From contig NC_086097.1 of assembly GCF_963921235.1 (NCBI RefSeq), positions 91,142,001 to 91,206,000 on the forward strand: a DNA stretch of 64,000 nucleotides. Direction: 5' to 3'. This document shows positions 1 through 64,000 of this stretch, one piece after another. The stretch's first letter is position 1, and each line of letters begins with the position of its first letter. The DNA comes from Mobula hypostoma (lineage: Eukaryota). Made by a program: the position numbers and the translations under genes. The notes under the pieces are model-generated. The model was not told where the DNA came from and did not search any database. It saw only the letters and a program-made list of their open reading frames with translations.

Positions 1-720
1 ATTGTGTATCTTTGGATATTAAGCTCCCAACTAGAATCATCTTTCAGCCATGACTATGTGATACCCACAATGTCATACTTGCCATTCTTAGTTGTGCTAC
101 AAGATCATCTACCTTATTCTGCATACTGCATGTAATAAACTATAACACCTTCCGTCCTGTATTTGTCACCCTTTACAATTTGGTCCACCTTTTCCACTGC
201 ATCCTATTCCTCCCACTGCAATTTTTCCCTATCATCTGCCCATCCCTCCTGACAGCCTCACTATACACTACCTCTGCTAGTAAACCCACATCCTTATCCT
301 CAGCCCTATCACACTGGTCCCCACCTCCCTGCCAAATTAGTTAAACCCTCCCTAACCAGCCTACAAGGATATTGGTCCCCCCTGGGTTCAGATGTAACCC
401 ATCACTTTTGTACAGGGTGTACTTACCCCAGAAGAGATCTAAATGATCCATAAATCTGCCCCCTGCACCAGTTCCTCAGCCACGCATTCACCTGTCAAAT
501 CATCCTATTCTTGCCCTCACTGGCATGTGAATAAGCAGCAATCCAGAGATTACTACCCTGGAGGTCCTGCCTTTTAGCTTTCCAACCTGGCTCTCGAAAT
601 TTTCTCTTTAGGACCTCCTCCCTTTTCCTCCCTATGTACCAGGACATCTGGTTGCTCATCCTCCCGCTTTACTATGTCGTGGATATGTTCGAGTCTTCCC
701 ACACCTTGGCACAAGTTCTT
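1..720 (-). mobile_element. CR1 LINE 5' part: degenerate ORF1 (SGNH/esterase-like) and start of ORF2 endonuclease
   Basis: Minus-strand translation gives GKYDIVGIT*SWLKDDSSWELNIQ (APE endonuclease start), plus VVISGLL and KSDGLHLNPGGTNIL (CR1 ORF1 esterase motifs); stops and frameshifts present. Confidence 0.8.
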
Positions 721-1814
721 GGACAAGTTGTTTCTGGTCAGGCCCTGTAGATTTGTTTAACTTCATACATTTTAAGACATCTAGTACTTATTCTATAGTT
801 AAGCAGACTACCCTTAAAATATCCCCATTAAATTTCCTTCATTCCCAAGTCTTCATGCTTTTCTCCCATCTCCAGCTGCTCTACACAAAGGTGTCCGTTT
901 GGTCTCTTAGGGGCCCTATTCTTGCTCCAGATACCGTTTTTCCTAAATATGCTTAATCTTCTCTGACAAATTCAGCTTATGCCCCTTTTTGCCCCCCCCC
1001 CATTTTCTTTTAGTGTATACACCTGTTTCTCTATAAATTTTTCACTGTATTTCTTGATGTTGCAGCTGCAGCTAAGTTTTTATAAATATATCACTGGTTG
1101 AACGTGTTTCAGATATCAAAGTTGAAAGGAATTATATAAATCCAAGTTATCTTGGATCAATAGGTGTTAAATAGGTGATATGGGAAGGGTCGTACCTAAA
1201 TAGCATTTGGTCATGCAAGTCTACTGTTAATCCAACCTTCTATCGGATAAAATTTAATCTTTCAATTCAGCTACTTATATTTTAGGCAGGTCTTTCATAA
1301 ATGTACAATTAATATTTATGCAATTTATGAGTCTGTACATGAAAACTTTACAGCTGAAGCTTATCCACCATTGAAAATAGACGAGTAAAGGTGGAGGAAA
1401 AACATCAAGGGTATTCACCATCAACAAAATTATCTAAATTCCTCTGTTTCTGAATTCATGTCACAATGAATATTAAGAAAATAATATTTAGGTAGAGTTC
1501 TGAATATCAACATCTAATCTTAATGCCAGCAGCCAGTAACAAATGAAGCTATCTGTCACCTTTTAAAATTAATTTAATCCAACTGTGTCAATGATTAATG
1601 ATAGAGATGTAGATATGCTGATTTTACTTTGAGGGTTGTGGTATTTAATCTATGCATTACTGGCTTTCCAATCAGAATTACATACAATTTACATTATAGG
1701 CATAAATATTTAGTCCAACAGTTCTAAGCTGCACATAATATTTTCCTTTATCATCTAACTGTATCACCATATCCTTCTTCTCTTTATCATCCATCTATTA
1801 ATCTTGGGGTAGGC

Positions 1815-2060
1815 TCAAGGGTGATGTGAGGGGTAAGTTTTTTACTCAGAGGGTCGTGGATGCCTCAACTGCGCTGCCTGGTATGGTGGTAAAGGCAAAT
1901 ACATTAGAGCGTTTAAACAGACATTTGGATAGACACATGGATATAAGGAAGATGGAGGGATATGGGCATGGTGTAGGTTGGAGGGATTAGTGTTTGGGTG
2001 TTTTTGATTTGCTAGCTGGTTTGGCACAACATTGTGGGTTGAATGGTCTGGTTCTAGCTC
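1815..2060 (+). mobile_element. CR1 LINE 3' end fragment
   Basis: FFTQRVVDA..LPG.VV.A..L..FKQ ORF2 C-terminus followed by 3' UTR similar to other CR1 ends in the window. Confidence 0.7.
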
Positions 2061-2333
2061 CTAATCTAATTCTCTTTGTCTGAATGTAGTAAAATTAAAT
2101 TACATCTTGCAGACTGCTGAGAGCATGATTGTGATGAAGTAAGTACTTCTGCTGTGTCCCAATCATGACTCTCCTAGTCAATTAAAATTAGGTTGCATCT
2201 TTTGAGAAGCATGTTACACATCAGCACACAAAGATCAGAATGGCTTTTTCCACTAGTTTTTCCCTCCTCCACACAGCAATTCCTCCCTCAACAACGTTAT
2301 GCACAGGGGAAGAAATTACAATAGGAGATTGAA

Positions 2334-3004
2334 CGGAGGGGAGGGGAGGAGAAGATGGTGGCGCAACGCATGTTCCGAAATGATATCGTATTTGTTAAGT
2401 AGGGGCCGTGCACAATCCTGATTTGAAGGAGACAGACGCGAGAAGCACGGAGGAACATCTGGAGAAACTTCTGAAATGCCTGCTTCGCTGCCGCTGCTAC
2501 TGTGCGATCGAGAATCTCCGGAGACAAAGGCCCCAAATCCTCGGCTTTGCCTATTGCCTGTTGCTGGGGCTGGGGTCGAAGCGCTCGGCAGAGATGGTGC
2601 TCGGTGCCAGAGGGCTGGTCGGAGGCTCGAAGTTTTCAGAAGGACTCAAGAGTTGGTTGTGGTCGGGTGCTTCCAGGGTGCTGCATAGGCAAGTTTGCAG
2701 CTCTGGAGGTTCATGGTAGGGAGAGTTTCTTCCTTCTACCATCTGCGTGAGACAATGGGACTTGCGACAGACTTTGAGACTTTTATTTTTACTGTGCCCA
2801 TGGTCTGTGCTTTATCAAATTACGGTATTGCTTTGCACTGTTGTAACTATATGTTATAATTATGTGGTTTTTGTCAGTTTTTTCAGTCTTGTTTTGTCTT
2901 GTGTTTCTGTGATATCATTCTGGAGGAACATTGTATCACTTCTTAATGCATGCATTACTAAATGACAGTAAAAGAGGACAGTGTGTCCTCATAATCTAAT
3001 CTAA
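2334..3004 (+). mobile_element. Non-coding retroposon (AAGATGG 5' motif, (aatct)n tail) inserted in a CR1
   Basis: GC-rich body starting near aagatggtggcg (2352); tail cataatctaatctaa; its 3' part recurs at ~10200-10397; CR1 sequence resumes on both sides. Confidence 0.6.
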
Positions 3005-5370
3005 AAGATATCTAAAAAGGGGAAATGAGACAGTGGGGTCAGGAGGGATTTTAATATGTAGGGTGATGTGGATTGGGAAAATCAGGTTGGTGCCAGATCC
3101 CATGAGTAGAAGTTTGTACATTACCAGTGAGACAGCTTTGTACAGAAGTTTGTGGTCAAGCCCACTAGAGGAAAGACAATTCTAGATCAGGTGTTGTGTA
3201 ATGAATCAGATTTGATTAGGCACCTTAACATAAAGGAATCCTTAGGAGGCAGTAACCATAATATGATAGAATTCACCCTGCATTTTGAGGGAGAAGCAAA
3301 AATTGGACATATCAGATGAGAGAGAGGAGCTACCCAGAGTTGATTAGAAGGGGACATGAGCGGGGATAAAGGCACAGCAGCAGTATCTGAAGTTTCTGGG
3401 AGTAATTCGGAAAACATGGCATCAGTTCATCCTGAAGAAGAAGCATTCTAAAGAGAGGATGAGACAAGCGTAGCTGACAAGGCAAGTCAAAGACAAAATA
3501 AAAGTAGAAGTAAGGGCAAAGAAAAAAGCAAACATTAATGAGGAGCTGGAGAATTGGGAAGCTTTTAAGAACCAACAGAAGGCAATAATATAAAAGATAC
3601 TAAAATTTTTTTTAAGATATATAAAGAGTAAGAGAGACAAGAGTGGACATTGGACATCTGGAAAATGACACTGAAGAGGTAGTAAAGAGGAACAAACCAA
3701 TGTTTCATAAACTAAATAAGTATTTTGCACTGTGGAAGACACCAGCAGCCTGCCAGAAATGTCAGGGAGAAGAAGCAAGTATATTAATAAGTAGAAGGTG
3801 TTGAAAGCTCTGAAGGTAGGCAAGTCACCGGGACCAGATGTACTATGCTCCCAGAGTTCTGAAAGAGGTAACGAAGAGATTGTGGAGACATTAGTAATGA
3901 TCTTTCAAGAATCACTAGGTTCTGGAATGGTTCTGGAGGACTGGAAAATTTCTAAATACCACTACATTCTTTAAGATGGACAGGAGGCAAAAAACTGGAA
4001 ATTATAAGCTGGCTAGCCAGAATTCAGTAGTTGGCGAGATGAAAGGGATGAGGTTTCTAGGTACTTGGAGGCACAGGATAAAATAAGCCAAAGCCAGCAT
4101 GGTTTTCTTAAGGGAAAATCCTGCCTGGCAAGTCTGTTGGAATTCTTTAGGGAAGTAACAGGCAGGATAGACAAAAAAGAGTTAATAGATGTTCTTTACC
4201 TGGATTTTCAGAAGATCTTTGACAAGATACCACACACGAGGCAATTAAACAAGGTGAGCTCATGGCATTTCAGGAAAGATACTAACATGGACAGAAGATT
4301 GGAAGAAGGCAAAGAGTGTAAATAAAAGGGCTTTTACTAGTTGGCTGCAATTGACCAGTGATCTCTGCAGCATTTGGTGGTGGGCCAACTACTTTTCAAT
4401 TTAATGTTAACGATCTGGATAATGGAATTGATGGTTTTTGGAAAAGGTTGCCGATGATACAAAGAGGGCTGGAGGGACAGGTAGTGTTGAGGAAACAGAG
4501 TCCGCAGATGGACTTGATCAGATGAGAAGGAGGACAAAGAAGTTGCAGATGGAATACAGTGTAGGGAAGTATGTGGTCACGCACCTTGGTAGAAAACTAA
4601 AAGCATAGACCATTTTCTACATGGGGAGCAAATTCAGAATTTGGAGGTACAAAAAGACTTGGGATTTCTCGTGCAGGATTTCCTAAAGATTTACTAGCAA
4701 GTTGAGTTGGTAGTAAGAAATACAAATGTAATATTAGCATTCATTTTGAGAGGACTAGAATATAAGAGTAAGGACGTCATGCTGACACTTTATAAAGCAT
4801 TGGTCAGACCACATGTGGAGTAATGTCAAAGGTTTTGGGCCCCATATCTAAGAAAGGACATGCTGGCATTGGAAAAGGTGCAGAGGGCATTTATGAGAAT
4901 GACCCCAGGTATGAAAAGATTAACACTGAGGAGTGTTTGATGACTCTGGACCTGTACATTTTGGAATTTAGAAGAATGAGGGGAGATTTTGTTGAAGCAT
5001 ACCAAATACTGAAAGGCCAAGGTAGAGTGTATATGGAGAGGATGTTTCCATTAGTGGGAGAGTCTAGGAAGAGAGGACATAGCCTCAGTATAGAAGGGCA
5101 TCCCATTACAACAGAGATAAGGAGGAATTTCTTTATCCAGAGGGTGATGAATCTGTGTAATTCATTGCCACAGATGGCTACGGAGGCCAAGTCATTGGAT
5201 ATATTTAAAGTAGAGGTTGATAGGTTCTTGATTAGTAAGGGTGTCAAAGTTTATGGGGAGAAAGCAGAAAAATGGGTTTGAGACTGAAAATACATCAGCC
5301 ATGATCAAATGGAGGAGCAGACTTGATGGGCCGACTGGCCTAATTCTTCTTCATCTATGGCCTTATGTTC
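3005..5370 (+). mobile_element. Degenerate CR1 LINE ORF2 (endonuclease C-term, RT, 3' end); short upstream piece at ~2300-2333
   Basis: ORFs 4065-4325 (SQHGFLKGKSCL...YLDFQKIFDK) and 4823-5281 (LEFRRMRGD...RRNFFIQRVMNLCNSLP); tail ctatggccttatg. Confidence 0.9.
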
Positions 5371-6067
5371 TAAAACTATCAGAGGCAAACAATTACTTCG
5401 TGTTTTTTTTTGCAAAACTACCAATAAGTTTAAGAAATATCTAGATAAGCAGTTACTTCATCTAGATATTAAGGTATGGGTCAAGTGCTGGAAGTTTGGA
5501 TTAATACTGATGTGCGTGCTGACCAGTGTGAACAATGGCCTGTTTTAAAGCTATCCAACTCAACTCTATGACTTCAAGTTTATTCACCGAAGTCAGAGAT
5601 AAACGATACTTCCACAAAGCTTTGCCTAATGACTGCAAGCTGTACATGAACTGTCTTTATATTTAATAAATAGCTTATGCCTCCTGTGCTGGGAAACCTC
5701 TGATACTTGCAACTTGACAGGGTTTATCTAACAACCCTTACGGCGTGTGAACACAGAAAGATAATGATAAACATACAGGTGGTCAGTCAAGGTTTCAAGT
5801 CTAATTTAAAACACCAGAAGATATTTACAAGTCATTACAAATCAAGTAAGCCTGCCTTACATTACACCTGTCTTTCATCCAATGACATCTGGCCTGTTAT
5901 TCTGATCACACCAGCAATATTGAGCACAATGATTATCCATAGAGTTGTCTTCATTTCCAGCATATATTTGGTTCCAAAGCTTTTGTGAACACATAAACTA
6001 CCAATTTTACTAAAACTCTATTCTAATTAATATTATTAATAACTATGGTTGTGTAGATGTAGAAGTT

Positions 6068-6400
6068 AAAAGTTCAAAGTAAATTTATTATCGAAGTACA
6101 TATATGTCACCAAGTACTACCCTAAGATTCATTTCCTTGCAGACATTCACTGTATAATAAAGAAATACAAAGAATCAATTAAAATCTAAAATTTCAAAGA
6201 CTGAGGAGCAACCAATGTGTAAAAAATGTAAATAGCAGATACAAAGAAAACAAATAATAATAATAAATAACTAAAACAATAGAGAACATGAATTGTAGAG
6301 TCCTTGAAAATGAATCCATAGACTGTGTTCAGTAATAAGTTCAATATTGTGGTGAGTGAAGTTGTCTACATTGGTACAGGAGCCTGATGGTTGAAGGGTC
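6068..6400 (-). mobile_element. Rex1/Babar-type LINE 3' end
   Basis: Reverse strand PSTIRLL ORF end near 6380-6400 and aataaatttactttgaact tail shared with other Rex1 ends. Confidence 0.65.
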
Positions 6401-7179
6401 TCATTTATTATCTTTATCTCCAATCTTATGGTGAGTTTTGCAGATTTAACTGGAAGAGAAAATTCAAAGGAAAATAATCAAGGGAAACACATACTGGCCA
6501 TATTTTCAGGATTAATGAAGCATATTCATTATTAACTTAAAAGAAATTGAAGCCACAGCAGAGATGCAAAGCAACTCTAGCAACATTGGTGATAGACAAG
6601 AGATGTCAAAAACTCAGAATCATGGAGTGTTACAGCATGAGAAAAGGCCCTACAGCTGTACAAACCAGTCATTGCCCATTTACAATAATCCCATTTTCTT
6701 TTATTTCCCCCAATTCCTCAACAAATCCTATATATTCTTTCCTTACCCACACACATGTGGCAGTTTACAGTAGCCAGTTAACTTACCACAATAAGTGACA
6801 TATTTTCACAGCAGCTAATGGTTGCCAAGCTACTCCAGATACTCTTCGGTATGCAGAGTATATCTGACAATGATAGATGCATAGGAAGAAATTGGAACAG
6901 AGTTGATCATCCACTCTCTCAAATCTTTTTTTGTTATTTAATTGTCATTCCTGATCTGTACCTCAATGTCATTAGCACCATATACCTCATCCAGCAATAA
7001 TCAATCTCAATCTTGGAAATTCCATGTAAAACTCGGCACTGGCACTGTCCTAGTGAAGTGCTTTGATACTTCTATTCAAACAAATAACTCTTGAACTCAC
7101 TTCTGAGGAAATAAACTCCAACATCCGTCCCTTGTTCAAGCACAAATAAGGAATAGTAATTATCATTCAACGTACCATA

Positions 7180-7398
7180 GTTGTTGCTGTTGCTCCTTTC
7201 CACACCTTGTGGTGCATCGAGCAGGAACCTTGCCATTTCCTTAGCAATTTTGTCTGCTTTTTAAAAAAATAAACGGGGCTGAGGTGCGAGCTCGACACTC
7301 AACTCAGCACGGATGGAAAGCGTGCAAGGATCCGGCTGGATTCCAACCCGGGACCACTCACCTCAAAGTCCGGTGTGGATGCCACTACACCACCGGCC
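7180..7398 (-). mobile_element. tRNA-derived SINE
   Basis: Minus-strand head ggccggtggtgtagtggc (A box) ... gggttggaatcc (B-box-like); (caa)n-type tail. Confidence 0.7.
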
Positions 7399-7918
7399 AG
7401 CTTAATCTGCTACATTCACTGGATTGCAATCTAACCTGATGCTGTTGCACCTCGCGGTATGAAACATAGTACAGTCTAATGTCTGACTGTAGTAGCAGAC
7501 CAACCCGAAGCTGTAGCATTTATTAAAACACATTATTTGAGGCATCCATACAGCGGGCTAACTTATAGGAAAGAGGAACCAAAAATGCAGGTTATTGGAG
7601 TAAACACCTTAGTCAAATATTCATTAAATGCAATTTCCTCCACTAAATGAGGTTCCAATTTAGATGAGTATTTGCTTTCCCTCCAATCATTGTGTAGAGT
7701 GTCATTATTTGAGATTGGCTTGTGTTGTCACATCTGTGGTCAGATGCAGAACATGAGCAGGAAGATGGAAATTAACTAATCTATCACTACAGAGCTCAAT
7801 GACAAAATTAATCCTAACATTTAATTGTGAAAGTTAGAAATGTCCAAATGTTTAATGTGTGATTAGTTGATTTTAGAGAGGGATTGGAGAAGCAGAGATA
7901 GGGTATATGGGTCACTGA

Positions 7919-9124
7919 CAAGAGAAAAATCTGCAGATGCTGGAAATCAGAGAAACACACACAAAATGCTGGAAGAGCTCAACAGGCCAGGCAGCATCTA
8001 TGGAAAAGAGTACAGTTGACATTTTGGTCAAGACTCTTTGGCAAGACTGAAGAAAAAAAGATGAGGAGTAGTTTTAAAAGGTGGGGAAGGGAGAGAAACA
8101 CAAGGTAATAGGTGAAACTGGGAGGGGAACGGATGAAGTAAAGAACTGGGAAGTTGATCGGTGAAAGAGATACAGGGCTGAAGGGGGTAGTCTGATAGGA
8201 GAGAACAGAAGGCCATGGAAGAAAGAAAAGGGGGAGGAGCACCAGAGGGAGGTTATGGACAGGCAAGGAGATAAGGTGAGAAAGGGAAAATGGGATGGGG
8301 AATGGTGAAGGTGGGGGGGCATTACCGGAAGTTCGAGAAATCTATGTTCATGCCATCAGCTTTGAGGCTACCCAGACAGATTATAAAATATTCCTCCAAC
8401 CTAAGTGCGGCCTTATCACGACAGTGGAGGAGACCATGGATTGACATATCAGAATGGGAATGGGAAGTGGAATTAAAATTGGTGGCCACTGGGAGATACC
8501 CACTAATTCTGGCAGATGGAGCGTAGGTGCTCAGCGAAGTGGTCTCCCAATCTACGTTGGGTCTCACCGATATACAGGAAGCCACACCAGGAGCACCAGG
8601 CACAGTACATGACCCCAACAGACTCACAGGTGAAGTGTCACCGCACCTGGAAGGACTGTTTGGGGTCCTGAATGGTAGTGAGGGAGGAGGTGTAGGGGCA
8701 GGTGTGATTCTCCGGAAATTCCACCATCTCCAACAAGATCCTTCCTACCCCAAACCCCCCTACTTACTGCTTTCTGCAGGGTTCACTCCTACATGATGCC
8801 CTTGTCCACTCATCCCTCCCTACTGATTTCCCTCCCGGCACTTATTCCTTGCAAGCTGAACAAGTGCTACACCTGCCCCTATTGGACACCCACTCCAGCC
8901 CTGTATCTTTTTCACCAATCAACTTCCCAGCTTTTCACGTCATCCCTCTCCCTCCTGGTTTCACCTATCACCTTGAGTTTCTGTATCCCTCCCCCACCTT
9001 TTAAATCTACTCCTCATCTTTTATGCACCAGTCCAGCTGAAGGGTCTCGGCCCAAATCATCGACTGCGCTTTTTTCCATAGATGCCTCCTGGCCTGCTGA
9101 GTTCCTTCAGCATTTTGTGTGTGT
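7919..9124. mobile_element. Penelope-like element, inverted (tail-out) arrangement, degenerate GIY-YIG
   Basis: ORF 8322-8627 (PVATNFNSTSHSHSDMSIHGL...EEYFIICLGSL); inverted terminal repeats; exact 15-bp TSD tatatgggtcactga at 7904-7918 and 9125-9139. Confidence 0.88.
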
Positions 9125-9559
9125 TATATGGGTCACTGAGAGGCTAAGAGAGACAGAAGTATTGTTGATGATTGTCTTCTTAACCACCTAACACTTTTAT
9201 ATATTAATATATTGAATCTGCTCTCATACAGCTAGAGAATCCCAAGGTAGCTTTCAGAACGAAGACCAAGGAGATAAGTTCAAAAGACTTTACCTTCCAG
9301 TAATCCATTGATAATAGTCTTAAAAGTGAAATCAGAGGCCTTAACGCCTCATTAATTAGATCTGTTCCTGATTATGGCTGAGTGGCTTATGAATCAGCTT
9401 CATCTTCAACTTTAAAATATTTGGATAAAATACAAGCACAGACTTTAACATTGTGTTGTGATGCAGTAACATCAACCCCTGTTTTGGCTTTACTGGTTGA
9501 AATGGGACAATTACCCTTACAGTTGTGGTGGTTGAAGTTGCTGTTAACATACTAGATTA

Positions 9560-10130
9560 ACTTGAGGGGATAAAGAAAGGATCATCCTGTTAAGGTGTTC
9601 TGGAGGACTGTTAGGAACATCACAAGAAGAGTGGTTTTAGTTTTGGGTGGCTGGGTTCTTATCACACTGGGAATATGGGTTTGTTGGATTATGCACTGTG
9701 CCCCACTGTATCTTGGTAACCCCACCTTTTTTCCTAATGACTTCAGTTGATTTCAGGTTACATGATTTCATAAAGTCTAAGGACTCTGTTATGCCTGAGC
9801 GTCTGTTGGTTTAGCAAATATGTTAAGGAAAACTATTCTGATATGTTATCCATTTTTACAGATGGATCAAAATATAATTTTACTGGGAATGTTGGTGTGG
9901 CTGTTTTTGTCTGAATTACACTAAGGAATAAAGACACACCTTAATAATCATTTATCAGTATATACAACAGAATTGGTGGCTATCAATTTAGGCTTACAGT
10001 GGGTGGAAGAAATTTGACCTTGCGAAGTTGTAACTTGTTCAGATTCCTTCTTGGTCTTGATGAGTCTTAAAACAGGCCAAACAACAATAGGTCAGGTTTA
10101 CTGTGGAAGCTCGTCAAACATTATTTCATA
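9560..10130 (+). mobile_element. I/Nimb-clade LINE RNase H fragment
   Basis: IFTDGSK (9852-9872), LSVYTTELVAINLGLQWVE and CSDSFLVLMSL RNase H motifs with frameshifts. Confidence 0.75.
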
Positions 10131-10199
10131 GCATAAAAACATACAGTTACAAAACAAAAAAAATCAAAAATAAAACTAAGTTTAGTTTTGGTTTAGACA

Positions 10200-10397
10200 C
10201 CAAATTACCGTGCCATAGTCTGTTCTTATCGAATTACGGGTAACCATATGTTATAATTATGTGGTTTTTCTTAGTTTCTAAGTCAGTTTGTCATGTGTTT
10301 TCATGATATCATTCTGGAAAAACATTGTATCATTTCTTAATGCATGCATTGCTAAATGACAATAAAAGAGGACTGCTGTCCTCATAATCTAATCTAA
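10200..10397 (+). mobile_element. 3' part of the non-coding retroposon family seen at 2334-3004
   Basis: Near-identical aacattgtatca...aatgcatgcatt...aaaagaggac...cataatctaatctaa. Confidence 0.75.
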
Positions 10398-10669
10398 AAA
10401 AAAGTGAGCTGCGAATTCCCTGTTAGTATCATCCGATTCCCTTAAAAACTCAGATATATAATTTGTTTTCTTTTTACAGATTTCCACAGATTGTATGTTT
10501 TGCAAATAGCGTTTAGCATTCAACCTAACCTTCCCATCAAGCTGTAGTTTCTTTCACATTGATGATGGTAAGGAAGGTGCTTGGCAAATGGAAGTTGCAA
10601 GTTAATTTACTGGCTAGATGGAACTGGTTTACCAGGCAATTGTGATCAGTTAGGGCTGACTTCGGTCTT

Positions 10670-11240
10670 CTGTCAGAGTACATATATGTCACCACGTATA
10701 ACCCTGAGCTTTTTCCGTAAGCATACTTAGCAAATCTATAGAACTGTAACTGTAAACAGCATCTGCTACGATAAGTATCAGGAACCGTAAACAAATGAAT
10801 ACTAAAAAAAAAGCATTAAATAATTAGCATGAAATAACAAGATAAAAGGAGTCCTCAAATATGTGTTATCACCGTTTGTTCAAGAGCCTGATGGTTGAAG
10901 GGTAGTAACTGTTCTTGAACCTGATGGTGTGAGTCCTGAGGCACCTGTACCTTCTACCCGACGGCAGCAGTGAGAAAAGAGCATGGCCTGGGTAGTGAGG
11001 ATATTTCATGATGGATGCTGCTTTTCTAAGGCAACGTTTCATGTAGATGTGCTCAATGGTTGGGTGGGTTTTACCAGTAATGTACTGGGCCGAATCCACT
11101 ACCCTTTGTAGCAATTTCTACTCAAAGGATTTGGTGTTCCTATACCAGGCCATAATGCAGCCAATCAACACACTTTCCACCACATGTCTACAGAAGTTTG
11201 CCAAGGTTTTTGATGACATGCCGAATCTCCATAGAGGAAG
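10670..11240 (-). mobile_element. Rex1/Babar LINE 3' fragment
   Basis: ORF 10869-11114 LQRVVDSAQYITG...HPGHALFSLLPSGRRYR-like...FKNSYYPSTIRLLN. Confidence 0.88.
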
Positions 11241-11361
11241 TAGAGGCCTCACGATATCTACAGAGGCCACAGTAGACAGCCAGGAATCTAGTTACAAATG
11301 GCAGCAGCACTGTTGATATGTATGAATGTAATACAACAGTATGGAAAGCTTTGATTAGGAA

Positions 11362-12073
11362 TGTTGTGTATTTAATATTTCAATAATATTTGAGTAATCT
11401 TGCATATATATTGTTTAATTAAGCATTCTTGTTTGTTTAAATAATTAATTATGAGTTCTATGTACGAGAGGTAACTGATACGTTTGTGGCCTAAGGTAGA
11501 AGGAGTCAATTTTAGAAAACCTAACACATTTATTTTTCAACCTAGTCCCTTCCTACATGTACATACTTAATCCAGTGGTCGTGGAGCATACGGATCCCAT
11601 CTTTGTAGAAGTGGTCCACAGCAGGGGTGATTGATAAGTTCGTGGTACAACTCTCGTTACGTGCATGTGCAGTTCAACTCTTTGAGTGATTATGCAGAAA
11701 GGTTGAAGTTAATAATTCATCGTCTCTACTTTAGGCTACGAACTTATCAATCACCCCTGCTGTGGACCACTTCCTAGGGGTCCAAGATGCCGACTTCTAC
11801 AAAGAAGGGATCCATATGCTCCACGACGGCTGGACTAAGTGTGTAAATGTAGGAAAAATAGATGTGCTAGATTTTCTAAAATTGACTCCTTCTACCTTAG
11901 GCCATGAACGTATCAATCACCCCTCATATAAATCTGTGAATTGCATACTTCATCACGCTACTAAGTGATACCTGCCCGCCTCACTTAAAGTAAACACAAA
12001 GTTAAACCAGTATTTCAGACTCCCATGTCCTCCTTTGAATTAGTTCAATGTTTTGAAGTTACAAAGCATAACA
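11362..12073 (+). mobile_element. Solo LTR of the same family as the RBM25-carrying element, split by a mariner MITE
   Basis: tgttgtgtatttaatatt...tgttttgaagttacaaagcataaca is the reverse complement of LTR 60530-60776; TG...CA ends; no clear TSD. Confidence 0.8.
11465..11926. mobile_element. Mariner-derived foldback MITE
   Basis: TA target duplication (11463-64, 11927-28); long inverted arms; ORF 11762 reads FYKEGIHMLHDGWTKCVNVG, like a mariner transposase C-terminus. Confidence 0.85.
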
Positions 12074-12399
12074 CTGCCCAACCTGGATTCTCTTCTCCAT
12101 CCCATTCCCTCCCCACTCCGCACTGGGTAGAAAATATAAATTGACCTGCACCTCAACCATAGACCTGCATTTTTGAACTCTTGAGTCTTTTTTAAAAATT
12201 AATTTTCATGTTTTGAATAATTTAAAGAATAAAAAACCATTGAACAGCTTATTTTTATATTTTTTATTGTTTCCATGGAGTATGAAACCCAGAATTATGA
12301 TTATTTGGTGAAATTCAGTGGCATGATGGGAAAACATACTGTTTTGGCTTGAAGAATTAAATAAATTCAGCTTTATTTGTCACATCTACATCAAAACCA

Positions 12400-12582
12400 T
12401 TCAAGTGGTGGAGGCGGATATGATAGTGTCTTTCAGGAGACTTTTGGATAGGTACATGGAGCTTAGTAAAATAGAGGGCTATAGGTAAGCCTGGTAATTT
12501 CTAAGGTAGGGACATGTTCTACACAACTTCGTGGGCCGAAGGGCCTGTATTGTGCTGTAGGTTTTCTATGTTTCTATGTTTC
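12400..12582 (+). mobile_element. CR1 3' end
   Basis: gggccgaagggcctgt 3' hairpin and (ttctatgt)n tail. Confidence 0.75.
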
Positions 12583-12697
12583 AAAACATATAGTGAAATG
12601 TGTTAAATCAGGTCAGCGAGGTTTCTGCTGGGCAGCCTGAGAGAATTCAAAGTTCAAAGTAAATTTATTATTGAAGTACTTATATGTCACCATATAC

Positions 12698-14392
12698 CAT
12701 AAGACCATAAGACCTAGGAGCAAAATTACGCCATTTTGCCCATTGAGTCTGCTTCACCATTTCATCATGGCTGATCCATTTCCCTCTCAGCACCATTCTC
12801 TTGCCTTCTCATAAGCTTTCATGTCCTGACGAATCAAGAATCTGTCAAGCTCTGCCTTAATTGCATCCAATGACCTGGCCTCCACAGCTACTTGTGGCAG
12901 TGAATTCCACAGACTCACCGCCCTCTGGCTAAAGAAATTCCTCCTCATCGCTGTTCTAAATGAACGTCCCAACATTTTGAGGATGTGCCTTCTGGTCATA
13001 GACCCTAAAGTAAAGGAAACACTCTCTTCACATCTATTCTATCTACAGCTTTCAACATTTGATAAGTTTCAATGAGATCCCCACTCATTCTTCTAAATTC
13101 CAGGGAATACAGGCCCAGAACCTTCAACTGCTGCTCATATGATAACCCTTTCATTCTCAAGATCATTCTTGGGAACCTCCTATGAATCCTCTCCAATGTC
13201 AGCACATACATTCTTAAAAATGAGGCCTAAAACTATTCACAATACACAAAGTGAGGCCATACCAGTGTCTTATACAGCCTTAACATTACATCCTTGATTT
13301 TATATTCGAGTACTCCTGAAAGAAAAGCTAACATTATATTCACCTTCCTCACCTCCGATTTAACCTGCAAATGAACCTTTATTGGAATCTTGCACAAGGA
13401 TTCCCAAATCCCTTTGCACCATGATTTTTAATTTTTTTTCAACATTTAAAAAAAAGCCTACACTTTTATTCTTCCTACCCAAGTGCATAAGCATACACTT
13501 CCTGACACGGTATTCCATCTGCCACCTCTTTGCCTATTCTCTTAATCTGTCTAGATCCTTTTGCAGCCTTTCTGCTCCCTCAACAAACATGCCCCTCCAG
13601 CTATCTTAAGCTTTAAGTTCCTCGGGGTCAATATCACAAATGACCTGACTTGGACCAACCAAGCAGAGTCCACTGCCAAGAAGACCCACCAGCGCCTTTA
13701 ATTCCTGAGAAAACTAAAGAAATTTGGCCTGTCCCCTAAAACCCTCACTAATTTTTATAGATGCACCGTAGAAAGCATTCTTATAGGGTGCATCACAACC
13801 TGGTATGGAAGTTGACCTGTCCAAGACTGGAAGAAGCTGCAGAAGGTCATGAACATGGCTCAGCACATCACACAAACCAATCTTCTGTCCTTGGACTCAC
13901 TTTACACCGCATGCCGTCGGAGCAGTGCTGCCAGGATAATCAAGGACACGATCCACCCAGCCAACACACTTTCGTCCCTCTTCCCTCCGGGAGAAGGCTC
14001 AGGAGCTTGAAGACTCATACGGCCAGATTTGGGAACAGCTTCTTTCCAACTGTGATAAGACTGCTGAACGGATCCTGACCCGGATCTGGGCTATACCCTC
14101 CAAACATCCGGACCTGCCTCTCGGTTTTTTTGCTCTACCTTACTTTCCATTTTCTATTTTCTATTTATGATTTATAATTTATTTTTTTAATATCTACTAT
14201 CGATTTGTACTCCAGGGAGCGGGAAGCGCAGAATCAAATATCGCTGTGATGATTTTACGTTCTAGTATCAATTGTTTGGCGACAATAAAGTAGAAAGTAG
14301 AAACTTCTTCAATTTCATCATCCAAATCATTGACATACAATGTAAAAAGAAACGGTCCCAACATGAGTAGAACACTACTAGTCACTAGCAAC
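12698..14392 (-). mobile_element. CR1 LINE RT/3' end, interrupted by a Rex1 copy
   Basis: ORFs 12787-12999, 13005-13211 and 14197-14391 (LGPFLFTLYVNDLDD); (cataagac)n tail. Confidence 0.88.
13607..14302 (+). mobile_element. Rex1/Babar LINE 3' part
   Basis: FKFLGVNIT..LTW, PLPSGRRLRSLKTHTARFGNSFFPTVIRLLN; aataaagtagaaagtaga tail. Confidence 0.88.
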
Positions 14393-14429
14393 TAATCCTG
14401 CTTACTACAGAGAAATCATAGATTAAAAA

Positions 14430-14984
14430 AAAAACTGCTATCCTCGAACAGAAAGCTTAAACCAGGGAGGAAGTTCATCTTTCAGCAGGACAACATCCTA
14501 AAGCACACTGCCAGAGCAATATTGGGTGGCTTCAAATGAAGAAAATTGATGTCCATGGATGGCCCATTGTGAGTCCTGGCCTTAACCAAGTGGACATCTC
14601 CGGCAAGAATTCAAATTTCTGTCCACTGCTGCTCCCCAACTCACCAGGCGCAACTTGAACAATTTTGCAAGAAGGAATGGGAAAATCTTGTGCAAAGCTA
14701 ATAGGACTTATCCAAAAAGACTACTGGCTGTAATAGCTGTGAGCGTTGGTTCAACTTAGTACTGAGCAAAGGAAAACAAAACTTTCGAACTGCTGACATT
14801 TCAGTTTTTGAATTTTTAATTTTCATGCTTTACAATCTTCATCGTTTTTTGGACATTATGTGAAAGCAAGGATTATGTGATTCACAAATAAATATTCTCT
14901 GTTAAATTGATTGAAATACCTAACTGTAATACTCATTTATGTGAACAAAGGGTTGGAGGCTGAATACCTTTTCAAGGCACTCTA
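14430..14984 (+). mobile_element. Tc1-type transposon 3' remnant
   Basis: FIFQQDNILKHTA (QQDNDPKH motif) and WP..SP.LN motif; right TIR-like ctgaataccttttcaaggcactcta. Confidence 0.75.
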
Positions 14985-15714
14985 TTTACATCCTGTCATA
15001 GAATTGCTGTATGTTTATTACAATAAAATCTATCACCTGTTTTCCATTCACCAACAATTCTGGAAGCATTACATGATCTTCCTTCCTCCAAGTCAATAAT
15101 GTAAACAGTGAAGCGATCCCTGTGGTACTCCACACTTGTTACCTCCTTCCAGTCTATAAAGGACCCAATTATTCTAAATCTCTGTCCTTTATGAGGCAGC
15201 CAGTTTTCAAACTATTCAACATATTTCCTCTAGGTAAATGCACTGTGGAACATCCCTTTGGCTCTCACAATATTGAATCTAAGAACATAATGAGAAAATT
15301 ATAGTCCTCTTTGTCATGACTTTTTTGAATGAAGTTGTCCCTTTAATGCCATTTAATGCAAAACCAATATATCTTCTCTTTGCCATCAATTCTATCATCC
15401 AAATCATTGACATATGATGTAAAAAGAAATGGTCTCAGCAGAGGTTCCTGTGGGAACACCACTAGTTACCAGCAGTCAACCTGATACGGGTCCCTTTAAT
15501 CCCATTCTTTGCCTCCTGCCAATCAGCTAATGTCTAAACATGCTGGTATCTTTTCTGTAATACCATGGGCTCTTAACTTGCTAAGCAGCCTCACATGTGG
15601 TTCCTTGTCAAAGGCAATCCGAAAATCCATCTACACAACATCCAATTATTCTTCTTTGTCTATCCTGAATGTTCATTCTTCAAACCTGAGATTCATTGTG
15701 TTGTGGGCATACTT

Positions 15715-16090
15715 ACTATTTCGGTAGCGGAACACTGCATTCACAATGGCCATAGGATTGACTTTGACAGCATAAAACTACTGTGCCGTGCCAATGGCCT
15801 TTGAGACTGCTTGGTAGAAGAAGCTATTGAAATAAAACTAGCAGAAAATAATTTTACAAAGATGAAGGTCTCACTCCAAGTAAGAGCTGGAATTCGACTG
15901 GAAACAAAGTGGGAGAGCAGAAACCTGATTGGATAAGCGATCAGGAGAGATGGACAATGGGGTTAGAAACACCATTGGACTAGACATGCCCAGGCATCAT
16001 CCCTGAAGAAGATAGTAGGGTCTGTCATCAAAATATCAGTTATAATAGATACCTACACCCAGCTTGAAGCCCGACAAGAGCTTTTTCATC
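15715..16090 (+). mobile_element. Penelope-like element (second family) 3' remnant with decayed hammerhead core
   Basis: SVAEHCIHNGHRIDFDSIKLL...EEAIEIKL GIY-YIG C-terminus; ctgaaga...caaaa decayed core near 16003-16035. Confidence 0.7.
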
Positions 16091-17639
16091 AAAGAATCAA
16101 TGAAAGACTGCACCAGCTTGTGCATGCAGCTTGTGTGCAAAAGTCAACAGACTAGGCCAAAGTAGCACACCCACAAGTCATTAGCCTTAACTGCAGGTCT
16201 TTGGAATGTAGGAGAAAATACAAAGCCTCAGCAAAGAAGGATGTCTCTTTGGAATAGATGAGGAGGAATTCCTTTAGCCAGAGGGTGGTGAATCTGTGGA
16301 ATTCACTGCCACAGACGGCTGTTGAGGCCAATCATTAGGTGTATTTAAAAATGACATTGTTAGGTTCTGGATTAGTAAGGGTATCAATCGTTATGGGGAA
16401 AAGGCATGAGAATGGGGTTGAGGGGAATAATAAATCAGCGATGATGGATTGGCAGAGCAGGTAATGGGCTGAATGGTCTAATTCTGCTCCTATATCTTAG
16501 GTTCTTGTGGAAGCTGGAGCACCCCAAGGAAACCTCACATAGTCATGAGGAGAATGTACAACTTTTTATGGGCAGCAGCAGGAATAGAAGCCCAGTTGGT
16601 GATTGATGGTGCTGTAACACAACATGCTAGTCGCTACACTACCATGCTGTCCTAATAAAATGAGTAGGTACAGAGCAGATTACACTGGAGCTGTGGAATC
16701 CAGATCTTCAAGGGAGAGTTCTGGGATGTCTTCCAAAGTTGAGAAAAAAAAAGCAAGTTTGAGTTACAGGTTTTTGTGGCTTGTACACCTGTGGAAAGTA
16801 AGACCATAAGACATAGGAACAAAATTAGGCCATTCAACCCATCAAGTCTGTTCTGCCATTCTATCTTGTCCTTCCATGAGACTGAGGGTTTCAAGGTTAG
16901 TTATTTCTGGAAGGTTGTCACCATGAAGATCATGAAGTTATGGACTGGGTAATAATTGGGCGATGACTTAAGAGATGAAAATCAGCAGGCAGGAGTTTCA
17001 GGAGGGCTCTGCTCATGATTTTGATTTTGATTTGTGTCTGATTTTGAATACTGACTGATGTGGGTGGTAGTTAGTATATCCAGATTCATGACCATGGTAC
17101 ATGGGTGGATTAATGGCAGAATGGAGGTAAAGTGAAGACAGCAGCTCTGTGCTTGGGAACTCATGATTAACGAAGCAGTGAGGCATTTTAGTGTTCACAG
17201 ACAGGATTTTAGGATGGGATGATTTATATTTTTACGCAACAGCTTCTTCCCCTCTACTGACAAAGTTCAGACAAGTCTATGACCACAATCTCACTGTTTT
17301 TCTACACTTTTGCACAATTTATTTATTATGTATCCCTTATAACTTGCAGCATTTTTATGTATTGCATTTTACTGCTGCTGCAAAACAACATATTTCATGA
17401 CATGCGCTTAGTGGCTTCTTCATTACCAGCTACTTTGGGTCTTCCGGACAAACCTAACTGCAGTTCTCATTGAAAAATCAAATATTCCCATTTCAGCCTG
17501 CGTCTATAATGTGTACAGTCAGTGATGAAGTTTAAATGCAAATGAACAATCTATTTCTGCTTAAAGCCGACAGAAATAGACCATAAGACTATAAGACATA
17601 GACCAGACTGTAGCCGGCACACGGTCCATTTAAGAAGCC

Positions 17640-19695
17640 GCTGGCAAAAAAGAAGGCAACGTGCTGGTCTGATGGTGAGATTAAATAAAACAAGGTTTCT
17701 GACTCCCAATACCAACTACCTTGCTGGCAAACACACAGTCTCTGGTAAATAAAATAGACAATCTCAGAGCTAGGGCGCTGTATCAGAGAGAAGTTAGGAA
17801 CAAATGCGTCTTTTGTTTTACGGGATCCTGATTAACCCCTTCCATACCGGACACAGCAATTCAGATTGATAGGTTCCCTATACACTGTCAGAATAGGACT
17901 GTCAAGTCTCTCAAAATCAGAGGTGGAGGTGTATGCCTCATGACCAACTCCTCATGGTGTACTAATGTGTCAGTGACGTCCCTATATTGCACACTAGACC
18001 TAGACTACCTCACAATTAAGTACCAGCTATTTTACCTGCTGTGGGAGATCTCAACGATCATTTTGGTAGCCATGTACATTCCACATCAAGCTAATGTCAA
18101 ACAGGCTCTAGATGAACTGAGCAATGTAATCAACAAGCATGAAACAACACATCCTGATGTCTTCCCCATCATTCTGGGGGATTTTAACCAGGCCAGCTTG
18201 ATAAAGTCGTTAAATTATTATTATCGGCAAATCACCTGCTGTACCAAGGAATCAACACAGTGGACCACTGTTACACCAAGTTCAAGAGTGGCTACCATGC
18301 TATCCCATGTCCACACTTTAGAAAGTCTGATTATCTGGCTGTATTTCCACTCCCTGAGTATAGGCAGAGACTGAAGACTACTGCACCAGTAGTGAGGAAC
18401 AAGGGGCACAGGAACTTTAATGTTTTGAATCAGTGGACTGGACTGTGTTCAGGGAGTTAATTTCAAGTCTGAATGAATATGCCATTGCTATCAGCTACTT
18501 CAGAATCAGGATTAGAAACAAGTTTATTATCACCAGTATGTGTCATGAAATTTGTTAACTTGGCAGCAGCAGTTCAATGCAATACATAATATCAAAGAAA
18601 AAATATATAATAAATACATAAGTAAATCAATTACAGTATATGTATATTGAATAGATTTTAAATCGTGCAGAAAAACAGAAATAACAAGATCTACTTCATT
18701 AGAACCTGTGCGGATGAGTGTGTGCCTACAAAACATACTGTACATTCCCAAACCAAAAGCTGTGAATGAACCAGGAGGTTCGTAGTCCACTGAGGGCTAG
18801 ATCTCTGGCATTTAATTCTGGCAACCCCCCGCAGGACTGTATAAGAAAACTAGCTCTGACTTGCAGAGTGCTACTTCAAGAGCCGAGAAACAATTCTGAG
18901 GGATGTTGGGGGGCGACATCAGTTGCACATCAACTCTGGCAGGGTTTGCAGGCCATTACTTCCTACAAAGCAAAACCCCGACATCATGAATGGCAGAGGT
19001 GCTTCACTACCGGACGGGCTCAACACCTTTGATGCTTGCTTTGAAAGGGAGGACAAAACTGCAGCTGTGAGCATCCCTGCAGCACCCAATGACCCTGTGA
19101 ACTCTGTCTTGGAGGCCGACGTCATGCTGTCTTTCACGAGGGTAAACCCTCGCATCACAGTAGGGCTCTGAAAACCTGTGCCAACCAACTGTATTCAAAC
19201 ACATTTTCAATCTCTCACTGCTACAGTCAGATGTTCCCACCTGCTTCAGAAGGGCAACAATTATACCAGTGCTCAAGAAGAGCAGGGTGAGCTGCCTCAG
19301 TGACTATCATTCAGTAATGCTTACATCTACGGGTGATGAAATGCTTTGAGAGATTGGTCATGGCTAGAATCAACACTTGTCTCAGAAAGGACCTGCACCC
19401 ACTACACTTTACCTATCGTCACAATAGGACTACAGCAGTCGTGATCTCAATGGCTCTCTACGCAGTCTCGGATCACCTGGACAATGCAAATACCAAGGAC
19501 AGGAAGCTGTTCATTGACCATAGCTCAGCATTTAACACCATCGTTCCTATAGTCCTGATCAAAAAGTTATAGAACCTGGGCCTCTGTACCTCCCTCTACA
19601 ATTGGATCCTCGATTTCATAACCAGAAGACCAAACATAAACTGTGTGGATTGGAAATACCATCTCCACCTCACTGACAATTAACATCGGCTCTCC
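17640..19695 (+). mobile_element. Rex1/Babar LINE, degenerate endonuclease and RT (with an inserted minus-strand tail at ~18500-18690)
   Basis: LLANTQSLVNKIDNL, VAMYIPHQAN...[18 protein letters not shown]...LFIDHSSAFNTI. Confidence 0.88.
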
Positions 19696-19697
19696 TA

Positions 19698-19846
19698 GCA
19701 ACACACACAAAATGCTGGAGGAACTCAACAGGCCAGCAAGTATCTATGGAAGAGAGTACAATCATTGTTTCAGGCTGAAACCCTTCGGCAGGACTGCATT
19801 TTGTGTGTGTTGCTTGGATTTCCAGCATCTGCAGATTTTCTCTTGT
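19698..19846. mobile_element. Mini Penelope-derived inverted element (~145 bp)
   Basis: Same terminal sequence as 7919-9124 in both orientations; inversion junction caggactg|catttt identical to the copy at ~44077-44220. Confidence 0.8.
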
Positions 19847-19849
19847 ATG

Positions 19850-20345
19850 TCATTGTGTAAAAAATTACCTCAAAAAGCCTTATAGGTTCCAAGTAGAGAA
19901 AGACAATACTGTGAATTAAATTAAAGTCACTCCCAGAACTTAATACAGTTTTTAAATAAAAACAATGAACCCCCAAAGATTTGTAATGAAGCCTGCATCT
20001 GATTTCTTTAACTTTATATGCCTCACACTGTAATAGTATGTGTTCAACTGTTTCAGTGATGACAAAACCTACACAACCCAGAATATGTAACAAGATACAA
20101 GGAATATTTAAGCATAGTATGCCCAATTCTAAGTCAAGTCAATACAATTCCTCCCCTCTTATTTTACCCCCTTCTCCCATCAATCCAACAGTTTTATGTA
20201 TTCTGTAAAGGTGTCTCGCTTTATGCCCAATATCCTACAAGTCTTCTCATAAGCCTCTGTTCATGCCCCTTAGCTTCTGATTTGCAGAATGGAGGTCTAT
20301 ATCCACTGTTGAACCTTTAACAGCTTTCTTAGCTAAACGATTAAC
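19850..20345 (-). mobile_element. I/Nimb-clade LINE 3' region (RNase H end, C-terminal zinc knuckle)
   Basis: RLAKKAVK and ETVEHILLQC motifs on the minus strand. Confidence 0.65.
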
Positions 20346-20886
20346 CAAAAAGGCAAGGAAAGAGGACTGGGTCGAGACAACAGAGACTTATGGAGAAGAG
20401 GAGTTCTCTACTTGGAATGCACGTGGACATACCCGACCAAAACTTTTCCATGGATGGCTTCCAGACCATTCGGGCTGACCAGAAGTGCACTGAGAGCGGA
20501 AAGCGTAAAGGAGTTGGGGGCTTACTGTTCTGGTTAACAACGGATGGTGCAATCCTGGTCATATTACAATCGAGGAACGTGTTTGTAGCCCGGATATTGA
20601 ACTTTTTGCTGTTGGACTCCGGCCATATTCCACCGAGATACAACAATGGGCGTCATGGGAGGTTGTTCCTGCCTGTGGCCATCGAACTTTGCAGCTCCTC
20701 CCGTGGAGGGTCAGACACCCTGAGCCAATAGGCTGGTCCTGGACTTATTTCCATCTGGCATAGTTCGCATATTGTTGTTTGATTGTTTGTGGTTTTTGTA
20801 TTTCTATATTTATGCTCTATTCTTGGTTGGTGCAGCTGTAACGAAACTCAATTTCCCTCAGGATCAATAAAGTATGTCTATGTCTA
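20346..20886 (+). mobile_element. Internally deleted Rex1/Babar element
   Basis: Endonuclease segment DGFQTIRADQ...SGKRKGVG joined directly to the 3' end LFLPVAIEL...SDTLSQ; tail aataaagtatgtctatgtcta. Confidence 0.75.
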
Positions 20887-21460
20887 GGAAAGGCTGATAA
20901 CAGTGCTGAAGATGATTTAGCTGGTTTACAAAAAGAGGCAATGTGTAATGAGGAAAGGCTGATGATAGACGAAATTTCAGTCAACAGGATGAGTTACAAT
21001 GAAAAAGGCAGACAAAATCAAAATGGGTGAATACAGGACTGAAGGGCTTGTATCTGAATCTGCGCAGTATACTTAATAAGGTAGGTGAATTTGCAGCACA
21101 GTTACAGATTGGCAGGGATGTTGTTTTAGACATCACTGAATCATGGCTGAAATATTATAGCTGGGAGCACAATGTCCAAGGATAGACATTATATCAAAGA
21201 GATAGGCAGGAAGGCAGAGGGGGTGGTATTGCTGTGTTGGTAAAAAAATGAAATCAAATCATTAGAAGGAGGTGACATAGGGTCAGAAGTTGTTGAATCA
21301 TTGTGGATAGAGCTAAGGAACTGCAACCGTAAGAAGACCCTGATGGGAGTTATTTACAGACCCCCAAACAGTACCAAAGATGTGGCCTAGAAATTACAAT
21401 GGGAGATAGAAAATGCATGCCAAAAGGGCAATGATGTAATAGTCATGGGAGTCTTCAAAA
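20887..21460 (+). mobile_element. CR1 endonuclease fragment
   Basis: LYLNLRSILNKVGEF...ITESWL...ESLWIELRN...GVIYRPPNS. Confidence 0.85.
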
Positions 21461-24100
21461 TTATCCACATAGACACCTGAGAATATTTAATGCTCCTTTA
21501 CACTTACCAATTATTTTACTGATATGGTGCTTCCATGTTAGCTTATTATCCAGCCACATGCCTGGAAATCTTACCATAGACACTTCTTCAAGACTTTGGC
21601 ATATCATTTCAAATCAAATGCAGGTCTATTGATAGTATTTTGTAAAACACGCAACTTGTGTTTTAGCTACTGAAAGCTTAAATCTCCATCTATTTTCTCA
21701 CTGTTCAACCTTATTAATTGCTAACTGCATCCTATATACAGTTAAATTGAAATTCCTACCTCTAATCCATAAAGTTCCATGATCTGCATATAGTGACTTA
21801 CCCACCCTGGTATCTATCTCAGAGAAAAATATCATAATATCAAATAATAAAGGGCTACAAATACTGCCTTGTGGGTTCCCATTCTCTATCTCATAGAAAC
21901 CTGAATATACCTAGCCAACCCGTACCTGTTTAGATCATCCAAATAAAAAACTAAAAAATCTTCCCCTCACTCCTAATTACCATAATTTAATCAAAATTCC
22001 TTCTTTCCATAGCACATCATATTCCTTTTCCATATAAAAAATGCTGCTATTACAACTTCTTTATTTACCTGTGCTTTCCTAATAGCATCTTCCAAAGGTA
22101 AAACTGAAACAAATGTCAATCTACCCTTCTGAAATACACTGATAAAATGCTATATCACCTCTTTTTTCCAAAATATAATTCAAATTCTCTATTACCATAT
22201 GTTCCATAAGTTTACATAAATGAGGCATTAATAATACTGGTTATAACTAAAAGGGTCCAATGGGGTTTTCCTAGATCTTGGAATAGGCACTAGTACTGCC
22301 ATTGTCCATGAGGAAGGAAGATGTCTTAATTTCCAAATATGATTAAGAATTTTAATATTGTCTCAAGAGAGTTGTCAGTCATATGTCTAATCATACAATA
22401 ACATAAAGCACCCTTTTCTAGAGATGTCTGACTGCACTATTAATAGCCTTCTTAAATTCACAGAAAGAAAACTCTACATCACTAATACTATCATTGCTAC
22501 AGCTGGCTTTCAACACATCAGGGTATTCATTTCGAGCCTTATCTCTACATTGTTTAACCTCTTCATCTAAAATATCTTGAGTACAAATTGCAGCAAATGA
22601 TCTAGCTAGTAACTCAACCTTCCCTATTTCAGTAACAATTGATTTATCTTCTTTAATCAATGCTGGGATATTATTATCCCTATGAATTACCACCCCCCGC
22701 ACCACTTTCTTAACTATTCCCCAAATCCCTTCCAATACTATCACAATATGACCTCCAGTAAAGCTTTCTCTCAGTCTTCACCACTTTCCTCACCATGGCC
22801 TGTGCCCTTTTATACTTAGTAAGGTCACTTGGAGAGTGACACTTCATAACTTTCTAAAACACCTATTTCTCTCCCTAATTGCCTCTGCATAATCCTCAGA
22901 CCACCATGCAGCCTTTCTCCTATTATGTCAGGATGCTGGAACAGGGATCCAATTGCATACCCAGTACTGTGCGCACAGTGACATTAATTGAGTAACAAAT
23001 CCCAAGGTGCAAACAAAGTCAGCAACAGAGTTCAGGCAGAGATCAAAACATCCAGGGTAATCCAAAAACCAGAATCGGGGAAATAGGCAGAGTCAATATT
23101 CAGATGGACAGAGTACAGATATGAATGCTGGGAAAATTCACTGGTACAATCTGACAACAAACAGGTGAAAACACAGGACTGAAATACACTGAGCAACAAA
23201 CAGAGAGGCAGATGATAGGTGGAGCACAATGAGACACAGGTGGCAGCAATACAGGTAATAATGAGAAGTAAATGAGAGACGGAGTACTCAGTAATACAGG
23301 GGCTGGAGTAGAGCAGGAGCGGGGATAGGAGCACATGGCAATACAAAACCACAGACTGACAGCTGGAGGGAAACACACAAAAAGACAGAGTTCAACTGGA
23401 GGTACTGACATATTAATGCCCTTTTTAATAGGAATCACTTCCAATGCAATATTAGGTTTAACTTTTTGAAAGGCCTCTGCATAAAGCACACCCAACTGTA
23501 CTTTAACCTGCCTTCAACTGCCTTCTTAAGCACTTCACATCCTTTATAACCTGCACTATGTTCTCCTCCACAATTACAACAGTTGAACTTTATGCCTTCT
23601 CCATAATCTTCATCCTTATGTTTCACACCACACTAACTACACCTTAGCTTCCCACGACATACTGCCACAACATGCCCAAATCTCTGACATTTAAAACATC
23701 TAAGTGGAGGTGGAATATAAGCTTGTACATTATAACTAACATACCTAAAACTAATTTCATCAGGAAGCTTCACCCCATCAAAATAAATCAATACGGATGA
23801 ACTATCCATCCTTTCCCTATTTCTACCTACTTGTGATCTCTTTACCTCCCAATAAATGAGATTTAACCTACTCTATTGAAATCTCCATCAGAACATCCAT
23901 TATATGACACCCCAAATACCTCTATTTTCATTAGACGACATATAGATACTACCTTTTTGCCCAGCAAAGTCTTCAAACATAATGCCTTCTCACACTGTTT
24001 TTATCCTTACGAACGATTCATTCTTCTCAAAGTACGAGCACAATCTATAGCAGATTGCAACTCTCTGGTTAACTTAATGGGATTGATGGAAGAAGGCTCT
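21461..24100 (-). mobile_element. I/Nimb-clade LINE: gag-like ORF1 with zinc knuckles and degenerate RT
   Basis: YIPPPLRCFKCQRFGHVVAVC, CCNCGGEHSAGYKGC (ORF1); IENGNPQGSICSPLLF, YADHG (RT). Confidence 0.82.
22926..23410. mobile_element. Solo LTR (Gypsy-like)
   Basis: TGTCA...TGACA termini; exact 5-bp TSD tatta at 22921-22925 and 23411-23415. Confidence 0.85.
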
Positions 24101-24999
24101 TCCGGGTCAAATTTAAAGTCTTACTTCTTTTTTATTTCAAAAAATCCCACCCTTCCTCTCCATCACCAGGAATCACTCCAATGTTGTTTCTTTTTCTGTT
24201 TTCCTGATCCAGATTCAACTTCATTCCAACTTCCTCCTCCCGCCATCCTGTACCCTACCGAACCCTCCATTTTCAGTTCCTCCCCCCACCTGAAATTACA
24301 TTACTTCCCAACATCCCCACCCCAGTCAGAATCTAGCACCACCAAACGCCAGTCCTCATGTCAGCCATCATACCTGTCTGTTTCAGGTAACTAGCACTTT
24401 TCAGTTTAGGCTTCTGGTGAGGTCACGAGAGTCCAGGTGCTACCACTTTAGGTCAGGATCTGTATGGTGCTCATTCCATCCAATTCCAGTGGCAGAGAAT
24501 GATTTTTGAAAGTTCCTCAGGAGTAAGTAATAACACCAGCCACTTGACTGGTAATCCTTTTCTTGCCATCCCTCGCCAATGTGGCCCGACTCACGGAGTT
24601 CTACCAGCAGATGGCTTGTTGCTCCATCCAGTCTTTCTGACTCTGATTAAGCCCAATGTTAAGGCCTCAAACAGACAGTTCCTTTGGGAAATGGTTTGCT
24701 GTCCCTGTAGCCCACATGCTTGATTTAATTGAGGGTCTCAGAGTCACAGGGGCCATCTTGGCCACAGAACGACAGTCCTTTGGTTGAGAAACAAGATTCA
24801 AAATTGACACTAGGTGTTGTGAAAAGCAATGCAATTTAAAGTGAGTTGGGCCATTGCTTCCAGACAGGCTGCAGTCTGTTGTTTAGTTGAAGATGGGTAA
24901 AGGAAGGTAATTCAGCCTTTGATGGAATCCTGCAACCTCCTCATTAGTCGTGGGTTGGATAGTGCCATTGAGTGTGTGCATGTGTTTTGCAAATCCAAC

Positions 25000-26260
25000 A
25001 TAGAATGACGCTGTACAGCACAGACCCTTCAGCCGTTGATGTTATGCTAAACATACTCCACAGTCAATCTCAACATTCCCTCCTACACAGCTGATAACCC
25101 TCCATTTCTTTTACATCCATATGCTTTTCCAAGAGTCTTTTAGATGCCCTTATTGAATCTTCCTCTACTACCAATCCAGGCTCCTGCCACTCCTGGTGTA
25201 AAGAACCTATCTCTGATATCTCCACTAAACTAACACTCATATTAAGCAGATGTATTGGCCACTGCTGCCCTGGCAAAAAGGTGCTGACTGCTGACTCTAC
25301 GTATTGTTCTCAAAATCTTATACATCTCAATCAAGTCACCTCTCATTCTTCTTTGCTCCAAAGAGAAGAAGCTTTTGCTTGCTCAATCTTTCCTTACAGG
25401 ACATGTTCTCTAATCTAGGCAGCATTCTGGTAAATCTCTATACCCTCTCTAAAGCTGTCACATTGTTTCTATAATGAGGCAACGAGATCTAAACAATACT
25501 CCACGTGTGGTCTAACCAGGGTTTTACAGAGCTACGATATTACCTTGTGGCTCTTGATCTCAGCTCCCCAACTAATGAAGACCAGAACACCAGGTAATCT
25601 TTATTTGTCTAATGTGCATCAGAACACAGTGAAATCCATTGCTTTATGTCAAATCAAATTGGCAAAGTTTGTGCTGCCACACTTCCGGAGCCAACATAGC
25701 ACTCCGGCAACTCACGAACTGAACACCTATGGAATGTGGGAGGAAAATGGAGCACTCGAAGCAAACACATGCACCTCCTTAACCACCCTGTCAACTGCAT
25801 GGCAACTTGGAAGGATCTGAGAACGTGGACCCCAAGATCCCTCTGTCTCTCCACACTGCTAAGAATCCTACCCTGTACTTTGTCTTCAAGTATGACCTTC
25901 CAAAGTGTATCACATCACACTTTTCCAGACTGAAGTCCATCTGCAGTCCTGCTGAAGGGTCTCGGCCCAAAACCTCGACCTGTACTTTTTTCCATAGATG
26001 CTGCCTGGCCTGCTGAGTTCCTCCAGCATTTTGGGTGTGTTTATCACATCTCTTTCCACCTCTGCACTCTGTTTATATCCCATTGTAACCAACAGCTGCC
26101 TTCTACACGATCCACAACATCTCTGTGTCATCTGCAAACTTACTAATCCATCCTTTTCTAAGTCGTTTATCAATATCACAAAGATTAAGGGGCCCAGAAG
26201 AGTTCTCCGACCTCCAGGTAGAGTATGCTTCATCTACTGCCATCCTCTGCCTTCAGGATT
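25000..26260 (-). mobile_element. Degenerate CR1 3' region with SINE-like and mini-Penelope (~25943-26040) insertions
   Basis: ERQRDLGVHV, LLGPLIFVILINDL; Penelope end cagtcctgctgaagggtctcggcc...cagcattttgggtgtgt. Confidence 0.7.
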
Positions 26261-26564
26261 ATCACTCAACTAATATAGAAACTTGCATCTTTATCTGTGC
26301 ATGGGTAGAATTTCCAAAGGAATATTAGCCAGGGGTTCATTTGATTGGATCATGATGCTTCTGTTGGCCTTTTGCTGGGTGCTTTCCAACAGATGGCACC
26401 CGCACCCCAAAGCATTTGTGTACATCTGTAGCCACAATGAGTCTCCCAGTTGTTCCACGGTGGGTGGGATCACTGCGGAGTCCTCTCTTTGTACATGAAT
26501 CATGGAGTCAGGAAGCACACTGTATAGCATTGAAACAGATCATTCGGCTCTTTGACCATTGGCT

Positions 26565-26840
26565 ACCCATTTACACTAATCCATCATTGTCCATTATTAT
26601 CACCCCACATTCTCAGCATCTTCCCCTCGATTGTACAGCTCACCTGTACAAGGGGCAATTTCCAGGGACTAATTAACCCTTCAGCCGACTTATTTTTGAG
26701 ATGTGGGAGGAAACTGGAGGATCAGGAGGAAACCCACACAGTAACAGTGGGAGCATGCAAACTCCACACAGACAGCACCCAAAGTCAGGACTGAAATTGG
26801 TTCTGGCTTTATGTGCTACCAGCTGTGACAGTGCACTGCC
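26565..26840 (-). mobile_element. tRNA-derived SINE (HE1/V-SINE-like)
   Basis: gtgggaggaaactggag...ggaaacccacacag...gcaaactccacacagacagcacc core shared with copies at ~16510-16650, ~36470-36740, ~37050-37330 and ~50857-51240. Confidence 0.7.
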
Positions 26841-26859
26841 CACTCTAGGCTAAACCAAA

Positions 26860-27285
26860 TATAAGCCCATAACGTATATAGGAGCAGAATTAGGCATTTA
26901 GCCCATCGAGTCTGCTCCACCATTTCATCATGGCTTATCCATTTTTCCACTCAGCTCCAATCTCCTGCCTTCTCCACCCCTCCCTCTCAGTATCCCTTCA
27001 TGCCCTGACCAATCAAGAATCTATTAATCTCTGCCTTAAATATACGTAAAGACTTAGCCTCCACAGCTGCCTGTGGCATCGAATTCCACAGATTCATCAC
27101 TCTCTAGCTAAAGAAATTCCTCCTCATTTCCATTCTAAAAGGAGGCTCCTCTATTCTGAGGCTGTGTCCTCTGGTCTTTGACTCTCCTACCATAGGAAGC
27201 ATCCTCTCCACCTCCACCCTATCAAGGCCTTTCACCAATCGATAGGTTTCAATTAGGTCACCCCTCATCCTTCTGAATTCTGGTA
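26860..27285 (-). mobile_element. CR1 3' end
   Basis: Highly similar to 12698-13100 and 55124-55520. Confidence 0.85.
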
Positions 27286-29970
27286 GAATTCAGGGATAAG
27301 GGAAGATAGACTTTTTTCTTTCACTCCTGTGATCAGATCGTTCTCAGCTCACTCCCTCGGAACATACAGTGAATTCAAAGGAGAACAGCTCCACTGAGCA
27401 ACACAAAAATCTAAGGCAACAATGTGATAATCACCAGACAATCCACTTACAGAAATAAAACAGAACATTGTGGGGAATTCACAAATGGTCAGGAAACATC
27501 TGAAGTGAGTTCACAGTTCAGTAAGTAATCCTTTGAGTTGATACTTGTCAATGAACAGGAGAGGATTAATGGATAAGGGAAAAACATAGAAAAATGGGAC
27601 TAGCTTAGATGAACGTCTTGGTTGGCATGGACAAGTTGGGCCAAATGGTCTGTTTCCACTCTGTATTACTCCATGAGACTATAAGACCTGAATGTTGTCC
27701 AGGATCCCGGGTAGAATTCCCCAACTCCAATATTGTGCTGTGCTGTACAATATTGTTCTCACGATGCTTTGTCGAAAGGGCAGATGGAGCTCACTATAAG
27801 AATTACATGACATATAGCAAAGAAGCCCTCCTCAGTACCGCACAAGAGTGAGTACTGAATCTTCTGGGGTACGGCATGAACTCCAAATTCTCTGAGTTGA
27901 GAGTGCAGCTCAGTGAGACATGGTTGATGCACAAGTGCTGTGACCTCCTTCCCTTCTATAGAATATAACACCCTGTTCCCATTCTAGTCTTCAAGATGTC
28001 AACTATTTACTCTTTTCCATATATGCTGTCTGACCCGCTGAGTTCCTCTAGCATTTTGTGTGTGTTGCTTTGATTTCCAGCATCTGCAGATGTTCTCGTG
28101 TTTGTGTTCCCACCCGGCATCCATTGTGAAAGTCAATGAATGATCCCAGTACTGCTTTCATTATCACCAGAACTCTATGGCAGCTTAAACCTGGCCAGAA
28201 TTCATTCACAAATTTCACCCTTGTCCATCAATCATCCTCCTCTCTCATCTTCTAGGAGCCTCCTTGTCGGATTTGTAACTATGGGTGTCTTCTGTGCTTG
28301 GGTGTCTCTTTAAGATGTCCATGTTTGAACCTTGAAAAGCATTGTTCTTCTTTCATGTTTCTGTGAGCATGGGAGTGACTAATAACTTAGAATTATTCCA
28401 TAAACTAGTCAACCATGAGGAATCTTCTGAGCCTGATGTAGATCTGATAGACAAACTTTTAAAAAGAGAAGGAGAAAGTTTAAAGGTTTAAGACAACATT
28501 TTTACACAGAGGTAGGTAGGTGTCTGGAATCCGCTGCCTGGGGAAATGATGGAAGCAGATACAGAGCAGTATTTAAGACACATTTAGAGAGGCATATGAA
28601 CTGTCAGGAAGTAGAGGGATATTGACTACATGGAGGCAGATGAGCAGTTTAAATCAGCATCACGGTTGGTACACGCATCGTGGGCTGAAGGGCCTGTTAC
28701 TGCTCAGTGCTGTTCTATGTTTTACTGAGGGAGGGCTGCACCATCAGAGGTTCTTAAACTGCCTTGTCTTTCCCCTTGATGAGGCATTAAAGGCCCCGGG
28801 GGACCAATGATGAAGTCGAATACCTGGTATCCTGGACAATGTTCACCACCCATCAGACAGCACTCCTGGAAAAGGTCATTTGTTGATCACCAACATTTTT
28901 CTCTTCCATCTACATAGAATATAAATAGAACAGTACAGCACAGAAAAAGGTCTTCTGGACCAGTGTTGTGCTGAATAAACTGGTAATCAAAAGCCCAGTA
29001 AGCCCCCCCCCCCCACCTATGTAGGTCCATATCCCTCCATTCCCCACATATTCATGTGTCTCTGAGCCTGTTAAGTGCCTTATCCACCACCAGCCCTGGC
29101 AGAGCATTCCAGGCACCCTGCACTCTGTGTGAAGAATCCCTTTTCTATAGCTCCTTTGAACTTATTCCCTCTCAACTTAACTGCATGTCCTCTAGTATTT
29201 TGACACTGGGACTTCTAATGGCCTGTAGGGTGTGGGAACCATTCATTGCTCTGATTTGCGGCCACACCTCCACAATTTGCCTTGTAGCTCTTGCCTGTAA
29301 ATAAATCTTCTCTGGCTACTCATCAAACTGCTGTTAGTTTAATTCCTTTCCTGCAGCCACCCTTTCCTCAATGGCTATATCCTTCTTCTTCAGCCTTAAA
29401 AAAACACCAAATTGCTTTCCTTGTATTTTATTGCCTTGCCTATAAAACTGCATTACTTTTTAATTTTATCCTGTAAATATGCTTGCAAAACAAGGCATGA
29501 TGGAAGACATCATCGCCTCTCCAGCAGAAGAGGCCTAGCAGAGAAAATGGAAATTGCCTCTGTAGCTTCAGGCAGCTTTGTGATTGCACTTGTAAGCAGT
29601 TACAAGATGCCAGTCTTGCTCTCTGAATGCTGATCACATACGAAGGCTCAGAACACTTGCAAACTACCATCATAGCTCAGCTGCATGACTGGTTTGACAG
29701 CAATGAGTTGAAATCCATCTCTTGTTGAGAGGGCTAAACAGGCAACCCCTCCCAGTGTCTAGATCTAGCAGAAGATTTTAGTCAATTCCAGTCCCTCATT
29801 ATAGGAGGGATGTAGAGGCTATTGGGAGAGTGCAGAAGAACTTTGCCAGAACACTACCTGGATTAGAGGGCAGGTGCTGTAAGGAGAGATTAGATAAAAT
29901 CCAGTTGTTTTGTCCGGAGTGACAAAGGCTGAAGGAGCACCAAATAGAAGAATAAAATTGTCAGGAGCTT

Positions 29971-30569
29971 AGTCATAGTCATAGTCATAGTCATAGTCAT
30001 ACTTTATTGATCCCGGGGTAAATTGGTTTTCATTACAGTTGCACCATAAATAATAAATAGTAATAAAACCATAAATAATTAAATAGTAACATGTAAGTTA
30101 TGCCAGGAAATAAGTCCAGGACCAGCCTATTGGCTCAGGGTGTCTGACCCTCCAAGGGAGGAGTTGTAAAGTTTGATGGCCACAGGCAGGAATAACTTCC
30201 TATGACGTTCTGTGCTGCATCTCGGTGGAATGAGTCTCTGGCTGAATGTACTCCTGTGCCCAACCAGTACATTATGTAGTGGATGGGAGACATTGTCCAA
30301 GATGGCATGCAACTTAGACAGCATCCTCTTTTCAGACACCACCGTCAGAGAGACCAGTTCCATCCCCACAACATCACTGGCCTTACGAATGAGTTTGTTG
30401 ATTCTGTTGGTGTCTGCCACCCTCAGCCTGCTGCTCCAGCACACGACAGCAAACATGATAGCACTGGCCACCACAGACTCGTAGAACATCCTCAGCATCG
30501 TCCGGCAGATGTTAAATGACCTCAGTCTCCTCAGGAAATAGAGACGGCTCTGACCCTTCTTGTAGACAG
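29971..30569 (-). mobile_element. Rex1/Babar 3' part inserted in a CR1 (~29780-30805)
   Basis: ORF 30127-30633 KKGQSRLYFLRRLRSFNIC...FYESVVASA...FLPVAIKLYN; (gtcata)n tail at 29972-30001. Confidence 0.9.
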
Positions 30570-30805
30570 TCTTAAATATAGTAGACAGCTGGTATCTTTT
30601 TCTGGGGTCAAAATATGTAACAGGAGAGGGCATGCATTTAAAGTGAGGGGGGAAAATTCATAGGAGGTGTATGTCCAATTTTTTTTATTATGCAGCAACT
30701 GGTGGATGCCTGAAAAGGTAATAAAAGCAAATACTGTAAGGTAGAGGTGTTAAAATGCTCTTAGACAGCTACGTGAATATGTAGAGAATGGAAGGATATG
30801 GACCA

Positions 30806-31955
30806 TGTCTGGATGACTATCACCCAATTGTGCTCACATGTACTGTGATGAAGTTCTTTGAGAGGTTGGTCATGGCCAGAATCAACTCCTGCCTAAGCAA
30901 GGACCTGGACCTGTTGCAATTTGCCGATTGCCACAATAGGTCTACAGTGGATGCAATCTCATTAGCTCTGCACTTCGCCTTGGACTACCTGGACAACAGC
31001 AACATCTACATCAAGCTGCTGTTTATTGATTACAGCTCAATGTTCAACAGCATCATATGCTCAGAGTTAATTAAAAAGCTTCAAAATCTGGGCCTCTCTC
31101 TGCGACTCAATCCTTGACTTCCTCATCAGGAGACCGCAGTTGGTGTGGGTCAGAAATAACATCTCCTCATCATTGACAATCAACACTGGTGCATTACAAG
31201 CTTGCATGCTAAGCCTACTGCTCTACACCCTTGACTGTGTGGCTAGGCGCAGCTCAAACACCACCTATAAATTTGCTGATAACACGACTATTGTTGGCAG
31301 AATCTCAGATGGTGATGAGGTGTACAGGAGTGAGGTAGATCAGCTGGTTGAGTGGTGTCACAGCAACAACCTTGCACTCAATGCCAAGGAATTGATTGTG
31401 GACTTAAGGAAGGGGAAGTCGAGGGAACACACACCAGTCCTCATCAAGGGATCAGCAATAGAAAGGGTGAGCTGTTTCAAGTCAACATCACTGAAGATCT
31501 ATCCTGGGCCCAACATATTGAAGGCATAACAGTGACTATATTTCATTAGGAGCTTGAGCAGATTTGTTATGTAGCCTCCCCAGAATCAAGGACATCCTCA
31601 AAACGCGATGCCTCAGAAAGGTGGCATCCATTATTAAGGACCCCCATCACCCAGGACATGTCCTCTTCTCAATGCTACCATTAAGAAAGAGGTACAGGAG
31701 CCTGAAGACACACACTCAATGTTTTAGGAACAGCTCCATCCCCTCTGCTATCAGATTTCTGAATGGGCAATAACCCCAGGTACACCACCTCACTATTTTT
31801 TCTCTCTCTCATTTTGCACTAATTACTTAATTACATTTTTTATATATTTCTTATTGTAATTTATAGTTTTTACTATGTATTGCACTGTACTGCTGTCACA
31901 AAACAACAAATTTTATGACGAGTCAGTGATATTAAACCTGATTCCGATTCAGATT
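30806..31955 (+). mobile_element. Rex1/Babar RT and 3' end
   Basis: ORFs 30788-31117, 31140-31529 (KFADNTTIVG) and 31564-31773. Confidence 0.88.
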
Positions 31956-32469
31956 CTTGTGAACGCGGAATAGACTAGGCGTCGGTTTCTTAATTAGTTT
32001 GGCTCAGGTTTGTGAGTTAACGGGCACGTTCCTGTGCTATAAAGTTCTATGGTCTATTTTTATTTAAATCTAGGAGGTAATTAAAGTAATTAATTTCAGT
32101 AATTAATGTTTAAATAAAGATTTTACTTGGTGGCTAGAGGCACCAGCGTACTCTTCTCACCACCAACTCATTCCCCTCCTCACCCAGCTCTCTGCCCCAG
32201 TGTCAGTGATTTCCCAGCACCCCTTGCAGTCTCTCCACTATGATCTCCTCACTAGCCCTCCATTTTCTCTCTCTCTCCTTGAACCTATTCCCACTGGGAT
32301 CTCACCTGCCACAATCCTTCATTGTCTCCCATTGATCTCTTCCTGCATTCCATCGATTTCTTCTGCTGTGATTTCTTCTTCATAATATCTACGCCATGTT
32401 CCCTCCTGCCATGGTCTCCAGCCCCTGGCAATCTTTTTCCACATAATAAATTTACAGAAAATAGGAACA

Positions 32470-32757
32470 ACTCAAACCGAATGCTGGAGGAATTCAGCAA
32501 GCCAGACAGCATCATTGGAAAGGAACGGTTGGCATCTCAGGCTGAGACCCTTCATTAGGACTGGAAGAAGGAGAGGGAGCCAGAATTAAAGTTGGCAAGA
32601 GGAGAATGGCATCTTCTTCCCTCCTTTCCAGTCCTGTTAAAGGGTCTTGGCCTGAGATGGCAGCTGTTGGTCCCCTCTATGGATGCTGCCTGGCTTGCTG
32701 CGTTCCTCAAGCACTTTGTGTGTGTGTGTGTTTCCAGCATCTGCAGATTCTCTTGTG
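32470..32757. mobile_element. Short inverted Penelope-derived element
   Basis: Two Penelope ends in opposite orientation; TSD ttacagaaaataggaaca / ttacagaaaacaggagca (32452-32469, 32758-32775). Confidence 0.8.
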
Positions 32758-33075
32758 TTACAGAAAACAGGAGCAGGAACAATATGATCATAATTGATCT
32801 TTCACCTCAGAACCCTGTTCCTGCTTGCTCCCTATCTCTCATTATCCCTTTAGCATTAAGAAATACAGTATATCAATTTCCACCTACATGTATTTAATCA
32901 CTGGACCTTTATCATCTTTTGTAGTAGATGATCCATAAATTCACTACCCTCTGGGTGAATACATTTCTCATAAAGCTAAATGGCATTTCCCATATCTTGA
33001 GGCTATGACCTTGGTTTTGGACTTCCCATTGATTGGGAACATCTATCCTGTGTCAATTCTGTTTAATGTTGTTCA

Positions 33076-33946
33076 TGTAACCCTCTCACTAGGACTCGTA
33101 CACCAAGTTGGCTGGTTAGCTAACTCTGCCAACAGCCATGTTGTTCACCAGTTAGAAGGCCACCTTCCATAAGCAACACACGTCTAGGGTCAGTACGATT
33201 TGGGTTCAACCAAACAGGAAAGTTGGAATGTTCCTGGGAGGGATGTGAACTGTAGTGAATGCTGTGTAACTACTGCCCCATGTAAAGATATTGTTCACCA
33301 GAAAAGTAACAGATCATGCACTGGCATAAAATTACAAAGGAAGTATATTTACCAACATTTCAACTTTAACAGTTAACAAAAAAGAAAGAAAAATAAGAGG
33401 GTCCTTTACAATTAAACCAGTCAAAATCTGCACATAAATGTTGGAGCTCATTCCTGGAGTAGTCACTTTGATTACTCGTACACTGAACCTATGTTCTACG
33501 TGAAGGACACCAGTCACAGTTTGAACTTCCTTCAAAGACCATTTCTAATGGACTGGCTAATTCAGGAGTATTGGCACTTCCTCCTTTGAACCATTCGCCT
33601 GCACAAAGTACTCCGTACAATAGGGTCTCCACTTGGGGTGGGATCCTACGAGCATCTTCCCTTGTCCTGACAAAAAAGCTCCAAACCAGAGTACTGTCCT
33701 CCAGATTTCAGATCCCACCCAGCTCTTTTAAATCTTCGATGGCATCCCACTGGGCAAAAAGTTACAACACGTTACCACGGCAAACCTGATTGGCTGATGC
33801 AACATTCCAAAGTTGGACAAAATGGCTCCTTATCTTTGGCTGAAACCAAAACACTCTTACTTACAGGACACACAGCTTTTGCAGAAAACTGCTAAAATAA
33901 ATATACCTCACAGCATAGCAGTAGAAATCTTAACTAGAGCATTACA
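33076..33946. mobile_element. Putative solo LTR
   Basis: TGTAA...TTACA termini, non-coding; TSD not clean. Confidence 0.4.
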
Positions 33947-33948
33947 TT

Positions 33949-34269
33949 TGTCGTGGTGTGTACTGACAGATGACTGAACCCAAGTGTGGAGGAATGACAG
34001 ATTCCCATGTTGAGATAGAAATAAGAGTTTATTCAAAGGAATTTCAACAGAATATTGGTGTCACCGCCAGGTGAATCATTCTCGAAACACACAAAGATCC
34101 CACAATCAGTGCTAATCAGGAGTCCGCTCGAAATAATCACAGTACACTGACAGCCTGTGCCAGTCAAAATAAACTTAACAAGATTAAACAGAAAGCACAA
34201 GGGCTTAATGACTCTAGATAAGACAGCAATTAACAAATATAGGTGCACTGGCCCGCAGGGCTCATGACA
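33949..34269. mobile_element. Putative solo LTR; related copy at ~48255-48580
   Basis: TGTCGTG...CATGACA termini; shared ordered motifs gagtttatt, aacagaatat, ctaatcagg, tcaaaataaac, agaaagcac. Confidence 0.55.
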
Positions 34270-35412
34270 GTTGATAGAGTCATACAAGATTCCTTGTCAT
34301 TCTTCCAAACTTCTAAGACTAATTAGTAATTGGCTTATTATTGTCACGTGTACTGAGGTACAGTGAGAAACTTTGCTTTGCATGCTATTGATACAGATCA
34401 TTTCACAACATCAGTACATTGAGGCAGTACAAATGAAAAACATTAACAGAATGCAGATTCTAGAGTTACAAATGCAGAATACTGATGTAAAATATCCTGT
34501 TATAGATGCAGATATAGTGTTTCAAATGCCAAATATAATGTTGCAATGCAGAATATAGAATATAGGACCAAACCCCGTCTCTCCTTGTACACAAGTCCTA
34601 CCAGCTCTGCGGTCTATTAAATAAACTTTTGGTACACCCTTTCTATGACAACATCAGATTAGATTACTACTGCACACACAACTCCAGCTGGGGTTCTCAC
34701 TCCAACCCTGTACAACTTTAGCCAGACAGCTCCTGTACTCAAATTATCTTGCAATGAAGACCAACTTCCTCTCATCCAATGGTCTTTCACATCCTGATCT
34801 CAACCCCCTCATGATCGCTCCCCTGTGATATCTCCTACTCTGATTTTTTGGGGGCTGACAGTTTCTCCTTCCACTACTCTTCCTGTTGTGATCTCCAGAA
34901 CTGCTTTTCTTTCCTAGGTGACTTCTCTCCCCCCAGAGCACCTCCTTTGGACAATCATTAATGACATGTCCAACATCCCTGAGACAAAGCAGATGGGCTC
35001 TCTTGTTAACAAGCCTGAATCATGGGTGCCATAATATTTCACTTCACAGTTGAGCACTTGAACTAATCAGCAATGTGATGGTGATGTCATCTTCCTTTGA
35101 CTAAACCCACAGTCAAGACTGCAAATGCCAGGTTGAATTACTCTGGTGAAATTACATTACTACACATACATGGCCTCTTTAACTCAATTATACAGCATAC
35201 AATTATCTTCAGATGGCCCTTTGAGATCACCAAGAAATATGTCTAGTTGAAATTAAATAAAGCTTGTTATTGTTAACCCATTGAAGTCCAGTGTGTGATC
35301 CCATTATCCCTGAAGCTGAAAGCAATACTTTCAAAGAAAGGTAACCTTGTATTTTAGCACTTAAGTGTATTAAAAATACTTTTAAAGAGTAAAAGTTAGT
35401 ATTGATAGAAAA

Positions 35413-35545
35413 GAGCAAACACGAGGAAATCTGCAAATGCCGGAAGTTCAAGCAACACACATAAAAGTTGCTGGTGAACGCAGCAGGCCAGGCAGCATCT
35501 CTAGGAAGAGGTACAGTCGACGTTTCAGGCCAAGACCCTTTGTCA
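35413..35545 (-). mobile_element. Mini Penelope end insertion
   Basis: Exact 12-bp TSD attgatagaaaa (35401-35412, 35546-35557); matches the end of 52314-53813. Confidence 0.85.
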
Positions 35546-36469
35546 ATTGATAGAAAACAGACCTTCTTCATACAACAAGGCCTCACAAGAGGCAATGAGT
35601 TATTACTCAGATAATCTGTTTTAGTGACATTGATTGAGGAAAAATTCTTGGTCAGTTCCAAAAGGTGCCATTGGATCATTTCCCTCATCCTGACAGGTAT
35701 GATGGTGCTTTGCTTTAACATCTCATTTGAACATCACCACCACCGACGGTAGATCATTTGGCCTTCACTCCCTGAAAGTACAGCAGGTCTCACACACAGA
35801 AGATCATGGTGGAGCGTGGCTGGCCCAGCACTTCCAACCTGTAGCAATCTACAGTCTCCATCTTCAGGCTGGGTGGCTTGTCTCTGGTCAGCTCATGACT
35901 CCAGTCTGAAGCCTGCTCTCAAGCCTGTTTCTGGCCAGGTGGTGAAAGGATGTTTGATACCAATGTGATTTCAGTAAACATATCCAAAACACCCATTCTG
36001 TTAGAGATTTCCCTTTCCTATTGTCTGAAACTTGATCTCAATCCATCATTATTCCAATCAATGTTTATGCATTTGATCATGACATAAACCGCATAAATCT
36101 CAACACACTCCTTAAATGTTTCCTTAGTGCCTGTCTATCTGTCCCATGCATTACTGCTTCATTGGCTGCAGCACCGCTGGTGGTAGCTTTCTAAGATGCA
36201 ATGGAGTAGGTGACGGTTGACCCTGAAGGACGAAATCCCGGTCCAAGAAAGACCAGTTTTATTAGTTAAGAGCAGCAGTATTGCTTGTTGACTATCAGCA
36301 ATAAGTCAGTATACCTGTTAGGACAGACAGTGTCCCTTCTCAGGTCCTGAGCAGCTAGAGGCCAGTTATCCATTATGACCTTCTGCAGCCTCCTCAGAAA
36401 TATTTCACAGCCTCCAGGTTCCAAGTATTCATCATGAACACCTATCAAGCCTCCTCCCCAGGCTGGTCC

Positions 36470-36740
36470 AGGTTAGCACAACGCTTCACAGTCCCAGCGA
36501 CCCAGGTTCAATTCAGCCCACTGTTAGTCAGGAGTTTGTATGTTCTCCCCATGGCTGGGTGGGTTTCCTCTAGGTGCTCCGTTCCTCTCACATTCCAAAA
36601 TCTATCATTTAGTAAGTTAATTGGTCACCGTGAATTGTCCAGTGATTAGGCTAGGGTTAGATTAGGAGTTGCTGGGCGCCACGGCTCAAAGGGCCAGGAG
36701 GGTCTATTCTGTGCTACATCTCAATCAATAAATAAATAAC
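36470..36740 (+). mobile_element. tRNA-derived SINE
   Basis: ggttagcacaacg...ggttcaattc head, ggagtttgtatgttctcccc core, (aataa)n tail. Confidence 0.75.
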
Positions 36741-37796
36741 AGGCATCTTTCTTCCCCTATCTGCTCTATCAAATCCCTTCACAGTTCTTAGCAGATCTAC
36801 TAACTCCCTCTTGATCTTCTCTACTTAAAGGAAAAGATATTCCAGTTTCTCCACAGTCATTAAATCAGGGCAGCACAGAAAATAGAGCCTAAAACTAACA
36901 GATTCTGCAGATGTTGGAAGCGTTGAGCAATACACACAAAATTCTGGAGGAACTCCGCAAGTCAGGCAGCATCTATGGAGGGAAATAAACAATCAACATT
37001 TTGAGCCAAGACCCTTCTTCAGGGCATACGATGAATGACCCTTCATCAGAAAGTAGAGACGCTATTTCACAGTTCCAATGTCTGGCTTTAGTCCTGATCT
37101 TTGGTACTGTCTGTGTGTGAAATTTGCATGTTCTTTCCAATATATGTGAGTTTTGCCTGGGTGCTCCAGTTTCCCCACACAATGTAAAAGCTTGTGAGTT
37201 GGTAGCCTAATTGGCTGGTGTAAATTGCCCCTCACGGGCTGACGAGTGGTGGAGTTTCGGGAAAATAAATAGGATTAAAATGGCTGCTGGACTGAAGGGC
37301 CGATTTCAGTGCGACGTGACTCTCTGTGTTAATAGGATTTCCAAGTTTCATCATTGTCCTGACATATCCATTGGGCAGAGATTAAACTCAAAGGTTCAGC
37401 TACATGAAATCCAAGGAGCTAAAAAAAATCACAGTGACATTTTACAGAATGTGCTTTTTATGCCTCGTTTTGAACATCGTCCCTTGATCTTTATAAAATG
37501 TAACAGGAAAGGTTGGTTGTACAATTGCCAAACAAGGAGTCTGTTTGTATTCTAATTCAGCTGGAAAGGTGAAGCAGCGCGTGGTTACCAGTGGGAGACA
37601 GGGAGTTAGATTCTGCGGGTTGCACATGGTATGGAATATCTAATAAACAGCAAAGAAAAAGGTTACAGAGAATAGTGGACACAACCTGTTCCATCACGGA
37701 TCCACTGAAGAAATCAGCAAGAGGCAATATTTCAGGAAGGTTATATCCACAATCCAGGCCATGCCCTCTTCCCATTGCTGTCATCAGACAGGAGGC

Positions 37797-38186
37797 AGTA
37801 GGCAGCCGTCAATCCCAGGGGATCATGGGTTTGTGCCTCTGGTGGACTGTGTCCTCTCCAGGGCGCAAGCCTGGGCGGGAAGATTTGAAGAAACGGCTGT
37901 TGCCCATGCAGCGGGTTCCCCCTCTCCACGTCACTGATGTTGTCCAAGGGAAGGGCAAGTGCCAATACAGCTTGGCACCAGTGTCGTCGCAGAGGTTGCC
38001 AGAGTGAAGTTGTAAACAAAGTCAAACAGCCTTAGTGACCTCGGCTCTGGATTTCTTCCTCGAGGTTTACTCCCGAAGCCTTTCCCATGGGTGGGTATGG
38101 CCACAAGGCAGTGAAGGTTTAAAATCAGAGTTTTCCTTCTCCTAGGTGGGCTGCCGTCCGAGGCTGACGAGCCCCACCTGCCCGAA
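37797..38186 (-). mobile_element. Non-autonomous RTE-derived retroposon (5' UTR joined to 3' end), inserted in a Rex1 remnant
   Basis: Minus strand starts gggcaggtggggctcgtcagcc...ctaggagaaggaaaactctga (RTE-type 5' UTR, by recall) and ends ccatgatcccctgggattgacggctgcctac; degenerate TSD agacaggaggc/aggcaagagat. Confidence 0.6.
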
Positions 38187-39344
38187 AGGCAAGAGATGCA
38201 CAAGCCTGAAGACCCACAGCTCAATGTTCAACAATAGCTTCTTCCCCACTGCCATCAGATTCGTGAACAGACATGAAAAGCCCTAATTCTACCTTGAACT
38301 GTACTTCCCTCTACTTGTGCTCATTTTTGTGTATTTTGTGGTGTAAGATGTGTATAATTTATGTCAATTGAAGTTTTATGTAATTTATGTTTGCAATGTA
38401 CTGCGTTGCAGCAGCAGCTAATTTTAATGATATTTATACCCTGGGTATGTCCGCCCACGACAGTAAATTTGAACTTAAATTGCAGGGAGCAGGAACTCTT
38501 CAGGCATAGAGTCAAAACTGGTAACCATAAGCTGAAGGCAGGCAGAAGGACCCAGAATTAATACAACCAGAGAATTAACTGCAACAACATGACCTTAGCT
38601 ATCCATTAAATGAGGTGAAAAGGATTTTGAATTAATTCTCCTGTCTGAAGCCAAAGCATAGAGAGAAAAGCATTACTTAGCAAAGTGAATTACTTTCCCT
38701 TCAGGATCAGGGAGTGTTTCATCACGTCCTATCGGAAAAGTCTTGAGTTGTTCCGATGAAAAATTGTTCTTCTCCCTCTAGCAGGACCTTGTTGCTATAG
38801 ATATACTGTTTAAAGTATCCTGACAGGTTGCACCATGGTTTAGTACAGCAATTCAAGTGCGGAGGAAATAAGAAACCACAGAGAGTAGAAATCTCAGCAA
38901 AACCCACCATGGGCACATCCACCAACGAAGATCTCGGTATCCAGACAATGACACCTTCTCACAGCTGCCACCAGGCAGGAGTTACAGACATCCACACTAC
39001 CAAGTCCAAGCACAGCTACTTCCTTTCAACCGCTCATTTCTTGAACCAACCCCCACAATCCTAATCATTAACTCAGTATAGCAACACTTTATCACTTTGA
39101 TCATTTTGCACTAAAATTAACTTCATGCTTTTCTTTTCAAAGTTCAACCTTCAAAGTACATTTATTATCAAAGTATGAAAACAGAATACAGATCTGAGAT
39201 TTGTCCTCCCACAGGCAATGTGTTGTTCCAATTGTGCTCTTTCTTGTAAAGATTGTGTATAACTTATGCTTAATTTATGTTTTGTTTGTGATGCTCTGGG
39301 CCTGTGATGCAGCTGAAAGTAAGGCTTTCATTGCACTTGAATAT

Positions 39345-39603
39345 ATACTCAGTGGCCCACTGGATATATTTGTGGTGTTCTGCTGAGGCAGCCCGACCAC
39401 TTCAAGCTTCTATGTGTTGTGTGTTCAGAGATACCCCTCTGCACACTACTGTTGTAAGAGTTACTGTCACCTTCCTGTTAGCTTGAACCAGTCTGGCCAT
39501 TCTCTCTGACTCCCCTAATTAACAAGGCATTTTCACCCACAGAACTGCTGCTCACTGGATTTTTTTTTTTGTTTTTCTCACCATTCTCTGTAAATTCCAG
39601 AGA
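39345..39603. mobile_element. Tc1-like non-autonomous DNA transposon remnant
   Basis: tatactcagtggcc terminus and internal agcttgaaccagtctggccattctc...cagaactgctgctcactgga, resembling fish Tc1 derivatives (by recall). Confidence 0.5.
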
Positions 39604-40243
39604 TATCAGGCCTGCAGAGACAGGCACCTCCAGTCTCCATCCCCCTAACAGGAGTCACCTGCCACTCACTGCCAACTCATCACCTGCAGCCTATTTAAAC
39701 CCAGCTCACACCCACAGTCCTTGTTCAGCCATCGAACCAGCCAACCTCATACAGCAGCTCTGAACCTTCAGGTACCTTGTTGACTCTATTCCATCCTCCC
39801 TGTCCCTCCATTTCTTTTTACCTGCTCCATTAAAGAGACATTCCACACAGATGCCTCATACAGACTTCCACCTCTACTGGTCAATCTTCTTTAGTCTATC
39901 TGTGCAGCTGCAGGAGATTCATACCCAACATTTTATCTCTTTGCTTCCCACCATTCAGCCACCGAAGTACCCCTTCCAAGTGAAGCAGGACAGACTTTCT
40001 TTTCTTTCAATGCTGTCTATCCTGCACTGGAGAAACCAAATACTTGATGGAGTTTCTGCACTTATTCAACAAGGACATCTTTGAGCTTCTAGTTGCCTAA
40101 CATTTTAGGTTTCCATCTGATTCCCACTCCAAACTTTATCACTATTCACTGCCTTTAAAACAAGTGGAGCTTCACTTATACACTTGCCTTTCTTCTTTTA
40201 TCCTCATTTCTAATTGAAAAGAATAAGGCATGCTGAGATCATG

Positions 40244-41073
40244 TTCAAGTTCAAGTTCAGGTTTAATCATAGTTCATTCACACACATGAATACAGCCAAA
40301 TGAAACAGTGATCCTCTAGGGCAAAGGTGCAAAACACAGAACCAGCTATCTCACATGGCACACAGCACATACAGCACATATAATTATGAGAGCACAAATT
40401 ACAAAAAAACCTAAAAAAAATAGCCCAAGTTCCTGAGTGTCATGGCCTGTAGATTGATCGTGCATGGATGTTGCCCTGGAGCAATGTCTCTGCAAGAATG
40501 GCCTGCAACAGTTCCTCTTATCGCACAATGCAGCCGCAGATGAACGCATCCAGTTTGCCTTCCACCAAGCAAATACTGGATGGCAGCACCCACACAGAAT
40601 GCAATGGCACACAGCCAGCTCCAGCATCTCCTTCTTCAACAGCCACAACAGGTGACCCCCAAGGCACGAGGGCCTGGTCCATGCCGCAACAGAGACCATG
40701 CAGCTCTCCTGCTGTCGTTCTCGCCAGTGAACCAGTGAATCAGACTCATAGTATTCTACATTACCAGTGTCCAACAGAGTGTTACAATAACAACAAAGAT
40801 GTCCAGGACAGTCACTCGGACAATCCATAGGATCACGCAGCACCTCTGCGCTCCAACTCTGGTGCCTTCTTCCCCACATGCATGAAGCAGACTGCAACAG
40901 GGTTCAACTGCACCACTATTCATCAACTCAGTAGTGAGGCAGACCTGCAGTACCGGATGTTCTTGATAGCCAGCAGTGTCTTGCGATCGAGATACAAGAT
41001 GCAAAGGACAAACAATTCCACCTTTGATTGGACCTAGAGAGACCACTGCATTTGTACATGCTGCCATCTTACC
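40244..41073 (-). mobile_element. Non-coding retroposon with GGTAAGATGGC 5' end and (tgaact)n tail
   Basis: Its 5' ~150 nt align by eye with 63805-63960; tail gttcaagttcaagttc on the + strand. Confidence 0.65.
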
Positions 41074-42845
41074 AGATATGATGTTTTTCCTTCTTTGCAG
41101 ATATATCATAAATTATTCATGATTAAGGTTCTTTGAAACTTTGAATTGAAATGCAGTGTCTTCTTTTAGCTTTGAAGAACTAATTGGAACACTGGCTATT
41201 TCTGTATGACAAAACTCAGTTCAACAGTTCTACTATAAAAATGACTTTACTCTCACAGCCTACGAGCAAAGTCTTAAAGATCAAAATGACTACAGGAATC
41301 AATAACAGAAGGACATAAACAGGATCTTAGGACCGTCTGATTAAATTTTCCCTTCTGACAAAGGAGGCCTCATCTGTCCATTAACATTATTTTAAAGAAA
41401 AGCTATGGAGTTCTCTCCTGTGCCCTGGCTAATATTTATCTCGCAACTAAAGTCAGATGAATTCGCCGTGATCCCTGCTGCATGTGGGAGCTTTCTGTGC
41501 CTGAATCAACCACTATGATTCCTGTTTTACTGAATAATAATTCTTCTTTTAAAGTTCAAAGTAAAATCTATTATTAGAGCACATACATGTCACCACATAC
41601 AACCTTGAGATTCTTCTTCTGTTTATTCTCTTCCTCTTGAATCCACAAAGAATATCAAAATATCTTCTTGGGCTTTTACTGGCTTCAATTTTCCTTTCAA
41701 CTGAGCAGGGCCTGGCAGCAAACTCACCACAACCTCTCGGTGTGGTCTGCCTGGTGAAATACTACAAAAGGTTGTCCATGGTGTTCTTGTCAACTGCATG
41801 TTGACCTCTGGGAGGAAGAGAGTGGGCCAGTATCCCAGATAACCTTGAAATGCACACTTGCCCGCCCAAGTTCTATTAAAATTACCCTTCATCTTTAGGC
41901 ACACAATCCATTTTGCAGTTCTTGATCTTTTTAATAATGAGGATGTCCGGTCCACACCATGAGAATTATTTCAGGCAACCGGGGTCAACTTTAATCTATA
42001 TCTGTATTACAGAAGTTTCCTTAGTGTACCTCTTAAGGACAAGAATCAGCCCGAGTGAGCAGCAGAGAAACCGGATCTAACCACACTTCATTCACCTATA
42101 TTGCTGAGAGAAGTGTAGCCAGCCAATGAGAGGAGTAAAAAAAGATTTAAATGGAAGAACTGAAAACAAGAGACTTGCTTAATATGAAGTTGAAGGAATG
42201 ATATAAAGTGGAGCCATACTGACATGTGATAATTTGATTGGTGTCAGTCTGACAACATAACCACAGTGACCAGAGGTAATTTTACAATGCTGTGTTCCAC
42301 CCCCACCCCCACATAATTCCTGATTTGCAGAGACACAGACAATGTTGAGATACTGTGAACCAGAGAGAGTATTGTTCAAGTCTAGACTCTGATAATTGCA
42401 GGCCAGATGGCTAAGGAGATGATGGCAACCAGCAAGAATTTGGAAACGTCAAACAGCAGGTATATTGTAGAAAAAGAGATGATCTATAACCATATAGTTG
42501 GCTATAAAATTAAAACAATGTCTGAAAAGTTTACAAAGAAAGGACTCTCATGAAATGATCGATAGCAATAACTCTGGAGGCCAATAAGTGTAGCAGAAGA
42601 CCCCAAGTTTCTTTCTCTCAAAGAGGAACTTGCTATATCGAACTCCAGCCAGTTCACCCTGAGTGAGTTATACCTGAAAAGACTAAATCAGTTTTGGATG
42701 TTGTGAATCTGCTAAAGAAGTTGTCTAACCAAAGGGTTAATGATTTTTTGATTGTATAGCAAACCTTTGAGTTGTTTGAACTAATCACTATTAATAAAGA
42801 ATTAGAGCTAATAGGCAAAGTCATTGTGTGCTGGGTTTGTTGCAT

Positions 42846-43109
42846 TTTCCTTCTCTTCTTAAGCCCATCACCCCTACTGGGGCGTAGGCTACTGATAACT
42901 GCTCACCAGAATCATCTGTCCTGGGCCAGCCTTTCAAGTTGTTCTCAGGTGTAGCCCATCTTCAAAGGTCTTTCCCCTCTCAGGGATGAGGTCTTTAGAA
43001 ATTCTGTTGCCGTTTCTCTAGCACTGGGTTTTAACGGGATGGGGTTGCTAGACCGATGCCCAATCTTCCTCTTTTTGCACCCAGGCTTGGGATCGTCCAT
43101 GGCGGATTT
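42846..43109 (-). mobile_element. Short bipartite RTE-derived retroposon with a 5' twister-like ribozyme
   Basis: 3' part translates MGYT*EQLERLAQDR*FW (RTE ORF C-terminus), with an (aag)n-like tail; degenerate TSD ggtttgttgcat/ggtctgaagcat (9 of 12). Confidence 0.75.
43060..43109 (-). ncRNA. Degenerate type P1 twister ribozyme motif (3' cleavage-product side)
   Basis: Minus strand AAAUCCGCC-AUGGA-CGAUCCCAAGCCUGG-GUGCAAAA-AGAGGAAGAUUGG versus recalled twister pattern U^AACUCCGCC...CCGGUCCCAAGCCCGG...GGAGGAGGGUUGG. Confidence 0.65.
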
Positions 43110-43699
43110 GGTCTGAAGCATGCACCATTTAATTTGCTTAGGTTGGCATCAGAGATCAGTCCATGACTTCTTGGGAAGTGGCACCTAGTTCCTCACACGA
43201 AGGTAACAATTTGGTGTTGAAACATAGAGGGTGATAAAGAAGTAAGGTGATTTGGAATTACCAAGATACTGGTAACAATTTCAGGATGTCTTGCAGTGTG
43301 GGGGCTGCATGATTAGCCATCCCACAGAGCAAAGGGAGAAAAAAGAATCACAATTCCAATATAATGGTCCCACATAGAGAAAGGGTGATCTACACCTTTC
43401 ATAGAATTGATACATTCCGAAGTATATTACAGCCAATTTAAAAAGCTTTGAAGGGGGTCACTGTAAACAGCCAATTGGTTTGCCAACTCTCTGAGACAGG
43501 AATGAAATAAATGGTCACAGTATTGGTAGTTGAAGAATTAATATTGTCCAGAATATTGGGAAGAACTTGCTATTTTTTCTTCAAAACAGTCCCATGGAAT
43601 TACTAATATCCACCTGAAATTGCAGCAAAGACTTTGGTTTAATGTCAAAGAAGCTACTATCAAAGTGCAGCACCCCCTCATTACTGTATAGGGGTTCAT

Positions 43700-44950
43700 T
43701 CAAGATTATGTTCGGTTTCTTAGGGGCACTAGACTATCATAAGGACGTAACTGTGCTGGAGAAGGTGAAGGTGCAGCAGAGATTCACTGTAATGTTGCAC
43801 TACATTGGAACACTTCAGTTGAAAGGAGAGATTGGATAGGCTGGGTTTGGGAAGTAAACTAGTGGAAAACTGGCCAATGGTAGGTTGCTAAAGAATGTCG
43901 ATGAATAGACAGATCCTGGGGTTCAAGTTCACACTTTCCAGAAGGTGGCAGCACAGGTAGAGAGGATGGTGAAGAAGGAATATAGTACTCATGCCTTTAT
44001 TTGTTGGGACCTACAGTAGTATATAGAAGTTAGAATTCATATTCCAACTTTACAAACCACTAGTTCGTCTGCACTTCACACAAAATGCTGGAGGAACTCA
44101 GTAGGCCAGGCAGCAACTAGGAGAAAATTACAGTTGACATTTTGGGCTGAAATCCTTCAGCAGGACTGCATTTTTAGTGTTGCTCAGATTTCTAGCATCT
44201 GCAGATTTTCTCTTGTTTGTGATTAGTCTGCGCTTACAATACTGTGTGCAGTCCAGGTCACTGTGCTGTAGAAAGGGAGTGGCTGTGCTAGACAGAGTAC
44301 AGAAGAGGTTCACCAGGGCTTTAGTTATGGGGAGAGATTTCATAGGCTGAGCTTGTTTCCCTGGAGCAAAGAAGGCTGAGAGGTTATCTCAAACACAAAA
44401 GATCTGGCAGATGTTAGAAATCCAAAGTAACACACACAAACTGCTGAAGGATCTCATCAGGTCAGGCAGCATCTATGGAGAGGAATAAAGAGACAACTCT
44501 ATGGACCCAGATGCTTTATCAGCTCTCAATTCTTTTTCCTAAATGCTGCCTGACCTATGGAGTTCCTCCAGCATTTTGTGAGGAGTTACCTGAGAGAAGA
44601 ATTTAAAATTATAAGAGGCCTAGATAGGGAAGGTAATCATACATTTTCCACATTTCAAGGGTATCAAAACAAAAGTAGGTAGGTTTAAGGTGAGAGGAAG
44701 GAGTTTTAAAGGGGAATTGAAAGTTAATTAGTTGGAATCTGGAATGTTTTGGTTGAACAGATAGTGGAAGCACATATTCTCACAATATTTAGGTAACATG
44801 AAGACAAGCACTTGAATTATCAAGACATAGAAAGATACAGAGACAATGAGGGTAAATGGGATTAGTAAGCAGTATTTATACATACTAATTGCAGTGAACA
44901 TAGAGGGCCGAAGGGCTTGTTTCTATTCTGAATATCTCAATGCTTCTGTG
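43700..44950 (+). mobile_element. Degenerate CR1 3' region with two mini-Penelope insertions (~44077-44220, ~44390-44580)
   Basis: KDVTVLEKVKVQQRFT and RKGVAVLDRVQKRFT motifs; Penelope terminal sequences. Confidence 0.7.
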
Positions 44951-47379
44951 ACTGTCATCAAACCAATGCAGGGCTGGCCTTTATAATGAAAAACTGTATG
45001 ACTCTAACTGATAAACTTCTGTATCCTTCTGAGGTAGAATGGAAGGGGTGAACACTGTCAATTTGCCATGCTGCCATCACAGAGCCTGGTCAACACTTCT
45101 GGCTCGAAAAGGCCTTGACATGCTTCCTAAATTATGTTGCTTGGAACATGGAGGCAATATTTCAGCCAAGTAATTTATAAAATTCTTCAATGCCTTGAGC
45201 ACCTCTCTTACATCTTCCCTTAATCATCTTTGTTCTATGATCAGCTTAATTGGTGCTGGGTCAAGGAGCTTCAATCCTGTGGATAATGACTCCAATAGTA
45301 GCTATCAACAAGTAGCTCCCATTTAAGAGAGCATCTTGTCTACAAAATCAGACAGCATTTGGCGGCAGTGCAGAACATCCCATTCCAATGGAATAAATCA
45401 TGTTACAGAATGAAGCCATCTGTCTTATCAGAATTAATAGGTTTTTAGGAATACTTTTCTTGAGGGGGAGATTATGTCTAGCATGCAGACGTAACATGCT
45501 GGTAATCATTGGCTAAACTCTTATTGTCTGTACAAGGACTGAGAATCAGCAGGCATCCTTTATACTCTGTCGTTTTCAAAAAATGCCAGTGTACTTTTAT
45601 TCCCATCAATAACCCTCAGTAACATTGGTTTGACAAGAAACATTTGCAAACTCAGCCAGCCTTAGGACTCTCTGAATCAAATTATTCGCTTTCTTTCGGA
45701 AGAGAGGTGACCTGTAACAAACAGCTATGTCCTTAAAAGTGGTTAATCTTCCGCTCCACAGTCTGGCAGTAACTGTTGCACTGATGAATATCACACATAC
45801 CTCATAAGGTGCTCAGTGACCTTTCATCTTTTTCCTGTTTCACCTTTCACCTTCTGTCAATCAATAGCATTGCTCATACAGCTTGGGGCTTCACATCTTG
45901 AGGAATGATCTACTGACCTAGCAGGTGAGGAGGTAATTCCTATGGCATTTAAGAAAGTTGGCTATGGCTGCTGCTGATGTCGTTTAGGGCATAGAAATAA
46001 AGATTGAGGCAGGGAATATAAAGATTGGGGTGGAGAATATAAAAGTTGGGATGCTATGTTTCAACTTTATAAGACACTGGTTTGACCACAATTAGATTAA
46101 CAGGTACAGTCCTTGTCACCATGCTTTAGGGATAATACAATTGTGCTGGAGAGATTTCAGATGACATTCACCAAATGCTGCCAGGATTGGAAGGTCTTTA
46201 ATGATGGGGAGAGATTATATAGGATCTGTATCTTTCTTAGCCACAGGTCAGGTATTGGAAGACCGTGTGATGGATATTCGCTTCCTGGGCAGTGAGACTC
46301 TTGCTCATATTTTGCTAAATACACTTTCTAAACACAACTGCTGCCATTGTAAAATCAAACATTAGTAAGTAAACTTCCAACTAATATTGCTCTGTTTAGT
46401 TTCTGGTCATAAATGGAAGATAATCTTCAGTTCTTAAAATGTAAATGGCAAGCAGTAATTAGCTTGGTTAAAAACACAGCTTTATAAACAAGCTCTGTAA
46501 TAGCAAACATTTTGTCAGTAGAAAGCAGATGCTAACTCATAACACTTGGTTTATTATTGCTCAAGAGATACAGTATAAGACAATGGGTTGTTTAATTTGG
46601 TTTGTTTCAAAACAGTCAAAGCTGACCAAGCTGCTTAGTTCAAGAAAGCTTGCAAACCAGATGGATTTAATGTATCAAATATTTGATGTGTTTATAGTTG
46701 GAAGGTTTCATGTACCCAAATAAGTTAGCTTTACAGCATTAGCTTGAAGATCTGTCTCCAAGGAGCTTTTAGACATTTTTCTATAAAGGGATATCTGAAG
46801 AAATATCATATGCGTGTCACCCAAATGGCAAGAAACAGTATGAATGTACAGTAGAGACCAGTTAAGGCTTATTAAGAATGGGGTAAGGACCATCAAGAAG
46901 CGTAAGAGAAACACGAGGTGAACTAGAGAATCCATCCCTCTGGCTTCAATTTCTGTGATGGAGGATTTGTTCGTCTGAATCATTGGTACGTATTTTTAGT
47001 TTGTCAGAATTGCACCTGTGTTTTGGAAATCCCTTGTGTTTTAGAAATAGTTTGGAAATATTTAAGCTAGAAATCCTTGCTGAGTTTTAAATGTGTTTTA
47101 AGAATGTTGATTGGATATAAACATGTATCACCGAAAATAAATAAATTGTGTTTTAAACTACTTTGTTAGCTGCAAGTGTCTTCTCCCTGCTCTCTGGACC
47201 CACCTCTCAAATAGTGGGTACTGGCATTTAAATTTGCCATGGAGAATAAACAGGGAAGTGAACAAGTCTTTGAAGATTGGATAGTTACAGTATAATCTCC
47301 ATTTAGTGAGAGTACTCATGGCTATTTGTATCAAATAGGGCTTAAGGTCTTCGTTTGAGTTTACAGTCAGTAAACCCAT

Positions 47380-48255
47380 ACATCACAAGAAGAAGGTGGG
47401 TAATTTTGTGCCTCTATTTAAGAATCCAGGGAATCACAAGCCAGGGAACTATAGGTGAAAGAGCCTAATGTAAATGGTGTTGAATGCTGGGGATTCTGAG
47501 GGACAGGACGTATTTGCATTTGGAAAGGCAAGGACCAATTAGGAATAGTCATCATGGCTTTGTACATGAGAAATTATGTCTCATGAATGTGATTACATTT
47601 TTCAAAGAGCTGACCTAGAAGATTTATGAGGGAGTGTAGCAGATATTACATACACAGATTTTACCAAGGCCTTTAATACATGATAGACTGGTCTAGAAAG
47701 TGAAATTACACTGGATCCAGGGGAGCCAATAAATTAGATACAAAATTGGCTGCTGGAGGGAGTCAAAAGATGGTAGTGGAGGGCTGTTTTTCAGCTTGGA
47801 GGCTTGTAACCAGAGATGTGCCACAGGAATAGGCAATGGGCCCTCTATTATATACAGGAATGCTTTGGATGAGAATGTAGGCGGCATAATAACCTTGTGG
47901 ATGACATCAAAATTGGTGGCGTGATGCACAGCAAAGAAAGTTGCCTAAAGTTACAACAGGAACTAGATGAATTGGGGAAGTGTGGTCCAAGCAGTGGCAA
48001 CTGGAAGTTAACTCTGAAAGGTGTGAACTGATTCATATTGGAATGTTAGACCAGGCCAGGACATAGACAGTGAATAACAGGGCCCTGGGGAGTGATGTTG
48101 AACAGCGAGAACTAGTGCTACAAGTACCTAGTTCCCTCTAAGTAATGACACAGGTAGACATGGTGGTGAAGAAGGTGTGTGACACACTTGCCTTTATCAT
48201 ATGGGGCATTGAGTATAGGAGTTGGAATGCCTTATTACAGCTGTATAAGTTGATT
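47380..48255 (+). mobile_element. Degenerate CR1 RT fragment
   Basis: PGNYR, SHHGFVHEKLCL, DFTKAF and VDDIKIGG motifs with frameshifts. Confidence 0.75.
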
Positions 48256-48644
48256 GACACAATGTGCTCTGCAATATCAGAACCCTATGCAGAGGAACGA
48301 CAGACACTGATGTGAGAGTTTATTGTTGGTAATTCCAACAGAATATCAGTGGCTCGGCCAAGCAACACCGTGAGAAATAACATTCTCAAAACAAAGGCCC
48401 TGTAATTAGCACTAATCAGGCATCCACTTAAATAATACAAATAACACAGAATCCTGAGCCTATCAAAATAAACAAGCATCAGTAGAAAGCACCAGGAGAT
48501 TGCATTACCAAGAGCGAGTCACTGGAGAACGACTGTCATTGAACAACAATTAACCAGTTCAAGTGCTCTATAAACCTTCGCGTCTAATGCTCTCCAGTAC
48601 CTCCAACAGGCCCGAAGAACTCACTACATCAATGATGAGAAGGT

Positions 48645-48925
48645 ACCTGGGTAGTGAGGATCTTTGATGATGGATGCTGCTTTTCTACGGCAATGTTTCA
48701 TGTTGATGTGCTCAATGTTAGGGAGGGTTTTATCTGTGATGTACTGGGCAGAGTCCACTGCCTTTTGTAGGATTTCCTGCTCAAAGGCACTGGTGCTCCC
48801 ATACCGGGCCATAATTCAGCCAGTCAGCACGCTTTACAGCACATATCTATAGAAGTTTGCCAAGGTTTTCAATGACGTGCCGAACCTTTGCAGGCTTCTG
48901 AGGAAGTAGAGCCACTGTCAGGCCT
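48645..48925 (-). mobile_element. Rex1/Babar fragment
   Basis: ORF 48624-48812 LQKAVDSAQYITD...KAASIIKDPHYPG; similar to 10980-11240. Confidence 0.8.
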
Positions 48926-49634
48926 CTACTGACTGTCTAGGGTGGTGCTGGAGACAGTTATGATATAGGCATTTAAACTTCTAAGTAAATTTTATTATCA
49001 AAGTACATACCTGTCACCATATACAACTCTGAGATTCATTTTCCTGCAGACATAATTAGCATAGACCATTTCCGTTTCTTCGTCAATCCCCTCCGAATCA
49101 CTTCAACAAATTCTATGTGTTTCTTGTGCTCAGAATTTGGTGTTTTTGCTTCTTAGAGGGATCTAGGTTGAAGCCCATCTTGGCAGAGTTGAGCACAGTA
49201 ATGACTGCTGGCACACCAGTGCCATGCCCAGTAAATACTGAACTGTCATATATGCCGGATTTCACATGGCATATTCATGGAAACCATCCTTCTTTCTACG
49301 AACTCTGTCTGCACTTCATTGCTGCCACGGTAAAGTAGTCAGCATAATCAAAAATCCCACCCTCTCAGGTATTGTCTCTTCTTCCATCTTGCACCCAGCA
49401 GAAGGTGCTAAAGACTGAAAGCACATTCCACCAGCTTTTGCCCTGCTACCCTGCTATTGAATGGTTCCCGAGGATAGTAAGATGGATTTGTGATCCCACA
49501 ATCTACCTCGTTATAATCTTGTACCTAATTGTTTGCCTGCACTGTACCTTCTCTGTAGCTTTTACACTTTATTCTGCATTGTTATTTATCTTATGCTACC
49601 TCAATGAACAGCACAATGATTTGATGTCTATCTG

Positions 49635-49711
49635 ACATTCCCAACCTGGCGGCCAGGGACCACCTGGTTAATGGTAGGGGTCCATGGCATGAAAAAGGTT
49701 GGGAACCCCTA
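49635..49711. mobile_element. Tiny hAT-like MITE
   Basis: Inverted ends ttcccaacct...aggttgggaa around ~55 bp. Confidence 0.5.
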
Positions 49712-50856
49712 GTCAATATGAACAGTATACAAGACAAGCTTTTTCACTGTATCTTGGTGCATGTGACAATACAAAACTAATACAATACAGTATAATACAT
49801 TAAGCTGTGGTACTGCATGCTTGCTCAGATGATATAAGGGATCCCATGGCAATATCTGTTGGAGAACTATCCTGGAAACCTGGCAACTGTTTGTTATTCA
49901 ACCAATCTTTCTAGAAAGACAGATTATTTGCATATTAGCTCACTGCTGTTTGTAGGACATTCTTGCTGTGGTTCCTACGAGACAACAATAACAACTGTTA
50001 CATACCTCATGGAGATCTTGTGACTTTCTTGTGAGAATGATGTAATGGTCTTTTGGAGGTCACCCGATGTAATTTTCCCACTGATGTGAGCTCACGTGAT
50101 GACATGTTCACTACGGGTATAAAAGGGAAGACCCCTGATGACGCAGTTTAGTTTTCCAGTTCGAACGTCAATGAGATACTCTGCTCCGCTGCGTATTTGC
50201 ATTATGGAAGTACAGTGAACAGTGCCCTCCCAAAGCCCTTCTAAACCATCGTCTCAAGTGTCTGTTGAGCTCTCAGAACTTGTACCCAATGCAGGTCCAT
50301 TCAATCCCTGCCATCCAACCTTCTGAACTCTACAGTCCATCGCACCTTCCACGACACCAAATGCTCTTTCCAGGTGTTCAGAAATGTATTTTTACTTCTT
50401 TAAATGTTGTTTTGCATTGTCTAGAAACTCTAAAGCATACTCGTGTCTACTGGTGTACTGCCCCATGGTCTGTTTGGTCTTTAATCCTTCAGTGAGGCCC
50501 AAAATCCTGGATATGACCGAGGACCAGCGTCTTAAGTGCAATTGACCCAGAAATGAGATGCCTCACATCTTTGAGGAGTACAGGTAGAGCTATGGGTTTC
50601 CAAAGGCACAGTAAGCCTGGGCTATTGTGAGGGTGGAAGGCAGAAGAGTCATTCTAGGAGGCAGGGACCTGCAGTTTTTGGAAATGATAAGCGGGTGGGT
50701 CTCAGTAGAGGTTTGAGGATCCGTGTACACAGAGAAGAAGAGACAATCTATTCAGAAGGGAATTGGGTACAACTGTTTGAAGAAAGGCATGTGATGGACT
50801 AGGATGCATCATGAGTCCTGGTGTGACAGATTCGCTATTAATGGACTTTGGAAGCC

Positions 50857-51240
50857 AAGGTGGTGTAGTGGTTAGCGTGGCACTATTACAGCTTGAGGCA
50901 TCAGGGTTCAGAATTCAATTCTGGCATCATAGAACATAGAACATAGAATAGTACAGCACAGTGCAGGCCCTTCAGCCTACAATGCTGTGCTGACCCTCAC
51001 ACCCTGCCTCCTATATAAACCCCCACCTTAAATTCTTCCATATACCTGTCTAGTAGTCTCTTAATTTTCTCCGAGCCTTCTGGTTTCCTCCCACACCCCA
51101 AAGACGTACTGGTTAGTGGAATAATTGATCATTGTAAATTGTCCTGTGAAGAGGCTAGGGTTAAATTGGGGCTTGCTGGATGGCGTGACCCAAACAGCCA
51201 AAAGGGCTTATTCCATGCTGTATCTCAGGAAATAAACAAA
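50857..51240 (+). mobile_element. tRNA-derived SINE interrupted by a CR1 tail (~50926-51070, minus)
   Basis: tggtgtagtggttagc A box; (catagaa)n CR1 tail inside; aataaa-rich end. Confidence 0.7.
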
Positions 51241-52411
51241 TAATTAAATAATTTGGGGGTTGCGGGTGAGGCTGGAAAATGGTTGAGACACTGTGGTGCT
51301 GAGGAGAATGAATAATGGAGGTTAATAATTCCCCAAGTTCCCAGCGGTGCCAAATAATTCAAAGTTACAAGGTCCAGGCTTTCCAAAAGCAGTACTGCAA
51401 AGGGAGCAAGACTACCCTTGTGCTTCAACAATGCAAAGTGACTCACACTGAGAAGAGTCAGAGTAAATCAAAACTATGGAATGAGAGAGGCTGGTTTTAA
51501 AACAGGGAGTGGTGGCGCATGGAACACACTGCCTAGGAATGTGGTAGAGGCAGATTCATTGGGGGCATTTAGGAAGATCTTAGATGGGCACATGGGTGAA
51601 AGAATAATGTAGGAGTATGTGAGAGGGAAGGGTTAAATAGATCTTGGAGTAGGTTAAAAGGTTGGCACAACATCATGGGCTGAATGGCTTGAGCTGTGTT
51701 GTAATGTTCTATGTAAAAGGCATAAAGAAGACTCTGCCACCCAAAAGTAAAACCTCCTGTTTTTGACCAGGGACATACATTATCAAATGATTTGAAGAAT
51801 GAGCTACAGATAATTCTGAAGACCACAGAGATGAAGGGATATGGTGGGAAAGCAGGAGCAGGGTACTGAATTTGGAGGATGGCATTGTGTGGTGAAGGAG
51901 GCACAAGGAACTCAATGGTCCATCATACTCTTATCTTCCATATAATTACAAGGTATGGGGAGCCCAACAATCAGTCCAGATAGGGTGGTCATATGATAAA
52001 TAAATGAGATCTGCAGATTGTATCTTTGGCACACCTCATCATACCATGAACCAGACAATTAACAGTCTGGTCTCTAAACAAACTTGACCATGACATCTCA
52101 GAGATAAAATCACTCTCCTCAAGAGTATGGAATAAATTAACTACCCTCAGACTGGATTGTAACTACTCTGCCGAGTCAGCCATTAGAAAGAAGTATCTAT
52201 ATAAAGGTTGTAAAAATCTTCCATTCTCAGATGTGATATGGTCAATTAAGCTTGCTTCTGCTTCTGTCTGGGAGAGATAGAGTTCTATACCAGCACAGCA
52301 TAAAGAACAGTGTAAACAACAGGAATTCTGCAGATGCTGGAAATTCAAGCAACACACATCAAAGTTGCTGGTGAACGCAGCAGGCCAAGCAGCATCTATA
52401 GGAAGAGGCGC

Positions 52412-52447
52412 AGTCGACGTTTCAGGCCAAGACCCTTCGTCAGGACT
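52412..52447 (-). ncRNA. Minimal type I hammerhead ribozyme motif
   Basis: AGUC-CUGACGA-AGG-GUCUUGG-CCU-GAAAC-GUC^GACU: intact core with stems I and II and a palindromic stem III. Confidence 0.75.
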
Positions 52448-53719
52448 AACTGAAGGAAGAGTGAGTAAGGGATTTGAAAGCTGGAGGGGGAGGGGGAGAT
52501 GCAAAATGATAGGAGAAGACAGGAGGGGGAGGGATAGAGCCGAGAGCTGGACAGGTGATAGGCAAAAGGGGATACGAGAGGATCATGGGACAGGAGGCCT
52601 AGGGAGAAAGACGGGGGGGGGTGACCCAGAGGATGGGCAAGAGGTATATTCAGAGGGACAGAGGGAGAAAAAGGAGAGTGAGAGAAAGAATGTGTGCATA
52701 AAAAGGAGTAACAGCTGGGGTACGAGGGGGAGGTGGGGCCTAGCGGAAGTTAGAGAAGTCAATGTTCATGCCATCAGGTTGGAGGCTACCCAGACGGAAT
52801 ATAAGGTGTTGTTCCTCCAACCTGAGTGTGGCTTCATCTTTACAGTAGAGGAGGCCATGGATAGACATGTCAGAATGGGAATGGGCTGTGGAATTAAAAT
52901 GTGTGGCCACTGGGAGATCCTGCTTTCTCTGGCGGACATATCGTAGGAATCGCTCCCTACACAACTCCCTTGTCCATTCGTCCCCCCCATCCCTCCCCAC
53001 TGATCTCCCTCCTGGCACTTATCCGTGTAAGCGGAACAAGTGCTACACATGCCCTTACACTTCCTCCCTTACCACCATTCAGGGCCCCAAACAGTCCTTC
53101 CAGGTGAGGCAACACTTCACCTGTGAGTCGGCTGGGGTGATATACTGCATCCGGTGCTCCCGATGTGGCCTTTTATATATTGGCGAGACCCGACGCAGAC
53201 TGGGAGACCGCTTTGCTGAACATCTACGCTCTGTCCGCCAGAGAAAGCAGGATCTCCCAGTGGCCACACATTTTAATTCCATGTCCCATTCCCATTCTGA
53301 CATGTCTATCCACGGCCTCCTCTACTGTAAAGATGAAGCCACATCAGATTGGAGGAACAACACCTTATATTCCGTCTGGGTAGCCTCCAACCTGATGGCA
53401 TGAACATCGACTTCTCTAACTTCCGTTAAGGCCCCACCTCCCCCCGTACCCCATCTGTTACTTATTTTTATGCACACATTCTTTTTCTCACTCTCCTTTT
53501 TCTCCCTCTGTGCCTCTGAATATACCTCTGCCCATCATCGGGTGCCCCTCCCTTGTCTTTCTTCCCAGACCTCCTGTCCCATGATCCTCTCGTATCCCCT
53601 TTTGCCTATCACCTGTCCAGCTCTCGGCTCTATCCCTCCCCCTCCTGTCTTCTCCTATCATTTTGGATCTCCCCCTCCCCCTCCAACTTTCAAATCCCTT
53701 ACTCACTCTTCCTTCAGTT

Positions 53720-53755
53720 AGTCCTGACGAAGGATCTCGGCCTGAAACGTCGACT
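53720..53755 (+). ncRNA. Minimal type I hammerhead ribozyme motif
   Basis: AGUC-CUGACGA-AGG-AUCUCGG-CCU-GAAAC-GUC^GACU; predicted cleavage after 53751. Confidence 0.75.
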
Positions 53756-54992
53756 GCGCCTCTTCCTATAGATGCTGCTTGGCCTGCTGCGTTCACCAGC
53801 AACTTTGATGTGTATAAAGAACAGTGTCCTAATTTGAACCGGTACTGTTTTTTTAAATATGTATATTGATGCAATGCGTTATCTGGCGCTGCATGTATCT
53901 TCTCCATCTTATCAACTTTCGCCCACACTTTCAAAACTTTAAAATATTCAATTGCTACTTCAAATTCTGTAATCCAGGCAGTAAATACCTAGTGTATTAG
54001 CTGTCTCTCCACAATATACTGCAACTACAGGACCGTCAGAGGTGTGATGTGCACGACAGACAAAAGAATACACCTACATTTACATCCACCGGAAGTTTAA
54101 TCACTCCAAGGCTATTTCATCTGCTGACAGTGATAGCCGTGCCAATTTTGAATGCCAGCTGCATTGGGAAGTTTTCCCTTTTATGCCTTTGGTGTTTAAA
54201 TTTGATGTAAAATGGAACCCGATATAACTTGTTTCTTCCTTTACCAGTTTGACTTATTGGTGTCTAAAATCAGCAATGAGTACATATGTTAGGTGAGGTG
54301 GAAAAGTAGTTACGATCAGTGTTGACACTGTTTACTCTCAATATTGACAGGCTGCATAGGCAGCAGTTTCAACTCTGCACTAGTCAGCTATTTAATTTCT
54401 TATCCTCTCAATTCAGTACTTAGATTACTGACTTTCTTTGCTTTATTTATATTTTTCTTAAACTGTGAGCTGTGAAATGTCACTGTTCAAATGGATCAAT
54501 TTAATAACAGAGAATGTATATAGTATACAACCTGAAAATCTTACTCTTTACAGACATCCTCGAAACAAGAAATCCCAGAGAATGAATGTTAAAAACATCA
54601 GAACCCCAAAGACCCATCCCCCTCCTATGCACAAGCAGTGGCAGATGCATGGAATCCCCCCCCTCCATCCCCTACCATGCAAGAAATAACAAAAGCCCTC
54701 CAAAGAGATCTTGATTGAGAGTCCATCAAAAACTACACTCCGTAACCCAGCACTTGGGTAGCTCAGGCAGGCTCTCTCTGACCGGTGAGGGAGAGAGAGA
54801 GAGATCACTCCTGCAACAATGAAAGCAGAGACTCGCAACTCACTGTTCCAATGTTCCAATCTCCCACATCGCTCCTCCAAGCCCCTCGACTCAAGGACTT
54901 GTTCTAATGAGCACAATACTAATGTAATGCAAAGGTGAATGTTCTGATAGTCCCATTTGCCCACATCTGCCTTGTATCCTTCAAACACTTCC

Positions 54993-57900
54993 TGTTATGT
55001 TTTTTGTAACTTCAAAACATTTAACTATTTCAAAGGAAGAAGCATGAGGCCGAAATGTGTCTAACTTCATCTTTACTTTAACTGAGCCGTGTGATGCAGC
55101 ATGTAATTCACGTATTCAATCATAAGACCATAAGACAAAAGAGCAGAAGTCGGCCATTCGGCCCATCGAGTCTGCTCCGCCATTTTATCATGAGCTGATC
55201 CATTCTCCCATTTAGTCCCACTCCCCCGCCTTCTCACCATAACCTTTGATGCCCTGGCTACTCAGATACCTATTAATCTCTACCTTAAATACACCCAATG
55301 ACTTGGCCTCCACTGCTGCCCGTGGCAACAAATTCCACAGACTTACCACCTTCTGGCAAAAAAATTTCTTCGTATCTCTGTTCTGAATGGGCGCCCTTCA
55401 ATCCTTAAGTCATGCCCTCTCGTACTAGACTCCCCCATCATGGGCAACAACTTTGCCACTTTCACTCTGTCCATGCCTTTCAACATTCGAAATGTTTCTA
55501 TGAGGTTCCCTCTCATTCTTCTAAACTCCAAGAAATATAGTCCAAGAGTGGACAAACGTTCCTCATATGTTAACCCTCTCATTCCCGGAATCATTCTAGT
55601 GAATCTTCTCTGTACCCTTTCCAAAGTCAGCACATCCTTTCTTAAATAAGGAGACCAAAACTGCCCACAGTACTCCAAGTGAGGTCTCACCAGCGGCTTA
55701 TAGAGCCTCAACATCACATCCCTGCTCCTATACTCTATTCCTCTAGAAATGAATGCCAACATTGCATTCGCCTTCTTCACCACCAACTCAACCTGGAGGT
55801 TAACCTTAAGCATATCCTGTACGAGGACTCCCAAGTCCCGTTGCATCTCAGAACTTTGAATTCTCTCCCTATTTAAATAATAGTCTGCCGTTTATTTCTT
55901 CTGCCAAAGTGCATAACCATACACTTTCCAACATTGTATTTCATTTGCCACTTCTTTGCCCATTCTTGCAATCTATCCAAGTCTCTCTGCAGACTGTCCA
56001 TTTCCTCAGCACTACCGGCCCCTCCACCTATCTTTGTATCATCAGCAAACTTAGCCACAAAGCCATCTATTCCATAATCCAAATCGTTGATGTACAACGT
56101 AAAAAGAAGCGGCTCCAACACAGACCCCTATGGAATACCACTGGTAACTGGCAACCAACCAGAATAGGATCCCTTTATTCCCACTCTCTGTTTCCTGCCA
56201 ATCAGCCAATGCCCTATCCACGTATGTAACTTTCCCGTAATTCCATGGGCTCTTATCTTCTTAAGTAATCGCATGTGTGGCACCTCGTCAAAGGCCTTAT
56301 ATACAACATCCACTGCATCTCCCTTGTCTAGCCTACTTGTAATTTCCTCAAAAAATTGTAATAGGTTTGTCAGGCAGGATTTTCCTTCAAGGAAACCATG
56401 CTGAGTTCTGCCTATCTTGCCATATGCCTCCAGGTACTCTGTAACCTCATCCCCGACAATCGACTCCAACAACGTCCCAACCACCGATGTCAAGCTAACA
56501 GGTCTGTAATTTCCTTTTTGCTTCCTTGACCCCTTCTTAAATAGCGGAATGACATTTGCAATCTTCCAGTCCTCCAGAAACATGCCAGAGTCTATCAACT
56601 TTTGAAAGATCATCGCTAATGCCTCCGCAATCTCCACAGCTACTTCCTTCAGGACACGAGGGTGCATTCCATCTGGTCCGGGAAATTTATCTACCTTTAG
56701 ACTATTCAGCTTCCTGAGTACTTTCTCTGTCATAATTGTGACGGCGCACACTTCTCTTCCCTGTCACCCTTGAGTGTCGGTATACTGCTGATGTCTTCCT
56801 CAGTGAAGACTGATGCAGAATACTCGTTCAATTCCTCCGCCATCTCCTTATCTCCCATTACAATTTCTCCAGCATCATTTTCTATCAGTCCTATATCTAC
56901 TCTCACCTGTCTTTTACTCTTTATATACTTGAAATAGCTTTTAGTATCCTCTTTGATATTATTTGCTAGCTTCCTTTCATAGTTTATCTTTTCCCTCTTA
57001 ATGACCTTCTTAGTTTCCTTTTGGAAGCTTTTCAAAACTTCCCAATCCTCTGTCTTCCCACTAATTTTTGCTTCCTTGTATGCCCTCTCCTTTGCTTTAA
57101 CTTTGACTTTGACATCTCTTGTCAGCCACGGTTGCATCCTTTTACCATTCAAAAATGTCTTCTTTTTTGGAATATACCTGTCTTGCACCTTCCTCACTTC
57201 TCGCATAAACTCCAGCCACTGCTGCTCTGCCGTCCTTCCTCCCAGTGTCCCTTGCCAGTCATCTTTGGCCAGTTCCTCTCTCATGCCACTGTAATTTCCT
57301 TTACTCCACTGAAGTACCAACACATCGGATTTTGGCTTCTCTTTTTCAAATTTCACAGTGAACTCAGTCATGTTATGATCACTGCCTCCTAAGGGTTCCT
57401 TCATCTTAATCTCTCTAATCACGTCCGGTTCATTACACAATACCCAGTCCAGTACAGCCAATCCCCTAGTGGGCTCAACAACAAGCTGTTCTAAAAACCC
57501 ATCTCGCAGATATTCTACAAATTCTCTCTCTTCAGATCCAGAGCCGACCTGATTTTTCCAATCCACTCGCATGTTAAATTCCCCCACAATTATCATAACA
57601 CTGCCCTTCTGACAAGCCTTTCCTATTTCCTGCTGTAATTTGTAGTCCACATCACTGCAGCTGTTTGGAGGCCTGTATATAACTGCTATCAGGGTCCTTT
57701 TACCCCTGCAATTTCTTATCTCAACCCATAAAGTTTCTGCACCTTCCGATCCTATGTCACCTTTCTAATGATTTAATATCATTTCTTACCAATAAAGCCA
57801 CACCTCCCCCTCTGCCTACCTTCCTATCCTTCCGATACACCGTGTATCCTTGGACGTTCAGCTCCCAGAGACATGCATCCTTTAGCCACGTCTCAGTGAT

Positions 57901-58142
57901 GGCCACAATATCATACCTGCCAATCTGTAGCTGTACAACAAGATCATCCACCTTATTCCTTATGCTGCGTGCATTTAAGTATAACTCCTTAACACCAGAA
58001 TTTTGTACTTTTTGCTTTGATTGCACTGCAACTTTATTGCACTGCAACTCATCATCTACCCCATTAGAAATTATTTAAACAAACAAGAATGTTTAATCAA
58101 CAGATATATAGACAAGATTACTCAAATATTAAATACACAACA
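54993..58142 (-). repeat. 3' LTR (pieces ~54993-55123 and ~58051-58142) split by a CR1 insertion
   Basis: Both pieces align with 60530-60776; atcat duplicated at 55119-55123 and 58051-58055. Confidence 0.85.
55124..58050 (-). mobile_element. Near-complete CR1 ORF2 (APE endonuclease and RT), few frameshifts
   Basis: ORFs 57757-58047 (LYLNARSIRNK, ITETWL), 56730-57650, 56128-56751, 55873-56121 (KFADDTK) and 55343-55846; (cataagac)n tail. Confidence 0.95.
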
Positions 58143-58254
58143 CACCTCCCTGTTTATCTATAACTCCAACTCAATAGAGAATGCATCTCAACTTTATACA
58201 CAATGTACAACAAATATACAGGCATTCACAGCATAGTTAATTTTAAATTGTCCA

Positions 58255-58445
58255 TTTCAGGCCTAATGATTTAACTGCTGTGGAGGATTTCTTACTCATG
58301 TGGAATAAAGTCTTTCCTGACAAGGGGGATCACTTTGCTTGTCAGGTGAGACTCACAGTTGTGAAACAATTTCGGTGTCTGGGGCCCCCTGCGTGGTGAT
58401 TGCAGGAGTTGACTCTGAGACTGCAGAGAATGGTTCTGACAGCTT
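58255..58445 (-). pseudogene. Gypsy Pol C-terminal tail remnant
   Basis: LSEPFSAVSESTP...QERLYST*VRNPPQQLNH, resembling the RRYPxRxRxPPxRL end of Gypsy Pol; precedes the PPT. Confidence 0.65.
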
Positions 58446-59125
58446 TCTTCTCCTCTTCTCAGCTTTCTCTCTCTTTATCCCACTTTTTTCTTTCTCACAT
58501 TCCTTCTCTCTTTCATGCTCATCTTCTTTCTCTTTGTCTCTTCTTTTCAGCTTCTTGTACTTCCTTTTCTTCCTTCTCGGATGTGCATCTTGATCTTGGG
58601 AAGATGCATTTAGTTCACTGGAGTATTCTGTTATTAATCCTTCTACTGCTCCCTTTACCATCTGATCTCTCCTCTTGGTTTCCTCAGCCACAACAAAATC
58701 TGATGAATCCTCTGTTTCTGTGTCTCCATTGATTCCTTTCTTATTGGCCTTCCATTCATCCAGCTAGGCTTTGGCCTTTGCACCTAATTTTACAAGCAGC
58801 TTTTTATCTCTCATGTGATGTTCATGAAATAACCTTAAATCACACAGAGTAGATTCTGGTTCTTTATACTCACAAAAGTCAAATGCTTGCAACTTTCTTG
58901 AAGCTCCTTTATCTTTCCTCCAGTTTAAAACCATGCCAGAGTTTGCAAGAAATTTGCCGATTAACATATCAGAAGCTTTCTCAGGTATGTTGCCGATGAA
59001 AACAGTTGTAGTCAGACCACTGCTTTCATTACTTTCACAATTCCTCTGAGCAACATGGTCCTCCCTTGATCCAATATGCCAATATGCTTTCCAATCAGAG
59101 GCATAGAGGTTAGCAACAACAGACC
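58446..59125 (-). pseudogene. RBM25: Processed (intronless) RNA-binding protein 25 fragment: RRM and start of the Arg/Glu-rich region
   Basis: GKHIG.SREDH...GLTTTVFIGNIPEKASDMLIGKFLANSG...KLQAFDFCEYKEPESTL...KKLLVKLGAKAKA*LDEWKA...EETKRRDQMVKGAVEGLITEYSSELNA...HPRRKK matches recalled RBM25; one in-frame stop (58764-58766) and an 8-bp duplication ccaatatg (59071-59086). Confidence 0.92.
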
Positions 59126-59149
59126 ATGGTTCATGGTGAACAGCATGGA

Positions 59150-59480
59150 GACAGTTGCCGCATCATCCAGATACCTTTCTTAATTCCCTTTTAATTGACT
59201 CAATTAACAATTCAATGTGGCACGCAACTGATGGATAGATTTCCAATCATGTTGTAGCTGTCCCAGCCAATCATGGCTCTGCAATGCTGGTCCTCTAGTT
59301 TTTACCCCCTGCAAGCTCAATAGGTCCTTTTGGTTGCTGTATTTCACTGTTTCTCCAATATATGTTCTTAATTAGATATCTGCAGGCCTCACTTCAGCAC
59401 CTTTCAAATGCCATTCAACTCATTTTGTCGAATGACTTCCATTTTAATTAATTTGCTGTTCACTTCTGGTGTAAGCCATT
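59150..59480 (-). pseudogene. Gypsy aspartic protease remnant lacking the catalytic DTG
   Basis: WLTPEVNSKLIKME|VIRQ (expected LDTG absent) ... GPALQSHDWLGQLQHDW. Confidence 0.65.
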
Positions 59481-59565
59481 CTGTTTGTCTATTGTTAGAT
59501 TTCACATTGTTAGTCTCTAGGGTACCCAGTCATGCTTATTAGATTTTTCATCAACAGCATGCGGA

Positions 59566-60338
59566 TTAGTGCTCTTTTTTAAACTGCAGCTTGACTTTTT
59601 TAGCTTTTTCTCTTCGCTGTGCAGTCCATTTATTTTTGTCTGCCCGACATACTCTTTGTACGTATCCTACTTTGTTACATTTTCTGCAAGCTTCGCCTTT
59701 AAACCTGTATTGGTCTGGTGAATGTGAGCCCCTGCCACAGTGGTAACACAATTTGTTTGATCAGACCGGTTTCCATATGGACGTTGCAATTTTGTTCACC
59801 CTCATTTCCACTCCTGACCACAACTCAATTGTGTCTCTATCTACTGTTTCCATTGATTCAGCAATTTCAACTGCTCTCATAAATGTAAGTTGTGCTTTAG
59901 TTAGGAGCCATTTTTGAATGCTTCCTTGTAAGATTCCACAAACTAAATGATCTCTCAATGCATCATTAGGCCCATCACTGAACTGACAATGCTCAGACAA
60001 TCTCTTCAATTCAGCCACACATGCTGAAATGGACTTCTCTTCCTTTTGATTCCACTTATGATATCTAAAACATTCTGTAATCAACAATGGCTTTGGTTCT
60101 AAATGTTCCTGCATTACTTTCACAATAGCAGCAAAGCTCATTTCCGCTGGTTTGGTTCGAGCAATCAAACTTCGAAGCAAACTGTATGCTCATCCACCAA
60201 TTACATTCAGCAAAACTGGTACTCGTTTCTCAATGGTATTTCATTTGCTTCAAAATACTATTCAATTGTTGCAGTATACATGAGCCAGTTACCGATGGAG
60301 TAATCGGATATGTCAATCCTTCCGATGAAACCAGCCAT
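59566..60338 (-). pseudogene. Gypsy gag (degenerate, two zinc knuckles)
   Basis: MAGFIGRID start; ORF 59761-60180 (ELKRLSEHCQF...LRDHLVCGI); CYHCGRGSH...CRKCNKVG knuckles. Confidence 0.88.
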
Positions 60339-60529
60339 TTCTGCTCCTTTTTTTAATAAATATTAAACCCGGTACTCACTGTATATGAATTCTGCTGTTT
60401 TCTGTCTTTCATTTTAAACTTGATCATGTCTGCACATACTGCGCTATGTTTTTACTCGCCATTCCTCGCTGCACTTTAACGGATCAGTAGCCATCTTGGG
60501 TTCATTTTTTAAAAATACCTCATTGCCAA

Positions 60530-60776
60530 TGTTATGTTTTGTAACTTCAAAACATTAAACTAATTCCAAGGAAGACATGGGAGTCCGAAATGTGAGTCTA
60601 ACTTTGTGTTTACTTTAAGCAAAGCGAGCACGTATCACGTGGCAGTGAGATGACATATGTAATTCATATATTTATACATTTAACACATAATGAATTATTT
60701 AAATCAAAAGACTGCTCAATCTATATACACACAAACAAGATTATTCAAATATTGCTGTAATATTAAATACAGAACA
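60530..60776 (-). repeat. 5' LTR (247 bp)
   Basis: tgttatg...agaaca, adjacent to the PBS-like sequence; homologous to the 3' LTR and to the solo LTR at 11362-12073. Confidence 0.88.
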
Positions 60777-61699
60777 TTTCCTAACATGTTCTCATTCAAA
60801 TGTCTTGGAAATGTTAGCGTACCTGCCTTAGTCACTATCTCAGACAGCTCATTCCATATACATACAAACCACTGCATGAAAAGGTTGCTTTATGCTTCCT
60901 TATAAATCTTTCACCTCTCACCTTAAACCTATGACCTCTAGTTTTTACTTATCCTTCCCTGGGTAATCTCAATTGCCAACTCGGCTAAGATCAGCTACCA
61001 GCTATCAAAATTAACTTCTGGGACATTCCTGACCCATGTGGCTCCAACTTCACATATATTTTGACCCTAATGGGTTGCCATACTAAACGTAGTGATGTAA
61101 TATGAGAGGGCATTCTGGGAAGAAGACTTACAAGTAAAATAACTTACGCACATTTTGTTTCCTCTTTTGTGTGTTATTTATGTCCATCAGGCTTCCCAGT
61201 ACCACAAGCATTGGCTCAAAGGCCCCGCCAAGCGGTCAGCTGAGCTCAGTGCAGAGGTAGGAGTTTGTGTGTATAGATTCACATAGTACAGAAATAAATC
61301 CTTTGGCTCACCCAGTCAATATTTACACTAATCCCCATTTGCCCTCCCTGAAATTTCATCACCTTTCCTCATATTTTACAACTCATCTACACACTAGGGA
61401 CAATTTACTGTGACCAAATAACCTATCAATCAGCAAAAGCTATTTGGTATGTTAATTGGCCACAGAGCGCTTGGAGGAAATGCAACCCACCAGAGGTCAG
61501 GCCTGAACCCAGATTATTGGAGATATGAAGCAGCAGTCCTATCAGCTCCCACTAGCAAAATGTATCAATCAAAAATGAAAAATAGTTGAGTTATTTTGTG
61601 TTGGGACAGCATCATAAACTGGATGCATTACCTTTTGTTGTGTAAGCATTGCCAGGTATCACTATAAATTAATCGATAACAGCTGCAAGTGGAACTGAA

Positions 61700-62060
61700 A
61701 GGCAGGAGAAGAGACAAGCCAGGAGGTTACAGATTGTGATCATATACTCTTCTACTAATAATCCAGAGTCCCATGGATACGCAGATTTGAGTTGCCATAT
61801 CTGTTCTGAGATTATTTAGCATGATTGTCCTGCTATGGGCAGGATAGAGGATGCCTTCATTGTATAGCCAAGGGCTGTGTTGTGGACATCCCTACTCATG
61901 CTTGCATGGAGAGATGCACCTGCCTCAGTGAGGTTGCTGAGGATGAGGTCAAGTCCCTTTCCTCCTCCTGCTGTTTCATTCATTCCTCACTTCAGACTCA
62001 GGCTGGAACAACGTCCTCCAGGCCTCAGCTCACTTGAAGAGCTTAAGGCAGAGCATAATT
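61700..62060 (-). mobile_element. Old CR1/L2-type endonuclease remnant
   Basis: GKGLDLILSNL...MSRDVH and EEYMITICNLLA on the minus strand. Confidence 0.5.
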
Positions 62061-62156
62061 CACTATAGATGATGTTCAAAGATGTCCCTCTAGCCAGTGT
62101 ACTTTCTTATTTATTGAAATATTCCCCAGCTCATCTATCTCACAAGCTATTGTCAT

Positions 62157-63231
62157 CATAGAAACATAGAAACATAGAAACATAGAAAATAGGTGCAGGA
62201 GTAGGCCATTCGGCCCTTCGAGCCTGCACCGCCATTTATTATGATCATGGCTGATCATCCAACTCAGAACCCAGCCTTCCCTCCATACCCCCTGACCCCT
62301 GTAGCCACAAGGGCCATATCTAACTTCCTTTTAAACATAGCTAATGAATTGGCCTCAACAGTTTGCTGTGGCAGAGAATTCCACAGATTCACCACTCTCT
62401 GTGTGAAGAAGTTTTTCCTAACCTCGGTCCTAAAAGGCTTCCCCTCTATCCTCAAACTGTGACCCCTCGTTCTAGACCTCCCCAACATCGGGAACAATCT
62501 TCCCGCATCTAGCCTGTCCAATCCCTTTAGGATCTTATACGTTTCAATCAGATCCCCCCTCAATCTTCTAAATTCCAACGAGTACAAGCCCAGTTCATCC
62601 AGTCTTTCTTCATATGAAAGACCTGCCATCCCAGGAATCAATCTGGTGAACCTGCTTTGTACTCCCTCTATGGCAAGGATGTCTTTCCTCAGATTAGGGG
62701 ACCAAAACTGCACACAATACTCCAGGTGTGGTCTCACCAAGGCCTTGTACAACTGCAGTAGTACCTCCCTGCTCCTGTACTCGAATCCTCTCGCTATAAA
62801 TGCCAGCATACCATTCGCCTTTTTCACCGCCTGCTGTACCTGCATGCCCACTTTCAATGACTGGTGTATAGTGACACCCAGGTCTCGTTGCACCTCCCCT
62901 TTTCCTAATCGGCCACCATTCAGATAATAATCTGTTTTCCTATTTTTGCCACCAAAGTGGATAACTTCACATTTATCCACATTAAATTGCATCTGCCATG
63001 AGTTTGCCCACTCACCCAACCTATCCAAGTCACCCTGCATCCTCTTAGCATCCTCCTCACTGCTAACACTGCCACCCAGCTTTGTGTCATCCGCAAACTT
63101 GGAGATGCTGCATTTAATTCCCTCATCCAAGTCATTAATATATATTGTAAACAACTGGGGTCCCAGCACTGAGCCTTGCGGTACCCCACTAGTCACTGCC
63201 TGCCATTCTGAAAAGGTCCCGTTTATTCCCA
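62157..63231 (-). mobile_element. Young 5'-truncated CR1 LINE with an uninterrupted RT C-terminal ORF
   Basis: ORF 62264-63286 VTSGVPQGSVLGPQLFTIYINDL...KFADDTKL...NLWNSLP; perfect (catagaaa)4 tail. Confidence 0.95.
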
Positions 63232-63419
63232 CATATATAAACATCATATATAAACATCCCAAATGTCCCCTTGTGTCCATAACCAATTTATATTAAATCT
63301 ATGCCAATTTGTAAAGTTGCAGTTGTCATCTTCAGTAATGAGTGAGGAGTACACAAGTGAGAATATTTCAAAGACTGGAGAACTAGTATGTGCAGGACAG
63401 GAGGCAGCTATTTAATCCA

Positions 63420-63517
63420 AGCAACATACATCAAAGTTGCTGGTGAACGCAGCAGGCCAAGCAGCATCTATAGGAAGAGGTGCAGTCGACGTTTCAGGCC
63501 GAGACCCTTCGTCAGGA
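63420..63517 (-). mobile_element. ~98-bp Penelope end insertion containing a hammerhead motif (63484-63519)
   Basis: Exact 12-bp TSD ctatttaatcca (63408-63419, 63518-63529); intact CUGACGA/GAAAC-GUC core. Confidence 0.85.
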
Positions 63518-63804
63518 CTATTTAATCCATTCTCTTTGCGCTGGCTCTTTGAAAGTGCTGACCAATTAGTTCCACTTTTCTGCTTTTTCCTCACCGCTGC
63601 AATATATTGCTTTTCAAGTACATTTCAATTCATCTTTGACTGGTCTTGGTGATTTTGTTTCCGTCTGCCCTTTTATGATGTGCATTTTAAAACCCAGTCT
63701 GAAAATAAATCTTCAGATCTCTCTTTTGCTTCTTTTATTTGCTACTTATCAACCCTCCCAGCCAGTATTTCTTGCTAACTACTCCATCATAATGTTAAAC
63801 TTTT

Positions 63805-64000
63805 GGTAAGATGGCAGCGCGATCAGAAGCAGCGGTTTCTATGGGGCCAACTAAAGGTGTTACTGACATTTTTAAACACATTTTTTGTGATCACAAGACC
63901 CTGCTGGACGCTGAGAACTTAAAGTAGTGCAGGTCTATCCCATCAGTGAGTTGCTCGTTGGCAGAGAAGCTGAAGGAGCAGGACTTTGTGCAGATTAGGC
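63805..64000 (+). mobile_element. 5' part of the GGTAAGATGGC non-coding retroposon family (runs off the window)
   Basis: Similar to the reverse complement of 40900-41073. Confidence 0.55.

Follow-up and report, generated by a model that had tools for sequence, protein, structure and literature searches.

A short two-ended RTE-LINE derivative that begins at a predicted twister cleavage site in Mobula hypostoma

The element and its parent LINE

The 64,000-nucleotide stretch of Mobula hypostoma contig NC_086097.1 analyzed here (the window) contains, from 43109 to 42846 on the minus strand, a 264-base copy of a repeat of this 3.48-Gb genome. In this element, the first 145 and the last ~105 bases of an RTE-type LINE, recognized by their match to long copies in the same genome, are joined to one another; the 3' part covers the final 34 codons of the RTE ORF, with three stops, and is followed by an (AAG)n-like tail. 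A sequence-only reading had described a ~265-bp element composed of a twister-like motif, a UTR, the end of an RTE ORF and a tail, and each of these parts has been located, as follows.

43110..43121 (-): 5' target-site duplication (TSD), made of host DNA and ending in the base at twister position -1, here C
43064..43109 (-): twister core of type P1 without P3, nt 1-46; the first base of the element, A1, is at 43109
43058..43063 (-): 3' strand of P1, without a fixed partner (which would be host flank); from the Rfam alignment and the flank test
43039..43057 (-): small predicted hairpin 3' of the twister, from folding; similar sequence lies behind different heads in other RTE elements
42979..43012 (-): nt ~98-131, predicted to form the 5' UTR side of the 5'-3' long-range helix; from folding, co-folding and alignment folding
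42964..42965 (-): junction A1 of the internal deletion, where LINE nt 145 is followed directly by sequence from ~106 nt ahead of the end of the LINE; from junction mapping
42861..42962 (-): final 34 codons of the RTE ORF, with 3 stops
42890..42925 (-): nt ~185-220, predicted to form the 3' side of the long-range helix; this copy retains 18 of the 26 pairs of the consensus
42863..42889 (-): predicted terminal hairpin, from folding; likely the recognition site of the reverse transcriptase
42846..42860 (-): (AAG)n-like tail
42834..42845 (-): 3' TSD, paired with 43110-43121

Elsewhere in the window lie other retroelement fragments with GIY-YIG, endonuclease and reverse transcriptase domains, at 52849-53400 (+), 56733-57764 (-) and 62267-63292 (-). 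At 58356-59162 (-) there are two adjacent open frames that resemble a broken gene for an RNA-binding splicing factor and that have no Pfam match; these frames, which we take to be RBM25-like, are possibly a processed pseudogene.

The parent of the element was reached through a 42-aa query, which matched an RTE-like C-terminus and led from there to the 3' end of the parent and to 12 long, degraded copies that carry the same head as the element. These copies measure 2.5-5.4 kb where both ends could be located. The short consensus and the LINE consensus differ at 6 of 146 positions in the 5' part and at 2 of ~105 in the 3' part; thus, the proposed non-autonomous RTE derivative is borne out, with both ends matching long RTE copies and the ORF deleted. 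The homologues of the parent fragment are single-ORF proteins with APE and RT, found in snails, fishes and amphioxus at up to 61% identity, and the closest of them are ~1,000 aa long and contain PF03372/PF14529, PF00078 and PF20049. The parent copies align along the ORF of a sister family with the same domains, and the parent tail is (TAAC)n. We take a single APE and RT ORF together with a short tandem-repeat tail to mark the RTE clade. A degenerate pattern for the start of the parent ORF gave no matches. In one parent copy (L161:1123-1502), a 64-nt part of the head is tandemly repeated.

The top protein matches were considered as the parent and rejected, as they belong to the sister RTE family, which is younger and has a different head. 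Copies of this family (L101, L102, L104, L105, L106 and L108) are ~90% identical to one another, and one of them, L106, has an open frame of 1,018 aa. The family shares the block that follows the head, and its own 5' head is structured and has no Rfam match. A third RTE family (L269, L272, L277 and L279) has a third, longer 5' head, again with no Rfam match, and also exhibits 5'-3' pairing. RTE heads appear to be exchangeable upstream of a conserved block, in elements from outside this genome as well.

The twister head and the 5' end

An Rfam search of the window copy gave no twister match at E<=10. However, twister-P1 (RF03160) is matched at the equivalent place by 10 of the 20 sister loci searched, with 25-40 bits, and weakly by 3 of the 4 long copies that were tested. 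A search of the genome with twister-P1 found 9 places with 39-47 bits (best, 46.9 bits; best E, 3.7e-6), all of which are heads of short elements, and no place in any of 14 control genomes. None of the family's twister-P1 matches reaches the Rfam gathering score of 67.2. This is because P3 is missing: the P3 positions of the model are gaps in the Rfam alignments. (P3 is described as optional in twisters in PMC5408937.) In the family consensus, all 12 core pairs (P2, P4, T1 and T2) are Watson-Crick and the 7 core bases are present, together with an A.G mismatch at the base of P4. The cleavage-site residues A1 and A2 and the general-base G, positioned through the Rfam alignment, are kept both in the consensus and in the window copy. 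Consequently, the suggestion that the head would fit the twister-P1 model holds for the family, whose consensus has every core pair, but with scores below the gathering threshold and with the window copy itself unmatched.

Among 130 copies picked independently of Rfam, 13 (9 of 89 and 4 of 41) have no core defect. The window copy has five broken core pairs, in P2 (43107, 43072), P4 (43093) and T1 (43066, 43064). A high-throughput survey reports that pseudoknot defects lower twister cleavage (PMC11662667), and so, judging from its sequence, the ribozyme of the window copy is probably dead, as had been proposed from its mutations. The other ground that had been given for its inactivity, the missing 5' strand of P1, falls away. 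P1 is reported to be dispensable for the twister (PMC5408937; PMC11662667), so its lack is no defect, and the strand is absent in essentially all copies.

The head is shared almost unchanged (49-50 of 52 positions) by three RTE elements found on metagenome contigs; their proteins have only 43-57% identity, and a C-G/A-U change affects one P4 pair. The occurrence of twisters at the 5' ends of some RTE LINEs, on which the sequence-only reading relied, agrees with the literature: T-variant twisters of Perere-3, an element of the RTE clade in Schistosoma mansoni, cleave in vitro and adjoin TSDs (PMC8501958). In addition, a one-sentence remark marked "in preparation" mentions truncated, catalytically competent twisters at the 5' ends of RTE retrotransposons (PMC7761336), the same motif in the same place as here; no follow-up paper to the remark was found. 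A twister that includes P3 (54.4 bits) lies at the 5' end of another outside RTE element (L322:795-875).

It had also been proposed that the 5' ends of the family lie at the predicted cleavage site, and the end positions agree. Of 29 copies retrieved with a mid-body query, which does not select for the head, 20 align from base 1 onward, as do 22 of 30 retrieved with the whole element and 7 of 12 long LINE copies; the remaining 9 of 29 and 8 of 30 align only from further in. The TSD of the window copy (43110-43121 versus 42834-42845) matches at 9 of 12 positions, a score equalled in 4% of the flanks of 103 other copies and, with 10- and 14-base windows, in 13% and 9%. The degenerate TSD that was said to fix the 5' end is therefore real but weak when taken alone, and it is the family that carries the boundary. 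When TSDs were sought from positions -10 to -3 only (null, 2.4%), they were present in 31 of 104 copies. Of these 31, 26 have matching repeats at -1, 15 at +1 and 8 at +3, so that the family TSDs end one base ahead of the cleavage-site A. The base with which the target continues after the TSD is not A in 16 of the 31, so A1 is part of the element.

A T occupies position -1 in 75 of 137 copies (about 55%, versus a background of 30%). This T belongs to the TSD, as it is present in both repeats in 19 of the 21 copies that have the upstream T, and the next base of the target is a purine in 28 of the 31 copies with a TSD. With a T^purine target and the T within the TSD, insertion tends to rebuild the U^A step of the twister. 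It does not rebuild P1: the flanks form 0.68 of 4 possible Watson-Crick pairs with the P1 strand, compared with 1.01 at control offsets (137 copies), a value below every one of 120 such offsets. This depletion is most simply a side effect of the target preference. (The RTE target signature described in PMC6007223 lies at the start of the TSD, the opposite end from that examined here.)

The arrangement thus resembles Perere-3 as described in PMC8501958, in that a type-P1 twister lies at an RTE-type 5' end, the TSD adjoins the cleavage-site AA, and the 5' side of P1 is host DNA. Unlike Perere-3, the carriers here are mostly non-coding derivatives of ~250 nt, the twister has no P3, and the flanks are depleted, rather than enriched, for P1 pairing, while T^purine is preferred at the ribozyme end. 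The step of the Perere-3 model in which P1 comes from the TSD finds no support here.

An internal Pol II promoter, which would start the transcript at or near A1 and leave the twister as a mere inheritance from the LINE or as a device that trims occasional read-through, is an unlikely source of these 5' ends. Pol II transcription is what Kojima expects for bipartite LINEs (PMC5786205), and the conserved block behind the head, common to RTE elements with different heads, could be a promoter. However, the start coincides with the twister cleavage site to the base, distant RTE elements have kept the twister, and the authors of the Perere-3 work infer upstream host promoters for their element (PMC8501958).

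The predicted helix between the two ends

Folding of the short consensus places nt ~98-131 opposite nt ~185-220, with probabilities of 0.95-0.99 for 10 core pairs. Using narrow cognate windows in three families of this genome, the pairing gave p 0.025 for the parent LINE and p <0.005 for each of the other two; five of six non-cognate pairs of the same families were at chance, with the sixth at p 0.03. For the parent LINE, wide windows gave no significant pairing (p 0.83). A larger comparison of 24 RTE elements used windows anchored on sequence and protein motifs; 3 of 24 selected outside loci, which had no anchor, were left out, as were 8 further of 32 full-length loci, which were near-duplicates or had no usable end. 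In this set the mean co-folding energy was -12.2 kcal/mol for cognate and -6.0 kcal/mol for non-cognate windows, and 0 of 20,000 permutations was as good; the same result was obtained with the 21 outside elements alone. A control window shifted by 60 nt within the same element gave -5.4 kcal/mol. Four of the 24 elements have no cognate preference, placing mid-field or worse in their own row. Alignment folding of 10 families reveals double-sided changes in the outer helix. The inner helix gave 94/140 in its fixed register, compared with 31-67 in slid registers, and p 0.07 when partners were permuted among the 10 families.

These comparisons suggest a model that we hold to have an even chance of being right. 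In it, RTE elements of this lineage would pair a segment of the 5' UTR with the last codons of the ORF, ~3 kb away, regardless of which ribozyme heads the element, and the helix would be a recognition structure for retrotransposition, so that RTE parasites and RTE-mobilized SINEs must carry both ends. The twister-headed mini-element would then be the minimal ribozyme-plus-helix unit, and, with P1 unnecessary, each new insertion into a transcribed region could serve as a source copy. We regard the predicted helix as mattering more than the element itself. If true, it would offer a testable explanation of the bipartite structure that has long been noted in RTE-mobilized SINEs, and it would bear on the design of templates for RTE-based gene insertion, which employs cognate 5' and 3' UTRs (PMC13708176).

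Deletion junctions, propagation and relatives

A search with the window element gave 3,809 first-look candidates; all 40 that were scored match, with 78-83% identity excluding the element itself. In 30 fetched loci, divergence from the consensus is 10% outside CpG and 41% at CpG, indicating an old family that has decayed much like neutral DNA. An exact degenerate pattern of the head has 295 matches in the genome (the reversed control has none), and it is present in 7 of 59 copies retrieved by other queries; from this rate, the family is estimated at ~2,500 copies. One locus, L233, is a duplicate of L232 and was excluded before counting. Contigs of four sequencing runs, whose type was guessed, contain many diverged copies of the family, in which transcript starts and strand are not readable.

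Junctions were counted by hand over 89 head-selected copies. They could be mapped in 71, of which 20 belong to class A1, that of the window copy, 21 to A2 and 8 to B, with the other 22 rare or unique; 3 of the 89 have insertions, and 15 have no 3' end within 600 nt. Continuation into the LINE body was seen in none of the 89. Both strands of the predicted helix are kept by 66 of the 71 junctions, and the 5 that clip one strand are all singletons; the classes are not independent of one another, and a microhomology at junction B explains it without the helix. The tails of short copies are mostly (AAG)n or (TAAG)n.

Copies of the family thus share junctions while having distinct flanks and TSDs, as expected of a unit that propagates. 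The 22 rare or unique junctions would suit a collection of separate deletions of the full-length LINE, each made during or after insertion, with no propagating family at all; the three classes common to 49 of the 89 copies, with their distinct flanks, and tails that are mostly (AAG)n or (TAAG)n on short copies versus (TAAC)n on long ones render this highly improbable. That the element is a conventional Pol III SINE whose body derives from an RTE, for which the SINE-like size and copy number and a consensus sense strand free of four-T runs might speak, is already largely refuted, since A and B box patterns are absent from both consensus strands, a tRNA was called in 0 of 12 loci, no tRNA, 5S or 7SL appears among the Rfam matches of the window copy and sister loci, and the element takes its head from the 5' end of the LINE itself; the sequence-only reading had likewise proposed a family without a Pol III promoter.

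Beside the structure and parentage of the element, its recurrent junctions, the 5' ends at A1, the TSDs that end at -1 and the T^purine preference, all of which the sequences show, stands a reading that we consider quite probable: the locus is a decayed copy of a short two-ended RTE-LINE element that starts at a predicted twister cleavage site, and that was likely cut from host read-through transcripts and likely reinserted by the protein of the parent LINE. The cycle would begin when host Pol II reads through a copy of the family. The P1-independent twister core would then cut between the host base and A1, and the 5' UTR and the 3' part would pair into a long, interrupted helix, which together with the terminal hairpin would likely form the site recognized by the LINE protein. 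Target-primed reverse transcription would insert a new copy, with the flank supplying the -1 base, T in about 55%. Several variants with different deletions arose and became more numerous than the LINE, and the family has decayed since.

This element combines two published ideas, a twister on an RTE and ribozyme-headed, internally deleted elements. Like the R2 SIDEs of Drosophila (PMC3414825), it joins a ribozyme-bearing 5' end to a LINE 3' end by internal deletion and is, on the reading favored here, mobilized in trans. However, the SIDEs as described there have an HDV-like ribozyme, belong to the R2 clade, are site-specific for rDNA and are rare, whereas the present family has a twister, is of RTE type, is dispersed and numbers in the thousands. 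Like the bipartite RTE elements Bov-A, MAR4_MD, RTESINE1/2 and WALLSI3 (PMC5786205; PMC7245038), it consists of LINE 5' and 3' parts, has no ORF and keeps the 5' end of the LINE. A 5' ribozyme has been proposed as the reason that this end is kept, but the portions of these two papers available to us name neither a twister nor a pairing of the two parts. No paper describing a twister-headed non-autonomous RTE, or a pairing between the 5' and 3' ends of RTEs, came up in the literature search, although Repbase, Dfam or supplements may hold the family. The element carries modest weight as a clean, high-copy, vertebrate-scale case that tests the Perere-3 model.

Two of the family's loci (L207 and L208) have a common upstream flank, for which 5' transduction was considered and rejected; a distant block is also common to them, at 77%, which indicates an old local duplication. 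Another old local duplication that includes a family copy joins L260 and L261 (G000:C2), which lie ~470 kb apart and have rearranged flanks. Finally, a young LINE family (L262-L268) has copies of 4.2 kb that are 95-97% identical to one another, with a GC-rich 5' end and long open frames, and is only ~29% identical to the RTE protein.

Follow-up and report, generated by a model that had tools for sequence, protein, structure and literature searches.

In acutely transforming retroviruses, a helper-dependent genome carries host cDNA that is fused in frame to gag (gag-onc). For LTR-mediated retrocopies in animals, the parts of Tan et al. 2016 (PMC5131818) that were compared here describe the replacement of internal ORFs by partial spliced mRNA, with microsimilarity at the switch points (median 6 bp), without poly(A) or target-site duplication (TSD), often in frame, and with further rounds of movement as non-autonomous elements. 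Those retrocopies are young and occupy one or few insertion sites, and sharks are not mentioned in the available text of that article. Maize Bs1, as covered in the compared parts of PMC5131818 and PMC13317346, is likewise a re-mobilised LTR element with host exons and shared switch points; it drew on three donor genes, is present in 1-5 copies and was called a new chimeric gene. Crocodilian ERV4 captures of KIT-ligand and nectin3 mRNA (Chong et al. 2014, PMC4299795, in the parts compared) belong to an ancient vertebrate LTR lineage that is shared across species; these elements are retroviral, exist in 9 and 6 copies, keep Pol, and possess ORFs under purifying selection. In pepper, according to the compared parts of Kim et al. 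2017 (PMC5664825), NLR coding sequence was multiplied in mostly non-autonomous LTR elements, giving 86-123 genes per genome that derive from several donors and are under purifying selection.

The locus described here is, with a probability of roughly 85%, a decayed member of an amplified Gypsy family in which reverse transcriptase (RT), RNase H and integrase (IN) were replaced by RBM25 mRNA, likely through one double-template-switch capture, and which was likely mobilised by the enzymes of Pol-bearing sister elements. The mechanism of capture is already published (Tan et al. 2016, PMC5131818), while the scale is beyond that of the compared cases: in contrast to the retrocopies of that article, the copies here are old, number an estimated 2,000, apparently from one capture, and include deletion subfamilies, and the compared portions of the literature give 1-9 copies per single capture, two to three orders of magnitude fewer. 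Unlike Bs1, the family drew on a single donor, lives in a vertebrate, numbers thousands of copies and decays neutrally; unlike crocodilian ERV4, it is a Gypsy lineage that has lost Pol and displays no visible selection. A literature search found no paper on this family, and the main text of the VGP Phase I preprint (PMC13320880), in the portion available, does not mention RBM25 and applies a retrocopy filter that discards repeat-masked candidates.

Architecture of the element

All features lie on the minus strand of the window, that is, the whole stretch of 64,000 nucleotides that was analysed. A 5' TSD (GGAAA, 60777..60781) is followed by a 5' LTR of 247 nt with TG...CA ends (60530..60776) and by a primer-binding site (PBS), tggcaatgagg (60518..60528), that matches the 3' end of host tRNA-Ser(GCT) once CpG decay is allowed for. 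The PBS of another copy, L120, reads TGGCGACGAGGA, and four host tRNA genes with a terminal ATCCTCGTCG were examined, all of which are Ser(GCT). The gag region (capsid and zinc knuckle, 59570..60338, with an ATG at 60338) is interrupted by stops and frameshifts, and displays 68-71% amino acid identity to teleost Gypsy polyproteins in a protein search. Gag-protease homology extends to about 59165, through a protease remnant and PR-RT spacer (59163..59569) from which the catalytic motif has been deleted in this copy, such that alignment to polyprotein P0175 halts at residue 302 and restarts at 319. The 5' switch point (59156..59162) shares microhomology with host exon 2 and creates the in-frame fusion DDA-TTVSM; the captured spliced RBM25 mRNA, including its RRM, then extends across 58443..59162 to a 3' switch point, GGAGAAGAAA (58443..58453), that is common to host exon 9 and to the Pol C-terminal tail of the sisters. 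That tail continues through its stop codon (58263..58442) and is followed by a polypurine tract (PPT, 58143..58158), the first part of the 3' LTR (58053..58142), its second part with the CA end (54993..55123), and a 3' TSD (GGAAG, 54988..54992) that differs from its partner by one base. This copy lacks RT, RNase H and IN.

Every part that the earlier note had listed, from the 5' LTR to the one-mismatch 5-bp TSD, was thus located; half of the interval that it gave (54993..60776) is filled by a later LINE insertion of 2.9 kb, which it did not mention, that splits the 3' LTR and is no part of the chimera (55124..58052, endonuclease PF14529, RT PF00078, short-repeat 3' tail). From its ORF2 and tail pattern, we take this LINE to be of the CR1 type. 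The RBM25 piece is intronless, as was claimed, and measures 720 nt with both microhomologies rather than about 680 bp. Pfam returned no family for four of six proteins and left the decayed RRM and gag pieces unrecognised; these were identified through PDB and protein searches.

The two direct LTRs with TG...CA ends, the short TSD, the tRNA-complementary PBS and the PPT are all features of Ty3/Gypsy elements. The element may belong to the Mag clade of Gypsy, with which two hints are compatible: relatives named K02A2.6-like possess a single gag-pol ORF, and a Ser PBS and a 5-bp TSD occur together in Mag elements in the compared part of PMC3286476. The same insertion is present in two related organisms.

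The RBM25 segment and its parental gene

The captured segment comprises the end of exon 2 (e2), a 48-nt cassette exon, e3, e4, e5, e6, part of e8 and the start of e9, and is 85.8% identical to host RBM25. Because it joins exons that are spread over about 29 kb of the host gene, the 48-nt cassette exon included, it derives from spliced mRNA; five intact exon junctions are crossed, the parental introns are missing, and the proposed test of collinearity with a single exon leaves the capture of an mRNA standing. Abutting exon matches are present in other copies as well, and the family thereby preserves a record of an old splice isoform. A reading of the cassette as a 49-nt poison exon was rejected, its length being 48 nt and in frame. 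In this copy, the segment is disrupted by a single in-frame stop codon and a frameshift, and internal deletions have cost it 18 nt across the cassette/e3 junction as well as e7 and much of e8. The host gene, found at a single locus with a query corresponding to its C-terminal part, lies 8.6 Mb from the element; three loci that a PWI family search had returned as candidate host genes were rejected, as they do not match RBM25.

Switch points and Pol-bearing sisters

Pol-bearing sister elements have the same LTR, gag and tail as the chimera, and two carry a near-complete Pol. Sisters L115 and L118 are collinear with polyprotein P0176 (PF00078, PF17919/17917, PF17921, PF00665) in the order Gag-PR-RT-RNase H-IN. 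The sisters align with the element to 59160-59165 and then enter RT. The captured segment stands exactly in place of about 2.5 kb of Pol, bounded by two microhomologies that the sisters share with the RBM25 mRNA: 7 nt at the 5' switch and 10 nt at the 3' switch. The chance of such matches per random pair is 7e-4 (5') and 1.5e-5 (3'), the latter for a motif in a purine-rich stretch, in which matches arise by chance more often than this random estimate implies. The 5' microhomology reads TGCCACA in other copies and has decayed to TGCGGCA here; the exact motif was found in 7 of 15 Pol-bearing loci at the 5' switch and in only 2 of 15 at the 3' switch. As in LTR-mediated retrocopies, the captured mRNA takes the place of internal ORFs instead of splitting them, and microsimilarity is present at the two switch points.

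Size, forms and age of the family

The chimeric 5' junction has 691 genomic matches (a reversed control has none), and two estimates place the family at 1,843 and 1,969 copies, or about 2,000. The Pol-type junction has 1,709 matches, 2.5 times as many. Close study covered 87 copies, of which 47 were picked by BLAST and 40 by the junction; in all 40 of the latter, RBM25 sequence follows as far as mRNA position 458 or beyond. Among 13 copies with resolved ends, seven have TSDs with at most one mismatch (against 3.2% in a mismatched-pair control) and six have TSDs with two to four mismatches, and all 13 targets are different. The amplified non-autonomous family that had been proposed is therefore borne out: its many copies are dispersed, built alike and flanked by TSDs that differ, and autonomous elements carrying the same LTR exist as partners. 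The copies come in three forms that differ by deletions (long, medium and short), and these represent a record of intermediate steps in the shrinkage of non-autonomous elements.

A tree of gag-PR sequences is star-like, and its tips are about equally long in chimeric and Pol-bearing copies, which are similarly old. Because the chimeric copies do not form one clade in that tree (nine changes; bootstrap unsettled), it is the shared junctions that support their single origin. The formation of the chimera by reverse transcription and its integration as a unit agree with these results, while the notion that this locus was the founding event does not: it is one of the later copies to which an amplified master gave rise.

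Selection and competing explanations

The sampled copies decay neutrally, and their RRM bears no sign of selection. None of the 47 BLAST-picked copies has an open frame, the longest open frame over the junction among the 40 junction-picked copies is 191 codons, and the combination of an open frame with purifying selection that would mark a functional transduced gene was not seen among the 87 copies. Rare variants display pN/pS near 1. An excess of synonymous change on the stem, suggested by the BLAST-picked sample, was rejected when it vanished in the junction-picked sample (P=0.25). The non-synonymous site found in most copies, segment codon 193, is not polarisable, because Heptranchias has the element's residue and the relative P0201 that of the host. 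Selection on the master lineage is undetectable because that lineage is so short. A run guessed to be RNA contained short diverged pieces only, and so shows neither transcription nor silence. The likeness to oncogene transduction that the earlier note had drawn accordingly holds for structure (an in-frame gag fusion, with a helper dependence that we infer) and not for function; unlike gag-onc retroviruses, the family has no env, no infection and no sign that the host piece is advantageous.

A useful capture, in which a Gag-protease-RBM25 polyprotein was translated and the protease freed an RRM protein that aided packaging, splicing or export and drove amplification, is unlikely. At the 5' fusion, Gag-protease reads on in frame into RBM25, an outcome with a one-in-three chance; 27 of the 40 junction-picked copies read DDATTVSM there, and the fusion is sited near the expected RT start. 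At least 80% of the RRM is kept in 36 of the 40 junction-picked loci while deletions take the RE/RD-rich 3' part, where purine repeats that resemble the 3' switch motif explain the losses. Most copies differ from the host at 21 synonymous and 1-3 non-synonymous sites (unpolarised), and the 21 can be accounted for by change confined to the host branch (17.8 expected, P=0.25). Variants common to 10-43 of the 87 copies are non-synonymous in 36 cases and synonymous in 13, third-position enrichment is lacking in both RBM25 and gag, with the three codon positions varying equally, and the Pol-type junction is the more frequent. Also improbable is a vertebrate Gypsy element that gave up its polymerase in favour of an in-frame host RRM and lived on as a helper-dependent 'Gag-protease-RRM' parasite, with the RRM promoting packaging or RNA processing of the element; if true, this would explain both the thousands of copies and the trimming of the RE/RD tail with the RRM spared. 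Most likely, the RBM25 piece is a passenger.

The possibility that an RBM25 processed pseudogene made by a LINE inserted into a Gypsy copy, or recombined with one as DNA, after which Pol was deleted and the product amplified, is very unlikely and already largely refuted. LINEs are abundant here, and microhomology could be left by homology-directed recombination of DNA as well; against this, the junctions lack poly(A) (no A run in 59200-58300 is longer than 6), the mRNA 3' end and any visible TSD of their own at this locus, as had been claimed, and a piece that is internal (e2-e9) and in sense orientation, exchanged so exactly for Pol, is the template-switch signature given in the compared parts of Tan et al. 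2016 (PMC5131818). That the many copies go back to a few insertions, multiplied by segmental duplication or by redundancy in the assembly, has a negligible probability, and is refuted because the target sites are distinct: one near-identical pair exists (L003/L004 on C96), whereas copies in general are spread over many contigs at 83% mutual identity, and the host gene was found once.

Proposed origin

Under the favoured reading of a double template switch followed by amplification, an RBM25 isoform with the cassette exon would have been co-packaged in a particle, where RT would have switched at GGAGAAGAAA from the Pol tail to exon 9 and, at TGCCACA, from exon 2 back to the PR-RT spacer. The product, having retained both LTRs, the PBS and the PPT, could then have integrated normally. 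Trans-mobilisation in the burst that also multiplied the Pol-bearing copies, which like co-packaging we infer, may have raised the family to roughly 2,000 copies, while repeated loss of the purine-rich exons 7-9 would have created the medium and short forms; neutral decay of all sampled copies, and the later CR1 insertion into this one, would have followed.

One LTR-mediated capture can thus make a conserved block of host exons into a high-copy vertebrate repeat. If the copies enter a germline small-RNA pathway, host RBM25 mRNA (86% identical) could be targeted. The approximately 2,000 RBM25-like loci can also mislead gene annotation, read mapping and retrocopy counts.

Structure of the chimeric element

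The element at 54993..60776 comprises, on the minus strand, a 247-nt 5' LTR (60776-60530), a PBS (60528-60518), broken gag and protease sequences (from an ATG at 60338 to ~59163), the RBM25 segment (59162-58443), a C-terminal Pol tail (stop at 58263), and a downstream PPT and 3' LTR, with GGAAA and GGAAG enclosing the whole. All parts of the Gypsy layout described in the earlier note are therefore present on that strand; what went unmentioned there is that the 3' LTR is split in two (58142-58053 and 55123-54993) by a 2.9-kb LINE (55124-58052), presumably CR1-type, that lies in the same orientation as the element and carries a near-complete ORF2 with endonuclease and RT domains. Near 62170-62420 the same strand holds a diverged second copy of the LINE 3' end, and pieces of one other LTR of the Gypsy family (11355-11464 and 11927-12076, 77-89% identity, apparently split by ~460 nt) lie on the opposite strand.

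The decayed gag piece at 59764-60189 displays 66-71% identity to single-ORF Gypsy polyproteins (P0171-P0178), among them several teleost sequences, a value that is high for the shark-teleost split and that makes horizontal transfer between aquatic hosts possible. The RBM25 piece resembles known RRM structures and is ~60% identical to RBM25 proteins of vertebrates.

Derivation from a spliced host mRNA

The host RBM25 gene was found once, at G000:C1:99.79-99.84 Mb in the source genome; its exons were taken from splice sites, the resulting frame is open, and its closest named relative is a shark protein (89%), which points to a cartilaginous fish as the likely host. The window segment corresponds to the last 10 nt of exon e2, a 48-nt cassette exon, e3, e4, e5, e6, a portion of e8 and the beginning of e9; together these cover ~29 kb of that gene. 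Five junctions are crossed intact (e2/cassette, e3/e4, e4/e5, e5/e6 and e8/e9), and the cassette/e3 junction is missing through an 18-nt deletion. Among 50 fetched loci (48 distinct), e3, e5 and e6 occur in the expected order in all, with an e4 match listed in 48; a search for poly(A) found a longest A run of 6 in the RBM25 segment. The proposal that this piece came from spliced mRNA is borne out by the crossed junctions and lost introns, and the capture is real.

The cassette exon (G000:C1:99832633-99832586, minus strand, in frame, VSMLYTMNRCPTEGKQ) is, on sequence comparison, real, because the same peptide occurs in Heptranchias RefSeq isoforms and in an unnamed public protein (P0201). Since it was absent from the bony-vertebrate RBM25 sequences compared, it may be confined to cartilaginous fishes. 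LTR matches of the Gypsy family also occur upstream of host RBM25, at G000:C1:99876647-99876891 and 99906403-99906635, 36 and 66 kb from its first coding exon.

Pol-bearing sisters and the switch points

Eight of 30 RT-bearing loci match the gag-protease of the element, and longer fetches revealed sisters that share its LTR, gag and tail and bear Pol in place of RBM25, near-complete in two (L115 and L118). These sisters diverge from the element at 59160-59165 and rejoin it at ~58444, so that Pol is replaced between two microhomologies with the cis signals intact. At the 5' switch (sisters GATGATGCCACAGCAGTGTTC, host mRNA CCTGCCACAACTGTCTCC, chimeras GATGATGCCACAACTGTCTCC), TGCCACA is common to sisters and host mRNA and exact in 7/15 Pol-bearing loci; the fusion is in frame, with DDATTVSM in 27/40 copies. 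At the 3' switch, GGAGAAGAAA is common to host e9 and the Pol tail (exact in 2/15 Pol-bearing loci, decayed or deleted in the rest), and the RBM25 frame, as read from the sequences, enters a shifted frame of the tail. The chance of such identity in a random pair is P=7e-4 for at least 7 nt and P=1.5e-5 for at least 10 nt, the second overstating significance in purine-rich DNA.

RBM25 mRNA would have been co-packaged with the element, and a double template switch would have generated the chimera, probably from a single origin; it would then have been mobilised in trans, with deletions arising via purine repeats. Three Pol-bearing loci (L099, L104 and L108) have an apparent common internal deletion running from the early integrase region to the Pol-tail point of the chimera, which suggests a further subfamily defined by deletion and a hot spot for switching.

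Amplification

Forty of the 3,192 candidates from a DNA search were scored, and RBM25 continued into Gypsy sequence in all 29 non-self loci fetched. A 27-nt pattern of the chimeric junction (up to 2 mismatches) matched 691 sites, against 0 for the reversed control and 1,709 for the Pol-type junction; two corrections for decay place the copy number at 1,843 and 1,969. When 40 loci were picked by junction alone (the first 20 exact and 20 one-mismatch sites listed), all carried RBM25 sequence as far as mRNA position 458 or beyond, and comprised 14 short (e6 to tail), 7 medium, 5 long (with L123 a borderline case) and 14 unresolved forms. Both ends could be placed in 13 of up to 61 loci; their 5-bp TSDs were perfect in 4, had one mismatch in 3 and 2-4 mismatches in 6 (control with at most one mismatch, 3.2%), and all 13 target sites differ. 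The suggestion of an amplified family thus holds, its dispersed copies having their own TSDs. Two loci, L003 and L004 (G000:C96:22.42 Mb and 23.60 Mb), are near-identical, in opposite orientation and 1.2 Mb apart, likely a recent segmental duplication; the junction region is tandemly duplicated in L003.

The same mechanism, with secondary retroposition, is already noted in Tan et al. 2016 (PMC5131818). Against the ~2,000 copies estimated here, published counts are 1-5 for Bs1 (PMC5131818), 6-9 for crocodilian ERV captures (PMC4299795) and ~100, from several donors, for pepper retro-NLRs (PMC5664825). No paper on an RBM25-Gypsy family was found in a literature search that left repeat databases and most subscription journals outside. 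The mechanism is known; the scale and the nested deletion forms set the family apart from these cases.

Selection and age

That the capture was retained for its usefulness, with the RRM playing a role in the element, is improbable. At least 80% of the RRM is kept in 36/40 junction-picked loci and the Gag-protease/RBM25 fusion is in frame, but single-copy variants over 193 codons give a pN/pS of 0.98 for transitions and 1.10 for transversions, and an open frame is kept in 0/47 BLAST-picked copies. The dN/dS comparison called for earlier accordingly returned neutral decay of the copies, its power on the short stem being low. Third-position enrichment was seen in neither gag nor RBM25, and variants present in 10-43 of 87 copies comprise 36 non-synonymous versus 13 synonymous changes. 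Differences from the host common to most copies number 21 synonymous and 1-3 non-synonymous; the former fit the 17.8 expected from host-branch change over the copy-decay time (P=0.25), and capture therefore falls shortly before the burst. Where host and Heptranchias residues differ, the copies agree with the host at 6 and with Heptranchias at a seventh, where the direction of change is ambiguous.

Copies are 86-87% identical to host RBM25 and 83% among themselves; LTR pairs differ by a mean of 18.4% (K 0.216, 6 copies), and by 22% and 15% for the two LTR pieces of the window copy. A gag-protease tree (63/87 chimeric and 13/19 Pol-bearing rows, those under 750 nt left out, bootstrap unsettled) has a star-like shape, and its tips are of similar length in both classes, the sisters being similarly old. 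It contains one 21-row chimeric group (support 86/86) with medium and short forms, and the long forms fall in a basal polytomy. Because the chimeric label requires 9 changes, the tree is silent on a single origin, neither showing nor excluding it. Contigs from two related organisms, B (X5) and C (X9), span the LTR-flank boundary of the window copy (1/339 and 19/321 differences) as well as its gag-RBM25 junction, and the insertion is therefore older than a split of ~6%.
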